From NCBI GenBank assembly GCA_048885925.1, contig JBHLLG010000006.1, positions 23,030 through 87,029 on the forward strand: 64,000 nucleotides of DNA, in the 5' to 3' direction. Below the pieces are notes generated by a model that saw only the letters and a program-made list of their open reading frames with translations, was not told the DNA's origin and searched no databases. This document shows positions 1 through 64,000 of this stretch, piece after piece. The position numbers and the translations under genes are program-made. The number at the start of each line of letters is the position of its first letter. Positions within the stretch are counted from its first letter, which is position 1. The stretch is from Candidatus Hermodarchaeota archaeon. GTDB lineage: Archaea; Asgardarchaeota; Lokiarchaeia; Sigyniarchaeales; SOKP01.

Positions 1-660
1 ATATTTCCCAATGAGAGGGACAAAGCGCACACCTGTTATCTTTTTTGAATCAAAATTATCTCCAGATTTTTTAATAATGTACAAATTTTGCGTAAAGCTT
101 TTCGATCCTGCGGGAATACAAAGAATACCTCCATTTTTTAACTGATCTCGTAAGGGTAAAGGCAACTTTGTGGGTGAAGCAGCAGTTACTAATATTTTAT
201 CATAAGGAGCTTCTTCAGGATATCCTAAAGTACCATCCCCATGTATTACTGTAACACTGTTTTCATATCCTGTTACTTTAAGGCTCTCTCGTGCACTATT
301 TGCTAATTCCTCATGGCGTTCAATAGTAAAGACATGACCTGGATTCTCCGAATCTACTGGAGATACTAATTCTGCGCATAAAGCAGCATGATATCCTGAA
401 CCTGTTCCAATTTCTAAAACTTTTTCTCCTTCTTTCAATTCAAGATACTCACACATCATAGCATTCATGTGAGGGGCGCTGATCGTTTGTCCTAATCCAA
501 TAGAAAGAGGTGAATCCATATATGCACCTGATTTAGCATCGTCCGGTAAAAATTTATGTCTAGGAACCTTTAACATTGCCTTAATTACTTCTGGTTTAGT
601 TAATATCCCACGATCTTTTAGATTATCAACTAATCGCTTTCTTTTTTCTTCAAAAGTCAT
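1..660 (-). CDS. pcm: Protein-L-isoaspartate O-methyltransferase (3' end runs off window)
   Basis: Manual translation from ATG at 660: MTFEEKRKRLVDNL..VPRHKF..GQTISAPHM..VLEIGTGSGY..GDGTLGYPEEAPYDKI..VRFVPLIGKY. Not in the ORF track. Confidence 0.95.
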   Translation of the reverse strand, partial: MTFEEKRKRLVDNLKDRGILTKPEVIKAMLKVPRHKFLPDDAKSGAYMDSPLSIGLGQTISAPHMNAMMCEYLELKEGEKVLEIGTGSGYHAALCAELVSPVDSENPGHVFTIERHEELANSARESLKVTGYENSVTVIHGDGTLGYPEEAPYDKILVTAASPTKLPLPLRDQLKNGGILCIPAGSKSFTQNLYIIKKSGDNFDSKKITGVRFVPLIGKY

Positions 661-674
661 TTCTAATAATGAAT

Positions 675-1949
675 TCATAATGATTTATTTCTAGTAAATT
701 TTAATTTACTAAGGATATAAATTTTGTCGTTCTTTTCAACTTCCTTATTAATCCTTAAATTAATTTTAACTGGATCGCTATATCTCTTTCTAGAAATACT
801 TTTTATCTTCTCTCCTTTATAGATCATTTTTTTTATAGTTTCGATCAAATATGTATTGGGGCCAATAATAATTATTTCATCATGTAAATTAAGTGGAAAT
901 TCTAAGCTTTCAAGTAAAACATTTGCGGATTTGCTAGGTTTATCATAACTTAAAACTTTCCCTAAATAAGATTTTTTATATTGGGATACATTTCCTCTCT
1001 TTTTTAATTCGACATCCTCAATATTGGGGCGATGAAAGTAAAATCCAGTATGAAAACCACGATTATAAACCTTTGATAATCTTCTTAACCAATTTTTTAC
1101 TTTTTCTCTTGTATATGTACCATCAAAATAACTATCAAGTGCTTCCTTATAACATTCAGCAACAGTTCTAATATATAGTGGATCTTTCATTCGTCCCTCT
1201 ATTTTAAACGCATCTATTTTTACATCTATTAATTCGGGAATATATTCTATCATACACAAATCTTTTGCATTCAAAAACATTTGACCATTATAAATGAATT
1301 CATTATTCACATCGTCAATAACTCTCCACTCTCTTCTGCATGGTTGGACACAGTTTCCTCGGTTTGCTGAAAATTCTTCGGAATCACAAATGGTAGCAGA
1401 AAGATAACATCTGCCTGAAATTGAAGTGCACATTGACCCATGAACAAAACATTCAATTTTAATTTTTGTTAAAAGATGTTTAATCAGCTTAATCTGTTGA
1501 AGTGATAATTCCCTTGCTAATATAATCCTTTCTGCACCCATATCTTCATAAAATTTTGCAGATTCGATATTTGAGACATTAGCCTGTGTTGAAACGTGAA
1601 AGTCTATATTATATCGTTTTGCAATTCTAATTGCTGCAATATCATGAGCAATAATTGCATCAATCCCAGATTCTCTAGCTTCAGATATAAGATTTTCTAA
1701 ATCATGCAATTCGGAATCGTAAATTAAAATATTTGTGGTTAAGTAAGCTCTTAATGGTGGATTTTGATTATGACAATAATCCACTACTTGTTTCAACTCT
1801 CCCCGTTCAAAATTCTTTGCTTTTGCTCTCATGTTATAACTTTTAATACCAAAATACACAGCATCAGCCAAATGACCTATTGTTTTTAATGTATTCCAAT
1901 CTTGAATAGGAGCAAGGAGTTCTGGACGCTTGTTTTTTAATTGATTCAT
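675..1949 (-). CDS. Peptidase U32 family protein (TrhP/RlhA-like Fe-S RNA hydroxylation family)
   Basis: PELLAP, ADAVYFG, ECFVHGSMCxSxSGRC, NRGNCVQPCR and FKIEGRMK motifs. Confidence 0.9.
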   Translation of the reverse strand: MNQLKNKRPELLAPIQDWNTLKTIGHLADAVYFGIKSYNMRAKAKNFERGELKQVVDYCHNQNPPLRAYLTTNILIYDSELHDLENLISEARESGIDAIIAHDIAAIRIAKRYNIDFHVSTQANVSNIESAKFYEDMGAERIILARELSLQQIKLIKHLLTKIKIECFVHGSMCTSISGRCYLSATICDSEEFSANRGNCVQPCRREWRVIDDVNNEFIYNGQMFLNAKDLCMIEYIPELIDVKIDAFKIEGRMKDPLYIRTVAECYKEALDSYFDGTYTREKVKNWLRRLSKVYNRGFHTGFYFHRPNIEDVELKKRGNVSQYKKSYLGKVLSYDKPSKSANVLLESLEFPLNLHDEIIIIGPNTYLIETIKKMIYKGEKIKSISRKRYSDPVKINLRINKEVEKNDKIYILSKLKFTRNKSL

Positions 1950-2068
1950 GTATTTTTTAATTAATATTTATTATTATGAAAATCTAATTCTATCTAAGGA
2001 TTGTATCATTTTTAAAATTATTAAGATGAGAGAATTATATGACAATAGAAACAAAACTCCATTAGTTT

Positions 2069-3859
2069 TTGATCATCATGCCCGATTTAATCCAAGAGGA
2101 ATTAAAACGTATTAAATATTTTAGAAGAGAGGGTAAATATAGAAAAGCACTAGATGTTATTTCTTCCTTGGATAATATAGAAGATATTGCTAAGAAGGAT
2201 TGGTTTGATTATAAGAATATTGAGATTGATGTTCTAATAAGACTAAACCAGTTTGAAGATTCTTTCAAGTTGATAGAAGAGGTCTTTAATGAAAGTCAAA
2301 AACTGGGATTAACACTTTATTCTTTTGATGCCTTACATTATAAGAGTTATATTACATATTGGACGGGTAATTTAGAAGAAGCTCATAATTTGATTCTAAA
2401 ATCTGAAAAATTACTAAATTCATTGACAGATATAGCTCCTGTAGATTTTTCAGAACGTAAGGGTGTTTTACTATCTGATAAGGCTTATTTATTTTCACTT
2501 AAAGGAGAATTAAAAACCAGCTTAGAGTTTGCGGGCAAGTGTTTGGAAATTTATGAGGATATTGAAAACAAGGAAAAGATTTCTATGAGTTTGTATCAAT
2601 TATCATATATATGTAGTCATATGGGAGATTTTAATAATGCATTGAAATACGGGAGAGAGAGCTTAAAATATGGGGAATTGATTAAAGAAGAAAGGATTAA
2701 GATTTTAATCGAAATTGCAGATATTCACGGTTTTATGGGGGATTTGGAAAAAGGTATCGAACTTCTTGAGGAAGCTCTAGTACTAGCAAAGGATATGAAC
2801 ATAAGTCCTTGGATAGCGACTATTCTTTTACAATTAGGAATTCATTATCGAACAAAAGGGTTACCTAATAAAGCTATTGTGTCATTAGAGCAAAGCCTTC
2901 AAATTTCCAAAAAAACACAAATCCAAATTTTAATATTTGGGGCTTATATTTGGATGTCGATTATAAAAATTGAAGAGAATATCTTGGAAGATATTCCTAA
3001 GTACTTGGAACATCTCCAACAAATTGCTGAAGAAACCTCCAGTTTTAATTTCGATAAAGGATTTCGAGTTGCAAAAGCCCTTTATTTAAAGCGGAAGAAT
3101 TTACCTCATCAAAAGATTGAAGCTAAAAAATTATTGAAACAAATAACAAAAGAGAAAGTAACTAACGCACCAGTTCATATTATAGCGATTATCAACTTAT
3201 GTGAACTCCTCTTGGAGGAACTTAGTAAAACCAATGATATTGAAATATTAGAAGAAATAAAACCTCAACTCTACAGATTGATCAATATTGCTGAAAGCCA
3301 GAAATCTTATCCTTGGTTAGTAGAAACATATTTACTTCAGGCAAAATTATCTCTACTGACATTTAACGTGAAGGAAACACGACGATATTTGACTCAAGCT
3401 CAACAAGTAGCCGAAAGACATGGTCTTAATCTATTAGTGATAAAAATTACAGGTGAACAGGAAAATTTGTTAAAACAATTAAATATGTGGGAGAAATTAG
3501 AAGAATCAAATGCACCTTTAACTGACCGATTAGAATTGGCTCAATTAGGTGAACAAATGGAAAGAATGGTTAGTAATAGGACGATGTTAGCTAGAGTTAC
3601 TGAAATAGAAGTCACAGTTCATAAAGATCGGAAAGTTTGCCTTGTTTGCAAAGGAGAAATAGTAGGCTTTATGTATGTTTGTGAATGTGATACAATCTAT
3701 TGTGAAAATTGTACTCAGGCATTAACTGAATTAGAAAATATTTGTTGGGTGTGTAATGCTCCAATCGATAAATCTAAACCTGCAAAATCTTATAAAGACG
3801 ATGGAGAAGGAATCAGTTTAAAAATCTCGAGTAGAGATCCAAAAGAACCTAAAAACTGA
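2069..3859 (+). CDS. TPR-repeat protein with C-terminal C4C4 RING-like zinc finger
   Basis: Helical TPR-like repeats; C-terminal CLVC-x10-CEC-x4-CENC-x10-CWVC. Confidence 0.8.
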   Translation: MIIMPDLIQEELKRIKYFRREGKYRKALDVISSLDNIEDIAKKDWFDYKNIEIDVLIRLNQFEDSFKLIEEVFNESQKLGLTLYSFDALHYKSYITYWTGNLEEAHNLILKSEKLLNSLTDIAPVDFSERKGVLLSDKAYLFSLKGELKTSLEFAGKCLEIYEDIENKEKISMSLYQLSYICSHMGDFNNALKYGRESLKYGELIKEERIKILIEIADIHGFMGDLEKGIELLEEALVLAKDMNISPWIATILLQLGIHYRTKGLPNKAIVSLEQSLQISKKTQIQILIFGAYIWMSIIKIEENILEDIPKYLEHLQQIAEETSSFNFDKGFRVAKALYLKRKNLPHQKIEAKKLLKQITKEKVTNAPVHIIAIINLCELLLEELSKTNDIEILEEIKPQLYRLINIAESQKSYPWLVETYLLQAKLSLLTFNVKETRRYLTQAQQVAERHGLNLLVIKITGEQENLLKQLNMWEKLEESNAPLTDRLELAQLGEQMERMVSNRTMLARVTEIEVTVHKDRKVCLVCKGEIVGFMYVCECDTIYCENCTQALTELENICWVCNAPIDKSKPAKSYKDDGEGISLKISSRDPKEPKN

Positions 3860-4028
3860 GCTTAACTAAAATTTGTAGCACAAATTACTATTGCTTTAAA
3901 ATCGTATTCATTAAATAAAAAAAAGACTTGAAAAGCGCCAAATTTAATATCACCCTTAATCTTAGATAGATTAAAAGCATTAAAAGAATTATTGAAAATA
4001 AATTAATTATTGAAATTGGTATATAAAA

Positions 4029-4595
4029 ATGAAAGTCGTATTATTTAATGGAAGCCCCCGAAAAGAAGGAAACACTTTTCATTGTTTAAATGTTGTAATG
4101 GGGGAGTTAAAGGCTGAGGGAATTGAATGTGATTATGTTTGGATTGGAAAAGAAAGATTGCAAGGTTGCACTGCTTGTTTACAATGTAGAGATAATGATG
4201 ACCAAAGATGTACAATAGAAGGAGATAATATGAATTATTACATAGAAAAAATGTTAGAATCTGATGGAATAATCATTGGTTCTCCAACTTACTTTTCAGA
4301 TTTATCAACAAGTACCAAAGCATTGATAGAACGTGCTGGATATGCTACGGGAGGTCATTTAAAACATAAAGTTGGTGCTGCTGTAGTAGCAGTCAGGAGA
4401 GCTGGTGCCAATCATGTATTTTCTAGCATTAATTATTTCTTTCTGATTAAACAAATGTTTGTTGTAGGCTCTAGTTATTGGAATTTAGGTATTGGAAGAA
4501 CCCCAGGAGAAGTATTAAATGATGAAGAAGGTATTAAAACATTTGAAAATTTAGGGAAAAATTTCGCTTTTTTGCTAAAAAAACTAAAATCTTAA
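4029..4595 (+). CDS. Iron-sulfur flavoprotein / NADPH-dependent FMN reductase family
   Basis: NGSPRKEGNT, CxxCxxC-x7-C and GSPTYF motifs. Confidence 0.9.
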   Translation: MKVVLFNGSPRKEGNTFHCLNVVMGELKAEGIECDYVWIGKERLQGCTACLQCRDNDDQRCTIEGDNMNYYIEKMLESDGIIIGSPTYFSDLSTSTKALIERAGYATGGHLKHKVGAAVVAVRRAGANHVFSSINYFFLIKQMFVVGSSYWNLGIGRTPGEVLNDEEGIKTFENLGKNFAFLLKKLKS

Positions 4596-4641
4596 TACTT
4601 TTTTCTTTTTATAATAAGTAAAATCCAAGTTCAGAGTTAAA

Positions 4642-5817
4642 ATGGATACATTAGATTTAAATCAAGTAAATCGGTTTACTTTACAAAAAAACCATCTAAC
4701 AGAGGAAACAAAATGTGATGATCTAATTCAAATAACCGAAGATTTATGTGGTCTCCATTCAACCGGTCTTACAACTTCTTATTTATCTCTATTTGTAAGA
4801 ACTAATAACTTCAAAAAAGAACATTTGGAAAAAGAACTGTATATAAGTAAAACTCTTGGTAGAATTCGTGGAATGAGAAAAACATTATTTGTTCAAACAA
4901 AAAACATGATTCCAATTGTTTTCGCAGCAACTATTAGTCTAATTGAAAAAACTCTTGAAAAATATATGGAATATCATAAAATTTCATTAAAAGAATATCA
5001 AGAAATTTCAAATCAAATTATAAATCTATTAAAAGGAAGAGAATTATCTACTTCCGCCATGAAGAAAGAATTAAATTCAAAAAGATTAATTCCCGAAATT
5101 ATCCATTTGATGTGTAATTATGGTATTTTAATAAGAACTAAACCAATTAAGGATTGGAAGGATAGAAGGAATGAATACGCTCTTTTCAAGGATTATTTTC
5201 CAACCATCAATTTAGAAAAGGTCAATCAGAAGGAAGCAATTCAATATTTAATAAAAAAATATGTAAAAACATACGGACCTGTGTCAGAAAACGATATATC
5301 ATGGTGGACAGGCTTAACAAAATCAAAAATAAGAGATGCTATAAAGAATTTTGAAGATAGTCTTAAAAAAGTAAAAATTATATCATGTAAAGGAAATTTT
5401 CTAATGGATAATTCCGATATGAAAGAATTACAGAAACTTACTAATCTTGACAAACACACATTATCATTATTACCTGAACTCGATCCTTATCCAATGGGCT
5501 ATAAAGAGAGAGAACGATATATTGATATACACAATCATAATAAGATTTTCGATCGTTCTGGAAATATTGCTGCAACAATAATTTTAGATGGAATTGTAAT
5601 TGGAGTTTGGGATACTGAAAAAAAACCTAAACCTACTCTCAAATTTCATTTATTCAATCCAATTGAAAAAGATATACTTGATGAATTGTATTCTAAAGCA
5701 AATAAGATTGGAGAATTCTATTTTGATAAAAAAATAGAGATTAAGGAATGTCCATCAATGATTCCTTTAACAGAAAGGACTGCTGGAGGATTCATGTCTC
5801 CACTTAAAAATTGTTGA
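4642..5817 (+). CDS. AlkZ/YcaQ (HTH_42) family winged-helix DNA glycosylase
   Basis: GLHST catalytic-motif region, RGMRKTLF, YGPVSENDISWWTGL, LLPELDPYPMGYKER and DGIVIGVW. Confidence 0.8.
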   Translation: MDTLDLNQVNRFTLQKNHLTEETKCDDLIQITEDLCGLHSTGLTTSYLSLFVRTNNFKKEHLEKELYISKTLGRIRGMRKTLFVQTKNMIPIVFAATISLIEKTLEKYMEYHKISLKEYQEISNQIINLLKGRELSTSAMKKELNSKRLIPEIIHLMCNYGILIRTKPIKDWKDRRNEYALFKDYFPTINLEKVNQKEAIQYLIKKYVKTYGPVSENDISWWTGLTKSKIRDAIKNFEDSLKKVKIISCKGNFLMDNSDMKELQKLTNLDKHTLSLLPELDPYPMGYKERERYIDIHNHNKIFDRSGNIAATIILDGIVIGVWDTEKKPKPTLKFHLFNPIEKDILDELYSKANKIGEFYFDKKIEIKECPSMIPLTERTAGGFMSPLKNC

Positions 5818-5860
5818 AATCAATAATTTATATCATTTATCCACTATTTTTATAAGATTT

Positions 5861-6826
5861 TTAGGTTCTATAATAGGGTGATTTCGTTAATAGGAGATAT
5901 TGGATTAAAGGACTTGCTAAACGAGCAAGTGCTCTTCTCTTTGAGTAAAGCTTTCTTAATTTTTCCACATAATCCTCAAAATTTTTCTTTTGATAACGAA
6001 GGATCCTTTGAGATTCTTCAGTGTCAATCCAATCAGTATAAAACCAATCTGAATTATTTCTTGGAATTTTAAAGGCTGAATCTGGAGGCATAGAAACACC
6101 CATTACTTCAAACATTTTTTCAGCATATGTCCTTTGAAATATCTGGCAAGATTTTCCTCCGCCAATTAGCAATATTTTATCAGTAATATTCGTTGTAACT
6201 GCGTTTGCAAAAGCAGTAGCAGCATCTTTGACATAAATAATTTCAATTCTCTGGTCAAGAGGTACTTCATATATAATAGGATCTATAACTAGAGGAAATT
6301 TTAGAGAAGCAACTGCGCTTAAACGCAAAATTAACCAAGGAAGTCTACTTTCTTTTGTTAATCTTTCCATTTCTACTTTATGATGAGAATAATTATCTGT
6401 AGGGTTTAATGGTTCATCTACACATCTTGGAGGTTTACAATTCATTTTTGGTCCATAAACACTATAAGAACTAGCAATTATAAGTTTAGGTGGTTTTTTC
6501 TGCATTTGAGCAGCTTCAATTAGATTCTTAGTTCCTCTAACGTTTACTTTATACGCTAATTTGGGATTTCTTTCACTTAATGGAGGAATAATAGCAGCAA
6601 AATGGATAATACAATCTTGATTAATAACAACATTATTTACTACTTCAGGATTAGTTATATCTCCCCAAATAGTTTCAAAATGTGCTGTTTTAGATACTCG
6701 TTTTTCAGTTCTCTTGGTTCTAGAATTCTTTAGATCAAAACATCTAATTTCGTGATCTTCTTTAACTAGTTTCTTTAAAGTGCTTTCGCCTATATTACCA
6801 AAAGCTCCTGTTAAAAGGATTCGCAC
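5861..6826 (-). CDS. NAD-dependent epimerase/dehydratase (extended SDR)
   Basis: TGAFGNIG Rossmann motif, HFAA and YSHHK (YxxxK). Confidence 0.9.
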   Translation of the reverse strand: MRILLTGAFGNIGESTLKKLVKEDHEIRCFDLKNSRTKRTEKRVSKTAHFETIWGDITNPEVVNNVVINQDCIIHFAAIIPPLSERNPKLAYKVNVRGTKNLIEAAQMQKKPPKLIIASSYSVYGPKMNCKPPRCVDEPLNPTDNYSHHKVEMERLTKESRLPWLILRLSAVASLKFPLVIDPIIYEVPLDQRIEIIYVKDAATAFANAVTTNITDKILLIGGGKSCQIFQRTYAEKMFEVMGVSMPPDSAFKIPRNNSDWFYTDWIDTEESQRILRYQKKNFEDYVEKLRKLYSKRRALARLASPLIQYLLLTKSPYYRT

Positions 6827-7136
6827 AAAATTTATGATCCAATTTATCTATTTAAATTTTTTCTTAGAAACTCGTTTAAATAATTCGATTATTGCTTATT
6901 CTAATTAATAAATTCAAATTTAAAGAAAATTTTTTGATTTTTAATCAAAAAATTATTAGAATTGACCCAATTAACAACAATACTGAATTTATGATCTAAT
7001 TTAATCACTATTTATGTTGATACTGTAAATTTTTAGTACATAAATATCTTATAACATACAATTTTATAAGTTAGTATTTAGTAAATTATTAATAAAGAAC
7101 CGTATTATTCTATTTGTTATTCAAAAATATAAGGAT

Positions 7137-9440
7137 ATGTTCTTGAGGTTTAGAAAATCAAATTATACAAATCATATCATATTAATTTTTTTAATAATTT
7201 TATGTGCTTTTTTAATTTCAAATTCCTTTATTTCCTTTTCACATGCGCAGATTAATGGTGAAACTATTTCTATCTCTTCTAATTTGGAATTTTCTGAATA
7301 TTCAGAAATAGAAGGGGAAAAAGTAAATATGAGTTCTATTAATATTGAATTACCTGAATCAAATTGGACCATTACAGATATAAAAGTTAACATTTCGGAT
7401 ATAAAATTAGGCAGCGAAATTATAACAATTGAAGACAGCGAAACAACGTTTGAAATAGTATGGAATAAAAATGTCAATTTCAGAACGTTTGCATTGGCAA
7501 CGCAAATTGAGATTTTGGAAGTTACAGAGCTATTTGGAGTCTACATATATGCACGCAAATCAGTTCAAGCGACACAGACAATTAAATTCCAACTACAGGG
7601 ATTTGATGAGGGGAATAATAAACCTAATGGAATTATTCTTAGATCTATTGATTTGAATATATCTAATAATTTGGATTGGTATTATCAAGATTTTTCCTCA
7701 GATTCAATTGAACTTACAGTTGGAAATTATTCATTAGTTATGAACGGAACTAACTTGATTGCCAATCCAGATGCTACGTATAATTGGCAGAAGGATCACT
7801 TGGATCCTGATATTCGAAATCTACATACTTCCTCTTACATAACCTCATGGAATTCAGGTATTGTAAATACAAGCTTTTTATGTAAATTGAATCAAACTGT
7901 AGATCGGTATTACATTCCTTCAGATCTAAATATGTCAGCTGAATTTGATGGAAAAGATTACTCCATCCCAGATTCTGGATTGTTAGAAGTTGTCAATATA
8001 ACTTATCTTTCGGAGGAAACTAATATGTATATTCCTATTACAATAAATAAGTCTGTGAAATTAGATTTCAATTTCCAATATACTCTTAATTTAACAAATG
8101 AGTTCTTTACATTAAGCTCTGGGTATATTAAAGAATTTAATAATCAATGGTCTTTATCACCTTTATTTCATAGAATTTCACAAATTTACTTTGTAAAATT
8201 TCGATATCCAAGGAATTGGTACAATTTTACGGTAAACAGAAAAGTAGGTAGCACTTGGGAGAACGTTACCTCAATTATAGATATTGATTTGAACAATCGA
8301 ATAATCACATTTCCAAACAATACCTTAGTGGTCGGTTCTGATTGGAGGATTATTGCAAATTCTCCGAAAATTGAGTTTACTTTAAATTTTCCTATTGTTG
8401 AATGGGAGACTAAAGAAGATTTACAATTTTCTGTTATCTTACCTTTTGTGGATGGGACTCTTACATTCGATTTAATAAATCCAACAGGTTTTGGTTTTAA
8501 CGAGCCAATAGTAAAAGAAGTAATATCTCTAGAAACGTACTTCAATTATACAATCCCTGAAAATGCTTTACAAGGATTCTATATTGCATATATCTTTTGG
8601 AATAATGCAACAGATGCAGGGTTTAACTCGCAAGAGTTTGAGGTCATAAAACATAAAGAACCATTTAATCCAATTTGGATCTGGGTCGCTGTTTTTTCTA
8701 CAATTGGAGCTTCTGTGTTAATTTATTTTTCATATATCACTATAAAGAGATATAACATTAGACGTACAGAAAGGGCTGAGAAACTTAAAAACAAATGTAT
8801 GGATGCATTAAGTTTAGAACATATCATTGTTTCAGAGAAAAAGTCTGGATTAAATTTATATCAACAAAGGTTTGCAGAAAGAGAAATTGACGCTTCAATG
8901 ATTTCAGGATTTTTGCAAGCTATTCATTCTTTTGGAATAGAATTAATGAAAATTGAAGATAGATCTCAGACTATTAAACTGGAATATAAAGGTTCGATAA
9001 TTTTAATGTCTGAATTTGTTAATCTTCGATTAATTCTAGTTATGAAGGAAAGCCCTTCAAGAAACTTTCTTTATTCTGTAGAAGATTTAGCATTTGATAT
9101 TTATCGACAATATGGTAAAATAATTGATGAATTTAACGGAGATATTAAACCATATAGAGGTATTGAAGATCTTCTCAAAAGTCACTTATATACATCCTTT
9201 GTGTATCCTTTTGAAATAGCAAAAATTGATAAATTAGAAAAAATCAGGATTAGTCAGAGTGAACGATTGTTTATTAATAAAGCTGTATCTTTAATGAAGC
9301 AAAATAACAAAGATCATTTCTATATACGGTCATTTTTCCCTGAAAATACTTGTTCTCCTAAAGATATAGAAATAATTCAAGGTTTAATAAATAAAAAAAT
9401 ATTTCAGGTTCTTACTCCTAAATCTCAAAAATTTAAGTAG
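7137..9440 (+). CDS. Single-pass membrane protein: signal peptide, beta-rich ectodomain, TM helix, cytoplasmic longin-like domain (paralog 1)
   Basis: N-terminal hydrophobic segment, many N-x-S/T sequons, TM IWIWVAVFSTIGASVLIYFSYITI, then IIVSEKKSGLNLY..IDASMISGFLQAIHSFG. Confidence 0.75.
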   Translation: MFLRFRKSNYTNHIILIFLIILCAFLISNSFISFSHAQINGETISISSNLEFSEYSEIEGEKVNMSSINIELPESNWTITDIKVNISDIKLGSEIITIEDSETTFEIVWNKNVNFRTFALATQIEILEVTELFGVYIYARKSVQATQTIKFQLQGFDEGNNKPNGIILRSIDLNISNNLDWYYQDFSSDSIELTVGNYSLVMNGTNLIANPDATYNWQKDHLDPDIRNLHTSSYITSWNSGIVNTSFLCKLNQTVDRYYIPSDLNMSAEFDGKDYSIPDSGLLEVVNITYLSEETNMYIPITINKSVKLDFNFQYTLNLTNEFFTLSSGYIKEFNNQWSLSPLFHRISQIYFVKFRYPRNWYNFTVNRKVGSTWENVTSIIDIDLNNRIITFPNNTLVVGSDWRIIANSPKIEFTLNFPIVEWETKEDLQFSVILPFVDGTLTFDLINPTGFGFNEPIVKEVISLETYFNYTIPENALQGFYIAYIFWNNATDAGFNSQEFEVIKHKEPFNPIWIWVAVFSTIGASVLIYFSYITIKRYNIRRTERAEKLKNKCMDALSLEHIIVSEKKSGLNLYQQRFAEREIDASMISGFLQAIHSFGIELMKIEDRSQTIKLEYKGSIILMSEFVNLRLILVMKESPSRNFLYSVEDLAFDIYRQYGKIIDEFNGDIKPYRGIEDLLKSHLYTSFVYPFEIAKIDKLEKIRISQSERLFINKAVSLMKQNNKDHFYIRSFFPENTCSPKDIEIIQGLINKKIFQVLTPKSQKFK

Positions 9441-9669
9441 GTAATAGTTATTGCTTCAATATTTTCCATTTTAGAATCATGATATCTACTAATGATAATT
9501 TTTAACTATAACCAAGAAAATTAAGTTATTTTTTTTATCAAAAATTTCATAATCAATATGATTTAAATAATAAAGTAATGAATTAAGATTTAAATAACTG
9601 AATTATGATTAAGTTATTAATTATAATTATGAAAATAAAATATTTAGCAATCTCGTTAGGGGGATTTAT

Positions 9670-11928
9670 ATGGGAAAAAATTTAAAAATAAAATATTGTG
9701 CTGTTTTAATTACTATTTTATCCTTTATCATTTTAAATATTTCAAAAATCTCATACGCTCAAGATAATAGTGGAACTTTATTAATTTCTACTAATTTAGA
9801 ATTTTTTGAATTTTCAGAAATAAAAGGAGAAAAAATGAATATTAGTTCTATACATATTGATTTACCCGAACCAAATTGGACCGTTTCAAACATACAGGTA
9901 AATATTTCTGATATAAGCTTAGGTAGTGAAATTAAAATTATTGAAGACTCCGAAACAACGTCTGAATTAGTATGGAATAAAAATCCTCCAACTAGAACAT
10001 TGGGTCTAGGAACGCAAATTGAAATTTTGGAAGTTACTGAACTATTCGGAGTCTATATAAAAGGATACAAAACTCCAGAAGCGACTGAGACAATTAAATT
10101 CCAGTTACATGGATTTGATGAATATAATCATAAACCTAATAATACAGTCTATAGATCTATCGATTTGAATATATCTACCAATTTGGATTGGTATTATCAA
10201 GATTTTTCCTTAGATCCAATTACACTTCAAGTTGGCAATTATTCACTAGTTATGAATGGAACTGATCTACTCGAAAATCAATATGCGAGGTATTATTGGC
10301 AAAAAGATGACGTAGATCCTCAAATTCAAAATCTTTATACCTCCTCTTATATACTTACTTGGAATTCAGGTACAGTAAATTCAAGCTTTTTATGTAAATT
10401 GAATCAAACTGTTGATGAGAATTACCTTCCTACAGACCTAAACATGACAGTAGAATTTGATGGAAAAGATTATTTAATACCTGCATCTGGATTTTTAGAA
10501 ATTGCTAACATAACTTATTTTTCGGAGGAAATTGATTTGTATATTCCTTTTACAATCAATAAGTCGGTAAACTTAAATTTTAATTTCAATTCTACTATTG
10601 CTTTAACAAATGAGTTCTCAACAATAAGCTTGGTACAGATTAAAGAACTTAATAATGAGTGGTCCTTATCACCATCATTTAATAGAATTTCACAAAATTA
10701 TTTCGTAGAATTTAATTTTCCAAAGAATTGGTATAATTTTACAGTAAACAGAAAAATAGGTAGTACTTGGGAAAATGTAACCTCATTAATTGATATTAAT
10801 CCAATCAATCGAATTCTCACGATTCCAAACAATACCATACTGGTCGGTTCTGAATGGAGGATTATTGCCTATTCTCCGAATGTTGGGTTAGATATGAATT
10901 TTCCAAAGACTGAATTCGGTCCAGGTCAAGAAATCCAATTTTCAATTAGTGCTCCAATCCCACCTAGAAATATTATTTTTCGGCTAATTAATCCCTTAGG
11001 ATTTACAGCTCAATCAGATGCAACTTATACTATAGAATCAACAAGATTAGAAGATTTAATTATATCCTATCAGCTTCCTTCTAATCCTTATGAAGGAATT
11101 TATAAAGCTTACATCTTTTGGAACAACCAAACTACTGCTGGTGTAGTAAGTCAAGAATTCTTAATAACTGTTCCATTTGTTTTGGATCCAATGTTAATTA
11201 TTATAATTGTAGGAGTGGTTGCAGGCATTTCTATTGTCAGCTTCACATCATATAAACTTGCTAAAAATAGTAAAAGAAAACATGAAGAACATAGACAAAA
11301 AATTTTTAATAAATACGTTGATGTTTTAAATCTTGAGTACTTTATAATAATCCATAAAAAATCAGGGTTAAATGTATATGAGCAGATGCTGACAGCAAAA
11401 ACCATCGATGCTTCTCTAATCACAGGTTTTTTAGAAGCTATCCGAACATTTGGAATTGAACTTACCGGTTCTGGTCAACAATCTCAAACAATTAAGTTAG
11501 AATATCAGCAGTCAAAAGTTTTGATGTCCGAGTTTAAGAATTTTAGAATTTTACTTATTATGAAAGAAAGTCCTTCCCATGATTTCTTGGAATCAATTAA
11601 AGCACTTTCTTATGATATTGATAATAGGTATGGAAATTTACTCGAAAATTTCAGAGGAAATATTGATCAATTTGTAGGTATTAGAGATTTACTAGAACTG
11701 CATTTACAGACCTCATTAATATATCCATTACAAATAGTCAAAAAAGATGTAAAACTTAATTCTTATGAAAAATCCATGGTACATAGAGCTAAAACTATGA
11801 TGAAAAAGAAGAATATGGATTATTTCACTGTAACTAATTTACTATCAGTTAGAAAAGAATTTGATGCAAGTGATGCAGAAACAATTCTCCACTTAATAAA
11901 GAAAAAGATTTTTCAACCAAAAACCTAA
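9670..11928 (+). CDS. Single-pass membrane protein with cytoplasmic longin-like domain (paralog 2, tandem)
   Basis: Same architecture; ectodomain closely similar to 7137..9440 at protein and DNA level; IIIHKKSGLNVY..IDASLITGFLEAIRTFG. Confidence 0.75.
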   Translation: MGKNLKIKYCAVLITILSFIILNISKISYAQDNSGTLLISTNLEFFEFSEIKGEKMNISSIHIDLPEPNWTVSNIQVNISDISLGSEIKIIEDSETTSELVWNKNPPTRTLGLGTQIEILEVTELFGVYIKGYKTPEATETIKFQLHGFDEYNHKPNNTVYRSIDLNISTNLDWYYQDFSLDPITLQVGNYSLVMNGTDLLENQYARYYWQKDDVDPQIQNLYTSSYILTWNSGTVNSSFLCKLNQTVDENYLPTDLNMTVEFDGKDYLIPASGFLEIANITYFSEEIDLYIPFTINKSVNLNFNFNSTIALTNEFSTISLVQIKELNNEWSLSPSFNRISQNYFVEFNFPKNWYNFTVNRKIGSTWENVTSLIDINPINRILTIPNNTILVGSEWRIIAYSPNVGLDMNFPKTEFGPGQEIQFSISAPIPPRNIIFRLINPLGFTAQSDATYTIESTRLEDLIISYQLPSNPYEGIYKAYIFWNNQTTAGVVSQEFLITVPFVLDPMLIIIIVGVVAGISIVSFTSYKLAKNSKRKHEEHRQKIFNKYVDVLNLEYFIIIHKKSGLNVYEQMLTAKTIDASLITGFLEAIRTFGIELTGSGQQSQTIKLEYQQSKVLMSEFKNFRILLIMKESPSHDFLESIKALSYDIDNRYGNLLENFRGNIDQFVGIRDLLELHLQTSLIYPLQIVKKDVKLNSYEKSMVHRAKTMMKKKNMDYFTVTNLLSVRKEFDASDAETILHLIKKKIFQPKT

Positions 11929-11932
11929 ATAT

Positions 11933-12205
11933 TTATTTTTTAAACTCTTTTTTTTTCTTTTTCAAATTAGGAATTTCAATAACAAATCCTATTATCGCTA
12001 TAGTTAATAATGGGATTGTAGTTATGAAAAAAAGAATTGCAAAATATATATTCAATTTTTTATACTTAACTTCGATTTCTTTTTTCCTAATTAATTTGTG
12101 AAATCCTTCATATCTCAGTACAATGAAATTTTTTGTCCATACTAACATCTTAACACCAAGGACACATAAAACTATGCCAGCAACTAATGTGTAAATTTCA
12201 ATCAT
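11933..12205 (-). CDS. Small two-TM hypothetical membrane protein
   Basis: Two hydrophobic helices and a basic tail; fills an intergenic gap. Confidence 0.6.
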   Translation of the reverse strand: MIEIYTLVAGIVLCVLGVKMLVWTKNFIVLRYEGFHKLIRKKEIEVKYKKLNIYFAILFFITTIPLLTIAIIGFVIEIPNLKKKKKEFKK

Positions 12206-12302
12206 TTCAAAATCTAATAAAAAAAAATAAATAAGTATTTAAAACTTAATAATTAGAAGAAGGCAAATGAATTTTTAAGTATAAAAAAAAAGAAATATTT
12301 GG

Positions 12303-12890
12303 TTATTCAGATTTTTTACGCCAGACGGTAAAGTATACAATAATTAGTATTACTGCAGCAGGAATTCCTAATACAATTAAAATCCACATAAATGTTAGGA
12401 ACCATGAAGATAACCAATAAGTATATGGTAATGCGCCAAATTGAGTACGATAATTACCATCCACAGCAATATATATACAATAAGCAATAAACATGAAGAA
12501 ACTGAAACCTCCGCCTCCACCTGCCTCTTTTGCGCGACGTTTATCTTTCTTCTCTCTATCCTTAAATTCTTGTTTTTCTTCAGCTGGTAACTTGCGCCAC
12601 CATAGATATCCTCCTATCCCAAAGAATAACCCTGATGGAACACCTACAAATAGAAGTTCCCACAAAAATATTAGGATAATAAATCCAACAACCCAATCTA
12701 ATTTCCATTGAGCAATTGTTGCGCTCCCGTAGTTACCGATAGGACTTGTTTCTATAAACCAAATTAACACCAAAAGTGCACCAATCGCAGCACAAACTCC
12801 AGCAATAATTATACCGATAAATACTTTCCAGTGTTCTCGTATTTTCTTTTTCCAAAACTGTTCGTCAGCTAACTTTTTACTATCTTCCAA
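12303..12890 (-). CDS. Hypothetical four-TM membrane protein
   Basis: Four hydrophobic segments, charged loop ending in GGGGG; SD-like AGGTG upstream. Confidence 0.75.
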   Translation of the reverse strand: MEDSKKLADEQFWKKKIREHWKVFIGIIIAGVCAAIGALLVLIWFIETSPIGNYGSATIAQWKLDWVVGFIILIFLWELLFVGVPSGLFFGIGGYLWWRKLPAEEKQEFKDREKKDKRRAKEAGGGGGFSFFMFIAYCIYIAVDGNYRTQFGALPYTYWLSSWFLTFMWILIVLGIPAAVILIIVYFTVWRKKSE

Positions 12891-12982
12891 GGAAATTACA
12901 CCTTAAATTTATTAATTTTTATTAAAGAATTATCAAAAAACTAATATTTGGTAATATATAAAATTATCTACATTTATTCTCT

Positions 12983-13843
12983 TTAATAATTAAAAATCTT
13001 TTTCTTCTTTTCAAGAAAACTTTTTTTAGTTAAGATGTCCATTTCTGCATTTAACCAACAAAGCTCATCGTAAGTACAACTTGAATTGAAAACTTGTTCA
13101 GCTTTTTTTTTAATATCTTCAATAGAAGGCATATCAAGATTTATTTTTTGAATTTTTTCGGCTAACATCCAACATAAATCATTGTAGGAATATCTATCTA
13201 AAGAAAGATAAAAAGCAGCTTCTCTTATTTGGGTTTTAAGATCAGGTTCTTCAAATTCCTCTTTAACTTCTTCTTCTGGTTTTTCTTCTATTATTTCTAG
13301 TTTACGTTCTATTTTATCTAAAGGTTGTTCAAACTTCACAAATTTTATGGCTTCTTCACTTTCCTTTAGCCTTTTCAATAGTTCTAACTTTCTATGATCT
13401 TTAATTTGCTGGAGCCAATTTATTATTCTTGTTTCAGTCTTAATTTCTCTTTCTTCTGGAACTCCATCTAATCCAATAGATACAATATGTTCAGGAGACG
13501 TCTCAAATACAAATTCGGGCCTTCTTTCAATTGATTTTCCCGGGATAAGCCCCTTTTTAAGGTCGTGCATCATAGCCAAAAAAGATCCGTACTCTCTTTT
13601 CTGCTTCATGATAAGTATTTTTGTAGATCCACCTCGCTCTTTATCTATCTTTCTTGCTATATTCGCTGTAATATCCTTTTTAGATTGAGGAACCGATAAT
13701 CCAACCCAAATATAAATTGTGTTCTTTTCTTCGTCATCAACCAGATAGACATTATCCTCTTTAAAATCTAGCCACTCTATCTTTACTAAATCTCCCTTTT
13801 CATTAATGTTAAATAACTGCATTACACTCTCTCTTATGTACAA
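12983..13843 (-). CDS. Gelsolin/villin-like domain protein with duplicated C-terminal helical motif
   Basis: LDFKEDNVYLVDD..IYIWVG..KDITANIARKIDKERGG..KILIMKQKREYGSFL matches the gelsolin repeat pattern. The true start may be MQLF. Confidence 0.75.
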   Translation of the reverse strand: MYIRESVMQLFNINEKGDLVKIEWLDFKEDNVYLVDDEEKNTIYIWVGLSVPQSKKDITANIARKIDKERGGSTKILIMKQKREYGSFLAMMHDLKKGLIPGKSIERRPEFVFETSPEHIVSIGLDGVPEEREIKTETRIINWLQQIKDHRKLELLKRLKESEEAIKFVKFEQPLDKIERKLEIIEEKPEEEVKEEFEEPDLKTQIREAAFYLSLDRYSYNDLCWMLAEKIQKINLDMPSIEDIKKKAEQVFNSSCTYDELCWLNAEMDILTKKSFLEKKKKIFNY

Positions 13844-13993
13844 TCTAATAATATAGAAATAAATAAATTAAAAGTTTAAAAATCTTTTTTGCTGAAACTT
13901 TTTGTATATTCACTTAAGTTTTTTAGTGAAAACACTATTATAATTTTAATAAGCTATTTGAGCTTTTTAGTTTAGACAAAATTTTTAGTAATT

Positions 13994-14461
13994 ATGAGTG
14001 AACGAAAAATTGATGAAAGAGACTCAACCATAGTGGAATATGAAAAAATTATTGAGGAGTTAATGAAAGAAAACCAGACTCTTAAGAATAGAATCACTGA
14101 CTTAGAAATTGAGATTATGAAACTTAAAGAATCAGGAATCATTTTTGAAGAAATATCAGCTCCCGTTGTTCAAAGAGATATAAAACAAATTGAAGAATTT
14201 AAACCTATAACTCAAATGAAGAAAGAGGTTATTTCAGAACCTTTCCATTATCAAGATACTGTTTCTCTTGAATTAGGCAAAGGACCGATTGTAGAGGGGA
14301 TATCGAGAAGGGAATGTCCAATTTGTGGGAATACAAATAAACTACTTATTCATGAATTGATTGATAGAGATCGTATAATTTCTGCTTACCCGAAAATGTA
14401 CGGAAAAAAATACAAATGTGGTTCATGTGGAAGAGAATGGCGGTTACCTCTAGAAATGTAA
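13994..14461 (+). CDS. Coiled-coil plus C-terminal zinc-ribbon protein
   Basis: N-terminal heptad pattern; CPICG..CGSCG. Confidence 0.8.
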   Translation: MSERKIDERDSTIVEYEKIIEELMKENQTLKNRITDLEIEIMKLKESGIIFEEISAPVVQRDIKQIEEFKPITQMKKEVISEPFHYQDTVSLELGKGPIVEGISRRECPICGNTNKLLIHELIDRDRIISAYPKMYGKKYKCGSCGREWRLPLEM

Positions 14462-14616
14462 AAGTTTTGAATTTTATATATCCTCTTTATTTTAAGATTA
14501 TTCTTATTTAAGCAACATTAGAAATTCATTTTCTTAAACATGTTCAGATTTAATTTTATATTAAATTCTGCTTTATTAATGTTATAAAATAATTTATATA
14601 TATAATAGGGAATTTT

Positions 14617-14943
14617 ATGAGTGAAAAAGATATTAGGAAAAAAGTATTAGATTTAGAAAATCTATTGGAATATCAAAAAGGATCCGTTGTTAGCCGAACT
14701 TTAATAAATAAAGATGAGGGTACAGTAACATTATTTTCTTTTGATAAAGGAGAAGGCTTAAGTGAACATACAGCTCCATTTGATGCACTTGTCTATATAC
14801 TTGATGGAAAAGCTGAGATAAAAATCTCTAATGAAGATTTTATAGTAAATGAAGGTCAAATGATAATTATGCCTGCAAATCAACCTCATGCTTTAAAGGC
14901 GCTTGAAAAATTTAAAATGATGTTAATAATGATAAAATCATAA
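14617..14943 (+). CDS. Cupin domain protein
   Basis: GEGLSEHTAPFDA and MPANQPHAL. Confidence 0.9.
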   Translation: MSEKDIRKKVLDLENLLEYQKGSVVSRTLINKDEGTVTLFSFDKGEGLSEHTAPFDALVYILDGKAEIKISNEDFIVNEGQMIIMPANQPHALKALEKFKMMLIMIKS

Positions 14944-14986
14944 AAAACTAAAATGAATTTATATTAACTTTTTTCTTTTTATAATT

Positions 14987-15145
14987 GTGAATGATAAAGA
15001 TATTTCTGATGATGATTTAGAAGAAGAGTTAGATAAAGCTCTTAAAGCTAACGAGAAAAAAAGAGACGTTTTTAGTATTATGAGGAAGGAAAAGGAATCG
15101 TTAGAAGTTAAAGAAAAAAGACTTAAAAAAGATTTTAAGTATTAA
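14987..15145 (+). CDS. Small charged hypothetical protein (52 aa)
   Basis: GTG start: MNDKDISDDDLEEELDKALKANEKKRDVFSIMRKEKESLEVKEKRLKKDFKY; purine-rich coding-like composition; too short for the ORF track. Confidence 0.55.
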   Translation: MNDKDISDDDLEEELDKALKANEKKRDVFSIMRKEKESLEVKEKRLKKDFKY

Positions 15146-15210
15146 TAATTTTTTCAATATAAAGCTGTAAAACTTTAAAATTCCCTACTTTTTGAGGTTA
15201 AGGATTTTGG

Positions 15211-16422
15211 CTATTCTGAAAATTTAGGCTTAGCTAAAATATATAACAGGGAAGTCACCATGATAAACATCATTGAAATTGCTAAGATTACAATATAAAC
15301 TCCAGTGATCCCAAACATGATCGAGAATGGTGCAAGGGTCGTTGGAACTAAAGCAATACCTGTAAAATATCCTGTAGTTAGCGATCCAGCTAAAACTCCG
15401 CGTCGTTTTGGGGATAGTACTTGACTATAATATGTTATTAAAGTAAAAAGTATTCCTCCTGAAAGTCCAGCTAAAATCCAACCTGGAATCAAAAACATAA
15501 ACCTGTGAGGGTTAGTAATATCTCCTATTATCAATAAGCTTATGATTGAACAAATTAGTATTAACATACCAGTGAATAGTGGAATTTTAACACCTTTTCG
15601 CTTAATTAAATTTCCGGTTAAAATCCCTGTTATTGCTGCTCCAAGCCCAGCTAATCCTAGAACTAATCCAATTAAAGTTTCATTTATTATATGTGCTAAA
15701 GTTTTTGATGTCCAGATATTTATGGCTATATAGGTATAGGCGATTAGAAAACTAGATATTATCATCAGAATTACTGGTAATCGACGCCATTCTATTGAAA
15801 TTTGCCGTAGTAAATTACGAATTCCAGAATCTTCAGATATTTTTTGAGTTGGTCTTCTCGTCAAAATAAAGAAAATTAAGCAAAAACAAGTTATTATTAT
15901 AAATAATATATAAATTGACTGCCATCCAATTAAAATCAATTGAGAAGCAATTAAAGGGCCTAATCCAACACCTAAATTTGCGCTAGCACCTAGATATCCC
16001 AATTTTTTTGGAATATTTTGCAGTTGATTAATATCCGTAATTAATGCGATAAGAATTGGGTTTATAAATCCAAAACCTATTCCTCCTATTATATTAGCAA
16101 TTATATACATCCTAAGATTAAATGATAATGCTGCAGTCAACATTGCTATCAAAAATATGATCAATCCTAATATTAATACAGGAAATCTACCCTTTACATC
16201 TGATATAGCACCAGAAAATAGTTGGGTCAATGCAAATGGGAACATAAATGCAGGAATTGCGATTAATATATTGTCTGGTGTTACATTAAAATCAGCTGAA
16301 AGAACACCAAATAATACATTAATTATGTTTCCAGTCAACGGACCTAAAAGAAAAAGTAAAAATATTACATATTCAAGCCATTTTGAATAATGAATAGATT
16401 GCTCTTGGATATTTTGATTCAT
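15211..16422 (-). CDS. MFS transporter
   Basis: About 12 TM segments; motif A GAISDVKGRFP. Confidence 0.9.
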   Translation of the reverse strand: MNQNIQEQSIHYSKWLEYVIFLLFLLGPLTGNIINVLFGVLSADFNVTPDNILIAIPAFMFPFALTQLFSGAISDVKGRFPVLILGLIIFLIAMLTAALSFNLRMYIIANIIGGIGFGFINPILIALITDINQLQNIPKKLGYLGASANLGVGLGPLIASQLILIGWQSIYILFIIITCFCLIFFILTRRPTQKISEDSGIRNLLRQISIEWRRLPVILMIISSFLIAYTYIAINIWTSKTLAHIINETLIGLVLGLAGLGAAITGILTGNLIKRKGVKIPLFTGMLILICSIISLLIIGDITNPHRFMFLIPGWILAGLSGGILFTLITYYSQVLSPKRRGVLAGSLTTGYFTGIALVPTTLAPFSIMFGITGVYIVILAISMMFIMVTSLLYILAKPKFSE

Positions 16423-16504
16423 GTCTTTTTTTATTGGTAATTCTTATTTAAAGTATTGTTTTTTAATTTAAAGGAAAATTACTATCATTATTAATGGATT
16501 AAAG

Positions 16505-16972
16505 ATGTTAGAAATCAAGCAAGTTAACTCGGAAGAACAAATAAAACTAACCCGTAAACTTTTCATTGAATATGCTAAGTACCTAGATTTTGATTTGGAC
16601 TTTCAAAATTTTGAAGAGGAGTTAAAAACATTGCCAGGGGATTATTCACCCCCAGATGGACGTATTTTATTAGCTTTTTATAATGATAACTTAGCTGGAT
16701 GTGTAGGTTTACGAAAATTTAAAGATGAAATATGTGAAATGAAAAGATTATATGTACGACCAGAATTTCGTAAAAAAAGAATTGGAAGGGCTTTATCCGA
16801 TGCAATTATCAATCAAGCGCTTAAAATAGGTTATCACTTCATGCGTTTGGACACGCTACCTCATATGAAAGTAGCAATTGCGCTTTATCTTTCATTAGGA
16901 TTTAAAGAAATAAAACCGTATTGTTATAATCCCTTTGAAGGTGCGAAATTCTTCGAATTAAATTTATCCTAA
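16505..16972 (+). CDS. GNAT family N-acetyltransferase
   Basis: CEMKRLYVRPEFRKKRIGR and AIALYLSLGF. Confidence 0.92.
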   Translation: MLEIKQVNSEEQIKLTRKLFIEYAKYLDFDLDFQNFEEELKTLPGDYSPPDGRILLAFYNDNLAGCVGLRKFKDEICEMKRLYVRPEFRKKRIGRALSDAIINQALKIGYHFMRLDTLPHMKVAIALYLSLGFKEIKPYCYNPFEGAKFFELNLS

Positions 16973-17068
16973 AAATTTTTTAATTTTCAAAATAAGTATC
17001 AAAACATTTATATAGTAGTTTTTCTCAATTCTGTAATGACTTTAATTTTCATAATAAAGTCAAAAAAA

Positions 17069-17074
17069 AGGTGA
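17069..17074 (+). promoter_or_regulatory. Shine-Dalgarno-like site AGGTGA
   Basis: Ends 4 nt before the ATG at 17079; the same motif precedes the TTG at 63160. Confidence 0.6.
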
Positions 17075-17078
17075 AATC

Positions 17079-20006
17079 ATGTATCTTAAAAAAATTAGAA
17101 TATTTTCAATTGCGGTTCTATTAATCTTAGGATTATGTATTTTTGTAACCCCAGTTTTTTCTTGGTCTTTTGATAAAAATTGGAATAAAAAGTGTGAACC
17201 TAGAGTACCCGCTGAAGATGAAATTTTCGGTTGGATTGAGGATTTGTGGAAAATAGGCGATCAAGGTCAATATGGTTATCGAATGCCAGGAACGTCCGCA
17301 GATCATGAAGGTGCCGAATATGTTTTAGAGAAATTCGAGGACTTCGGATTAGAAGATACATTTATGGAACCTGTATCTATACCTGTGAATTTTCCTGATG
17401 TATGGAGTTTAACAACACACGTAGGTGGAGTAGATACATCTATACCTTGTGGTTTTGTTCGTTATGCTAGTTTCACTCCTCCAGAAGGAATTAGAAGAGA
17501 AATGATTTATGTAGGTATGGGATCTCCTGATGATTTTGCATTAGCAGATAGTACTAGTGGTGTAGCAGATAAAATAGTTGTCGTAGATTTGGTTGCTCCT
17601 GGTATTCCAATGGCCGTGGTTGAACTTTTTTCATTATTTAGTTATGACCCAGATAATACATTTCCCGGAGATAAGATTACTGAAAATTGGCCTGTAGCTA
17701 ATATCAACAGTGCATATGACTTAGCTGCTGGATATGGAGCTGCTGGATTTATTGGCATACTTACATTTACAGCTAATGATATCCATCAATACTTACATGC
17801 ATATGTTGATGGTTCTATTCCAGGACTTTATATAAGCCCAAATGATGGTAATGATTTAAGGAGTTTATTATTGAGTGGAACTCCAGTTGAAGCGACAATG
17901 GTTTTAACTGGCTACATAGGAACAGGCCTAACTTACAATGTTTATGGTTTTCTACCAGGTAAATCAGATGAAACTATTGTTGTAGTTTCTCACCATGATG
18001 GATGGGCAACTAATGAAGCTTCAGGAATGTCGGTAGTTATGGCTTTGGCAAAATATTTTGCGAAGATTCCTAAATGCCATAGAGAAAAATCAATGATATT
18101 TCTTGGACTATCAAGTCATTTTGGTATACGACCTAGTTTATTAGATATGTGTCCACAAATTGCCGCAGTCGTAGATAAAATCGTTGCTGATATTAGCGTT
18201 GAGATGATTTCAAAACAATATAGAATTATAAATGGGGAATTTGTCGAAACTGGTTTAATTTCTCCAAGAGCACTATTTGTTTCAGGACTCCCAGGATCGG
18301 GAAATCCATATCTATTAGATTTTGCTGCGGAAGCTATTGTTGAAAATGATTTAGTTCGTACATCCATCCAACCAGCTTCTGGAGGTCTTTTTCCTAACGC
18401 ACCAGGAGAAGGCGGATTATTTGATGCTATAGGAATACCAACTGTACATCTTATAGCACATAATGCTCCTCAATTCACTAATATGGATACTCCTGAAACT
18501 GTAGCTAAAGATGCTCTAGTACCTACGGTAAAAGCTTTAAGAGACATAATTAACCAAATTGATGAAACTCCAACACCGTTATTGAAATGGGATATGACTG
18601 TAGATGCTCGGAGCGTGAAAGCATATCCTGAACTAAGAGAATATATTTGGGAGTTAGAAAGGCCTCCATTTGGTCAATTTGATAGAATAGGTTTACATAG
18701 ATTAGTGAAAACAGATATTAAACCAGAAGGAGTAGTATTCATCTTACCGGGAACTTGGAGTAACGGTGAACAATTAACTTCAAACCCGCCTGAAGACTGG
18801 TGGACACATGATGAAGATCATAGCTTTGCCTTCTATCTAGCAAATAGAAATTTTGATGTCTATGCAATAGATTACAGAACCCACTTTGTAAATCAATATT
18901 TGAATCCTCCTGATCTTGCCTTTATGGCAGAATGGGGTTGGGATGAGTGGATAAGTGACATAAAGGAAGCAGTAGAATTAGCGAAAGTAGTATCTGGAGT
19001 TGATAGAGTATATATAGCCGGTGATAGTTTTGGTGGAAGTGCTGCTATGAATTATGCGTCAATGTATTGGAATGAAGATCTCAAAGGGATTCTCTTACGG
19101 GATGGTGGAACCGGAGCTAAATACCCTGAATTAGTTACTAATTCATACAACTTACCAGCAATAATAGCTGGAATGATAGCAACAGGTCAATGGTCTAGTG
19201 AAGTAGGTGGTACTCCCGGGTCAACATTTGTAATGCAATATGCTGATCAGTATCCTAATGCTCCTGCTGAATTTCCACCAGGAAATCCACTTGCTCCTAC
19301 AATTAATCCTTTTACAGGTTTGCCTTGGGCAAATATTAGAGAGTGGGCTGCATTCATGATATATATGGCATGGGGTCCTGGTGTGGTTACTAATATCTAT
19401 GGAGGTTATGGTGATGCTGCTGTAATGATCCATATTGACGCTACATTTGACAGATATTGGCCTACAAGATTAAATCTTGAAAGCGCTGCAATAAGGGATT
19501 GGGACAACTGCCCATATGTAGCATTTGATTTCGATGATCATTATTCTGAGATTGATGTTCCCATACTTGCATTTACAAGTGAATTAATGGGTTTAGCTTA
19601 TTGGGGACCATTTAAACACGGTATTGCTAATCCAGACTTTACAGGAATTTATTTATGGGGTTATGGTCATTTAGATGTTTATTCAGGTGAATATTCAGCA
19701 GAAGAAGTGAGTCAACCTACTTATGAGTGGCTAATGAGCCATAGAATGCTTGCTGGATTCGGCAGAATTTGGTACGATGGAGGATGGATCTGGGGAGAAG
19801 CAGCAATCTATATTAATGCATCTACAATTGAACTAAGGATTAATGAAATTCGTGTATCATGGGATATTCTTAGTATATGCATTAGTCATAAGCACGAGAT
19901 TTATAGAGGAAAGAATGATTACAGTAGAATTACAGTGATAATAACTAAAAAAGGATTTTCAACTGCCAGCGGTTATAAAGTTTTCTTTATGGGTGTCAAA
20001 TTATAA
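17079..20006 (+). CDS. Secreted PA-domain/M28-like peptidase fused to alpha/beta hydrolase
   Basis: Signal peptide; RMPGT, PA-like insert and SHHDG..NEASG (M28-like); then GDSFGG nucleophile elbow and GYGHLD. Confidence 0.7.
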   Translation: MYLKKIRIFSIAVLLILGLCIFVTPVFSWSFDKNWNKKCEPRVPAEDEIFGWIEDLWKIGDQGQYGYRMPGTSADHEGAEYVLEKFEDFGLEDTFMEPVSIPVNFPDVWSLTTHVGGVDTSIPCGFVRYASFTPPEGIRREMIYVGMGSPDDFALADSTSGVADKIVVVDLVAPGIPMAVVELFSLFSYDPDNTFPGDKITENWPVANINSAYDLAAGYGAAGFIGILTFTANDIHQYLHAYVDGSIPGLYISPNDGNDLRSLLLSGTPVEATMVLTGYIGTGLTYNVYGFLPGKSDETIVVVSHHDGWATNEASGMSVVMALAKYFAKIPKCHREKSMIFLGLSSHFGIRPSLLDMCPQIAAVVDKIVADISVEMISKQYRIINGEFVETGLISPRALFVSGLPGSGNPYLLDFAAEAIVENDLVRTSIQPASGGLFPNAPGEGGLFDAIGIPTVHLIAHNAPQFTNMDTPETVAKDALVPTVKALRDIINQIDETPTPLLKWDMTVDARSVKAYPELREYIWELERPPFGQFDRIGLHRLVKTDIKPEGVVFILPGTWSNGEQLTSNPPEDWWTHDEDHSFAFYLANRNFDVYAIDYRTHFVNQYLNPPDLAFMAEWGWDEWISDIKEAVELAKVVSGVDRVYIAGDSFGGSAAMNYASMYWNEDLKGILLRDGGTGAKYPELVTNSYNLPAIIAGMIATGQWSSEVGGTPGSTFVMQYADQYPNAPAEFPPGNPLAPTINPFTGLPWANIREWAAFMIYMAWGPGVVTNIYGGYGDAAVMIHIDATFDRYWPTRLNLESAAIRDWDNCPYVAFDFDDHYSEIDVPILAFTSELMGLAYWGPFKHGIANPDFTGIYLWGYGHLDVYSGEYSAEEVSQPTYEWLMSHRMLAGFGRIWYDGGWIWGEAAIYINASTIELRINEIRVSWDILSICISHKHEIYRGKNDYSRITVIITKKGFSTASGYKVFFMGVKL

Positions 20007-20218
20007 AGAAAGCGGTTTTAAAAAATTTAAATTCCCTTTTTTTTAATTTTTGAAAATTTTCATTTTGATAAAGGTTATAATGAAATCCATGAATTAAACT
20101 AACATCATAAATTAATTATATCTTCATAGAATTTTTAGAAAAAATTAAGAAAAGTAAGTTATTAAAAAGAATCTCTATAGTAATAAGATAGAGGAAGTAA
20201 TTTATTTTTAAACAATTA

Positions 20219-21754
20219 GTGATTACCAGAAAGATGACACTTATCCAAATATTTGATGGTTATAATACAATTGGCGGAAATAAAATTTATTTGGAAGAAA
20301 AAGATGAAGGTTTTTTTCTTGACTTTGGAATGAACTTCAAAAAATACGGAGATTTTTTCCAAGAATTTATTTCCCCCAGAATACCCAGAGGTATTCATGA
20401 TCTACTGCAACTTAATCTAATTCCTAAACTTAATATTTATCGAAAAGATTTAATTCCATCAGACACCAATACTTCTTCTTTTCCTTCTCTAAATGTAAAT
20501 GCGATACTTCTAAGCCATGCCCATATGGATCACTGTGGGAATATAGGATTACTCAGTACCAATTATCCAATTATTGCCTCACCTCCTACTATTACTTTAC
20601 TCAAAGCAATGTTAGATTGTTCTTCTTCAATGTTAGGTTCTGATGTTGCCTATTATTCACTTAAATCACCACATAATGACAAACGAATTTTAAAAACAGA
20701 AAAGTACAAAGAATATGGTCGTAATTTTATATGTACAGAGCCTTTTTCTAAAACATTTCAAGAATTCTTAACTACAACTTTTAAAAGTAGGACAAAATTC
20801 ACTGAAGGAAATCTTATGGATCTAATTGAATTTTCCACTAATTTAGAAATAAAAGCCTATGAAGTTGATCATTCTATTTATGGGGCTACAGGTTATATTA
20901 TCTCTGGTGATAATACTATTGCATATACAGGTGATTTTCGGTTACATGGTAAAATAGGAGAAAAAAGTGAAGAATTCATGAAAGAAGCTAAGGATGCATC
21001 CATCTTAATAATTGAAGGGACTAGAGCTGCTAGAGAAGATGTTAGTGAATCTGAAGAGATAGTGTATGAAAATTGCTTGAAAGCCGCTGAGGATGTGAAA
21101 GGTCTCATTATTGCAGACTTTACAGCTCGGAATTTTGAAAGATTGGAAATTTTTAAATTAATTGCTGAAAAGGTTGACAGAACTCTTATTATAACTCCAA
21201 AAGATGCATATCTACTTAAAGCCCTTGAAATGGCTGATAATATTAATAGAATAAGGGATTTGAGGGTTTATAAAGACTTAAAAGCAACAACCAAAGGTTG
21301 GGAACAAATTCTACTAAATAGTGAAAGCGAACTTAGCTATATAGATCCTTCAGAGATCTCAAAAAATCAAGAAAAATTCATCATCTGTTTTTCTTTTTAT
21401 GAAATAAAGAATTTATTGGATATTAATCCTAGTAAAGGCATGTATATTTACTCTTCCAGTGAAGCATTTGAGGAAGAATCAGAATTTGATTTTCTTCGTT
21501 TATATAATTGGCTTAAATATTTTGGATTTGAGATTGTTGGATTTGAGGTTTTTGAGGAAGTTAATAAATTTAGACCTCGATTTACAAAAGGATATCATGC
21601 TTCTGGTCATGCTTCAAAATCGGACTTAATTAAAGTAATAGATTATATAGATCCTGATATAATAATTCCAGTCCACACAGATAATCCTGAATGGTTTACA
21701 AACTCATATGATAAATCCATTCTTTTAAATGATAGAAAAAAGTATATTGGGTAA
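20219..21754 (+). CDS. MBL-fold beta-CASP hydrolase (RNase J-like)
   Basis: IGGN, LDFG, SHAHMDH, VDHS, YTGDFR, HASGHA and IIPVHT. Confidence 0.85.
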   Translation: MITRKMTLIQIFDGYNTIGGNKIYLEEKDEGFFLDFGMNFKKYGDFFQEFISPRIPRGIHDLLQLNLIPKLNIYRKDLIPSDTNTSSFPSLNVNAILLSHAHMDHCGNIGLLSTNYPIIASPPTITLLKAMLDCSSSMLGSDVAYYSLKSPHNDKRILKTEKYKEYGRNFICTEPFSKTFQEFLTTTFKSRTKFTEGNLMDLIEFSTNLEIKAYEVDHSIYGATGYIISGDNTIAYTGDFRLHGKIGEKSEEFMKEAKDASILIIEGTRAAREDVSESEEIVYENCLKAAEDVKGLIIADFTARNFERLEIFKLIAEKVDRTLIITPKDAYLLKALEMADNINRIRDLRVYKDLKATTKGWEQILLNSESELSYIDPSEISKNQEKFIICFSFYEIKNLLDINPSKGMYIYSSSEAFEEESEFDFLRLYNWLKYFGFEIVGFEVFEEVNKFRPRFTKGYHASGHASKSDLIKVIDYIDPDIIIPVHTDNPEWFTNSYDKSILLNDRKKYIG

Positions 21755-21885
21755 TTTTGGATTTAAACTCCCAAGTTCAAAATCATTTTATTGAAATATA
21801 ACATGATAAAATTAATTCTATAAAGGAAAAACCTTTAAATTAAACCAATTGAATACATTAATTAAAATAATCCTTTTGTAACAAA

Positions 21886-22470
21886 ATGGCAAAAAACAAG
21901 ATTAAGATTGGACCACATTTATATCCTATGCCAGTTGTACTTATCGGTGCAAATGTAAATGGAAAACCAAATTTTGAACCATTAGCATATGTGGGGATAC
22001 TAGAAGAAAAACCCCCCTTGATCTCAATTGCTTCCTATGAAACTCATTATACTAATATTGGTATAAAAGAAAATAACACATTCAGTGTTAATACCCCCTC
22101 AGAAGGTATGATTGAAGTTACTGATTACTGTGGAATACATTCAGGCAAGGAGGTTGATAAATCAGAAATTTTTGAGATTTTTTATGGAGAATTGAAAACC
22201 GCTCCAATGATAACCCATGCTCCATTAAACCTTGAATGTAAGGTTATTAAAACAATAAATACTAAAAAAATCACTGGTGCAGAAAAATGTCACGAAATTT
22301 TCATCGGACAAATTATGCATGCTTACGCTGATGAATATTATATAACAAATGAATTACCAGACATTCGAAAATTAAATCCAATATTATATTCAAATGATCG
22401 TTTTTATTGGAAATTATCTGCTGATATTGGTAAAGCTTTCAGCATAGGAAAGAATTACAAAAAAGAATAG
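21886..22470 (+). CDS. Flavin reductase (flavoredoxin-like) family protein
   Basis: YPMPVVLIG, FSVNTP and LECKV. Confidence 0.9.
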   Translation: MAKNKIKIGPHLYPMPVVLIGANVNGKPNFEPLAYVGILEEKPPLISIASYETHYTNIGIKENNTFSVNTPSEGMIEVTDYCGIHSGKEVDKSEIFEIFYGELKTAPMITHAPLNLECKVIKTINTKKITGAEKCHEIFIGQIMHAYADEYYITNELPDIRKLNPILYSNDRFYWKLSADIGKAFSIGKNYKKE

Positions 22471-22692
22471 AATAAATTCCATTTTTTTTTATTTTCTTAT
22501 TATTAAATTAAAAGTTAAAAAAGAGAATTTCTAGTTTTTTTTGTATATTTTAATAATAAAAAAAAGGGAATCTGTAAGATGTAAAATACAACTAAAAAGA
22601 AGTTTATGACCTTATTTTTAAATATTTCTTATCTCGCAAAATTCCTGATATTTAAACTTTTTACTCTTTTTTTTAATTAATAATAAAACTTA

Positions 22693-22947
22693 TTAATAAA
22701 AAGATTTTCGGCTTTGAGTGCTTACCCGAGGACCTTTTTCTATAACTTTAACTCTACTAGCTTGTGGTCCTTTTTGACCCTGACTAGTTTCATATTCCAC
22801 GATATCTCCCTCATAAATTATTTTAAATTCTCCTTCTCCACCTTTTATAGCAGAGTAATGGACAAAGATATCAGGAGATCCATCATCGGGGGTAATAAAC
22901 CCATAGCCCTTTTTTTTGTTAAACCACTTTACTGTTCCTTTTCCCAT
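22693..22947 (-). CDS. cspA: Cold-shock domain protein
   Basis: [13 protein letters not shown] (RNP1), DIFVHYSAI (RNP2) and KGPQA. Confidence 0.95.
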
Positions 22948-23169
22948 TGATAAAACCTACTAAATTGGGATTATGAAATATAAGTATTTCTTTATAATAA
23001 GTTTATGGATTAATTTTTTGCATGGCGTTAATCAAACTTAATTTAAATTGATATTTTCTTCCAAATACATCTTTATATAAAACATTATATAACTTTTGAC
23101 AATCAGCATAAATTTTAATTTTAAATTTAATATTTACAAAAGTAAAGTAAGAAAGATAAAATAACTGAA

Positions 23170-23718
23170 ATGTTAAATAATAGTCCTAATGGTAATATTG
23201 AAGAACTACCGCGAGTTGGTTCAGCACTTTATAATCTTATTCATCCTGATGAAAAAGTGAGAATAAAAACATTAAGAAAATATAAAAGAATAAATAAATA
23301 TGTTGTGCTTCCACTTTATAGATCGGGAATCTTACCATTATTAGGTTTTGGAAGAATTTTTCTTATTTTAACAACAAAAGGACGGATAACTGGGAAAAAA
23401 AGAAGAACTCCATTAGAATATCACTGGATTGATGGAGTAATAACTATTTTTTCTGGAAGGGGTGAAGATGCAGGTTGGATAAAAAATGTACGTGCTAATC
23501 CAGATGAAGTTAGGGTACGACACGGTTTTCATTTTTTTAAACCTCATGTGGAATACGTAACAAATGAAAAAGAAATGCTTTCTATTATTAAATGGTATGT
23601 TCTCAACCATAATAGATCAGCAAAGCTATTATTTGGTTGGAACCCAAAATTCGATGATCCTGAAAAAACAGATTTTTCAAAAATGTTGAAAACCATAACG
23701 ATAATAAGACTTTTATAA
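23170..23718 (+). CDS. Deazaflavin (F420)-dependent nitroreductase-like protein (DDN family)
   Basis: LTTKGRITGKKRRTPL and WIKNVRANP. Confidence 0.85.
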   Translation: MLNNSPNGNIEELPRVGSALYNLIHPDEKVRIKTLRKYKRINKYVVLPLYRSGILPLLGFGRIFLILTTKGRITGKKRRTPLEYHWIDGVITIFSGRGEDAGWIKNVRANPDEVRVRHGFHFFKPHVEYVTNEKEMLSIIKWYVLNHNRSAKLLFGWNPKFDDPEKTDFSKMLKTITIIRLL

Positions 23719-23725
23719 TACATTT

Positions 23726-25480
23726 ATGAAGACCATGCTTAAAAAGTTAAAATTGAGATTTAAAAATCTCCGAGATTCCATGAGTCTGCTCTTTTTAGTT
23801 TTAAACATATCCTCAATAATAATTATCATTGTTGGACTTATTGATTTTACGCTAAATAAAAATTTATTAAATTTTATAATATTTACTTCTATTGGTATTT
23901 TCATTATTATTGGGATACCAGCTTTCTTTTTTATAAGAATTAGGAAAAATATGACAATATTATCATCTTTTAAGAGAGAAAAAAAATTATCTTTGAGATT
24001 CACTCCAATTATTATAGGAATATTTATAATTATAACTATTATCTCAAAACAATACGGACTTTCCATTTGTATCTCTATAATATTAGCTGGTTATCTTTTG
24101 GGATATTTAATTACTCCTATAATTATTGAAAAATATCAACGTGTTTCACGTTTTATAATTGCTTTAATGATAATTTCTATAGCCATTCCTTTTGGATTCT
24201 TTTATCGAGGAACTTTAAATCCTAGAACTGCTTCACAAGTATGGATTATGCATAAAATAGATAATCCGGGATTTTTACTTCCCAATGGACTTGACGCTGC
24301 AGATGTGAATAACGACGGATTTCTTGATTACTTAACAAATTATGAATGGGATGGGAAAATTCGCATTGCTTTCCATCCTGGTATTTCCAATGTTAAAAGT
24401 AGCTGGCCTGCTATAACGATTGGAACAGTAGATAATGCCGAAAATGCCGCATTTGGAGATTTCGACGGAGATGGAAATTATGATGTAGTCGTTGCTCATG
24501 GATCTGAATTATTCTCTCATTCGGGGATACTTATAATATGGGGACCAAATCCAGATAATGCTAAAGATCCATTTGCTTGGGAAAAAACTTCTGATATAAA
24601 AGGAACAAGGGATGCTGGGCAATTTCATTATGTTAGAAGTTATGATATTAATATGGACAATGCTACGGATATTGTTGTTGGAGGAAGAGGAACAAATCCA
24701 CGAGCGGGATTGAAATGGATTGAAGCACCGACTTTAGGAAACCCTCGTAATCTTTCATTATGGAAAATTCATAATATTGATCCTGATATAGAGAGTGGTC
24801 ATGGTTTTGTATTCGGAGATATTGACCAAGATGGTGATGATGATATTACACTATGCAATTCAGATTGGGATACTTCTAATGCAAATGAAAAAATTATTTG
24901 GTATGAGAATCCTGGTCCTGGAAATCTTACTCAAATGGAACCTTGGTCGAAACAAATTATTTATCAAGGATCTGAATTCTATAGTAAAGAACAAGTTACT
25001 CTTTATGATTTTACAGAAGATGGGTTTCCCGAAATTATAGTGCATACGAAGAATCATATTTATTTATTTAAAAATCCTCAAAATCTTAGTTCTTGGGAAT
25101 TAATTACAGTTTTAAAAGCTCCAGAAACACGTTGGTGTGCCAGACCCATTAAGATAGAGGATATTAATAATGATACAAAACCAGATATTATAGGAATGCT
25201 AATCCATTATGATGGGTCGCTCCCAAATTCTAAAGCTGCAGTTTTTTGGATGGAGTATTCTGGGACAGATCCTTTAAGTGCTGAATGGGAAACACATGTA
25301 ATAAAGTGGGGTGACGGATTTATTGGAATTGGAACTTATAATGGTGAGAAATGGGACCAATGTTTATTTGGTGATATCGATCGTGATGGAGATATTGATA
25401 TTATCGCAAATTGCGAAGAATTTCATACTTTAGGCTTTGTATTCATTTCAGTAGTCTGGTTCGAAAATCCCTTGATATGA
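23726..25480 (+). CDS. Membrane-anchored FG-GAP/VCBS repeat beta-propeller protein
   Basis: N-terminal TM helices followed by seven D-x-[DN]-x-D-G-like Ca-binding loops. Confidence 0.8.
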   Translation: MKTMLKKLKLRFKNLRDSMSLLFLVLNISSIIIIIVGLIDFTLNKNLLNFIIFTSIGIFIIIGIPAFFFIRIRKNMTILSSFKREKKLSLRFTPIIIGIFIIITIISKQYGLSICISIILAGYLLGYLITPIIIEKYQRVSRFIIALMIISIAIPFGFFYRGTLNPRTASQVWIMHKIDNPGFLLPNGLDAADVNNDGFLDYLTNYEWDGKIRIAFHPGISNVKSSWPAITIGTVDNAENAAFGDFDGDGNYDVVVAHGSELFSHSGILIIWGPNPDNAKDPFAWEKTSDIKGTRDAGQFHYVRSYDINMDNATDIVVGGRGTNPRAGLKWIEAPTLGNPRNLSLWKIHNIDPDIESGHGFVFGDIDQDGDDDITLCNSDWDTSNANEKIIWYENPGPGNLTQMEPWSKQIIYQGSEFYSKEQVTLYDFTEDGFPEIIVHTKNHIYLFKNPQNLSSWELITVLKAPETRWCARPIKIEDINNDTKPDIIGMLIHYDGSLPNSKAAVFWMEYSGTDPLSAEWETHVIKWGDGFIGIGTYNGEKWDQCLFGDIDRDGDIDIIANCEEFHTLGFVFISVVWFENPLI

Positions 25481-25547
25481 GGCCTTATTAATACTAATCA
25501 ATTAAATAGATAAAATTAAATATAAATTGATATAAATAAAAGCATAA

Positions 25548-26162
25548 ATGTGTTTATGGTTTATTTTCTCAATTTTAGGTATGTGTTTTATGGTGCCAGT
25601 CCATTTTTTATCAGTTGAACATATAAAACTCCAAAAAAAGTACGGAAAGGAAAAAGGTACTAGAATTGGGGATATTCTTGGTATGGTTTCGGGATGGGGA
25701 TTTTTTCTATTTTGGTTTGGAGTTTGGCTTGCACCACAACCTAGATTTTCAATTCCACTTTTTCAAAACATCAATTTATTGATTCCTGTTTTCAATCTTT
25801 CTATTCCACTATTCCATCTAATGATTTCAATACCTCTTATCTTAATAGGTGCTTGGTTTGGAATTGGAAGTGTTAAAAAAACATCATTAAAAGTTGCAGA
25901 AACGCATAGAGCTGAAAAAGTAATATCTTCAGGATTGTATAATGTAATGCGTCATCCACAATATTTTGGTGGAATATTAGCACACATAGGAATTTCATTT
26001 TTATTATCTTCATTCCTTTCATTAATTTTCACCCCAATCATAATTCTCTTAAATTTTCTTATCTCGTGGAAAGAGGAGAAAGAATTAATTAAAGAATTTG
26101 GTAAAGATTACGAGGAGTATAAAAAAAAAGTACCAATGTTTCTTCCAAAGTTAAGGAAATAA
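25548..26162 (+). CDS. ICMT/PEMT-family membrane methyltransferase
   Basis: GLYNVMRHPQY and EEKELIKEFGKDYEEYKKKVP. Confidence 0.88.
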   Translation: MCLWFIFSILGMCFMVPVHFLSVEHIKLQKKYGKEKGTRIGDILGMVSGWGFFLFWFGVWLAPQPRFSIPLFQNINLLIPVFNLSIPLFHLMISIPLILIGAWFGIGSVKKTSLKVAETHRAEKVISSGLYNVMRHPQYFGGILAHIGISFLLSSFLSLIFTPIIILLNFLISWKEEKELIKEFGKDYEEYKKKVPMFLPKLRK

Positions 26163-26258
26163 ATAAAAATTTAACAGCGCTATTTTTTTTGATTTTTGGG
26201 AATATATATGAGTTATGTACTATTTCATTTTTTTAATAACAGATAAAAGTTAAGGAAT

Positions 26259-27503
26259 ATGTCATCCTCGAAGCAATCCACATTATCCTATCGAGCATGG
26301 CCTATATTTTTTCTTGGATTTATAAGATTATTTTATGTATCCATATTTGAAAGAGCTCTACAAAATTACCTTTACTTTGATATAGGTATAAAGGAAAGTG
26401 TATTAGGATTTATAAGTTCAGCAGGGGCAATAAGCTACATTTTTGCTCCTATTTTAGGTCAATTTATTACAAATAAGTTTCTAGGAATTAGGAAAGCTCT
26501 TATAATAAATTGTGTATTAACACCAATATTAACTGGATTTCAAATATTAATTCCTGAAGCTTGGTTTTTAATTATATGTCGCATTTTACTTGGATTGGCA
26601 ATGGGATTGTTTTGGCCTAACACCCTTTCTCTATTAAGTAAGTGGCAAAAAGTAAGTAGTATTGAAAAATCAAAGAAAAACTTCGCTCTTTTTAATTTCT
26701 CATGGAATTCTGGGTTCATTAGTGGACTTCTTATTGGTTTTTTATGGGCATTTTCTTGGAGTGATTATAATGCTATGTTAATATCTTGGTTAATATCATT
26801 CCTCTTAATTCCTATAAGCTTCTTCATAAAAAGTGAAAAAGATTTAGAGATTTCAAAAAAAATAGTGATTTATCAATCAGAAGACCCGCTATCTCATCTT
26901 GATATCGAAGAAGATTTAGTAGTGAATTCAAATACTCCAATGATCGTTTATCCCGTACTGTATTCATGGATAATTATTTCTTTTTTAGCAATATCAAAAT
27001 CAATTTTTATTTTTGGTTATCCTATTTTAGTAAAAGCACTCTTATCCGAGGATTATTCCTATCTCACGTATCTTGTGCAATGCGGGTTACAATTAATGCA
27101 ACTTATTGGTTTAACATGGATAAATTCAATGAAAATTTATAGCAGAAAATTAGCTTCCTTGATAAGTATTATTACTGTTGCCATTGTGGCATTCACAATT
27201 GTTCTTTTAGGAAATATTTGGTATATTTCAGTTATAACTGCTATTGTTGGGTTATTTTTAGGATTAATACATGGGGTTGGCCTAAAAATAATGTTAGAAT
27301 ATGGAACAGCTGAAAACACTTCAAAATATGCTACAATCAATGAAATCATAGTAGGTATGGGCTTTGGCTTAACCCCTATAATTGCTGGGTATGCCATGGA
27401 AGTGTACATCTATGGAATACATATATTTTTGATCATCTTCGGAATTATAATTTTAATATTACTATTCTTTCTTTCCCAAAATATACATAAGGAAAAAATT
27501 TGA
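26259..27503 (+). CDS. MFS transporter
   Basis: About 12 TM segments in a 6+6 arrangement. Confidence 0.8.
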   Translation: MSSSKQSTLSYRAWPIFFLGFIRLFYVSIFERALQNYLYFDIGIKESVLGFISSAGAISYIFAPILGQFITNKFLGIRKALIINCVLTPILTGFQILIPEAWFLIICRILLGLAMGLFWPNTLSLLSKWQKVSSIEKSKKNFALFNFSWNSGFISGLLIGFLWAFSWSDYNAMLISWLISFLLIPISFFIKSEKDLEISKKIVIYQSEDPLSHLDIEEDLVVNSNTPMIVYPVLYSWIIISFLAISKSIFIFGYPILVKALLSEDYSYLTYLVQCGLQLMQLIGLTWINSMKIYSRKLASLISIITVAIVAFTIVLLGNIWYISVITAIVGLFLGLIHGVGLKIMLEYGTAENTSKYATINEIIVGMGFGLTPIIAGYAMEVYIYGIHIFLIIFGIIILILLFFLSQNIHKEKI

Positions 27504-27532
27504 ATTTAAATAGATTCAGAATTTTAAATTAT

Positions 27533-28018
27533 TTAAATATTCGATTGATTATTTTTAAAAAAATTTTTTAAATGATTAATTAATTCTAATTCCAAATCTG
27601 CATCTTTCGGATATCCTTTTTCTGTTTGTTCTAAAAACTCATTTCTCAAATACTGCTCAATATCTAAAGAATTGCCCAAGAATTTTATTAAATTATTGAT
27701 CTCGAAATCATTTTCTACAATATTAGATAAAAACATATAAATCATAATACTTATTGCCTCTTCAAAATCTCTAGCTCCAACTACAAGAATAATATTTCTT
27801 TTAAATAACGTTCCTTGATAACTGAAGAGATTTGCATTCCCCCATTTTTTTATTTTGTATTTTAAGAAATCTAATACTCCCAAAATCTCAAGAGGTGTTT
27901 TTTCTTGATCTAGCTTAAAAAAAATTCCACATTCTGCCTTTTGTTCATAAATTGTTATTAAATTATTTATTTGAATTTTAAACTTTGCATTTAATGACGA
28001 CGAGTTCTTCTTTGACAT
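27533..28018 (-). CDS. Hypothetical protein
   Basis: 161-aa ORF filling the gap; no motif recognised. Confidence 0.65.
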   Translation of the reverse strand: MSKKNSSSLNAKFKIQINNLITIYEQKAECGIFFKLDQEKTPLEILGVLDFLKYKIKKWGNANLFSYQGTLFKRNIILVVGARDFEEAISIMIYMFLSNIVENDFEINNLIKFLGNSLDIEQYLRNEFLEQTEKGYPKDADLELELINHLKNFFKNNQSNI

Positions 28019-28079
28019 ACAATCAAACTATAAAATCATAAAAACTTATTATAGATAACTATAAATCTTTAATATTTTA

Positions 28080-28298
28080 ATGAATGAATCGGTTAAATTT
28101 GATAAGAAATTTAGAAATCTCGCTTTAATAATATTAATCATTGCTTCATTCATCCTTACAATTTGGATTGTACTTTATTTAAATTCACCAGAATTAGCAT
28201 CCCCATTATTAATCTCTATAGGAATAGCATTATTATTAGCCGGAATTCTTTTATTCACCAGAATTCAATATATAATTTGGATGAAAACAAAATACTAA
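28080..28298 (+). CDS. Small two-TM membrane protein
   Basis: ATG start and two hydrophobic helices. Confidence 0.65.
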   Translation: MNESVKFDKKFRNLALIILIIASFILTIWIVLYLNSPELASPLLISIGIALLLAGILLFTRIQYIIWMKTKY

Positions 28299-28401
28299 CA
28301 ACCAAATTTTTATTCTTATTACCTAATTACTATATTAGTATAAAATTATTAAATTAACTTCGCATTATTTTTAATTAGTAATATAACAGAAGGGGTCAAA
28401 A

Positions 28402-28926
28402 ATTCCTTTATTTAAAATTTGTATAGTGGGAGATTTTGGAGTAGGTAAAACTACTTTACTTCACCAATACTTAGAAAGGAGATTTACCCCCAATATAGCA
28501 TCTACTATAGGATCTAATTTCTTTGTAAAACGACTCAAATTACCTAAAATTCAGGACATTATAACTCTACAGATATGGGATTTAGCAGGACAAGAACATT
28601 TTAAGTGGGTAAGGCATGAATTTTACAAGGGTGCGAAGGGAATAGTATATGTTTTCGATATTATGAATAAAAAAACATTTGAAGATCTTTATAATTGGAA
28701 AAAAGAAATAGATAAAGTTATAAAGGGTTTTTCTAGTGTACTTGTTGGAAATAAGCTTGATTTAGTTAATTCTGAAAACCAAGTGATTTCTCATAGAGAA
28801 TCTGATCACCTTATAAAATTTTTAGGTGTATGTGGATATTTTGAAGCAAGTGCGAAATTAGGAACTGGTGTGGAAGATTTCTTTTTAAAATTAGTAGCAA
28901 ATATGAGCAGAAAATCTAGTTACTAA
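28402..28926 (+). CDS. Rab-like small GTPase (start uncertain)
   Basis: GDFGVGKT (G1), STIG (G2), WDLAGQE (G3), NKLD (G4), EASAK (G5). The beta1 strand FKICIV is encoded upstream of the GTG at 28426. Confidence 0.9.
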   Translation: MPLFKICIVGDFGVGKTTLLHQYLERRFTPNIASTIGSNFFVKRLKLPKIQDIITLQIWDLAGQEHFKWVRHEFYKGAKGIVYVFDIMNKKTFEDLYNWKKEIDKVIKGFSSVLVGNKLDLVNSENQVISHRESDHLIKFLGVCGYFEASAKLGTGVEDFFLKLVANMSRKSSY

Positions 28927-28960
28927 TCTTTTTTTTTAACTATAACACTTATTTTGCTAA

Positions 28961-29794
28961 TTAAAAGAAAATAAAAGATTCTAAGTTAAGTAAACCGAAC
29001 CCAGTTTCTAATAATTCACCCAAACGAGTAATAAATCGGGTGGCAGGAGCACCATCCACAACATCATGATTAAATAAGACTGTCATCGTTAGATATTCTC
29101 GAATTTCAATTTTATCATTAATTACTCCTGGCTTTTTTGTGATTCCTCCTACTCCAAAAGCTAAAGGATGATTAGTAGTAGGAATTGGCCAACCGTGTAG
29201 TTTTCCAAACATACCTACGGAAGAAACTATAATAGTTCCCATAAGTTGTTTTACTTTAATAGGATCTTTTAATCTCTTCTTTATTAAAAAACGTCTCAGA
29301 AATTTTGGTAAAGAAAGGTAGGAATCTACCTTACTTTTTATATCATGTTTTCCTAGTACGGTTGCTCCACTTACGGCTTCGGATTTTGCTTGTCTTATTT
29401 CATCACTAATTTGTTTGACGGTTTTTTTATTTGTTTTTCTAATAACAAGTGGCATTGGGGATTTCACGTCATTAACTGTTCTTTCAACTGTTATTGAAAT
29501 ATCAACATCATCAAATTTGATAATTTTATTCTTTCCCATCATCATGGAATGAACTTCCTTGAAATCACTTGCAGCTTGTCCAATACACTTAAGAAGCCAA
29601 GCAGTGAAAGATAATTTCTCATGTGTATTCTTTTCATGCTCTTGAATTTTGTTCCTTCCCTCTGTGACATCAAATTCAATCAAACCTTTTACATAATGCT
29701 TGTTATCTCCTAATGCAAGGAAATCCAATATTGGAATTCTTACTTTTGGAAAATCGGATATTTTATAATGTCCGATTTTGTTTAAATCCTTCAT
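28961..29794 (-). CDS. Stand-alone 2-oxoacid dehydrogenase acyltransferase (E2) catalytic domain
   Basis: GTIIVSSVGMFG and FNHDVVDGAPATRF; no lipoyl domain. Confidence 0.85.
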   Translation of the reverse strand: MKDLNKIGHYKISDFPKVRIPILDFLALGDNKHYVKGLIEFDVTEGRNKIQEHEKNTHEKLSFTAWLLKCIGQAASDFKEVHSMMMGKNKIIKFDDVDISITVERTVNDVKSPMPLVIRKTNKKTVKQISDEIRQAKSEAVSGATVLGKHDIKSKVDSYLSLPKFLRRFLIKKRLKDPIKVKQLMGTIIVSSVGMFGKLHGWPIPTTNHPLAFGVGGITKKPGVINDKIEIREYLTMTVLFNHDVVDGAPATRFITRLGELLETGFGLLNLESFIFF

Positions 29795-30058
29795 ATTTTG
29801 TTTCTTTATTATCTTTGAATCTATGATATTTTAGATCCTACAATTTATAAACTTGATCTTATGATTCAAGTAGCCTATATTCATTTTGTATTATTTCTAA
29901 ACTTTTTTCTTTTAAGTCCCAGAAAATTATTTATTATATTGCCAATATGGATGAATAGAGTAAAAATAGAAAAGAAAACATTATTAACGATTCTGTAATA
30001 AATTCTATTAGACTACTTAAAATCGTAATACCTTTCTCCTTGTTTAAAGAATTAGATC

Positions 30059-31480
30059 ATGGATACCAAAACAGAAAAATTACTTAATAGCATTGCCAAT
30101 AAAGCAAAACTAGCTGAGGGCCTTGAGGGTATTAGATCAATTCTTTTAACTATGTATCGCTTCCCTTCTCTTAAAAACAAAAAAGTTTCACAAAAAACTG
30201 AAATCGCCATTCCTGCTCTTGCAGCTACTAGAAATGAACTAGTTAAAGCGGGTATAATCGAAAAAAGTAATTATCTTGGAGAAAAAGGAAAAAAATGGGT
30301 CGAACAACACTTAAATTTAATTCTTGATTATGAACCTTTTCCTGATAGATTACATATTGAACTGAATGAAATTCTTGAAGCGTTTCCTTATTTAAAGAAG
30401 CTTGAGAATTTTCTTAAGGATCGACCAACAGCAGAATACGCATTGGATCAATCTCATGCAAATTTCCATACTATTCTAAAAAGATTAATATATTTACTTA
30501 AAAAAGGAGATATTGAAGGAAGAAAAATAATATTCCTTGGTGATGACGATACAACATCGTTAGCAGTTGCATTGACAGGATTAGCTAAAGAGATAACAGT
30601 TTTAGATATTGATGAGCGGATTTTGGATTTTCTTTCAAAATCAGTATTAGAATTATCATTAAAAAATTATAATGTTGTTCATCATGATTTAAGAGATCCA
30701 TGTCCAGAAAATATCAAGAATTATTATGATGTTGTTGTGATGGATCCTCCCTATACCAATGAGGGATTACGCTTATTTTTAAAAAGAGCTAGGGAAGTTA
30801 TAAAATTAAATATTAAAACAAATGAAAGAATTTATCCAATAATGGGAAAAAAATGCTTACTTTGTTTTGGAAATAAACCCCCAGAAGAAACGATGAACAT
30901 ACAATTATCAATATTAGATCATGGATTTATCCTTAAGGAAATGATCCCCAATTTCAATCATTACATTGGTGCGAGTATTTTAGGGCAATTTAGTCATCTT
31001 TATTACTTACAATCAGTAAATCCAATAAACCCTGAATTAACCTATGATTATGATTCACAGCCTATTTATACTTCTGAAATTAAAGATGGAAGATCTTTAC
31101 TTTTTCGTCCAATTGGATATCACTTTATAGGAGAAATGCGATTTATTTCTGAAAATTTACTTATGGATAACAATTTTATATTCCAAGCATTTTTGGATTC
31201 TCTCAAATTAGCACAATTAACGATAATTGATATTTATAATCACAGTTACCATCCGTATGGATATAGTATAGTAGCAATATTAGAAACTAGCCATGCGGCT
31301 ATTCATACATGGCCAGAACATGGTTATGCTAGTGTAGATTTTTTTATCTGTGATGAATTTCAAAAAGGATTAAAAGCTCTTAATTTACTAAAAAAAGAAC
31401 TAAAACCAAAAACAGCTAAATTTTTTTACATTGAGCGTGGTAAAGAAAAAATAGATAAATATACTCCTGTTGAAATTTAA
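30059..31480 (+). CDS. bpsA: Branched-chain polyamine synthase (BpsA-like) fused to C-terminal S-adenosylmethionine decarboxylase proenzyme
   Basis: LGDDD..SLA, DIDERIL, HDLR and MDPPYT (BpsA); GYSIVAILETSHAAIHTWPEHGYASVDFFIC (SpeD/SpeH). Confidence 0.85.
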   Translation: MDTKTEKLLNSIANKAKLAEGLEGIRSILLTMYRFPSLKNKKVSQKTEIAIPALAATRNELVKAGIIEKSNYLGEKGKKWVEQHLNLILDYEPFPDRLHIELNEILEAFPYLKKLENFLKDRPTAEYALDQSHANFHTILKRLIYLLKKGDIEGRKIIFLGDDDTTSLAVALTGLAKEITVLDIDERILDFLSKSVLELSLKNYNVVHHDLRDPCPENIKNYYDVVVMDPPYTNEGLRLFLKRAREVIKLNIKTNERIYPIMGKKCLLCFGNKPPEETMNIQLSILDHGFILKEMIPNFNHYIGASILGQFSHLYYLQSVNPINPELTYDYDSQPIYTSEIKDGRSLLFRPIGYHFIGEMRFISENLLMDNNFIFQAFLDSLKLAQLTIIDIYNHSYHPYGYSIVAILETSHAAIHTWPEHGYASVDFFICDEFQKGLKALNLLKKELKPKTAKFFYIERGKEKIDKYTPVEI

Positions 31481-31618
31481 GAATTAATAAATAGATTTAA
31501 GGATCGTAAATCAGAATATTTTTAAAATTCTAAAAGATGAAATTTTCTTTTATTTTCTAATGGAAAATATTAAATACTTCAATATCATTCTTTTTCAAAA
31601 AATTATATTAAAAATTTA

Positions 31619-32122
31619 ATGATGTTAAAAATTACTAAAAAAAGATTTATTTATATCTTTGTAATATTCTTTTTAGCAAGTTTATTCTTAATTTCTGCAA
31701 AAGTAACAGCAAATTACCCTTCAAGTATGAGTTTGAGTTATAACTCATCTACTAAAGTACTTGATGTTACTATTACTCATAACATCGGCTCTGATTCGCC
31801 TAATGATCATTACATAAAACTTGTCGAAATAAAACTAAATGGTTCTACAATCATAAGTCAACCCTACACTAGTCAACCCAACACTAATACATTTACTTAT
31901 CAATATAATATGACTGCAGGAGATGGAGCACCTGTTCAAGTAACTGCAACCTGTAACAAATTTGGAGACATTACAAGGTCAATAATTATAGGTGATGATT
32001 CTGGTAATCAAAATGGAAGTACAGAGATATCCGGGTACCTTGGATTCTTAATAATCACAAGCTTGGCTTTAATTGTTCTCTTACCCTTAATTTATAGAAA
32101 AATAAAAATAAGAATTATTTAA
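31619..32122 (+). CDS. Surface protein with desulfoferrodoxin/SoxZ-like beta domain and Loki-CTERM-like anchor
   Basis: Signal peptide; VTITH..DHYIKLVEI..ATCNKFG; C-terminal ISGY + TM + basic tail. Confidence 0.6.
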   Translation: MMLKITKKRFIYIFVIFFLASLFLISAKVTANYPSSMSLSYNSSTKVLDVTITHNIGSDSPNDHYIKLVEIKLNGSTIISQPYTSQPNTNTFTYQYNMTAGDGAPVQVTATCNKFGDITRSIIIGDDSGNQNGSTEISGYLGFLIITSLALIVLLPLIYRKIKIRII

Positions 32123-32236
32123 AATTAACATTTTTTTTAATTTAAATTCTAATCTTATTACTCTTTAATAGATATAAACAAAAATTTTTTAAGTGAGATA
32201 TGTAGAATTATCCATAGAAACCAACTAATTGACAAA

Positions 32237-34513
32237 ATGAAATCTTTTAATAAATTAAAAAAAATACTACTATTTTTCATTGTTATAAACTCTCTAACAT
32301 TTTTAATAAATATTCAAGATGGTTTTGCCTTGAATAATAATGAAGAATATTTAGATATTGATATTGAGTTTGAAATGTTTGAAGTTTCGGTTCAAGAAGG
32401 TTTTTATAATACTGTCAATTCTCTTGATATTGCATTACCGACTCCAACTTGGAATATTAAAGATCTTGAGATGAATTTTACTAATATAGAATTTGATATT
32501 GAAACAAAGACTATTGAAGAAAATCCAACTAATAATGTACGTATATATAAAAAAGATAAAGGCTTTGGTGTTCAAATCGATATCACTGAACCTACTATTA
32601 TTTATGGAGTGTATCTCTACGGATATGAGATTATGACTGCTACAACTACAACTATTAGAGCTCAAATAAATGGTTATGATTATATTTGGAATAAACCAAA
32701 CGCAACAAAATATAGGTCAACAGTATTGAATATGTCCGGTGAGACAAAATGGTATTATCAAAATTTTTCTTCACCACTCCCTCTCTCAGAAGGTTCTTAT
32801 TATTTAATAGTTAATGGCACACAAATGCTTCCACAAGATGCTGCAGATTATTATTGGTATATGAATGATATTAATCCTATTTACCCCGAATTGTATACTT
32901 CAAGTTATGATTCTGGTACTGGTACGTGGTTAGAAGGAATACAAGGAGCTCCATTTCTCTATGCCTTAAGACAAAAAGTAAATACGTCTATTTTTCCAGA
33001 AAATATCAATATGACTGCTCAAATTGATGGAAATTCATATACTATATCAAATGGAAGTTCTCAGGGAAAGGGATTTTTAAAAAAAACAAATGTGAATTAT
33101 AGTCCGAATAAAAATAAGATTAATATTGAAATTAAAAGTGATATTGATTCTCCTTTAAAATGTAATCTCTCGTACAATATAAACATAAATAATATTTTAG
33201 TTTCACCGGGTAAATTAAAAGTTAAATATAGTGAAACAAATGAATGGATTTTAACACCAGAAATAAAAAAATATTCGAATAATCATACTATCAAATTTAT
33301 TTACCCAAATAATTGGTATGGGATCCAAGTTCTGAAAGATTATACTGACATCACTTCAGAGCTCTTAGTAGATAATATTAATAATTATATTCTTCTTCAC
33401 AGTGAAGTGATTCAAAATAATAGTTATTGGGAAATAAGAGCAAGATCACCAAGTATTAAATTTACTCTTAGTGCTCCTATAACGAAGTTTAAAACAGGGC
33501 AAGAATTAGAATTTTCTATAGGGAATCCTATCTTGCCAGGTAATTATACATTTAAACTATATAATCCAATTGGAATAGAAAAAAACATTATTAAAAAAGA
33601 ATTACCAAAAGATAGTAACAATTTCTCTTACAATGTTCCATTAAAGGCAACCGTAGGAAATTATACTGCTTATGTTTTTTGGAATAACCAAACTGATGCG
33701 GGAGCTCAAGTTCAAATTTTTCAAATTTCTCAAGTTACTTCAAAAGATAACAATTGGGTTTTTCCTTTAATCATTGGATTAGCAATAGCAGGAGGGGTAG
33801 TAATAATTGGAGGTTCAAGTTATTTAACAATCAAAAAGTCCCAATCAAGAAAAAGGGAAAAATTAAAAATGATCTTAGAAAAATGCACTGATATTATGAG
33901 TTTAAGACATATAATTGTACTCCATACCAAATCAGGAATTGATGTCTATTCTCAATCATTTGGAGGAGAAGAACTTGACCCTACACTTATAGCAGGATTT
34001 TTACAAGCTATTCATAATTTTGGATCAGAGGTAATTGAGCATGCCAAAGATTCTCGAACTGTAAAAGTAGAATATCAAAAATCTAATATTATTATGACTG
34101 AGTTTGTAAATTTAAGATTAATTATTATTATGGATAAGAATCCTTCAAAAAATTTTTACTATTCAATCGAATCTCTTGCCTACTATATTTATAAGTATTA
34201 TGGGAAATTATTAGAAAAATTCCAAGGAAGTCTTAAACCATTTCGAAGTATTGAAAAATTAGTAGAAAAAACACTAAATGTCCCATTTATATACCCATTG
34301 AAGATCAAAGTTAATAAAAATTTGAAATTAAGCCAAAGTGAAAAAGAAATGGTTAAAAAAGCATCAACTTTCATGAAAGAAAATAATTTTGATTATTTCT
34401 ATTCTTTATATCTCCTTCCAGATAACGTCTGCAGTCCAAAAGATTATGGAACAATCCTTAATTTAATCGAAAAAGGTGTATTTCAACCTATTGAAGATAA
34501 ATCGAATCAATAA
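32237..34513 (+). CDS. Single-pass membrane protein with cytoplasmic longin-like domain (paralog 3)
   Basis: Shares WYYQxFS and FWNNQTDAG with paralogs; TM; then IIVLHTKSGIDVY..LDPTLIAGFLQAIHNFG. Confidence 0.75.
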   Translation: MKSFNKLKKILLFFIVINSLTFLINIQDGFALNNNEEYLDIDIEFEMFEVSVQEGFYNTVNSLDIALPTPTWNIKDLEMNFTNIEFDIETKTIEENPTNNVRIYKKDKGFGVQIDITEPTIIYGVYLYGYEIMTATTTTIRAQINGYDYIWNKPNATKYRSTVLNMSGETKWYYQNFSSPLPLSEGSYYLIVNGTQMLPQDAADYYWYMNDINPIYPELYTSSYDSGTGTWLEGIQGAPFLYALRQKVNTSIFPENINMTAQIDGNSYTISNGSSQGKGFLKKTNVNYSPNKNKINIEIKSDIDSPLKCNLSYNININNILVSPGKLKVKYSETNEWILTPEIKKYSNNHTIKFIYPNNWYGIQVLKDYTDITSELLVDNINNYILLHSEVIQNNSYWEIRARSPSIKFTLSAPITKFKTGQELEFSIGNPILPGNYTFKLYNPIGIEKNIIKKELPKDSNNFSYNVPLKATVGNYTAYVFWNNQTDAGAQVQIFQISQVTSKDNNWVFPLIIGLAIAGGVVIIGGSSYLTIKKSQSRKREKLKMILEKCTDIMSLRHIIVLHTKSGIDVYSQSFGGEELDPTLIAGFLQAIHNFGSEVIEHAKDSRTVKVEYQKSNIIMTEFVNLRLIIIMDKNPSKNFYYSIESLAYYIYKYYGKLLEKFQGSLKPFRSIEKLVEKTLNVPFIYPLKIKVNKNLKLSQSEKEMVKKASTFMKENNFDYFYSLYLLPDNVCSPKDYGTILNLIEKGVFQPIEDKSNQ

Positions 34514-34534
34514 TCTACCTCTTTAAAATTAGAA

Positions 34535-35425
34535 TTATTTACTTTTTCTTAATGTGAAAATTAACACTAACACTAACGGAATTCCTGTAATAAGCATATG
34601 TATAGTTAAGAAAACTTCTCTCGTAATCATAGCTAAAAATAGATAACTATATGCCACATAAATTAAAATAGTTGGTGGTACAATATCAAACAAAATTACA
34701 CGTTTTAAATTTTCTCTTTTGATTAAAATAATAATAGAAATAAAAGAAATCGTCAAAATTTCAAAAATAATAACTATTATTAAAGGTAAGTTATACAAAA
34801 AAGAAATTAGAGTTATAGAACCAATACTAAGCATTAATAATAAGGCTAATGGAATAGCCAGAAAAATAGTGTAAATTTTTCGATATGTAGAATTATGATT
34901 ATCAATTTCCCTAATAGTTAAGATTTGAAATCTTTTCTTCTCTCTACTCCAGTTTAAATTGTAAGAGATTAAATATGCAATTGAAATTATAAACCACCCA
35001 GTAAAGTTAAAACTGGGTATTCCAAAAAAAGAACCACCCTCAAATTTCCATGTCCATAATCCCAAACTAACAGCAATCGGATCCATACCCCAATCTAAGC
35101 TAAGAGCAAGTAAAGAAGTCGTTAAAATGCGAACTCCGAGACTTAAATTTAATCGTTCAGTTATAATCATTGAACTATAAATAATTCCCACCCATGCTAG
35201 TGGAATCGATAAAGGTACTATTCCAAAAAACATTATAGCTTCTTCAGCATAATAATGATGCCCTGATATAATTCCTATAACTTCTAGAAAAATACCATAT
35301 AAAAATAAGCTTACTAACATTAGTAATCGTTGAATACGGTTAGAAGATCCATTAAATATTGCATGAATTACTGCTAATCCACATAAAATGGTCGCTGTAG
35401 GAATAGTAAAAGTTGCTAAACTCAT
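34535..35425 (-). CDS. CruF/DUF422 carotenoid-biosynthesis-like membrane protein
   Basis: EVIGIISG..Y, VPLSIPLAW, DWGMDP, GLWTW and GIPSFNFTGW. Confidence 0.75.
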   Translation of the reverse strand: MSLATFTIPTATILCGLAVIHAIFNGSSNRIQRLLMLVSLFLYGIFLEVIGIISGHHYYAEEAIMFFGIVPLSIPLAWVGIIYSSMIITERLNLSLGVRILTTSLLALSLDWGMDPIAVSLGLWTWKFEGGSFFGIPSFNFTGWFIISIAYLISYNLNWSREKKRFQILTIREIDNHNSTYRKIYTIFLAIPLALLLMLSIGSITLISFLYNLPLIIVIIFEILTISFISIIILIKRENLKRVILFDIVPPTILIYVAYSYLFLAMITREVFLTIHMLITGIPLVLVLIFTLRKSK

Positions 35426-35555
35426 AGTTGAATATTACTCTATTTTTACATTTTACAAAAGTACAAACATTTATATATACTATTTACTATTCTAATTTTA
35501 CAGTAAAAATTTTTATAGTAAAAAAACTTTTTACTATTCTAAATGTGATAAAAAT

Positions 35556-35978
35556 ATGGCTAAAAAAAAAGAAAAGAAAAAACCAATTTTTGAAAAAGTT
35601 GGACTTGTATTTAGGAGCCCTGTAAGAGCTGATATTTTGCGAGAGCTTTCAGAAAATCCACAGAAACCAATTGAAATCGCTGAAAATATTGGACTTCAAA
35701 AACAAAACATTAATTATCATTTGAATGCGTTAAAAAGAGGTGGATTAGTTAAAACTCATAAAAAAGAATTAACAGAAGCAGAAATGCCAAAAGGTAAAGG
35801 AACAAGAATTAATGGAATAAGTAAAAGTGGCAAATTAAAAGTTACTCAAGGGGTGGAACTTACCAAAAATGGAAAAAATATTGTAAGTCAATTTATAAGT
35901 CCACTTTATGAAGAAATGGTTGAAGAAAAAGAACGTGTAAAAAAAGTACTTAAGAAAGATAAAAAGGAGGATGAATAA
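35556..35978 (+). CDS. ArsR-like winged-helix transcriptional regulator
   Basis: SPVRADILREL..EIAENIGLQKQNINYHLNALKRGGLV. Confidence 0.85.
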   Translation: MAKKKEKKKPIFEKVGLVFRSPVRADILRELSENPQKPIEIAENIGLQKQNINYHLNALKRGGLVKTHKKELTEAEMPKGKGTRINGISKSGKLKVTQGVELTKNGKNIVSQFISPLYEEMVEEKERVKKVLKKDKKEDE

Positions 35979-35980
35979 GT

Positions 35981-37018
35981 TTGAAAAATGAAAATATTCA
36001 ATTTGTAAAATCAATGTTTGAAAATCCATTAAATTTTCTTAAATTAGAAACTCCTCAAGTTTATAAAAACATGGTAGTGATCCCAATCATTATTCAACAT
36101 GACAAATCTCTTGATTTTATTACTATTCAACAAGCTGAAGAATTAGAATTAATCGAGATAATAGAAACTGATACCGTTGGAGAATTAGAAGTTATCAATA
36201 AAAGCAATAAACAAGTTCTAATTCCGTTTGGAATGACAGTTCATGGTGGAAAACAAGATAGGACAATCTGGGAACCAATTTTATTACCAATTGGGGAAAA
36301 GCAATCAATTCTTAAACAAAATCCAGGAAATCCTATTCATAAATTTAAAATTCCTGCTAAATGCGTGGAGCAATCAAGATGGACCTATACAAAAGGACGT
36401 GGTTTCAAAGCAGCAAAAACAAGATTACATCCAAATGTTGCATTTGAAGCAATTTCTGCAGCGGGACAAGGTGCTGTTTGGCAAGAAATCCAATCTCATC
36501 GAACTGAAATGAATTATGCCCTTGCTATTGCTCCAACTCAAAGCTATCTAGAAATGACGAAAGAGTCTGAAAAAGATACAGAAAGAATAATAAAAAATTT
36601 CAAAAATATAGAAAATCAATGTGGAATTGCGGTGTTTATAAATGGGGAATTTATAGGAACCGAATTTTATGCTAATTCAGATGCATGGAAATTTATGAGT
36701 CATGATATCCTTAGAGCTTTTGCAATTGAAGCTTTAAGATTCGAGGATAAATCTCATAAAAAAGAAACCACTGAATTTCATGATGAACTTATTAAAATTC
36801 TAAATAACCTTACGTTCGAATTTGACACAAGAGAAGGAGTAGGTCTTGGGAATGTAGTTGAATTCCATTCTAACAATAACAAATGGAGGGGGATTACACT
36901 AGTACACAACAACAGTCTGATTCAGTTCTATTTAGTGTCAAAACGAGGAGGTTATCAAGAACAATCTCGGGCAAACATTCAATTTCAAACTATGATTAAC
37001 CAGAGATATCAAATCTAA
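35981..37018 (+). CDS. ARPP-1/DUF6569 family protein
   Basis: LEVINKS..VLIPFG..GGKQDR, CVEQSRW, QGAVW and GIAVFINGE. Confidence 0.75.
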   Translation: MKNENIQFVKSMFENPLNFLKLETPQVYKNMVVIPIIIQHDKSLDFITIQQAEELELIEIIETDTVGELEVINKSNKQVLIPFGMTVHGGKQDRTIWEPILLPIGEKQSILKQNPGNPIHKFKIPAKCVEQSRWTYTKGRGFKAAKTRLHPNVAFEAISAAGQGAVWQEIQSHRTEMNYALAIAPTQSYLEMTKESEKDTERIIKNFKNIENQCGIAVFINGEFIGTEFYANSDAWKFMSHDILRAFAIEALRFEDKSHKKETTEFHDELIKILNNLTFEFDTREGVGLGNVVEFHSNNNKWRGITLVHNNSLIQFYLVSKRGGYQEQSRANIQFQTMINQRYQI

Positions 37019-37076
37019 TTTAATTAAATTTTTAAAAACTCTTTTTTTTCCTAATATCAATTTTGTTTAAAGCCTG

Positions 37077-37763
37077 TTGGAAAAAACTTATTATTTAGAC
37101 TTTATTTCAAGAGATATGGATATAGTTACCTTATTTATAACTTATGGGATATTATTTCTTGGTGAGTTAGGAGATAAGACACAATTAATTGTGTTTAATT
37201 TGGCTTTAGAATACAAGAAATTTTATAAAGTTGGCATAGGTGTTACGATTGGATTTGCATTCTTAGTAACCATTGGTGTCTTTTTTGGAACAGTTATTAC
37301 GCAGTTTGTTCCACTTTTCATAATCTCAATAGTTTCTGGAATTGTTTTTATTTTAATAGGTGTTCTAGAAGCGCGAAATCTTAAGAAATTCTATCTAGAA
37401 CACAAAAAGGGTAAGGATAACTCAATTGAACCTATTTCTGATAATAATCAACCAGAAGATACAAAAAATTTAACATCAAGATTTCATAAATTTAAAAATA
37501 ATCCATACTTAGCAGGATTTATCTATATTTTTATAATGGAGTTAGGAGATAAGACCCAGATTTTAACTATTACTCTTGCTTCAAGATATGGATTACCATT
37601 AGAAGTATGGTTAGGATCATTTTTAGCTTTAATCTCTGTGGCATGGATTGGAATACTTTTTGGTGGATTTATAGCAACAAAAGTACCAAAATTTTATTTA
37701 AAATTAATCTCTACTTCGATCTTCATTTTCGTAGGAATTTTAATATTAATTACATCATTCTAA
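37077..37763 (+). CDS. TMEM165/GDT1 (UPF0016) Mn/Ca transporter
   Basis: Two ELGDKTQ motifs. Confidence 0.93.
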   Translation: MEKTYYLDFISRDMDIVTLFITYGILFLGELGDKTQLIVFNLALEYKKFYKVGIGVTIGFAFLVTIGVFFGTVITQFVPLFIISIVSGIVFILIGVLEARNLKKFYLEHKKGKDNSIEPISDNNQPEDTKNLTSRFHKFKNNPYLAGFIYIFIMELGDKTQILTITLASRYGLPLEVWLGSFLALISVAWIGILFGGFIATKVPKFYLKLISTSIFIFVGILILITSF

Positions 37764-37791
37764 ATTCATAAAAATAATAAGAAAGTTAATT

Positions 37792-38268
37792 ATGAATACG
37801 TTAGTAGTTTTTTATTCAAGGACAGGCAGAACTAAGCAAATTGCTGAAATTATTTCTAATAGTTTAAGTTGTGATTATGAAGAAATTATTGATACTAAGA
37901 AAAGAACTGGCTTGATTATAGGATTTCTAAAAAGTGGATATGATGCGACGAGAAAAAAGCTAACAACCATTAAAGATCCTCAGAAAAATCCTGAATTATA
38001 TGATTTAATAATTCTAGGAACTCCAATTTGGAATAAAAGGATGACACCTGCTATAAGAACTTATATCAATGAAAATAAAAGTAAATTTAAGAAAGTTGCA
38101 TTTTTTTGTACCGAAGGTGGATCTGGAGGATCAGAAACTTTTGAAAGTTTAGCTGAACTAAGTGAAAATGAACCATTATCAACCTTGGAACTTACAAAAA
38201 AAGAAATTAAAAAAGGTTTACATACTGAAAAAATCAATTTCTTTATCAAAGAAATACAGAAAAGTTAA
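37792..38268 (+). CDS. Flavodoxin
   Basis: FYSRTGRT, LGTPIW and FCTEGGSG. Confidence 0.9.
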   Translation: MNTLVVFYSRTGRTKQIAEIISNSLSCDYEEIIDTKKRTGLIIGFLKSGYDATRKKLTTIKDPQKNPELYDLIILGTPIWNKRMTPAIRTYINENKSKFKKVAFFCTEGGSGGSETFESLAELSENEPLSTLELTKKEIKKGLHTEKINFFIKEIQKS

Positions 38269-38302
38269 TTATTCTTATAATATATAACTTCTAAATGAAA
38301 AA

Positions 38303-38884
38303 CTATTGTAATTTATATCCTTCTCTGAAAGCATATAAGTTCATGTCTATTTTTTTTTTTGAAAAATGTTCTTCTAAAGATCTCTCAATTTTTTCTTTCT
38401 TTATTGGTAAAAATCTTAAAATATAACCTAGCATAATGGTATTTACAGTCTTGGGTCCTTTTATTATTTCTTTAGCAATATTCGCTACTGGTATAAAATA
38501 TACATAATCGGAATGTTCAAATAATGTGTCTAATAGATAATTTAAGGAAGGATATTCTTTACCAATAATCTTTTTTTCATAGGTAGAAATAACTAATTTT
38601 GTATTTTTGTCAGGTCTGGTATATTTTAATACATCTAGTATACTACTCTCCTCTAATGCAATTATCATATCTGCTGTTCCTGTCATTGGTATAGGAGCAT
38701 TCAACTTATTTCCGAAGCGAAGGAAACATGTCACCTTTCCTCCTCTTTGGCTGAGACCATGAGTTTCAGAAGTGATAACTTTATATCCTTCTCTCATTAA
38801 TGCATTACCTAAGATTTGTAACAGTCTAATTAATCCTTGTCCACCCAGACCACTAATCACTATTGTATAACTTTCAAATTTCAT
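38303..38884 (-). CDS. iorB: Indolepyruvate:ferredoxin oxidoreductase beta subunit
   Basis: GLGGQG and ETHGLSQRGG; 4-nt overlap with iorA. Confidence 0.9.
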   Translation of the reverse strand: MKFESYTIVISGLGGQGLIRLLQILGNALMREGYKVITSETHGLSQRGGKVTCFLRFGNKLNAPIPMTGTADMIIALEESSILDVLKYTRPDKNTKLVISTYEKKIIGKEYPSLNYLLDTLFEHSDYVYFIPVANIAKEIIKGPKTVNTIMLGYILRFLPIKKEKIERSLEEHFSKKKIDMNLYAFREGYKLQ

Positions 38885-40830
38885 TTTGACTCCTCCGTAA
38901 TAATCGCATTATTTGGACAAATTTCTTCACATATACCACATCCTAAACATAAATTGGGATCTATATAGGCAACATTCTCTCTTTCAGCGATAGCAGGACA
39001 TCCATATTGATTATAACACAGACCACAATTATTACATACTTCTTTTTCAATACATCTTATTGCTTTGACTTGTCTTTTAAAAGATTTCTGAATACACTCG
39101 GCTTTAATAACAATTACATGTAAATTTTTACTTTTTAAAACATCAAATCCTTTTTCATAAATAAGATCTTTTAACTTTTCGGAATAATTTCCACCATTTA
39201 ACTCAGATTTCTTAATAACACTTACAATTGCTCCAGTACCTTGTAAAAAATTTTCTAAATCTATACTTTTTTTAAAAATCCCCTCTTTATAATAGCGAAC
39301 ATCACTCCCTGGATGGGGTTGTTGCCCTGTCATTCCGATCCAACCGTTATCTAATATTAAAACTAAAATTGGAGCTTGATTATGGATTCCATTAAGGAGC
39401 GCAGGAATTCCTGAATGAAAAAATGTACCATCTCCTATGATTGCAACATTTAAACTATCACTTGTCTGAGCAACTCCTTGAGCTAAAGCTATACTGGATC
39501 CCATACAATACTTAACATTCGCAAAATTAAATGGTGGTAAAGCAAGTAAAGTATAACAACCGATATCCTGATAAAAGTAAACTTCTTTCCCTATATCGGA
39601 TTTTAGTTTTTTAACAGCTTTTGTTAATGCATACCCCGTTGTCCTATGAGGACATCCAGCACATAATATAGGATTTCTTGGGACTGTATTATAAACTTTC
39701 TCATTAATTTGATTTAAATCTATCTTCGGCTTCAGATTAGTTATTTTCATCAATGCTAAAGTAACCTTGGTGGGATTCAGTTCTCCAACAAACGGTAGTA
39801 ATGATTTTTCTTTAGAATATGAAAAAGGATCCTTCCCATGAATTTTCACGTTAATAGATTTTTTTTGAGCGATAGCTAAAATCTCAGTTTCAAGAAAGGG
39901 ATCATTTTCTTCTACAACAAATACCTGTTTAAATTGTTTGAGAAAAGTTGCTATTTTTCTCGCGGGAATTGGATTTATAAAACCTATTTTGAGTATTGGT
40001 GCTTCAAGTTCAAGAAATTTCAGTGCTTCACATACATAACTATATGACACACCACTGGTGATTATTCCTAATTCATCTTTATTTCTTAAATGCTCATTTT
40101 CAATTCTGTTTAATGGGCTATTCTCAGATATTTTTAGTGCCTTCTTCATTCTATTATATATATGATCTTCTTTTAAATCTAAAAAATAAAGCCTTAACGC
40201 AATATTTACTTCTTTAGATAAATCAAACTGATCTTCAATCTCAGACTTTTTAAGTTCTCCAATTACTACATTACTCCTCGCATGAGACACCATAGTAACG
40301 GTTCTTAATATAACCGGTAGTTTTAATTCTCTTGAAATTTTAAAAGCTTCTCTGGTAAAATCTAAACATTCTTGGGGATCACCTGGCTCTAACGCAGGGA
40401 TTTTTAATAGTTTTAAATAATTCCTTGAATCCATTTCTACAGCACTTGAATGTTGTTGAGGATCATCGGCTATTACAATAACCATCGCTGAATTCTTGTT
40501 CTTTGGACGCGTCGTAGCTAGAGCAAATAATGGATCAGAAGCAACATTCAGACCTACATTCTTCATACCTACCATTGAAGTTGCTCCTCTAGAATATGCT
40601 GCACCTGCCACTTCAATAGCAACTTTTTCGTTAATACTACTTTCTACCCATTTCATCCCTACTTCTCTGAAAATCTCCATAAAATTTTCTCCAACTTCAG
40701 AGCTGGGTGTACCAGGATAATAAGTATAAACATCTATGCCACTTTCTAAAGCACCGCGAACAATTGCTTCATTTCCTAGTAAAAATTTCTCATCACCAGG
40801 ATTACCTTTAACAATTTTATTATAACTCAT
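38881..40830 (-). CDS. iorA: Indolepyruvate:ferredoxin oxidoreductase alpha subunit
   Basis: LGNEAIVRG, YPGTPSSE, LCAGCPH, GDGTFFHSG..N (TPP motif) and C-terminal 2x[4Fe-4S]. Confidence 0.93.
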   Translation of the reverse strand: MSYNKIVKGNPGDEKFLLGNEAIVRGALESGIDVYTYYPGTPSSEVGENFMEIFREVGMKWVESSINEKVAIEVAGAAYSRGATSMVGMKNVGLNVASDPLFALATTRPKNKNSAMVIVIADDPQQHSSAVEMDSRNYLKLLKIPALEPGDPQECLDFTREAFKISRELKLPVILRTVTMVSHARSNVVIGELKKSEIEDQFDLSKEVNIALRLYFLDLKEDHIYNRMKKALKISENSPLNRIENEHLRNKDELGIITSGVSYSYVCEALKFLELEAPILKIGFINPIPARKIATFLKQFKQVFVVEENDPFLETEILAIAQKKSINVKIHGKDPFSYSKEKSLLPFVGELNPTKVTLALMKITNLKPKIDLNQINEKVYNTVPRNPILCAGCPHRTTGYALTKAVKKLKSDIGKEVYFYQDIGCYTLLALPPFNFANVKYCMGSSIALAQGVAQTSDSLNVAIIGDGTFFHSGIPALLNGIHNQAPILVLILDNGWIGMTGQQPHPGSDVRYYKEGIFKKSIDLENFLQGTGAIVSVIKKSELNGGNYSEKLKDLIYEKGFDVLKSKNLHVIVIKAECIQKSFKRQVKAIRCIEKEVCNNCGLCYNQYGCPAIAERENVAYIDPNLCLGCGICEEICPNNAIITEESK

Positions 40831-40984
40831 TTTCTCTAAAGGATCAGATCAGAATTTGTATATATATTATCAAAAATTTGCCTTACAATTTATCTTTACA
40901 TAATTTTAAAATTTATTCATTTAAGGATTCAAATTTTATATCTTTCAAACTGAAAGAAGTTATCTATTTATTGTATTAATGTTT

Positions 40985-41941
40985 CTAATAGCAGTGTTTA
41001 GGAGCTAAGAATAGAGGATAGCGTGGTTGTAAATATTTTCTCAACTCATAACAAAGATGACATTCATTGACGAACTTTTGATTTACTTGAAATCCTTGTT
41101 TTTTAGCAATTTGTAATAATCCTATTGGTCCTTGCCTCCAAATGACTGATAAAACAGGATGCTTTTCGATATCATAATCTTGAATGATTTGAGTTAAAGG
41201 TTGATTGGTTGTATTCCCTATACAGATACCTAGACAAAGCGTAATATTTCCTTCACGATCAATCTCAATTGTCTTAGGATTTTCGAGATCTCCTTCAATC
41301 CAAAATGGAACGGGACATTTTCCAGACGGTAAATCTGGACTTGATTTTATATATTTTGTTAACTCAGCACCTCGCCCTTCAACATTCATCGTTAAGTGAT
41401 GATATTCAACTCCTTCTATCTTTCCCAATTTATCTAAATTTTGTTTGATAATTTTATTAAATTGATTCTCCGATGCGACGTTTTCTATAAAATAACTATC
41501 TAAAAATATTAAATCAAAACCAATCATCACTGCAGATTTAAGGGCATTTTTCACATATTCTATAGGAACAATCTCCTGATGAAATGAATCACAACTAAAA
41601 GTTATCGCAGTTAAACCAGCGTCTTTTAATCTTTTTAATTTCTTTTTAACTTTTCTTTCGTTTTTTGCAAAGAAACAGTTTGTTATAACACCTTTTCAAG
41701 GAATATCCATTTCATTTGCTTTCCTTATTATTTGCTCTAATGATTCGAAATATAAAAAAGGTTCACCCCCGTGGACCCAAACAGATTCGAGTGGAAAAAT
41801 CTTTATCAACTCTTCTAAATATTGGTATGTTTGTTTTGGTTTAATACAGCCAGTTCGATTTGGTGCCGCTTTATAACTACAATGGCGGCATTCTGCAGTA
41901 CATTTGAATGTTAAAAGAAAATCTACATGTTTGACTTTCAT
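40985..41941 (-). pseudogene. Radical SAM protein interrupted by one in-frame TGA (41696-41698)
   Basis: CTAECRHC and GGEP, then DIP*KGVITNCFFA..SCDSFHQE continuing in frame into the 40985..41554 ORF; 957 nt in total. Confidence 0.8.
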
Positions 41942-42043
41942 ATGATAAACACCCTAATTTTAAAATACGTTATGAATATATTAAATTTCTCTTTAGAACA
42001 ACTTTAATAAACTATTAAATAATATTTTGTTGAAAATATAACT

Positions 42044-43207
42044 ATGGATGCTTTTGATCGAATATGGACAGCATTAAATCTTGAAGAACCAGATAGAGTT
42101 CCAACCCATACCATTAATATTGATGGAAATGTGGCGGATCAAATTTTAGGAAAGCCAGAAAGAACCGCATTTGATATTTTCAATGAAATGGAAAAAGAAT
42201 ATCCAGATGATTGGGTTGAAAGAATTAATCAAATTCTTAATGATATTGAAATTTCGGTTTTTACAAAAGCTGTTTGGGCAGGATATGAGCTTGGTTTTGA
42301 TGGAGTTGGCATCCAATATATTCCATTTATCCTTGAAAGTCAGACTGAGATGACCGATATATTTGGAAAAAGACATAAAATACGAAACATAGATGGAAAT
42401 CCATATCCTGATTATTATGATGGATATATAAAGAATCGAAAAGATTGGGAAGAATATCTCAAACCAGATTTGAAGGAAGAATATAGAAAAGCTAAAAAAT
42501 TTTATAAAGGAGTCCTAAGGAAGTGTCGTGATATTAGAGATCAGATTTGCATTTTTGCTCAAAACGCGTTGACATCAATTTTCCCACCTGTTTGGCAAGG
42601 TATGGGAATGGCTTATTTTGCACGGGCTTTGAAAAATGATCCAAAATTAATTGAAGAACGTTTTCATTTTTCTACAAATTATACTTTAAATGTTTTTAAA
42701 GCATATTCAGACTGTGGAGCTAAGATTTTTCTTGAAGGTGGGGATATCGCACATAAAAGTGGTCCAATGATTAATCCAAAATACTTTAACAAATACGTTT
42801 TACCTTGCTACCAAGAAGTTTCGGAATCGATCCATCATTGGGGTGGAAAATATATTTTACATACTGATGGAGATATAACATCTCTTTTAGATTTTATAGT
42901 AGAATCTGGTTTTGATGGGCTTCAATGTCTTGAACTTCCCTATGTTGATCCTTATTATGTAAAAAAGAAGGTGGGAGACAAGCTATGCCTATCTGGAAAT
43001 ATAGATACAAGACATGTTCTAGTAGATGGTACTAAAGAAGAAGTTGAACAAGCAGTTAAAAATGCTATTAAAGCATTAGGATTGGGAGGAGGATTTATGT
43101 TATCTCCTGCAAATTTTCATCCAAGCATGTCCCCCAAACGATTAAAATGGATGATTCGAGCAGCAAATAAATTTGGAGTTTATCCCTTGAATCTTCCTGA
43201 AGTTTAG
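42044..43207 (+). CDS. Uroporphyrinogen decarboxylase / MtaA-like TIM-barrel family protein
   Basis: EEPDRVP, GDIAHKSGPMINP, HTDG, LSGNID and GGFMLSPAN. Confidence 0.85.
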   Translation: MDAFDRIWTALNLEEPDRVPTHTINIDGNVADQILGKPERTAFDIFNEMEKEYPDDWVERINQILNDIEISVFTKAVWAGYELGFDGVGIQYIPFILESQTEMTDIFGKRHKIRNIDGNPYPDYYDGYIKNRKDWEEYLKPDLKEEYRKAKKFYKGVLRKCRDIRDQICIFAQNALTSIFPPVWQGMGMAYFARALKNDPKLIEERFHFSTNYTLNVFKAYSDCGAKIFLEGGDIAHKSGPMINPKYFNKYVLPCYQEVSESIHHWGGKYILHTDGDITSLLDFIVESGFDGLQCLELPYVDPYYVKKKVGDKLCLSGNIDTRHVLVDGTKEEVEQAVKNAIKALGLGGGFMLSPANFHPSMSPKRLKWMIRAANKFGVYPLNLPEV

Positions 43208-43274
43208 TATAGTTATTATTTAACAATTAACTTAAAATAGTAAAATAAAAATCAAAGTCAAAAGTGAAAATAAA

Positions 43275-44612
43275 TTGGCTAGACCTAAAGTAGTTATACC
43301 AGAAAATGGAATACTTCCAGATGATGTTTTAAAAGAAATGGAAGAAATTAGTAGAGATGATATTAATTGGAGAGATGGTAAAGTATGGAGTCTAGTTTAT
43401 CATGCGAATGATGAACACTATGAAATGCTCAAAAAAGCATATACAATGTTTTTCTCAAAAAATGCTTTATCACCTATTGCTTTTCCAAGTTTAAAAAAGT
43501 TCGAAACAGAAGTAGTTTCCATGGCCGTAGATCTTTTTAATGGAGATAAAAGGTGTTGTGGAAGTATGACCTCCGGAGGAACAGAAAGTATTTTAATGGC
43601 TATAAAGACTTATAGAGATTGGGCTGAAGAGAAGTTTCCTAATATTAAAGAACCAGAAATGGTTTTACCTAGCTCTGCTCACCCTGCCTTCGATAAAGGA
43701 GCTGATTATTTTAAAGTAAAATCTATACGTGTGCCCGTAAATAATAAAACCCATCGAGCAGATATAGAAGCTATGGAGGACGCAATTACAAAAAATACAG
43801 TATTTCTTGTTGGATCAGCATGCGATTTTCCAAGGGGTATTGTAGATCCAATATCTGAATTAGGGGAAATCGCAAAAGAACGTAATATTGGGTTACATGT
43901 TGATGCATGCCTTGGAGGATTTATGCTTCCTTTTGTCAAGAAACTTGGTTATGAAGTTCCTAATTTCGATTTTTCTGTGCCTGGTGTAACATCTATCTCT
44001 GCTGATGTTCATAAATATGGTTATGGAGCTAAAGGTGCATCGACAATACTTTATAGGAAGGAACGAATTTGGAAACATCAATTTTCTGTGTATACTGATT
44101 GGTCAGGTGGAGTCTATATATCGCCATCTATGAGAGGAACGCGTCCAGGAGGTGCAATAGCAGCAGCATGGGCTGCTATGAAGCATTTAGGAATGGATGG
44201 ATATTTAAACCTGGCAAAAGTTGTTATGGATGCTTCAAGGAAATTAATTGATGGTATTATTCAAATTCCTGAACTATATATTATTGGAGAACCAGTTATG
44301 AGCGTTTTTTCTTTTACATCTGATAAGATTGATATCTATCATTTAGGAGACATTTTAGATAAGAAAGGGTGGCATTTAGATAGGATTCAATTTCCTAATG
44401 CATTGCATATGATGGTCAATCCACATCATGCTTCTGTAGTTGATATCTTCTTGAAAGATCTCAGGGAAGCTGTTAATGAGGTCATCAAAAATCCTGGAAA
44501 ATCTTCCGATGGAGATGCAGCTGTCTATGGTATGGTAGCTAGTTTACCTGATCGTGATAAAGTTAAAGATTACATTGTAAATTTCTTGAAAAGCCAATAT
44601 AAAATTAAATAA
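43275..44612 (+). CDS. PLP-dependent sphingosine-1-phosphate lyase-like enzyme (group II decarboxylase fold)
   Basis: TSGGTESI, AHPAFDKG, HVDACLGGF, SADVHKYGY and GTRPGG. Confidence 0.85.
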   Translation: MARPKVVIPENGILPDDVLKEMEEISRDDINWRDGKVWSLVYHANDEHYEMLKKAYTMFFSKNALSPIAFPSLKKFETEVVSMAVDLFNGDKRCCGSMTSGGTESILMAIKTYRDWAEEKFPNIKEPEMVLPSSAHPAFDKGADYFKVKSIRVPVNNKTHRADIEAMEDAITKNTVFLVGSACDFPRGIVDPISELGEIAKERNIGLHVDACLGGFMLPFVKKLGYEVPNFDFSVPGVTSISADVHKYGYGAKGASTILYRKERIWKHQFSVYTDWSGGVYISPSMRGTRPGGAIAAAWAAMKHLGMDGYLNLAKVVMDASRKLIDGIIQIPELYIIGEPVMSVFSFTSDKIDIYHLGDILDKKGWHLDRIQFPNALHMMVNPHHASVVDIFLKDLREAVNEVIKNPGKSSDGDAAVYGMVASLPDRDKVKDYIVNFLKSQYKIK

Positions 44613-44817
44613 TTCTAAAATTTTCTTTCTTATATTGTTTTATTTTTGCACAAAAACCAATCAATTTATGCAAAAAGATTAAATTTAAATATAATAATTT
44701 TTATAATTACATAAAAAGAGTCATTTTTATGCAAAAGAATCTAATAACTTTTTTAAAAAAAGAATGCTACAAATTAGATCTTAAAAAAAAGCTAAAAAGA
44801 CACATACAAATCCTTCA

Positions 44818-44845
44818 AGAGGATCTTGCAAAAGCGAGATCCTCT
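44818..44845 (+). promoter_or_regulatory. 12-bp hairpin in the leader of the MCP-like gene
   Basis: AGAGGATCTTGC-AAAA-GCGAGATCCTCT, with one G-U pair, in an otherwise very AT-rich spacer. Confidence 0.55.
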
Positions 44846-44878
44846 AAATTAAAACTTTAAGAGGTCAAATTAGTTAAT

Positions 44879-46045
44879 ATGTTAGAATTGAATGCTTTAG
44901 TATTTGAATATTCATTTATAGCTGTAGCAGCAGCAATAGTTTTTTCAATAGTTTGTATTAAAAGGCGAGATCTTTTAACATGGCTTCCGACTTATATCTT
45001 ACTTGCAGTTGGTTTCTTTTTAATTAATTTTGAAAATGTAGTGGAGGAATTATCTTTAATCTCCTATGTGTTTATAATGTTCTCTGTCATTAGCATTTTT
45101 ATTGCAGTTAGCAAAGAGTATTATGATACATTTTTAAAAAATAGCAAATTTAAGAGTCAATCAGTATTAGCTACAATGGCAATATTAGATGTAGTAATCA
45201 ACGGAATTCAAATAGTGCTACTAATATTACTTATAATTAGCTTATTTCTATTTATGCGAATATATAAAAAAAAACAAACCCCCACACATGCATTTTTAGG
45301 TATAGTAATAATAGCTGCAATAATAGTTGATTTTAATCAATTATATTCTTCATTGGGAGGAGAAACAATTGATAATTTTGGAGAAGGGATCATGATCGCT
45401 TTTGTTACAATTCTTCTAGTAACAGGATTAGTCGCATTAATTGAGTTAAGAATAACGAGGGTAACTAACACTTTAAACACAGTTCTTAATACAGCTTCAC
45501 AAACTAGTATTAATATTTCAAATATTGCAACCGAATTAGCCTCAAGTGCAAACGAAGTTAATACTGCCTCTGAAGAGATCTCAACCTCTACACAAGAAAT
45601 GGCAAGAACTACTCAAGAAGCCATGAAGTCATCAACAGAAATACAAAATATTATCAATTTAATCACCGATATCTCGGAGCAAACAAACTTATTGGCACTA
45701 AATGCGAGTATAGAAGCTGGAAGAGCAGGTGAAAATGGAAGGGGTTTTGCCGTAGTTGCTGATGAGGTTCGAAAATTGGCTGAAGATTCAAAAAGAGCGG
45801 TACTAAATACAGGACTAAAAGTTAATGAAATAATTAGTAAATTTAATCTAACTTTTCGTTCAATGGAAGGGATTAGTTCATCAACAGAACAGCAATCAGC
45901 TTCTATGCAAGAAATAACAGCAACAACTCAAAAACTCAGTTACTTAAGTGAAGAATTAAAAAGTTTATTTAAATTGACAAATGAAGATAAAAGTATTCAA
46001 CTAAATAATCACTTAAATCAGAAAAAAATCATAAATTTTAATTGA
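44879..46045 (+). CDS. Methyl-accepting chemotaxis-like protein with multi-TM sensor
   Basis: About 6 TM segments; [35 protein letters not shown] hairpin tip. Confidence 0.9.
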
Positions 46046-46365
46046 ATTATCTTGATACTCAATTCGAAAAGAAGGCAACTAATATGTATGATTACTATGA
46101 TGAAATTTTAAATTTTTATCTACATTCTGCATCAGGAATAAAAGAAGATTCAATATGGATCAGTAAAATCTTAATTGAAATTTCTAATTATTATTTAACG
46201 CGAGTGACTGAAAATGAATATCTTAATTATTTGATTTTAATTCAGAACTTGTTTATGACCAATATCTCAGACTCACTATATCATAAAGGAAAAACAAGCA
46301 AATTGCTTAATCCTCTTGAAAGAGAAGAATACAAAAAAATCTTACGAGATGAGTTTTTAGTCTAA
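46042..46365 (+). CDS. Hypothetical protein
   Basis: 107-aa ORF overlapping the MCP stop codon by 4 nt. Confidence 0.6.
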
Positions 46366-46465
46366 ATATTATTTCAAATCAATATGGAAAAACTTTCAAG
46401 AAATAAAATTTATAGTAAAAACTTGATTATTTGATAAATAAAAAAAATGAGATTAAAAAGGAAAT

Positions 46466-46942
46466 TTATTTTTTTATATTTCCCGTATTTTTAGCTGAAT
46501 TGTATGGTTTTTCGACTTTTGTTATAGCTTTTTTTAATCCTGGTGTTATTAAGATCATTATTCCACTCCCAATTGCTCCACCTAAAGCTCCAAATAAAAT
46601 CCCAAATAGAATTATCAAAATAAGAATGATGGCACCATAGCCTAATTCACCAAAGATTAATCCCGCAAATTGATCTAAATTTGTATAAAAGTTTTTTGCA
46701 ACCATTAGGTAAATTAAATAACTTATCCATACAATAAAAACTCCAAGTGCTCCACAATAGATACCTCGTCTCATGGTTTTATTAAAAAGACCTCCAACAA
46801 TACCAGGAATAATAATTAACTGCCATATTTCAGCATAAGTCAAAGCATATGTAATGAGGGCAACAATTATAAATGAAATTAGAAAATTTCTCGTTTCGGG
46901 CTTGATCTTGAATTCAGGTTTTTTGATCTTAATTTTTACCAC
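46466..46942 (-). CDS. Hypothetical membrane protein
   Basis: Gly-rich TM helices; overlaps the 3' end of the acylase gene. Confidence 0.75.
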   Translation of the reverse strand: MVKIKIKKPEFKIKPETRNFLISFIIVALITYALTYAEIWQLIIIPGIVGGLFNKTMRRGIYCGALGVFIVWISYLIYLMVAKNFYTNLDQFAGLIFGELGYGAIILILIILFGILFGALGGAIGSGIMILITPGLKKAITKVEKPYNSAKNTGNIKK

Positions 46943-49670
46943 CTCTCATTTTATTTCTAAGCTCCTGAATTTTTGAACGAATTAATTCTCTTTTATACCA
47001 TCCAACAACAACAACAACAATACCTACAGAAAAACCTACAATTAAATATGTTGTTAGAATAATAAGAAACTCAGGATCTTGATTATTAATGAAACGGATT
47101 TGAGATTCAATATGGCTTTCTGGGAAATCTTCCTTTTCATAGAAATAATTTCGATGATATTTACCTTGCAAAAATAATTCCTCAAGTTGATCAGAATAGT
47201 GTTTAGAATTTGATATTGCTCTTTGTCCAGAAGGGATAACACTCAATGAGTTCGTTAAATCACTAAAATCAACTATAAATCTTTCAGAAGCGCCACTTCG
47301 AGCATAACCTACCCCCCTACTCAAACTAACTCCTGAAGGATTAACTGTATTTCTTTCTCCATCTGCTTCATATGGCCCTCTATTAAAGCTATCAAATCCT
47401 GGAAGAAGGTGGGGAAAAACAAGTTGATGCATCTCACCCCATCTCCATGTAACAACATCATCCGTGCCATAAAAGTTTATAAGAAAATCCATTGTGGAAT
47501 TTAAAGCTTTTAGAATTATATCGGTTCTATTTTCTACTTCACCTGTATTAATATCGTCAAACCATTTTGACTCAGGATCATCACGAGTTAATTTTTCTAA
47601 AACATTTAAATCTGGTCTTATTGGAGCTCCAGCTGCCTCAAATTCATCATTAAAAGTATAATCTTCATAATAATCTAACCATTTGCGATAAATTGTTGGT
47701 GCAGCTAAATCCTTATCCATATCATAATTCCAATTTTTCAATTGAGTTAAGATATCCACAATTATTGAAGTTCTTTGAGAAGTAGGAAGTTCTTCCGTTG
47801 CATTAATAAGATAGGGAATAAAGGCTCTTGCAGTAGTAGATTTAACATCATTTTGTATCTCTTTCATTTTTTCAATGCCAACAGTTCCATCTGCTGAGTT
47901 ATTTAGTAATTCATTAATTCTTCGCGCCCGATAACCGCTATTATAATCATGTTGTAATGAATATTTTGTATAATTCGGGCCAACTACAATTTGATTTGCT
48001 GATGCTAAATAATGTTGGGATGAATTCTCAGTATGTGGTAATTCTTCAAATGGAACATAACCAATCCACTCACCTTCACCTTTCGATCCATTATAAGGCA
48101 ATGTTCCGTTACCTAAATGCCCTGGCGGAATTAAGCTGTCATCTCGTATAGGTACTAATCCAGTAGGTCTAATGGCAATAGTGCCATGAATATCTGCATA
48201 CACTTTATTCTGTGCAGGATTGTGGAAAAATTTTGATGATTGGTTAAATTCTACTCTATTTTTTGCATGACTATACCCATACAAGGCTAAAAACTCATAA
48301 GTTATATTGTTTCCGGTCCATTTGGGTGCTAAAACTATATTTGGTGTATCTAAGAAATTAGGAATAGCATCATCTAAAAAATCATTAAGAACGGGACCAT
48401 GAACTGTATCCTTGACTATGAATGTTTGAGATCCTTGATTCTTTACATTTATTGTATACGTTCTGGTTGTATATTCTGTGTCTACGCCATTATAAACATA
48501 ATGATTAGGATCTACTTCTTCATAATAATACCAATCCATAACGTCATAATTCACATTTGTATAACCCCATGCTAAATATTCATTATGACCCACTATAATC
48601 TCATTCACACCAGCGAGTGTAAAGCCATATACATTTAAACCCGTATTTTCAGCAATTAAATGGGCTTCATACCATATACCGGGCATGTTCCAAGCTAAAT
48701 GCATATCATTACATAAAATTGGTTTTCCAGTGCTACTTTTTACTCCGTCAACAACCCAATTATTAGAACCTAACGCATTTAGTTCTTTCAGATCCATTAA
48801 TGTTTTTTCTGATGGAATTTGCTCAACTTTATTGAGAAACTTAGAAATCGTCTGAATAATATTTGAACTGATCTTTAATGGACCACCATCATATAAGAGC
48901 TCTGAACTATCATTAAAACTACCATAATTAGGACATACTGGAATTTGGCCATAATTAGACATTGATATCAATTCAGTATAGTTTGTTTGACCTAAGGCAT
49001 CTAAAGTTTGTAATCTGTATAAATCGTCATAACCCCATGTAAGCATTTTACTCATATATTTATTAAAACATAATGTATCCAATGGTGTCCATTTAGTTGG
49101 TTTAAACCCCAAAATCGCATATTCTATAGGAAATTCATCTTGATGAGTATTGATATAATGATTTACTCCATCAGCATAAATATTCAGTAAATTGTACATA
49201 TTGTTTTCCCCTTCGTCCTGCATTCTAATAATGTCTTGAAGGGTTTTATTAGCCCAATATTCCATTCCCATAGCAAGGTTATATTTATCTTCTTCTAAAG
49301 CTAAATCACCCACAACTTCAGAAAGTTTTCCTCGAACATTCCTACGAGCTAAATCCATTTGAAATAATCGATCTTGGGCATGAACATATCCTAAAGCGAA
49401 GCTTAAATCTTCTTCAGTGGATGCATAGATATGTGGCACACCCCATTCATCACGATAAATTGTAACTGAGCTATTTAATCCTGGAAAATACACTTTTTCA
49501 TATTGTGGGACTTCTCCTGGAACATTCCATAATCCACTACCAGGAAAAAGTATGTTTCCGAGAGGTGCTATTATGCTTATCAGCGGAATTGAAAAAACTG
49601 TCATAACAATTACCGTTATAACTATTACAGTTGCCAATTTCACAATATTCTTTTTATCTGGAATTCTCAT
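46929..49670 (-). CDS. Penicillin acylase family Ntn-hydrolase, membrane anchored
   Basis: RDEWGVPHIYA, GYVHAQDRLFQMD, GSNNW (catalytic Ser), NDMHL and ASANQ; hydrophobic segments at both ends. Confidence 0.93.
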   Translation of the reverse strand: MRIPDKKNIVKLATVIVITVIVMTVFSIPLISIIAPLGNILFPGSGLWNVPGEVPQYEKVYFPGLNSSVTIYRDEWGVPHIYASTEEDLSFALGYVHAQDRLFQMDLARRNVRGKLSEVVGDLALEEDKYNLAMGMEYWANKTLQDIIRMQDEGENNMYNLLNIYADGVNHYINTHQDEFPIEYAILGFKPTKWTPLDTLCFNKYMSKMLTWGYDDLYRLQTLDALGQTNYTELISMSNYGQIPVCPNYGSFNDSSELLYDGGPLKISSNIIQTISKFLNKVEQIPSEKTLMDLKELNALGSNNWVVDGVKSSTGKPILCNDMHLAWNMPGIWYEAHLIAENTGLNVYGFTLAGVNEIIVGHNEYLAWGYTNVNYDVMDWYYYEEVDPNHYVYNGVDTEYTTRTYTINVKNQGSQTFIVKDTVHGPVLNDFLDDAIPNFLDTPNIVLAPKWTGNNITYEFLALYGYSHAKNRVEFNQSSKFFHNPAQNKVYADIHGTIAIRPTGLVPIRDDSLIPPGHLGNGTLPYNGSKGEGEWIGYVPFEELPHTENSSQHYLASANQIVVGPNYTKYSLQHDYNSGYRARRINELLNNSADGTVGIEKMKEIQNDVKSTTARAFIPYLINATEELPTSQRTSIIVDILTQLKNWNYDMDKDLAAPTIYRKWLDYYEDYTFNDEFEAAGAPIRPDLNVLEKLTRDDPESKWFDDINTGEVENRTDIILKALNSTMDFLINFYGTDDVVTWRWGEMHQLVFPHLLPGFDSFNRGPYEADGERNTVNPSGVSLSRGVGYARSGASERFIVDFSDLTNSLSVIPSGQRAISNSKHYSDQLEELFLQGKYHRNYFYEKEDFPESHIESQIRFINNQDPEFLIILTTYLIVGFSVGIVVVVVGWYKRELIRSKIQELRNKMRGGKN

Positions 49671-50000
49671 TTTTAAATATCAGCTTTATGACTTCTTTTA
49701 TTTTAGAAGAATTTATAATTACAATTCTAATCAAGATAATATAAAAAGTTTTATTCTTAATTTTAAAAAGTTAAACTATTTACTCATATCTCAAAAAAAT
49801 ACGCTTTTTTCTACTAATCCTATTTTCCTTTATATCTATTTCACCCATTACGTTTGAATCCCTCTATTTAACTATTAAAGCATTCTAAATTTATTAAGAT
49901 ACAATTGATTTTCATAATATATAAACTATTAATATTTATTTCGAATAAATCTTAAGAGAAAAAGTTATTTTAAGAAAAAAATTAGGAAGAATGAAAAAAA

Positions 50001-50507
50001 ATGGAAAAATTCACCAAAAAATATAAACAAAAATTCGGAATTTCATATGAAGATTATTTTAAAACACGATTCAATGGTATTGTTGAGATCTTAAGAATCT
50101 TAGTACCTCTTATGGATAAAGAGAAAGCTTTAGATATAATCAAAAAACTTTGGGAAAAAAAAGGTATTGAAATAATTGTAAGACAATTAAAAAGCATAAA
50201 ACCTATAAGCAATTTTAAAGAATTTAAAGAAATTTATAAAGATCAGATATCTACAGATTACATGAAACATTGCCTAAATTTTGAAATATTAGAAGATTCA
50301 CCAAACAAGTTAGCATTTAAATTTAAAGAGTGTCTTTGGGCGAAAACATTTTTAGAAATTGACGGTTCTGAAATAGGGTATATTATGTGTTGTCATCCAG
50401 ATTATGCGATGGCTAAAGCCTTTCATCCTAATATTAAATTAATACGTACAAAATGTTTAATGAAAGGTGATGAATTCTGCGATTCTACTTACATTTGGGA
50501 AGAATAG
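50001..50507 (+). CDS. L-2-amino-thiazoline-4-carboxylate hydrolase-like (V4R-like) protein
   Basis: ECLWAKTF, CCHPD and RTKCLMKGDEFCD. Confidence 0.8.
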   Translation: MEKFTKKYKQKFGISYEDYFKTRFNGIVEILRILVPLMDKEKALDIIKKLWEKKGIEIIVRQLKSIKPISNFKEFKEIYKDQISTDYMKHCLNFEILEDSPNKLAFKFKECLWAKTFLEIDGSEIGYIMCCHPDYAMAKAFHPNIKLIRTKCLMKGDEFCDSTYIWEE

Positions 50508-50556
50508 ACTACTATGGATAATAACAATTATAATACATCATATTATATAAATAAAT

Positions 50557-51024
50557 TTATCCTACTCCATGTTTATTTGCATAAATAGAACACCCTAATT
50601 GTAAAAAGTACGTGATCCCTGTAATCAATCCATATATTAGTCCTAATGTCCATGTTAAGCCCCACATTAATATTATGCTAACATAATAAAGAGTGAGAAA
50701 GGGGATTAAAATTCTATAATTCCTAGGGTTGCGAAACTCCGTTTTTTTAATATAATCAACTATTATATCAAATATAATAAATGTAAGAAAAAGTGAAGGA
50801 AATAACCAAAACCACCATTCTCGTTTAAGATAGATATTAAGAACGATTATTATTAAGATTGGGATCCCAAGTGTATTGTATGCAATACTAAAATTAGATT
50901 CTATTCCTGGTTTTTTCACTCGAAATATGAAAATGATTGATATTAAAAAATTTGAAATGTTTATGATAAGAAATAAAAGCAAATCTAGAAGATAATAACT
51001 CATAATAAAAATTATATTCTGCAT
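50557..51024 (-). CDS. Hypothetical membrane protein
   Basis: About 5 TM segments and a DYIKKTEFR loop. Confidence 0.7.
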   Translation of the reverse strand: MQNIIFIMSYYLLDLLLFLIINISNFLISIIFIFRVKKPGIESNFSIAYNTLGIPILIIIVLNIYLKREWWFWLFPSLFLTFIIFDIIVDYIKKTEFRNPRNYRILIPFLTLYYVSIILMWGLTWTLGLIYGLITGITYFLQLGCSIYANKHGVG

Positions 51025-51076
51025 TCTGTTAAATTTTTTATTAAAAAATGAAATTTAAACAAAATCGATAATTATT

Positions 51077-51958
51077 ATGTTAGAAAATTCTAAAATAATT
51101 GTAGATCTAGATTCTTGTACTAAATGTAAAGCCTGTGTAGATGAGTGTAATTATTATTATTTTGATTCAGATGTTTTATGTTTGAAAGATGAAGCAGATA
51201 AATTTTGTATTGAGTGCGGAAAATGCGTCGCTGTTTGTCCCACAAATGCTATACGTCTAAAAATTCATAAAGATAAGGTTCTTAGAGATGTACCTACTAT
51301 AGAATATTTACCATCTTTTGAATCTTTATCTAACCTTTTTCAAACAAGGAGATCTCGAAGGCAATTTAAAGATAAAACTGTTCCAAAAGAATTAATTGAG
51401 AAAATATTGGACGTAGCCGGAAGATATTCTGCTACAGCTGATAATCAAGAAAATGTTTATTTTACTGTAGTTCAAGATCGTCAAATACTCGAAAAATTAA
51501 GTAATGAAATGAACAATCAAGTTAAGACTCTTGTTGAAACTTACGAAGATCCACAAGGAAGAAAAACCTTAGAAAATTTTTTCCCACCAGAACTTATCAA
51601 GAAACTTGAAGATGTCCTTCCTTCATTTAAAAGAAGACTAATTAGAATAAAAAAAGGTGAAGAAGTCTGGCGTTGGGACGCTGAACTTATTATAATTCAT
51701 TCTCCTAAAAATACATTTGCCTTAGAAGAAAATTGTACATTAGCTGCATGTCAAATTATGTTAGCTGCTGAACTATTAGAATTAGGAACGTGTTCATTAG
51801 GATATATCAACAATTTTATCAACATTTTTAGATCGGTGGCAAAAATAGTAAAGCTTCCAGTTAAACATGTTGCTGGATATACATTAGCAATTGGATATCC
51901 AAAAGCTCGTTATTATAGAATTCCTGCACGAAAGTCCCTAAAAGTTAAATGGTTTTAG
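51077..51958 (+). CDS. Nitroreductase family protein with N-terminal ferredoxin domain
   Basis: CxxCxxCxxxC twice; TRRSRRQF; LGTCSLG. Confidence 0.9.
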   Translation: MLENSKIIVDLDSCTKCKACVDECNYYYFDSDVLCLKDEADKFCIECGKCVAVCPTNAIRLKIHKDKVLRDVPTIEYLPSFESLSNLFQTRRSRRQFKDKTVPKELIEKILDVAGRYSATADNQENVYFTVVQDRQILEKLSNEMNNQVKTLVETYEDPQGRKTLENFFPPELIKKLEDVLPSFKRRLIRIKKGEEVWRWDAELIIIHSPKNTFALEENCTLAACQIMLAAELLELGTCSLGYINNFINIFRSVAKIVKLPVKHVAGYTLAIGYPKARYYRIPARKSLKVKWF

Positions 51959-52008
51959 AGGATTCAATTTTTATTGAGTCTTAAAAAAATTAAACAAAAA
52001 AACATTAA

Positions 52009-54075
52009 TTAAAATTGGATTTCTGTCCAAACCGCAGGATGATCTGATTCTGGTACATTAATATATCGAGTTTCCAACACAGTAAAAGTAGTGGAAATAA
52101 AAATATGATCTATACGATCTGCTAAATCAAAACTATTACCATCTACTCCTCGCGATAATGCATTTTCCCAAGCATCCTGTAATACAGCAATCGACATATT
52201 ATAATAAATCGTGTTATTTCGAGAATTAAAATCTCCCATAGAAATAACATTAGTTTTACCACTAATACGATTCATTAATGTTTCCATATGAGCCTGTTTT
52301 ACGTCAGCGCTACCAGATGGATGGTTAATGTAGACATTAAATAATATACTACCAACTCTTATTTGAACTTCAGTTGTTCCAACTTCATCTTCATCGCTGT
52401 AAGTAAAGAAGGTTACTGCATTAATAATTGGATATCGAGAAAGAACTGCAGCTCCAAATGTCCCAGTGATTGTTCTTGGACCATAAAAAGAATAATAATT
52501 TAGGCGATTAGCAAAATAACGTACAACATCAGAACTACCATGTGTCATTCTAGCGGTGTCACACTCTTGTAAACCAATTATATCTGGATTTACGCCGTTT
52601 ATAATTTCTAATTGATTATTATAATTTTTCTCTCCAGCAACATTCACACCTTGTTGAATATTATATGTCATTACCTTTACTGAATCAATACCACTTGTAT
52701 CTTGTTCTTTAGGTGGTAATTCCCATATTACTACGGATATGCTAGTTCCAATTAGTAAAAGTACAAGAAATAAAATAATAGTTAATTTATCATAGAAATT
52801 AGTAATGAAAGCTTTGAATTCTATTACCTCTCTTTTGAAGATTAATTTTCCCATAACTGGAATTGTTATTCCTACCAATAAGAAAGGAAGCCAGAATAGA
52901 TTACGAAATAGTTGACTCACAGGTTCAATATAACCCCAGATATTTGTAAATACTAGCATAAACATTACCAGAATGAAAAAAAGACTCCCTACAGAGAATC
53001 CTGCTCCTAACTTTGATGGTCTTGGCTTTTGTCTAATAATTTCCCTAGATAAAAGAGCAAAATCAATAAAGACTATAGGTAATAAGGTTATCATTACAAT
53101 CAATGGAATATAATACCACCAACCAATAGGGTGATTTACAATTACCGGATCCGAGCTTGGACTAGTAGGAAATGGAAAAGAATGAACTGCTGGTGTGAGA
53201 ACAAGTGAAACAATAAATAAACCATTCCATATCCATAATATACGTGAATTTAATTTTCCAAGAATTTCTGGCTTAAAGGTGAGTATAAAGATTGTAGCGG
53301 CAATCATAGCTGCTATAGCAATTGTAATCGCTATGTAATCTCCCTCAGTCCATCTTGAAATAACAGTAGGGCTAATAAAAGCAAAAAAGTTGAGAGTTAA
53401 GATACTTATAATTCCAAGAGATAAAAGTTTAACACCTTTAAATCGAATATTTTTACTACTTTTCTTTTCTTCATGCTGGATTGTTTTGTTTGAGTTTGGA
53501 ATAATATTAGAATCATCATCAATTTTCACTTTAATTCGACCAATTATCGAAAGAATGGCAATAATAGCAATAATCCATCCAATAATTTGAAAAAAGCCAT
53601 AAATTGAAATATCAACAGTAGAATTAAGTGCTCTAAGTGTAATTGAAAGTAAAATAGCTAAAGCAAGCCCAACAGCTAATTTTAGACTTGTTTTTTCTCC
53701 ATTATTCATACTGTTATTCTTTATCGAATGAGAGTAATACACTGGAAAAAAAAGCATAAGACATCCTACACCTATACCTGATGTTATAATTCGAGTGGCC
53801 GAATCCAAAAATGGCGAAATTAAACGTAAAATTATAGCGATTATAGCTACAATTTCAAGACAGTAGTCAGGAATCTTATGTCTAAAACCTAACAAGACAA
53901 TAGGAGTAAATAAAAATAATATTCCAGCAGCTTTTTCATCCAATTCCAAATTTAACAGATCTAACATATAAACTGATTCAATCAAATCACTTAATAGCTG
54001 GAAAAAGAATAGAAACAACACCGTTAATAATATAAGCTCGGAATTAATTTTTCTATAAAAATTTGCGAATTTCAT
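52009..54075 (-). CDS. Polytopic membrane protein with C-terminal EEP (endonuclease/exonuclease/phosphatase) domain, CWH43/PGAP2IP-like
   Basis: Many TM segments, then MTYNI, DIIGLQE, LSRYPI, GDFN, IDHIF and SDH. Confidence 0.8.
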   Translation of the reverse strand: MKFANFYRKINSELILLTVLFLFFFQLLSDLIESVYMLDLLNLELDEKAAGILFLFTPIVLLGFRHKIPDYCLEIVAIIAIILRLISPFLDSATRIITSGIGVGCLMLFFPVYYSHSIKNNSMNNGEKTSLKLAVGLALAILLSITLRALNSTVDISIYGFFQIIGWIIAIIAILSIIGRIKVKIDDDSNIIPNSNKTIQHEEKKSSKNIRFKGVKLLSLGIISILTLNFFAFISPTVISRWTEGDYIAITIAIAAMIAATIFILTFKPEILGKLNSRILWIWNGLFIVSLVLTPAVHSFPFPTSPSSDPVIVNHPIGWWYYIPLIVMITLLPIVFIDFALLSREIIRQKPRPSKLGAGFSVGSLFFILVMFMLVFTNIWGYIEPVSQLFRNLFWLPFLLVGITIPVMGKLIFKREVIEFKAFITNFYDKLTIILFLVLLLIGTSISVVIWELPPKEQDTSGIDSVKVMTYNIQQGVNVAGEKNYNNQLEIINGVNPDIIGLQECDTARMTHGSSDVVRYFANRLNYYSFYGPRTITGTFGAAVLSRYPIINAVTFFTYSDEDEVGTTEVQIRVGSILFNVYINHPSGSADVKQAHMETLMNRISGKTNVISMGDFNSRNNTIYYNMSIAVLQDAWENALSRGVDGNSFDLADRIDHIFISTTFTVLETRYINVPESDHPAVWTEIQF

Positions 54076-54312
54076 GATTTATGATTTCATTTTTAGACTT
54101 TATAAATATTCTCACAAAACAGTATAATTCCCAAATTCAATTTAAAATAAAAAATCATGATTTTTTTTGACTTATTGAACCTACATTTTCACAAAATAAA
54201 GATTGAAATTAATTTTTAATTAATAGATTTATTTTGACTTAAAAATCTATACAAATCATTTAATCTCTCAATAATAAAGAAAAAAATAGATATTTAGTTA
54301 TTTAAATAGTTA

Positions 54313-54411
54313 TTATTTTTTAGCAGGACCTTTTTTTTTCGCGGGAGCCTTTTTTTTAGCTGGAGCTTTTTTAGCTGGAGCTTTTTTAGCAGGAGCTTTC
54401 TTTTTTGCCAT
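54313..54411 (-). CDS. 32-aa Lys/Ala/Pro-rich histone-H1-tail-like microprotein
   Basis: Manual translation MAKKKAPAKKAPAKKAPAKKKAPAKKKGPAKK with tandem TAA TAA stops; synonymous variation between repeats; SD-like AAGGAGA upstream. Confidence 0.8.
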   Translation of the reverse strand: MAKKKAPAKKAPAKKAPAKKKAPAKKKGPAKK

Positions 54412-54422
54412 TTTATTATACG

Positions 54423-54429
54423 TCTCCTT
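54423..54429 (-). promoter_or_regulatory. Shine-Dalgarno-like site AAGGAGA for the PAKK microprotein
   Basis: 11 nt upstream of the ATG at 54411. Confidence 0.6.
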
Positions 54430-54692
54430 AAAGTTTATTTAATTCATTAAATGATTAAGTTTTCGTAATTTATCACTAGTTTAACTTTTAAACATTACTA
54501 TTTTATTTTACTGGATGATTAATAAGTTGGAATAATCTAGAAAAAATCATAAATAGAATATAAAAAACTGTATATGTTATAAAAAGATACACTACTTAAT
54601 CCATTATACCGTTAAAGTAAACCATGAAATTAGACTTTATAGAAACGATATTAAAAATAAAATTTTTTATAGTTTCTAAATATTCAGAATTT

Positions 54693-55643
54693 TTAACTAT
54701 TGTTTATTTCCTTTACGTTTTTTAAAACAAAGAATAGTGCCCCTAATTCTCCAGTAATAGGAATATTTTCAGAAACAACATTATAATTTTGGTCGTAAAT
54801 TGCAACTAGTTTAAATCCATTACTTTCAAAAAACCATTTAAATTCATCAAATAACCATAAACGGAGTTCATGGCTTTCCTCTAAAACAATTTTTTTTCCA
54901 TTCTCAACAACGACCATCTGAAAATCAACATGTCGTATTCGACGCTCCAAATCGTACCAATTAATAGCCCATGTTAATTCAAGTTCCAAATCCTTCTCTT
55001 TGATGCTCCATGTATCATCAAACTTCTTCTCATTTCTTAAGTTATCACATTTACAACTAATTTCAACAATGTAAAGACCTCCTTTTTTAATAGATTTATT
55101 CATTGCCTTAAAATGTGAAATAATTTCTTCGTCATTTCTTAAATATCCTAAACTATTTATACAAATAAAAGCAGCGTCAAACTCATTATCGAATTCTACA
55201 TTTTTCATGTTCCCTACTATAGCATTAGCTTGATTAATAGATAGACCACATTTATTTAAACGCTCTATAGAATAATTTACCATGGCAGGATTTAAATCAT
55301 ACCCCAAACTATAATAACCGTATTGAGGTAAAATTTCTAAAAACATGCCTGGTCCACATGCTGGCTCTAAGATCTTCTTAACCGTGATATCAGAATATTG
55401 TTGAAAGCATTTCTCGAAAAAATTAATGTCACTTCTTACATCTCTAGTAAATGCTTTATCATAATATTTTGGAAAGTTGTAAAATTCATGAGTTTTTATA
55501 TCAGTTATGATAACTGTTGGTCCAGAATCCTCCAAATGACCTTTATGGGATATAACTTCAACATTCTGAGAAGAATTATTCGCCTGTAAATTGTTTGTAT
55601 TATGTAAAATGTTACAATCCTTTTTCTCAATATTATTTATCAT
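54693..55643 (-). CDS. Class I SAM-dependent methyltransferase
   Basis: ILEPACGPG, GYDLN, FDAAF and IKKGGLYIV; N-terminal extension uncertain. Confidence 0.9.
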   Translation of the reverse strand: MINNIEKKDCNILHNTNNLQANNSSQNVEVISHKGHLEDSGPTVIITDIKTHEFYNFPKYYDKAFTRDVRSDINFFEKCFQQYSDITVKKILEPACGPGMFLEILPQYGYYSLGYDLNPAMVNYSIERLNKCGLSINQANAIVGNMKNVEFDNEFDAAFICINSLGYLRNDEEIISHFKAMNKSIKKGGLYIVEISCKCDNLRNEKKFDDTWSIKEKDLELELTWAINWYDLERRIRHVDFQMVVVENGKKIVLEESHELRLWLFDEFKWFFESNGFKLVAIYDQNYNVVSENIPITGELGALFFVLKNVKEINNS

Positions 55644-56001
55644 TTTTAAATCCTCAACTCTAATAATTATATTTTATACAAAATTACCCTATTTCTATAA
55701 TACTTTTTTTAGATTGAAAAATAAATTAAAATTTTTTTAGAACTGTTTGTATTTCCTAATTTAATTTATAGAATGAGTTTTTTTGGTTAGTTCTTAAGGT
55801 TACATTCAATGTATTCAAGTATTAAAACTTTTTCCAATTCATAAGAAAAAGAAATAGATTAAGGAATTTTTTAAATTATTATATTTTTTTAAGAATTAAC
55901 CATTTTTTTAAAGATAATTAGAAAAAAAACGTGAGATAAGAATTTCTGATTCCTTAAATGATCTTAGCATTCATATTGAAGAAAAACTCAAAAAGAAAAC
56001 T

Positions 56002-57330
56002 ATGCAATTCTCAATAGCAGAAGGATCTTTTGGAGTTTTTAGTAGCGTTTTAGCTGATAATTACATTGTTCCTTTCTCCCTTAGCATAAATTCTTCACCA
56101 TTTCAAGTAGGTTTATTATCTTCCTTAGGTAATTTAATATCTCCAGTAGGACAAATGATTGGCTCAAGTCAAATTGAAATAAAACCACGCAGGCTTATTT
56201 TGATTAGAGGAATTTTAGGACAAGCTTGTATGTGGCCTTTATTCTTAATAATTGCCATCTTATATCAATTTAGTATTTTCAAATTATTTCTCCCATGGTT
56301 ATTGATATCAACATTTCTTATTTATATGTTATTCACAGGAATTATGACCCCTCCATGGTTCTCAGTTATGGGAGATGTAGTTCCTGAGAATTACAGAGGT
56401 AGATATTTTGCCAAAAGAAATTTAATCACCCAATCAATAGCAATAATAGGAGTTCTTTTATTATCAATTTTACTAGATTGGTTTAATTCTCACGAAATCT
56501 TATATTATGGATTTATAGTAATATTTATTTTTGGTCTTCTTACTCGTTTGATGTCTGCTTTTTTCTATACTAAACATTATTATCCACAATTTACTTTTGA
56601 GACTAAGGATCACATAAAAATAAGTCAGTTTATTAAAGAACTTCCAAAAAGCAATTTTGGAAAATTTACTTTATTTGTATCCTTATTAACTCTGGGACAA
56701 TGGATTGCAAAGCCATTTTTTTCAGTATATATGCTCACACAATTAAATTTTGAATACTCAATTTTTATGATAATCAATTTGGGATCAACCATAATAGGGC
56801 TTATAATCTTTCCAATTTTCGGTAAATTTTCTGATAAATTCGGTAATGTGAAGTTACTCCGCATTGGAGCAGTAATTATACCTATTTTACCATTTTTCTG
56901 GATTATCTATACGACCCCTCTCCAAATCTTTTTGGGAATTCAAATTCTTAGTGGTATAGCATGGACGGCATTTAATTTAGCCTCGTCAAACTTCATTTAC
57001 GATAATATTATATCAAAAAAACGAGGAAAGTATATTGCTATATATAACTCTTTAATAGGGTTAGCAATTGTTATAGGAGGTCTTCTTGGAAGTATCCTTA
57101 TTAGTTTTATTCCAATTTATTTTATGAATTCCTTTCATTTCATATTTATGTTATCTGGAATTATCCGAATTGTTGTTGCAATTTTATTTTTATTTAGAAT
57201 TAAAGAAGTTAGAGTATTAAGTAAACCTATCTTAAATGTAAAAGATTTGAGTATTTCAAAATGGTTATATGATATTACACTTCGTGGTAAATCATTAAAA
57301 AAAAAAAACAGAAATAAAAATCAAAATTAA
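56002..57330 (+). CDS. MFS transporter
   Basis: About 12 TM segments; GDVVPENYRGRYF and GKFSDKFGN. Confidence 0.9.
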   Translation: MQFSIAEGSFGVFSSVLADNYIVPFSLSINSSPFQVGLLSSLGNLISPVGQMIGSSQIEIKPRRLILIRGILGQACMWPLFLIIAILYQFSIFKLFLPWLLISTFLIYMLFTGIMTPPWFSVMGDVVPENYRGRYFAKRNLITQSIAIIGVLLLSILLDWFNSHEILYYGFIVIFIFGLLTRLMSAFFYTKHYYPQFTFETKDHIKISQFIKELPKSNFGKFTLFVSLLTLGQWIAKPFFSVYMLTQLNFEYSIFMIINLGSTIIGLIIFPIFGKFSDKFGNVKLLRIGAVIIPILPFFWIIYTTPLQIFLGIQILSGIAWTAFNLASSNFIYDNIISKKRGKYIAIYNSLIGLAIVIGGLLGSILISFIPIYFMNSFHFIFMLSGIIRIVVAILFLFRIKEVRVLSKPILNVKDLSISKWLYDITLRGKSLKKKNRNKNQN

Positions 57331-57414
57331 AACTGATTGTTTTTCTTTATGATTCTATCTAAAATTAATTAAGTTATAGTATTTCTAATATAAAAATAAT
57401 AAAATTAATTATGA

Positions 57415-57630
57415 TTAGAAACCTGTGGCGAGCATTACGTTCTTAGCTTTTATTATTGCTGCTACTTCTTTCCCTTCTTTTAATTTCATCTTTTCTGCTG
57501 ATACTTTTGTTATTACAGAACTTATTACAATGCCCCCTGACAATTCCACTATAATTTCAGAATTAATATTACCGTGCCTTACCTGTTTTACTTTTCCTTT
57601 TAAAACGTTTCTTGCACTTATCTCTGGCAT
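57415..57630 (-). CDS. Molybdate-binding Mop/TOBE protein
   Basis: ISARNVLKGKV..SVITKVS..AIIKA. Confidence 0.92.
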   Translation of the reverse strand: MPEISARNVLKGKVKQVRHGNINSEIIVELSGGIVISSVITKVSAEKMKLKEGKEVAAIIKAKNVMLATGF

Positions 57631-57955
57631 GATATTTAAAGATTTATTATTGTTTATACTTATTTTTATCTTAAATCATTGTAATTTAATAGAGGAATAT
57701 AATTCATTCTACTATATTATCATTGGGATCTTCTTTTTCTCCATGATAAAAGACCATTATAGAAAAAAGGAACATTCTTTAATTAAAGAATACAAGGATC
57801 TATATTAAATGAAATGTGAAAGTGAATACGTCCAAGACGTTAAGAATTAAATTCACCAAATTAAAATCCAAATTTCATCTAATAATAAAATAGATTAAAT
57901 ATAACTGTTATGTTTCATTATTTAGATATTAATATTAAAAATAATAGATATTAAT

Positions 57956-58345
57956 ATGAATCTAATAGATAAGATTGAGAGAAACTCTATCCCAAGTGAA
58001 GTAATTGGGAAATATTTTGCTTTAAATAAAGCTCAGGATAAACAAATCCAAGGTTGGATTACAATTAACAAAAGTTTAAAAGAATTTATTAAATCTATTA
58101 AAGAAGAAATTGAATATGAATGGGATTTGGAAAGAATTTTCATTGAAAATTATCTAATGTTTTATATTAATACCGATGACAATGCTATGATAGAAATTAA
58201 AGATGATAAAACTTTAAACGCCTTAAGAAGAAATAAAAAGATTTTCATTGTCATTCTAGATAAAATGATCCCTTTTAAAACAATTAAAGATATCCCAATC
58301 CTACATAAATGGTATCTAGATAATCTTGTGAATTATGACATTTAA
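57956..58345 (+). CDS. Hypothetical protein (possible beta-grasp/PB1-like fold)
   Basis: 129-aa ORF; FYINTDDNAMIEIKDDKTL loosely resembles a PB1 OPCA loop. Confidence 0.6.
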   Translation: MNLIDKIERNSIPSEVIGKYFALNKAQDKQIQGWITINKSLKEFIKSIKEEIEYEWDLERIFIENYLMFYINTDDNAMIEIKDDKTLNALRRNKKIFIVILDKMIPFKTIKDIPILHKWYLDNLVNYDI

Positions 58346-58408
58346 TTCCTTTTCCTATTTAACCTCCAAGATTAGTGTTCAAATTTATTATTATTTAAAT
58401 ATAACTTA

Positions 58409-59722
58409 TTGTATTTATTATACATCATTTTAAAACAAATTAAAATGATCAAAATGAGTGAAATAAAATTTAATAAAAATGAAACTAATGATGAAAATTC
58501 AGAAAAGGTTGAAAAAAGTTCTTTTCTTTATCGAAGGAAACCCGTTCATTTGTATACAGAAAGTTCAGATGATAAATTCGATGTAATTGTACCAAAAAAA
58601 AATATTATCATTTTTGTAGCAATTTTTCTAGTACTCTTCTTTATACAATTTATATACTTCAGTGGTCTTTATTATAAGCTTTTATTTCCGAATGAACCTT
58701 ATAATCCTGGGGAATTCTATTGGTGGGCACCTTTAGCCTTTATTGCAATTGCTATTATTCCTATATTAGCTTGGGGTCAAATTGGGGCTCGATTTGCCTC
58801 TAGAAGCATGGTAAAGTATTTAAGAAAAACTGTGTCGAAAAAAAGACCGAAACCTGCTGAAATTCTTTTAGGATATCCTCTTAGAACCAAAGATATCTAT
58901 TATCTTGAAACCTTTCCCATGGATTTAAATTTAGGGAAAGGATTTGCTAGCATAAAGGTGTTCATCAAGAGACTGTTGAATGTATTATTCCTTTCTATGG
59001 GTATGAGTGTTGTTCTTTCTCAGGTAGTAGCACCATATATTTATGCACCAGTTAGTGAGTGGGATCCTGATTTGTATTTTAATATCGAGGAAATGATCAT
59101 TGATCTTACGATTTATTTGGGTCCGTTTACTTTACTGATCCTCATGTTCGTTATGCCTGTTTTTTGGGTTGCTGAGGATACTCAAGCCTACCGAGTTAAC
59201 GAGTATCAAGACTCTGTGCGTTTAGGTTATTACTTAAGAACTGGAATTTTAAGTAAAATTCTCGGATTCTTTGGATTAGTTATTGTATATAATCTAGCTC
59301 AAGAATTTGCATCCGCTCTCTTAGCTGAAGGTGAAGCAATTGAACCATCGCTTTTAATGAGTTCTCCAGGACTTGCCATTCAAGTATATACCACAACCTT
59401 TATATGGTTTGGTATTATACTCGGAATGTGTGCAGCAATTCCATTTTTAGTTACACTGGTATATTTATCAATCTTTCATGAAAGATGGGTAAATAACGTA
59501 AGAATTAAGGCAAGCGAATTTATGGATCTCGGTACATTAGAAGTCCGAGAACCCTCGAAAGTCAATTTACAGTATATGGAAAATCCTAAGATGATCGATG
59601 AAACTGGTGGGTTCTTTCAAACTAAACTTGGAAGAGTAACTCTTATTATATTAATTATAGTCGCAGCCTTAATTTGCTTTTACCTTTCATTTATATTGGG
59701 TTTCGAAGAAGCTTTATTTTAG
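58409..59722 (+). CDS. Hypothetical polytopic membrane protein (start probably a downstream ATG)
   Basis: About 7 TM segments; no family recognised. Confidence 0.75.
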   Translation: MYLLYIILKQIKMIKMSEIKFNKNETNDENSEKVEKSSFLYRRKPVHLYTESSDDKFDVIVPKKNIIIFVAIFLVLFFIQFIYFSGLYYKLLFPNEPYNPGEFYWWAPLAFIAIAIIPILAWGQIGARFASRSMVKYLRKTVSKKRPKPAEILLGYPLRTKDIYYLETFPMDLNLGKGFASIKVFIKRLLNVLFLSMGMSVVLSQVVAPYIYAPVSEWDPDLYFNIEEMIIDLTIYLGPFTLLILMFVMPVFWVAEDTQAYRVNEYQDSVRLGYYLRTGILSKILGFFGLVIVYNLAQEFASALLAEGEAIEPSLLMSSPGLAIQVYTTTFIWFGIILGMCAAIPFLVTLVYLSIFHERWVNNVRIKASEFMDLGTLEVREPSKVNLQYMENPKMIDETGGFFQTKLGRVTLIILIIVAALICFYLSFILGFEEALF

Positions 59723-59802
59723 TAAAATTGCATAATCCCTAAATTTTTTTTCTTTCACTTTTTTAATTAAATAAGTTCTTATTCAATCTCTGTTATTTTT
59801 TT

Positions 59803-60624
59803 TCAATTTTCTTGGATTATGGCGTGTTTTTTCTGATTTATTATTTCTTGAATTTTAATTTCAGGATGATGATATCTTTGCGTTTTTAATGTTTTTAAAC
59901 CAAATTGAATAGATGTTTCTGGACAAAAATTAATACAAGCCAGACATTGCTGACATTTATGTTGCCAATATGGTAATCCCTCTATTAATATGATATTATT
60001 AACGGGACAAATTCTTTCACATAATCCACATCTACTGCAATTATCATCGGCATAAAAGGAGGTGTCACTTTCATTCACCTCCTCTCGAAATTTTTTGTTA
60101 ATTCCTTCACTCCGGCATAAATCTTTTTCAAAAATTTCTTGAGTTAGATTTTCTTTGTTATTTTTTATCATTTTAGAAATTGATTCAATTTGCTTAGTTG
60201 CATTTTTGAAAAATTGTTTCTGATCCTCTTCTGAATGAATATCAAATCCAATAATATAATTATTAGGCATAGTAATGAAAAATCCTGCATTAAGCCTTTT
60301 CGATTTCCTTTCTAGAATCTTATTTAATTGTTGTAAAGGTTGTTCATTAATATCACCAGCATTCGTTATTATGGTAAAAATATAATTCGATTTACTCAGA
60401 TCTAACTTGTTAATAAAATCAGCAATTATTTTAGGTAATCCAGAATAATATAATGGAAAAATAAAACCAACTTTTTCGCTTTTTGATTTTGGAGTCTCTA
60501 ATTCCCATACTTTTGCTATAGGTATAAGTTCGGAATCCTCGATTTTATTTTTGAGATCTTTAGCAATTTTTAAAGAATTACCTGTTCCGGTAAAAAAGAA
60601 CAATGAAGTATGCATTTTTTTCAT
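59803..60624 (-). CDS. EFR1-family flavodoxin-ferredoxin fusion
   Basis: FTGTGNSL, GFIFPLY and MPNNY; two CxxCxxCxxxCP motifs. Confidence 0.9.
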   Translation of the reverse strand: MKKMHTSLFFFTGTGNSLKIAKDLKNKIEDSELIPIAKVWELETPKSKSEKVGFIFPLYYSGLPKIIADFINKLDLSKSNYIFTIITNAGDINEQPLQQLNKILERKSKRLNAGFFITMPNNYIIGFDIHSEEDQKQFFKNATKQIESISKMIKNNKENLTQEIFEKDLCRSEGINKKFREEVNESDTSFYADDNCSRCGLCERICPVNNIILIEGLPYWQHKCQQCLACINFCPETSIQFGLKTLKTQRYHHPEIKIQEIINQKKHAIIQEN

Positions 60625-60790
60625 TTTCTAACGTTAAATAGTTATAATATATATAAAAAAATGATTAAAGGTGAGTATAATAAAATAATATGTTAATTTA
60701 TAGTTTAAAGTGTTGAACTTCAATAAGAGTTTGGAGCAAATCAATAGAATGAAGATATTATTTGACAGAAGACTATATTTTAAATGAGGA

Positions 60791-61177
60791 TTATAATAGA
60801 TTTCCTAATATTTTATCTATTTTCTCCTGAATATCAAGCTTAGCAACTGATGGATCTTTTAAAACTTGTTTAGCTTCAATAAATATATTCGTGCTCAGCT
60901 TTTTCATTAATTTAAGATCTTTCTCTCCCTCAATTAAAAAAACAAAATAAATAGATTTTTGATCCCCAAATAACTCTTTCGTTATAATTGTTATTTCATA
61001 ATTCTCTCCATAAGAAATAGTAGCAATATCCTCTTTAAACAATTGTTTTCCTATAGCACCTATAGCTGAGATTAAACCACTAAAAATTGTTGGATCTATA
61101 TCGCCTAAATTAGGATCAAACTTCTTAGAATAGAAAGGATACCCCTCAGAATCGCAAATTAATATCGATTTAATCAT
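60791..61177 (-). CDS. Stand-alone longin-like domain protein
   Basis: MIKSILICDSEGYPFYSK..IDPTIFSGLISAIGAIG; resembles the cytoplasmic domains of the three receptor paralogs. Confidence 0.7.
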   Translation of the reverse strand: MIKSILICDSEGYPFYSKKFDPNLGDIDPTIFSGLISAIGAIGKQLFKEDIATISYGENYEITIITKELFGDQKSIYFVFLIEGEKDLKLMKKLSTNIFIEAKQVLKDPSVAKLDIQEKIDKILGNLL

Positions 61178-61406
61178 AAAATTTTCAAATCTATAATTTT
61201 TCTTTCTTGTTTCCTATAATATAGATTAATAATTTTTAATTTTTAACTTTCAGATTATTTTATTTGATTTGTAACATACAATAATTATTTTATATCTTTT
61301 ACCAATAAATTGTATAAACAAATAAAAATTAGAAAAAACTCCAAAATTTTAAATATACAAAGTGTCTTATTTGAACTAATACTATCTATTAATTAAGTGA
61401 GATTTT

Positions 61407-61808
61407 ATGGGAAAAGAAAAGGATAAAGATAAAGAAAAAGATAAAAAGGATAAAGATAAAAAAGAAAAAGATAAAAAAGACAAAGATAAGGAGAAAGAGA
61501 AAGAGAAGAAAGATAAAAAAGAGAAAGATAAGGAGAAGGAAAAAGAAAAGGAGAAAAAAGATAAAGATAAAAAAGAAAAAGAAAAAGTTTCAGTAGATCA
61601 AGAGTGGAAATTACCTGTAAGTAAAAATCTTGATTCAATTATTCATGCCTACGATAATATAATTAATAAATTTAGAGATATCGATAACTACATTTTAAAA
61701 GATGCTAAATCAAAAGAAGAATTTACTGAAAAAGTCAAAAAACATATTGAAGATTTACCTGAAGTATCTCAGCAGATATTTCTAAGTTTTTTAGAATCTA
61801 TTAAATAA
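61407..61808 (+). CDS. Protein with N-terminal K/D/E low-complexity tract and small helical domain
   Basis: 58 consecutive residues that are only K, D or E. Confidence 0.75.
   Translation: MGKEKDKDKEKDKKDKDKKEKDKKDKDKEKEKEKKDKKEKDKEKEKEKEKKDKDKKEKEKVSVDQEWKLPVSKNLDSIIHAYDNIINKFRDIDNYILKDAKSKEEFTEKVKKHIEDLPEVSQQIFLSFLESIK
61413..61586 (+). repeat. Purine-rich coding repeat (KEKD/KDK)
   Basis: Imperfect aaagataaa/gaaaaa repeats. Confidence 0.8.
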
Positions 61809-61836
61809 AATTTTCAATTTTTTTTTATGAAAATAT

Positions 61837-62307
61837 TTAAGTTGTATATTTTTTTGTGGCTTCAAAATATCTGGAATCCTTACTGTAATCAAATGAAGCC
61901 AAATGTATAGGTTCTATAATAATTTTTACCCATTCTGTTAGTTCAGATAACCCCTTCCAATATCCCATTGCTTCTTCTTTAGACATATATCTCCTAAATA
62001 TTGAATAAGCAGCATCATCCATATCTTTTTCATCCACGCTTGCCTTACCATAAATTATAACAGCTCTAGTTGGTGGACCTATCTCATCAATCAGAACTGT
62101 AACATTATAATTACGCTTTATATTCGCCACTCTTCGACTTTTCTTAGGAGCCCCTATTATTAATTTACCATTTTCATAATAGTACCATACAGGTACAGCA
62201 TGAATAGTGTCATCTTTATTATGAGAACATATTCTTGCAACCTTAGCTGTTTTTATAAAATTTTCAATTTCATTTTCAGTTAAATGTGGAGGTTGTGTAT
62301 ATGACAT
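61837..62307 (-). CDS. Pyridoxamine 5'-phosphate oxidase-like (PPOX class flavin/F420-binding) protein
   Basis: IHAVPVWY and NIKRNYNVTVLID. Confidence 0.85.
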   Translation of the reverse strand: MSYTQPPHLTENEIENFIKTAKVARICSHNKDDTIHAVPVWYYYENGKLIIGAPKKSRRVANIKRNYNVTVLIDEIGPPTRAVIIYGKASVDEKDMDDAAYSIFRRYMSKEEAMGYWKGLSELTEWVKIIIEPIHLASFDYSKDSRYFEATKKYTT

Positions 62308-62747
62308 TTTAAGCCTCTATTAAATATTATAGAAGAGAGAAGAAATTATAATTTATAAATACATATGCTCTTTCAATACAAGTAAAATATTCTATAAAAT
62401 ATATCTAAATTATTTAATCCTATTTAAAAATTTATAAAAAAAGAACATTATTCATGTAACATTTAACCACGATAAAAAATTAGATGTCAAAATCGCAGAA
62501 GTATTGGAATATGAAAATTATGAGATTAAGAGTTTAAGGTTAGATCTTGACAGATTAGAGTTCGCCGACCTTTTTACGAAGGGATATGTGTAAAAAGGTG
62601 ATAAAATTGATTAAAAAGAGATCTCTTAGAGATTTAATCTGATGTTCTTATTAAATTATATTAATTGATTAATATGAAATAAACAGAATGTATTTAAACC
62701 AGAAGAAAATCATTTCTCCATAACAGGATAATTCGTGATTGAGGATT

Positions 62748-62903
62748 TTGAATCAAAGTATACCTAATAATATATTTGAATGTCCCTTTTCACACATTTG
62801 TAATCTACCACTTAATCGAAGCTCATGTTATTTTCCAGATTATAAAGTTTGCACTGAATATCAAATAAAATTGAAAAAGCTTAAATCTCCATCAAGAATT
62901 TAA
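62748..62903 (+). CDS. Small four-cysteine protein (51 aa)
   Basis: TTG start after GTGATTGAGG; MNQSIPNNIFECPFSHICNLPLNRSSCYFPDYKVCTEYQIKLKKLKSPSRI. Confidence 0.55.
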   Translation: MNQSIPNNIFECPFSHICNLPLNRSSCYFPDYKVCTEYQIKLKKLKSPSRI

Positions 62904-63159
62904 TTATAGAAAAATAATATGTAGATTTATTTACTCTTTATTTGATTTAAATAGGTTTAATTCTATTTTTAAACCATGAGCAAAATAGAAAATTAAGATT
63001 TCTTTAAAAGAGTATCAAACTCTTTTCTCGGATCTTTATTACTTTTATTCGTTAGTTATAAATAATAAAACACGAATTTAAAGAATAAAATAATACTATA
63101 CTTTTATAAATAATATAAAAATTAATTTTTTGAATCTGATATCGAAATAGGTGAAAATA

Positions 63160-64000
63160 TTGGTTAAATTCAAGAGAGGCCATCTTTTTTATCCTGAAAT
63201 CCCTATTCATAAAATTCTAGAAGATGCCGCTGAACGATTTCCAGATAAACCAGCTTTTCTTTATCCTGAAGAAATGAGTTTCAAAACGTTTAAAGAAAAA
63301 GTAGATATAGTTGCTACCGCATTAAAAGAGTTAGGAGTTGAAAAGGGAAATAGAGTTGCTTTATATGGATGGAATTCAATACAATGGGAGATTTCATTTT
63401 ATGGATTGGAAAAAGCGGGAGCGATACTTGTCCCTATGAATCCTTTATTTAAAGAATCTGAAGTAGAATATGAATTAAATGATTCTGGAGCAGAAATAAT
63501 AATTGTTTCGCAACCTGAATACCCCAATGTAAAAGCAGTAAAAGAAAAAACTAATCTTCAAAACATTATTGTAATAGATTCAGCGGAGCAAAAGGAGATA
63601 CCTAATATACTTAAAGGAACTATACGATGGTCAAAATTAATAACAAAAACAAAATCAAACCCTCCCGAATATGAATTTAATGTGAAAGAAGATCTCGCAG
63701 CTTTAGTATATACAAGTGGAACAACTGGATTACCCAAAGGAACTATGCTTACACATTACAACATTGTATCGAATGTTCTTCAAATATCTCCAGTTTTTGA
63801 ATTAAGTGAATTTGACATTGCAATGACAGTACTTCCTCTTTATCATATTTATGGACTTAATGTATGTATGAACCAAGCTATTTGGTTAGGTGCTGCACAA
63901 GTAATTGTACCAAGATTTGAGGTTAAGGAATTCTGCGAACTTATAGAAAAATATCAAGTTACATATAGTTTGTGTGTTCCACCAATATTTCTTGCTGTAG
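63160..64000 (+). CDS. fadD: Long-chain fatty-acid--CoA ligase (partial, runs off window)
   Basis: TTG start after AGGTGA; YTSGTTGLPKGTMLTHYN AMP-binding signature and VLPLYHIYG. Confidence 0.92.
   Translation, partial: MVKFKRGHLFYPEIPIHKILEDAAERFPDKPAFLYPEEMSFKTFKEKVDIVATALKELGVEKGNRVALYGWNSIQWEISFYGLEKAGAILVPMNPLFKESEVEYELNDSGAEIIIVSQPEYPNVKAVKEKTNLQNIIVIDSAEQKEIPNILKGTIRWSKLITKTKSNPPEYEFNVKEDLAALVYTSGTTGLPKGTMLTHYNIVSNVLQISPVFELSEFDIAMTVLPLYHIYGLNVCMNQAIWLGAAQVIVPRFEVKEFCELIEKYQVTYSLCVPPIFLAV

Follow-up and report, generated by a model that had tools for sequence, protein, structure and literature searches.

Does a short lysine-rich reading frame between two genes of an Asgard archaeon encode a protein and, if it does, what could a peptide resembling a histone tail, with no histone attached, do in the cell? 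The window, the whole 64,000-nucleotide stretch of DNA analysed here, carries this frame on its minus strand within the following set of features.

52009-54075, minus strand: downstream gene for a membrane protein with an endonuclease/exonuclease/phosphatase domain
54271..54510, minus strand: conserved gene unit, putative promoter to putative terminator, delimited by blastn against relatives
54276..54286, minus strand: T-rich run TTTTTTTCTTT, 27 nt past the stop, resembling an archaeal terminator
54313..54411, minus strand: microprotein coding sequence including the TAA stop (ATG 54411-54409, 32 codons, TAA 54315-54313), supported by orthologues and codon-position bias
54412..54460, minus strand: predicted A/U-rich 5' leader of about 50 nt, its start deduced from the position of the TATA-like box
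54421..54429, minus strand: Shine-Dalgarno-like AAGGAGACG, 9 nt 5' of the ATG
54485..54492, minus strand: TATA-box-like TTTAAAAG, 74-81 nt 5' of the ATG
54494..54504, minus strand: purine-rich BRE-like element, AAAATAGTAAT in the window and AATAGAAAT in the consensus of relatives, close upstream of the TATA-like box
54693..55643, minus strand: upstream gene for a class I SAM methyltransferase (Pfam Methyltransf_25/11)

A protein-coding micro-ORF under purifying selection

The encoded peptide, MAKKKAPAKKAPAKKAPAKKKAPAKKKGPAKK, is 32 amino acids long and consists of 15 K, 10 A, 5 P, 1 G and 1 M, with five PAKK units, a computed mass of 3325 Da and a computed charge of about +14.5 at pH 7. Its residues follow a five-residue rhythm, KK(K)-A/G-P-A, with no hydrophobic or acidic residue (D/E = 0). 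The sequence-only reading had described an ATG..TAA TAA frame with 15 Lys, five PAKK units and no acidic residue, and all of this holds; the strand, which it left unstated, is minus, and the second TAA lies at 54310-54312, directly after the stop codon. The isolation of the frame in a gap of roughly 600 nt is likewise confirmed, the gap measuring 617 nt, with the methyltransferase gene 281 nt away and the next gene 237 nt away. The coding sequence has a GC fraction of 0.374 against 0.178 in the flanking intergenic DNA. Moreover, the 3.9-Mb genome (29% GC) has 94,402 open frames with a length of 20 aa or more, and exactly one of them, the microprotein, contains a 20-aa window with at least 17 K/A/P, K ≥ 7, P ≥ 3 and A ≥ 3. 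Because of this GC contrast, its singularity in the genome and the in-frame conservation in relatives described below, the micro-ORF is more than a product of chance or a by-product of an A-rich genome.

Synonymous differences between the repeats (CCT/CCA/CCC, GCT/GCG and AAA/AAG) are present in the window as had been claimed, and the protein-level selection proposed on their basis is borne out by the comparison of relatives. In the 13 orthologues that keep all 37 codons, each with a distinct coding sequence (13/13), variable sites fall at first, second and third codon positions in a 4/8/29 pattern over 36 codons, and dN/dS is 0.05 at a dS of 0.89 (Nei-Gojobori, 78 pairs). AAA and AAG alternate for Lys, and the third base varies for Ala, Pro and Gly, while the residues stay constant; conservation of the Ala, Pro and Gly residues is as strict as that of Lys. 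The micro-ORF is a genuine protein-coding gene under purifying selection.

Length changes remain in frame, as 15-nt insertions or deletions yielding products of 27-38 aa. Intact ORFs of this size are read in 45 genomes, and the 46th ends at a contig edge. Five genomes (G009, G005, G057, G264 and G268) carry a premature stop beyond which the former C-terminal codons are still readable, and one (G061) has two tandem copies of the microgene with one promoter-like region each. The repeats form dialects by clade, namely KKKAPAKKAGP, perfect KKKAPA, KKKAAP, and KKKPAP/KKKSAP in a second genus, which differs in the leader as well. Every dialect keeps the five-residue rhythm and the composition.

The conservation extends beyond the coding sequence. 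Blastn aligns the window locus (L001, equal to G000:C6:75881-78910, from which the coordinates of the unit were converted) with relatives over L001 1420-1659 at 68-79% identity and leaves the flanks unaligned. Nucleotide alignments place the limits of conserved DNA about 100 nt upstream and about 40 nt downstream of the ORF, with the flanks diverging beyond. Within this unit, all 26 aligned loci contain TTTA.A without change, and the columns of the adjoining purine-rich element are conserved in both a 9-locus and a 26-locus alignment; purine-rich element and TTTAAA box together span 74-93 nt before the ATG. The box matches the archaeal promoter consensus and is probably a promoter, with the purine-rich element as its putative BRE. 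The Shine-Dalgarno-like site that had been noted is real, AAGGAG lying at 54424-54429 inside AAGGAGACG, 9 nt before the ATG. Of the 26 micro-ORF loci of the genus, 18 have AAGGAGACG at a distance of 8-9 nt ahead of the ATG and the others have near variants; counted over both strands together, the motif occurs just 12 times in the genome. Additionally, the start ATG-GCN-AAR-AAR is conserved across species, and a run of 7-12 T lies 20-45 nt past the stop in nearly all orthologous loci, where it may serve as a terminator.

The predicted leader appears unstructured: RNAalifold gives no consensus structure among 18 leaders (0.0 kcal/mol), and six single leaders fold no better than shuffles. A scan of the locus for bacterial-type promoters and hairpin terminators gives nothing above shuffles, a tRNA search of the locus finds none, and Rfam returns for it a single sub-threshold snoU18 match (28.8 against 47 bits), which lies within the methyltransferase gene. 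The anatomy of the unit suggests a self-contained archaeal transcription unit with its own putative promoter, start and terminator.

Distribution and neighbourhood of the microgene

The sequence-only reading had called for a pattern search in Asgard intergenic regions. The searches made here find the microgene, in frame, in at least 46 of the 134 genomes of one GTDB family (window genome included), with at least 28 of 53 in the genus of the window, 17 of 42 in the second genus and 1 of 6 in the third. The Asgard setting that it had assumed also holds, since the relatives that carry the microgene include genomes labelled Promethearchaeota and Lokiarchaeota. Several searches contribute to these counts. 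A degenerate pattern applied to 40 relatives gives stand-alone ORFs of 31-37 aa in eight congeners, of the type MAKK[KA]APKKKAPAKKAGPKKKAPAKK..., and in a ninth congener a tailed histone instead. The exact N-terminal pattern matches 44 of the 134 family genomes, with 0 for the reversed-pattern control. The family HMM matches fewer genomes than this pattern and misses perfect-repeat forms. A sequence model of promoter-like region, leader and start adds further loci, its 10 new places comprising six microgenes and four copies of another small gene. In G016 the copy is interrupted within the repeat by the contig end; assemblies thus break here, and all counts are lower bounds.

Within the family, presence is patchy, and some of the gaps seem genuine. 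BLAST with the whole unit returns nothing convincing in four of five high-quality congeners, and in two genomes (G062 and G060) the 9 kb that follow the conserved methyltransferase gene contain no K/A/P ORF. This patchiness indicates that the microgene is dispensable. Beyond the family, the only HMM match among 265 Asgard genomes from other families falls within a 272-aa frame and is no microgene. A GTDB-wide scan with the N-terminal pattern, of which 80 loci were examined among at least 113 matching stretches, includes 21 stand-alone archaeal ORFs among the matches listed, all of them equal to known sequences of family members and labelled Promethearchaeota, Promethearchaeia, 'uncultured archaeon' or, in a few cases, Odin- or Thorarchaeota. 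In bacteria, among the matches listed, the pattern mostly opens HU-fold proteins with lysine-rich extensions and other folded or long repeat proteins. Four short pure-repeat bacterial ORFs (21-32 aa) also occur among the matches listed, in Hymenobacter, Phycisphaerales, Chloroflexi and Ferruginibacter MAGs. In 2.9 million viral contigs there is no microgene-like ORF: the 23 stretches that match the N-terminal pattern, all read, comprise 21 that open proteins of 109-608 aa and two unrelated short ORFs. Since it is found neither in the 265 Asgard genomes of other families nor in the viral contigs, the microgene is, judging from this range, young and lineage-specific.

Relatives do not share the DNA that directly flanks the window locus. 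In nine other genomes, however, the contig and strand of the micro-ORF also carry an orthologue of the methyltransferase gene, 2.5-7.3 kb upstream, so that the window locus represents the same region with the intervening genes missing. The same observation rules out a moved cassette. The methyltransferase itself reaches the cut-off of no NCBIfam model, and 1wzn, a generic SAM methyltransferase, is the closest to it among solved structures. Of the 53 genomes of the genus, 18 have this gene, 14 with the microgene and four in which no microgene was found, and in 14 further genomes of the genus the microgene is present and no methyltransferase was found; since related genomes are not independent, this co-occurrence permits no functional conclusion. 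Genes that recur around the micro-ORF encode two nitroreductases, a flavodoxin/ferredoxin-domain protein, an MBL-fold alkyl-sulfatase-like protein, MFS transporters, a DUF2695 protein and a 132-aa protein without a Pfam family; in seven of 38 loci examined, the gene for this last protein comes some 180-280 nt after the micro-ORF on the same strand. The neighbours are metabolic or transport genes, and none is a chromatin or ribosome gene.

The proposal that gene callers had overlooked the frame is supported by an exact look-up of ten family members in a collection of 15 billion proteins, which returns 0 of 10, while the 82-aa tailed histone of the window genome, used as a control, is present. 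Pure-repeat bacterial proteins of 91 and 118 aa are likewise missing from this collection, so shortness alone does not account for the absence. A 15-member HMM searched against 1.84 billion representative proteins gives 0 matches at E ≤ 0.001, a result that is uninformative because the ORFs lie outside predicted-protein sets and a short low-complexity profile (37 positions) cannot reach significance in a library of that size. Three metatranscriptome runs from the same study contain no contig on 53900-54800 and are equally uninformative on expression. In the main texts of the literature searched, no mention of a tail-only gene or of such an Asgard peptide was found, and the repeat strings occur only in unrelated vaccine-design studies. 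The main text of a preprint on Asgard histones (10.64898/2026.07.02.735847) contains the terms 'microprotein' and 'linker histone' 0 times each; supplementary material, of this and of other papers, may list small proteins or unassigned peptides.

Likeness to histone tails and other lysine-rich proteins

The peptide finds its closest counterpart in a histone tail: its residues 1-15 coincide exactly with the N-terminal tail of an 83-aa tailed histone in a congener (G001), which begins MAKKKAPAKKAPAKKKSEGY.... The window genome encodes three histones above the NCBIfam cut-off and a partial fourth below it at a contig end. A tail is present on only one of them, a protein of 82 aa on another contig that starts MAKKAPAKKAPAKKKAEGY... 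and scores 53.4 bits with NF043032 (cut-off 50) and 39.9 bits with PF00808 (cut-off 21.4); its mate in a public cluster is an NFYB/HAP3 family protein of a Lokiarchaeota archaeon. The tail of this histone, MAKKAPAKKAPAKKKA, is very similar to the microprotein. Orthologues of the tailed histone in G015, G044 and G240 have shorter tails. In G240, PAP units occur in both the histone tail and the microprotein, and the repeat flavour of the two appears to covary in four genomes, an anecdotal number.

The resemblance to histone tails that had been proposed thus stands as far as the 15-residue identity and the presence of a tailed histone in the same genome go, and fails to extend to a histone fold. 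Four microproteins match neither NF043032 nor PF00808, and the repeats are followed by stop codon(s) and the T-run, with no fusion to a fold. A six-frame NF043032 search of the genome finds four places, none near the microgene, which rules out a histone pseudogene remnant. The microgene and the tailed-histone gene differ in promoters and ribosome-binding sites, and the likeness of the tails may be a convergent feature of low-complexity sequence; on these two grounds, common descent of tail and microgene is neither shown nor excluded. Additionally, G006, assembled as a single contig, and G019 carry the microgene, and the search with a tailed-histone query finds no close orthologue in either; judged from these two genomes, the microgene is apparently not dependent on a tailed histone.

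Tailed archaeal histones were noted earlier (PMC6136690), and according to the preprint (10.64898/2026.07.02.735847, section 5) they occur in both Loki and Hod lineages. The same source describes in cultured Loki that tailed histones co-localise with DNA, that the tails are methylated (peptide AKKKTPAKK) and that a Loki acetyltransferase of broad specificity acetylates synthetic tail peptides. The tails of HLoB (Loki) and HMpB (Hodarchaeales) described there are, like the microprotein, K/A/P-rich and presumably disordered, and start with MAKK. In contrast to these tailed histones, the microprotein has no histone fold, is about twice as long as a tail and possesses a promoter-like region and ribosome-binding site of its own; it is confined to one family and is present also where no close tailed-histone orthologue was found.

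A second comparison concerns linker histone H1, whose C-terminal domain is K/A/P-rich and neutralises linker DNA. Dominance of K, A and P, the lack of acidic and hydrophobic residues and lysine clusters punctuated by proline are common to that domain and the microprotein. The likeness to a free H1 tail suggested by the sequence-only reading holds for this K/A/P-rich, acid-free composition and not for the H1 globular domain: at 32 aa, against roughly 100 aa in the H1 domain, the microprotein is too small for a winged helix, and homology is not demonstrable. Pfam returns no family for the window peptide at E ≤ 10, Linker_histone included. The further suggestion of relevance to the origin of H1 or of histone tails is unlikely to be right. 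The restriction to one GTDB family, with the single other-family match (1 of 265) lying inside the 272-aa frame, makes the microprotein an improbable ancestor of either; this range, together with the occurrence of tailed histones in both the Loki and the Hod lineage, suggests that the microprotein is derived or convergent and not an ancestral form.

Bacterial H1-like repeats, as in HupB-type HU, the Rv3852 family, chlamydial Hc2 and Pseudomonas AlgP, contain PAKK/AKKA-type units as the microprotein does, but nearly always fused to a folded DNA-binding domain or in much longer form. The MAKK(x)APxKK start also opens HU-fold proteins of Pseudomonadales and Litorivivens among the GTDB matches listed, one of them named 'HU family DNA-binding protein'. 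Microproteins score 15.3 and 12.5 bits with NF050153 (Rv3852 family), far from its cut-off of 100, and none matches PF07382 (Hc2). Short proline-dibasic units or pure polycations, similar in kind to the microprotein, are also found in the S/TPKK motifs of sea-urchin H1 and H2B tails, in protamines and in viral DNA-condensing peptides. The units of the window peptide are A-P-A-K-K and G-P-A-K-K and those of relatives A/G-P-K-K-K, with S or T before P occasionally in the second genus. The microprotein thus differs from these systems in having Ala or Gly in place of Ser or Thr, which leaves no phosphorylation switch, and in being based on Lys, not on Arg. SPKK prefers A/T-rich DNA, and a comparable preference would suit a genome of 29% GC.

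Possible functions of the peptide

The peptide is most likely a tail-like, nucleic-acid-binding polycation of the nucleoid that acts in trans, a reading by analogy that is held with moderate confidence. The microgene would be transcribed and translated independently, and the product is presumably disordered, judging from its composition. Its (A/G)P(A/K)KK units could lie along the phosphate backbone or in the minor groove of the AT-rich genome, where the lysines would neutralise DNA charge; the peptide would then bind DNA or chromatin, and perhaps compact it, doing in trans what the tails of tailed histones and the H1 C-terminal domain do in cis. Such tails and the H1 domain neutralise DNA charge and promote fibre compaction (in part PMC6136690). 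The restriction of the peptide to K, A, P and G, the free variation in repeat number and truncation and the fixed Lys and Pro positions point to function through charge density and spacing, as opposed to a fold or a partner surface. It is quite unlikely that the peptide is, beyond this, a histone tail released from its histone, which would sit on Loki nucleosome fibres, be written, erased and read by the same enzymes and readers, and by its dose tune compaction and the availability of marks; if true, this would mean that tails move between free and fused states, through escape of a tail gene or fusion to a histone-fold gene.

Affinity for RNA, ribosomes, polyphosphate or acidic lipids would be expected of so basic a peptide no less than affinity for DNA. 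The idea that it is a tiny basic protein neutralising rRNA or RNA, or an encoded polyamine substitute, and not a chromatin protein, is compatible with a charge of +14.5, which fits equally, and with a promoter and a ribosome-binding site that look strong and a leader without structure, traits to be expected of an abundant product; the neighbourhood without chromatin genes and the lack of dependence on a tailed histone point the same way. This reading is nonetheless unlikely, since the gene is patchy in congeners and not found in the other families searched, unlike a ribosomal component, its repeat number and dialect vary freely, no ribosomal-protein family of Pfam or NCBIfam matches at E ≤ 10, and the first 15 residues equal a histone tail. 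That same identity would favour a tail mimic, serving as substrate, decoy or buffer for the lysine methyl- or acetyltransferases, deacetylases or readers that act on tails and so tuning marks, not compaction, a role that is compatible with that of a nucleoid polycation. The methylation of Loki tail lysines and the acetylation of synthetic tail peptides (preprint 10.64898/2026.07.02.735847) are consistent with such a mimic, as is the linked SAM methyltransferase gene that precedes the microgene on its own strand in 10 genomes, that of the window among them. That methyltransferase is, however, a generic class I enzyme without substrate assignment, lies 2.5-7.3 kb off with genes between in nine of the 10 linked genomes, and is missing in 14 genomes with the microgene and present in four without it (related genomes, whose counts are not independent). 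Moreover, G006 carries the microgene, and no close tailed-histone orthologue was found there. The mimic is accorded a low probability.

Two further explanations would deny the peptide a function of its own or the locus a peptide at all. A lysine-rich leader peptide or uORF could sense lysyl-tRNA or stall on A-runs and so control a downstream gene. The coding sequence offers 15 Lys codons that include A-runs of 8 and 9 nt, classical attenuator leaders are similar in size to the 32-aa micro-ORF, and the 132-aa gene follows at about 180-280 nt on the same strand in seven of 38 loci. Set against this are the T-run directly after the ORF, a downstream gene that changes from locus to locus and in many of them has the opposite orientation, and Ala, Pro and Gly residues kept as strictly as Lys; in addition, the leader, the part that was folded, has no conserved structure, and the locus contains no hairpin terminator or Rfam element. 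Control by a leader peptide is thus very improbable. Slightly less probable still is a reading without a protein, in which the conservation would be that of a small RNA, a repeat or another DNA or RNA element, or of a tailed-histone gene in decay. In its favour are the shortness and repetitiveness of the sequence, the occasional assembly break within it and the three metatranscriptome runs, themselves uninformative, that contain no contig on the locus; yet substitutions concentrate at third codon positions (4/8/29) with a dN/dS of 0.05, start, stop and ribosome-binding motif are conserved, and Rfam gives no match.

K/A/P repeat regions are already well known as nucleic-acid binders. The apparent novelty lies in an archaeal gene that stands alone, codes for nothing beyond such a region, is identical to the tail of a histone from the same genus and is under strong purifying selection. 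Asgard archaea, with tailed and modified histones, currently give the best view of the origin of eukaryotic chromatin; the one-family range of the microgene limits its bearing on deep eukaryotic origins, and its relevance lies with present-day Asgard chromatin and with the interpretation of tail-directed reagents and mass-spectrometry data. Since the microgene is missing from annotation, it is also missing from proteomic search databases, and an abundant product would be an unrecognised component of chromatin or of nucleic-acid complexes in these archaea. Because peptides of the AKKKAPAKK type are common to the microprotein and tailed histones, antibodies against tails and mass-spectrometric assignments could report the free peptide. 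The peptide is simple to synthesise, so that direct tests of what it does to DNA and to Asgard histone fibres are feasible.

Tailed histone and linked methyltransferase gene

Two genes of the window's genome bear on the microgene, one encoding a histone with a lysine-rich tail akin to the microprotein and the other adjoining the microgene itself:

L003 1489-1737 = G000:C47:14484-14732, (+) strand: tailed histone, 82 aa, NF043032 match
Window 54693-55643, (-) strand: class I SAM methyltransferase gene adjoining the microgene (related loci L309-L318)

The 82-aa protein scores 53.4 bits against NF043032, the NCBIfam archaeal histone model (cut-off 50), and carries the N-terminal tail MAKKAPAKKAPAKKKA. 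This genome holds four histone matches in all, and the other three lack a tail.

The methyltransferase, whose closest structure is 1wzn, is linked to the microgene in 9 other congeners, lying on the same contig and strand 2.5-7.3 kb upstream; this linkage may be mere regional synteny. Within the methyltransferase coding region, a sub-threshold Rfam match to snoU18 (window 54788-54853, (-) strand; E 0.044, 28.8 bits where the gathering score is 47) is most likely due to chance.

Copy number, truncation and contig ends

The microgene occurs as two tandem copies spaced about 300 nt apart in one relative (G061:C29, about 4517-4933; L044 / L164), each copy having its own TATA-like box and one displaying a divergent head, MGKKGPQRKPAPKKK... 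In five species (L026, L031, L034, L200, L203), the microgene contains a premature stop, behind which the ancestral C-terminal codons and the old stop remain readable in frame, pointing to a C-terminal shortening to 27-32 aa that is tolerated, or recent. Because short-read assemblies break in the lysine repeat, the number of MAGs counted as having the microgene is a minimum; in G016:C5 (L257 1-151), one copy is cut off within this repeat by the end of the contig.

Weak promoter-model matches and K/A/P-type starts elsewhere

The microgene promoter model also weakly matches a conserved 65-aa gene starting MAKKAAVEALFVKSKVREYIK..., for which no Pfam family was found:

L304 126-320, (+) strand: 65-aa gene
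L306 105-299, (-) strand: 65-aa gene
L302 and L305: 65-aa gene

By eye, its product looks similar to the C-terminal region of L084, a 95-aa protein from Phycisphaerae with a PAKK-repeat head.

Pure K/A/P ORFs of 21-32 aa with a MAKK start occur in bacterial MAG contigs of Ferruginibacter, Chloroflexi, Hymenobacter and Phycisphaerales (L088, L124, L125 and L080). None is present in the 15-billion-protein collection, and they may represent analogous unannotated genes or chance frames. Among viruses, 19 of 23 stretches from IMG/VR contigs (L234-L256) encode a phage protein family of about 150 aa, whose members start MAKKAPAKKAP(A/T)KR(K/Q)P... and continue into a hydrophobic, membrane-like segment.
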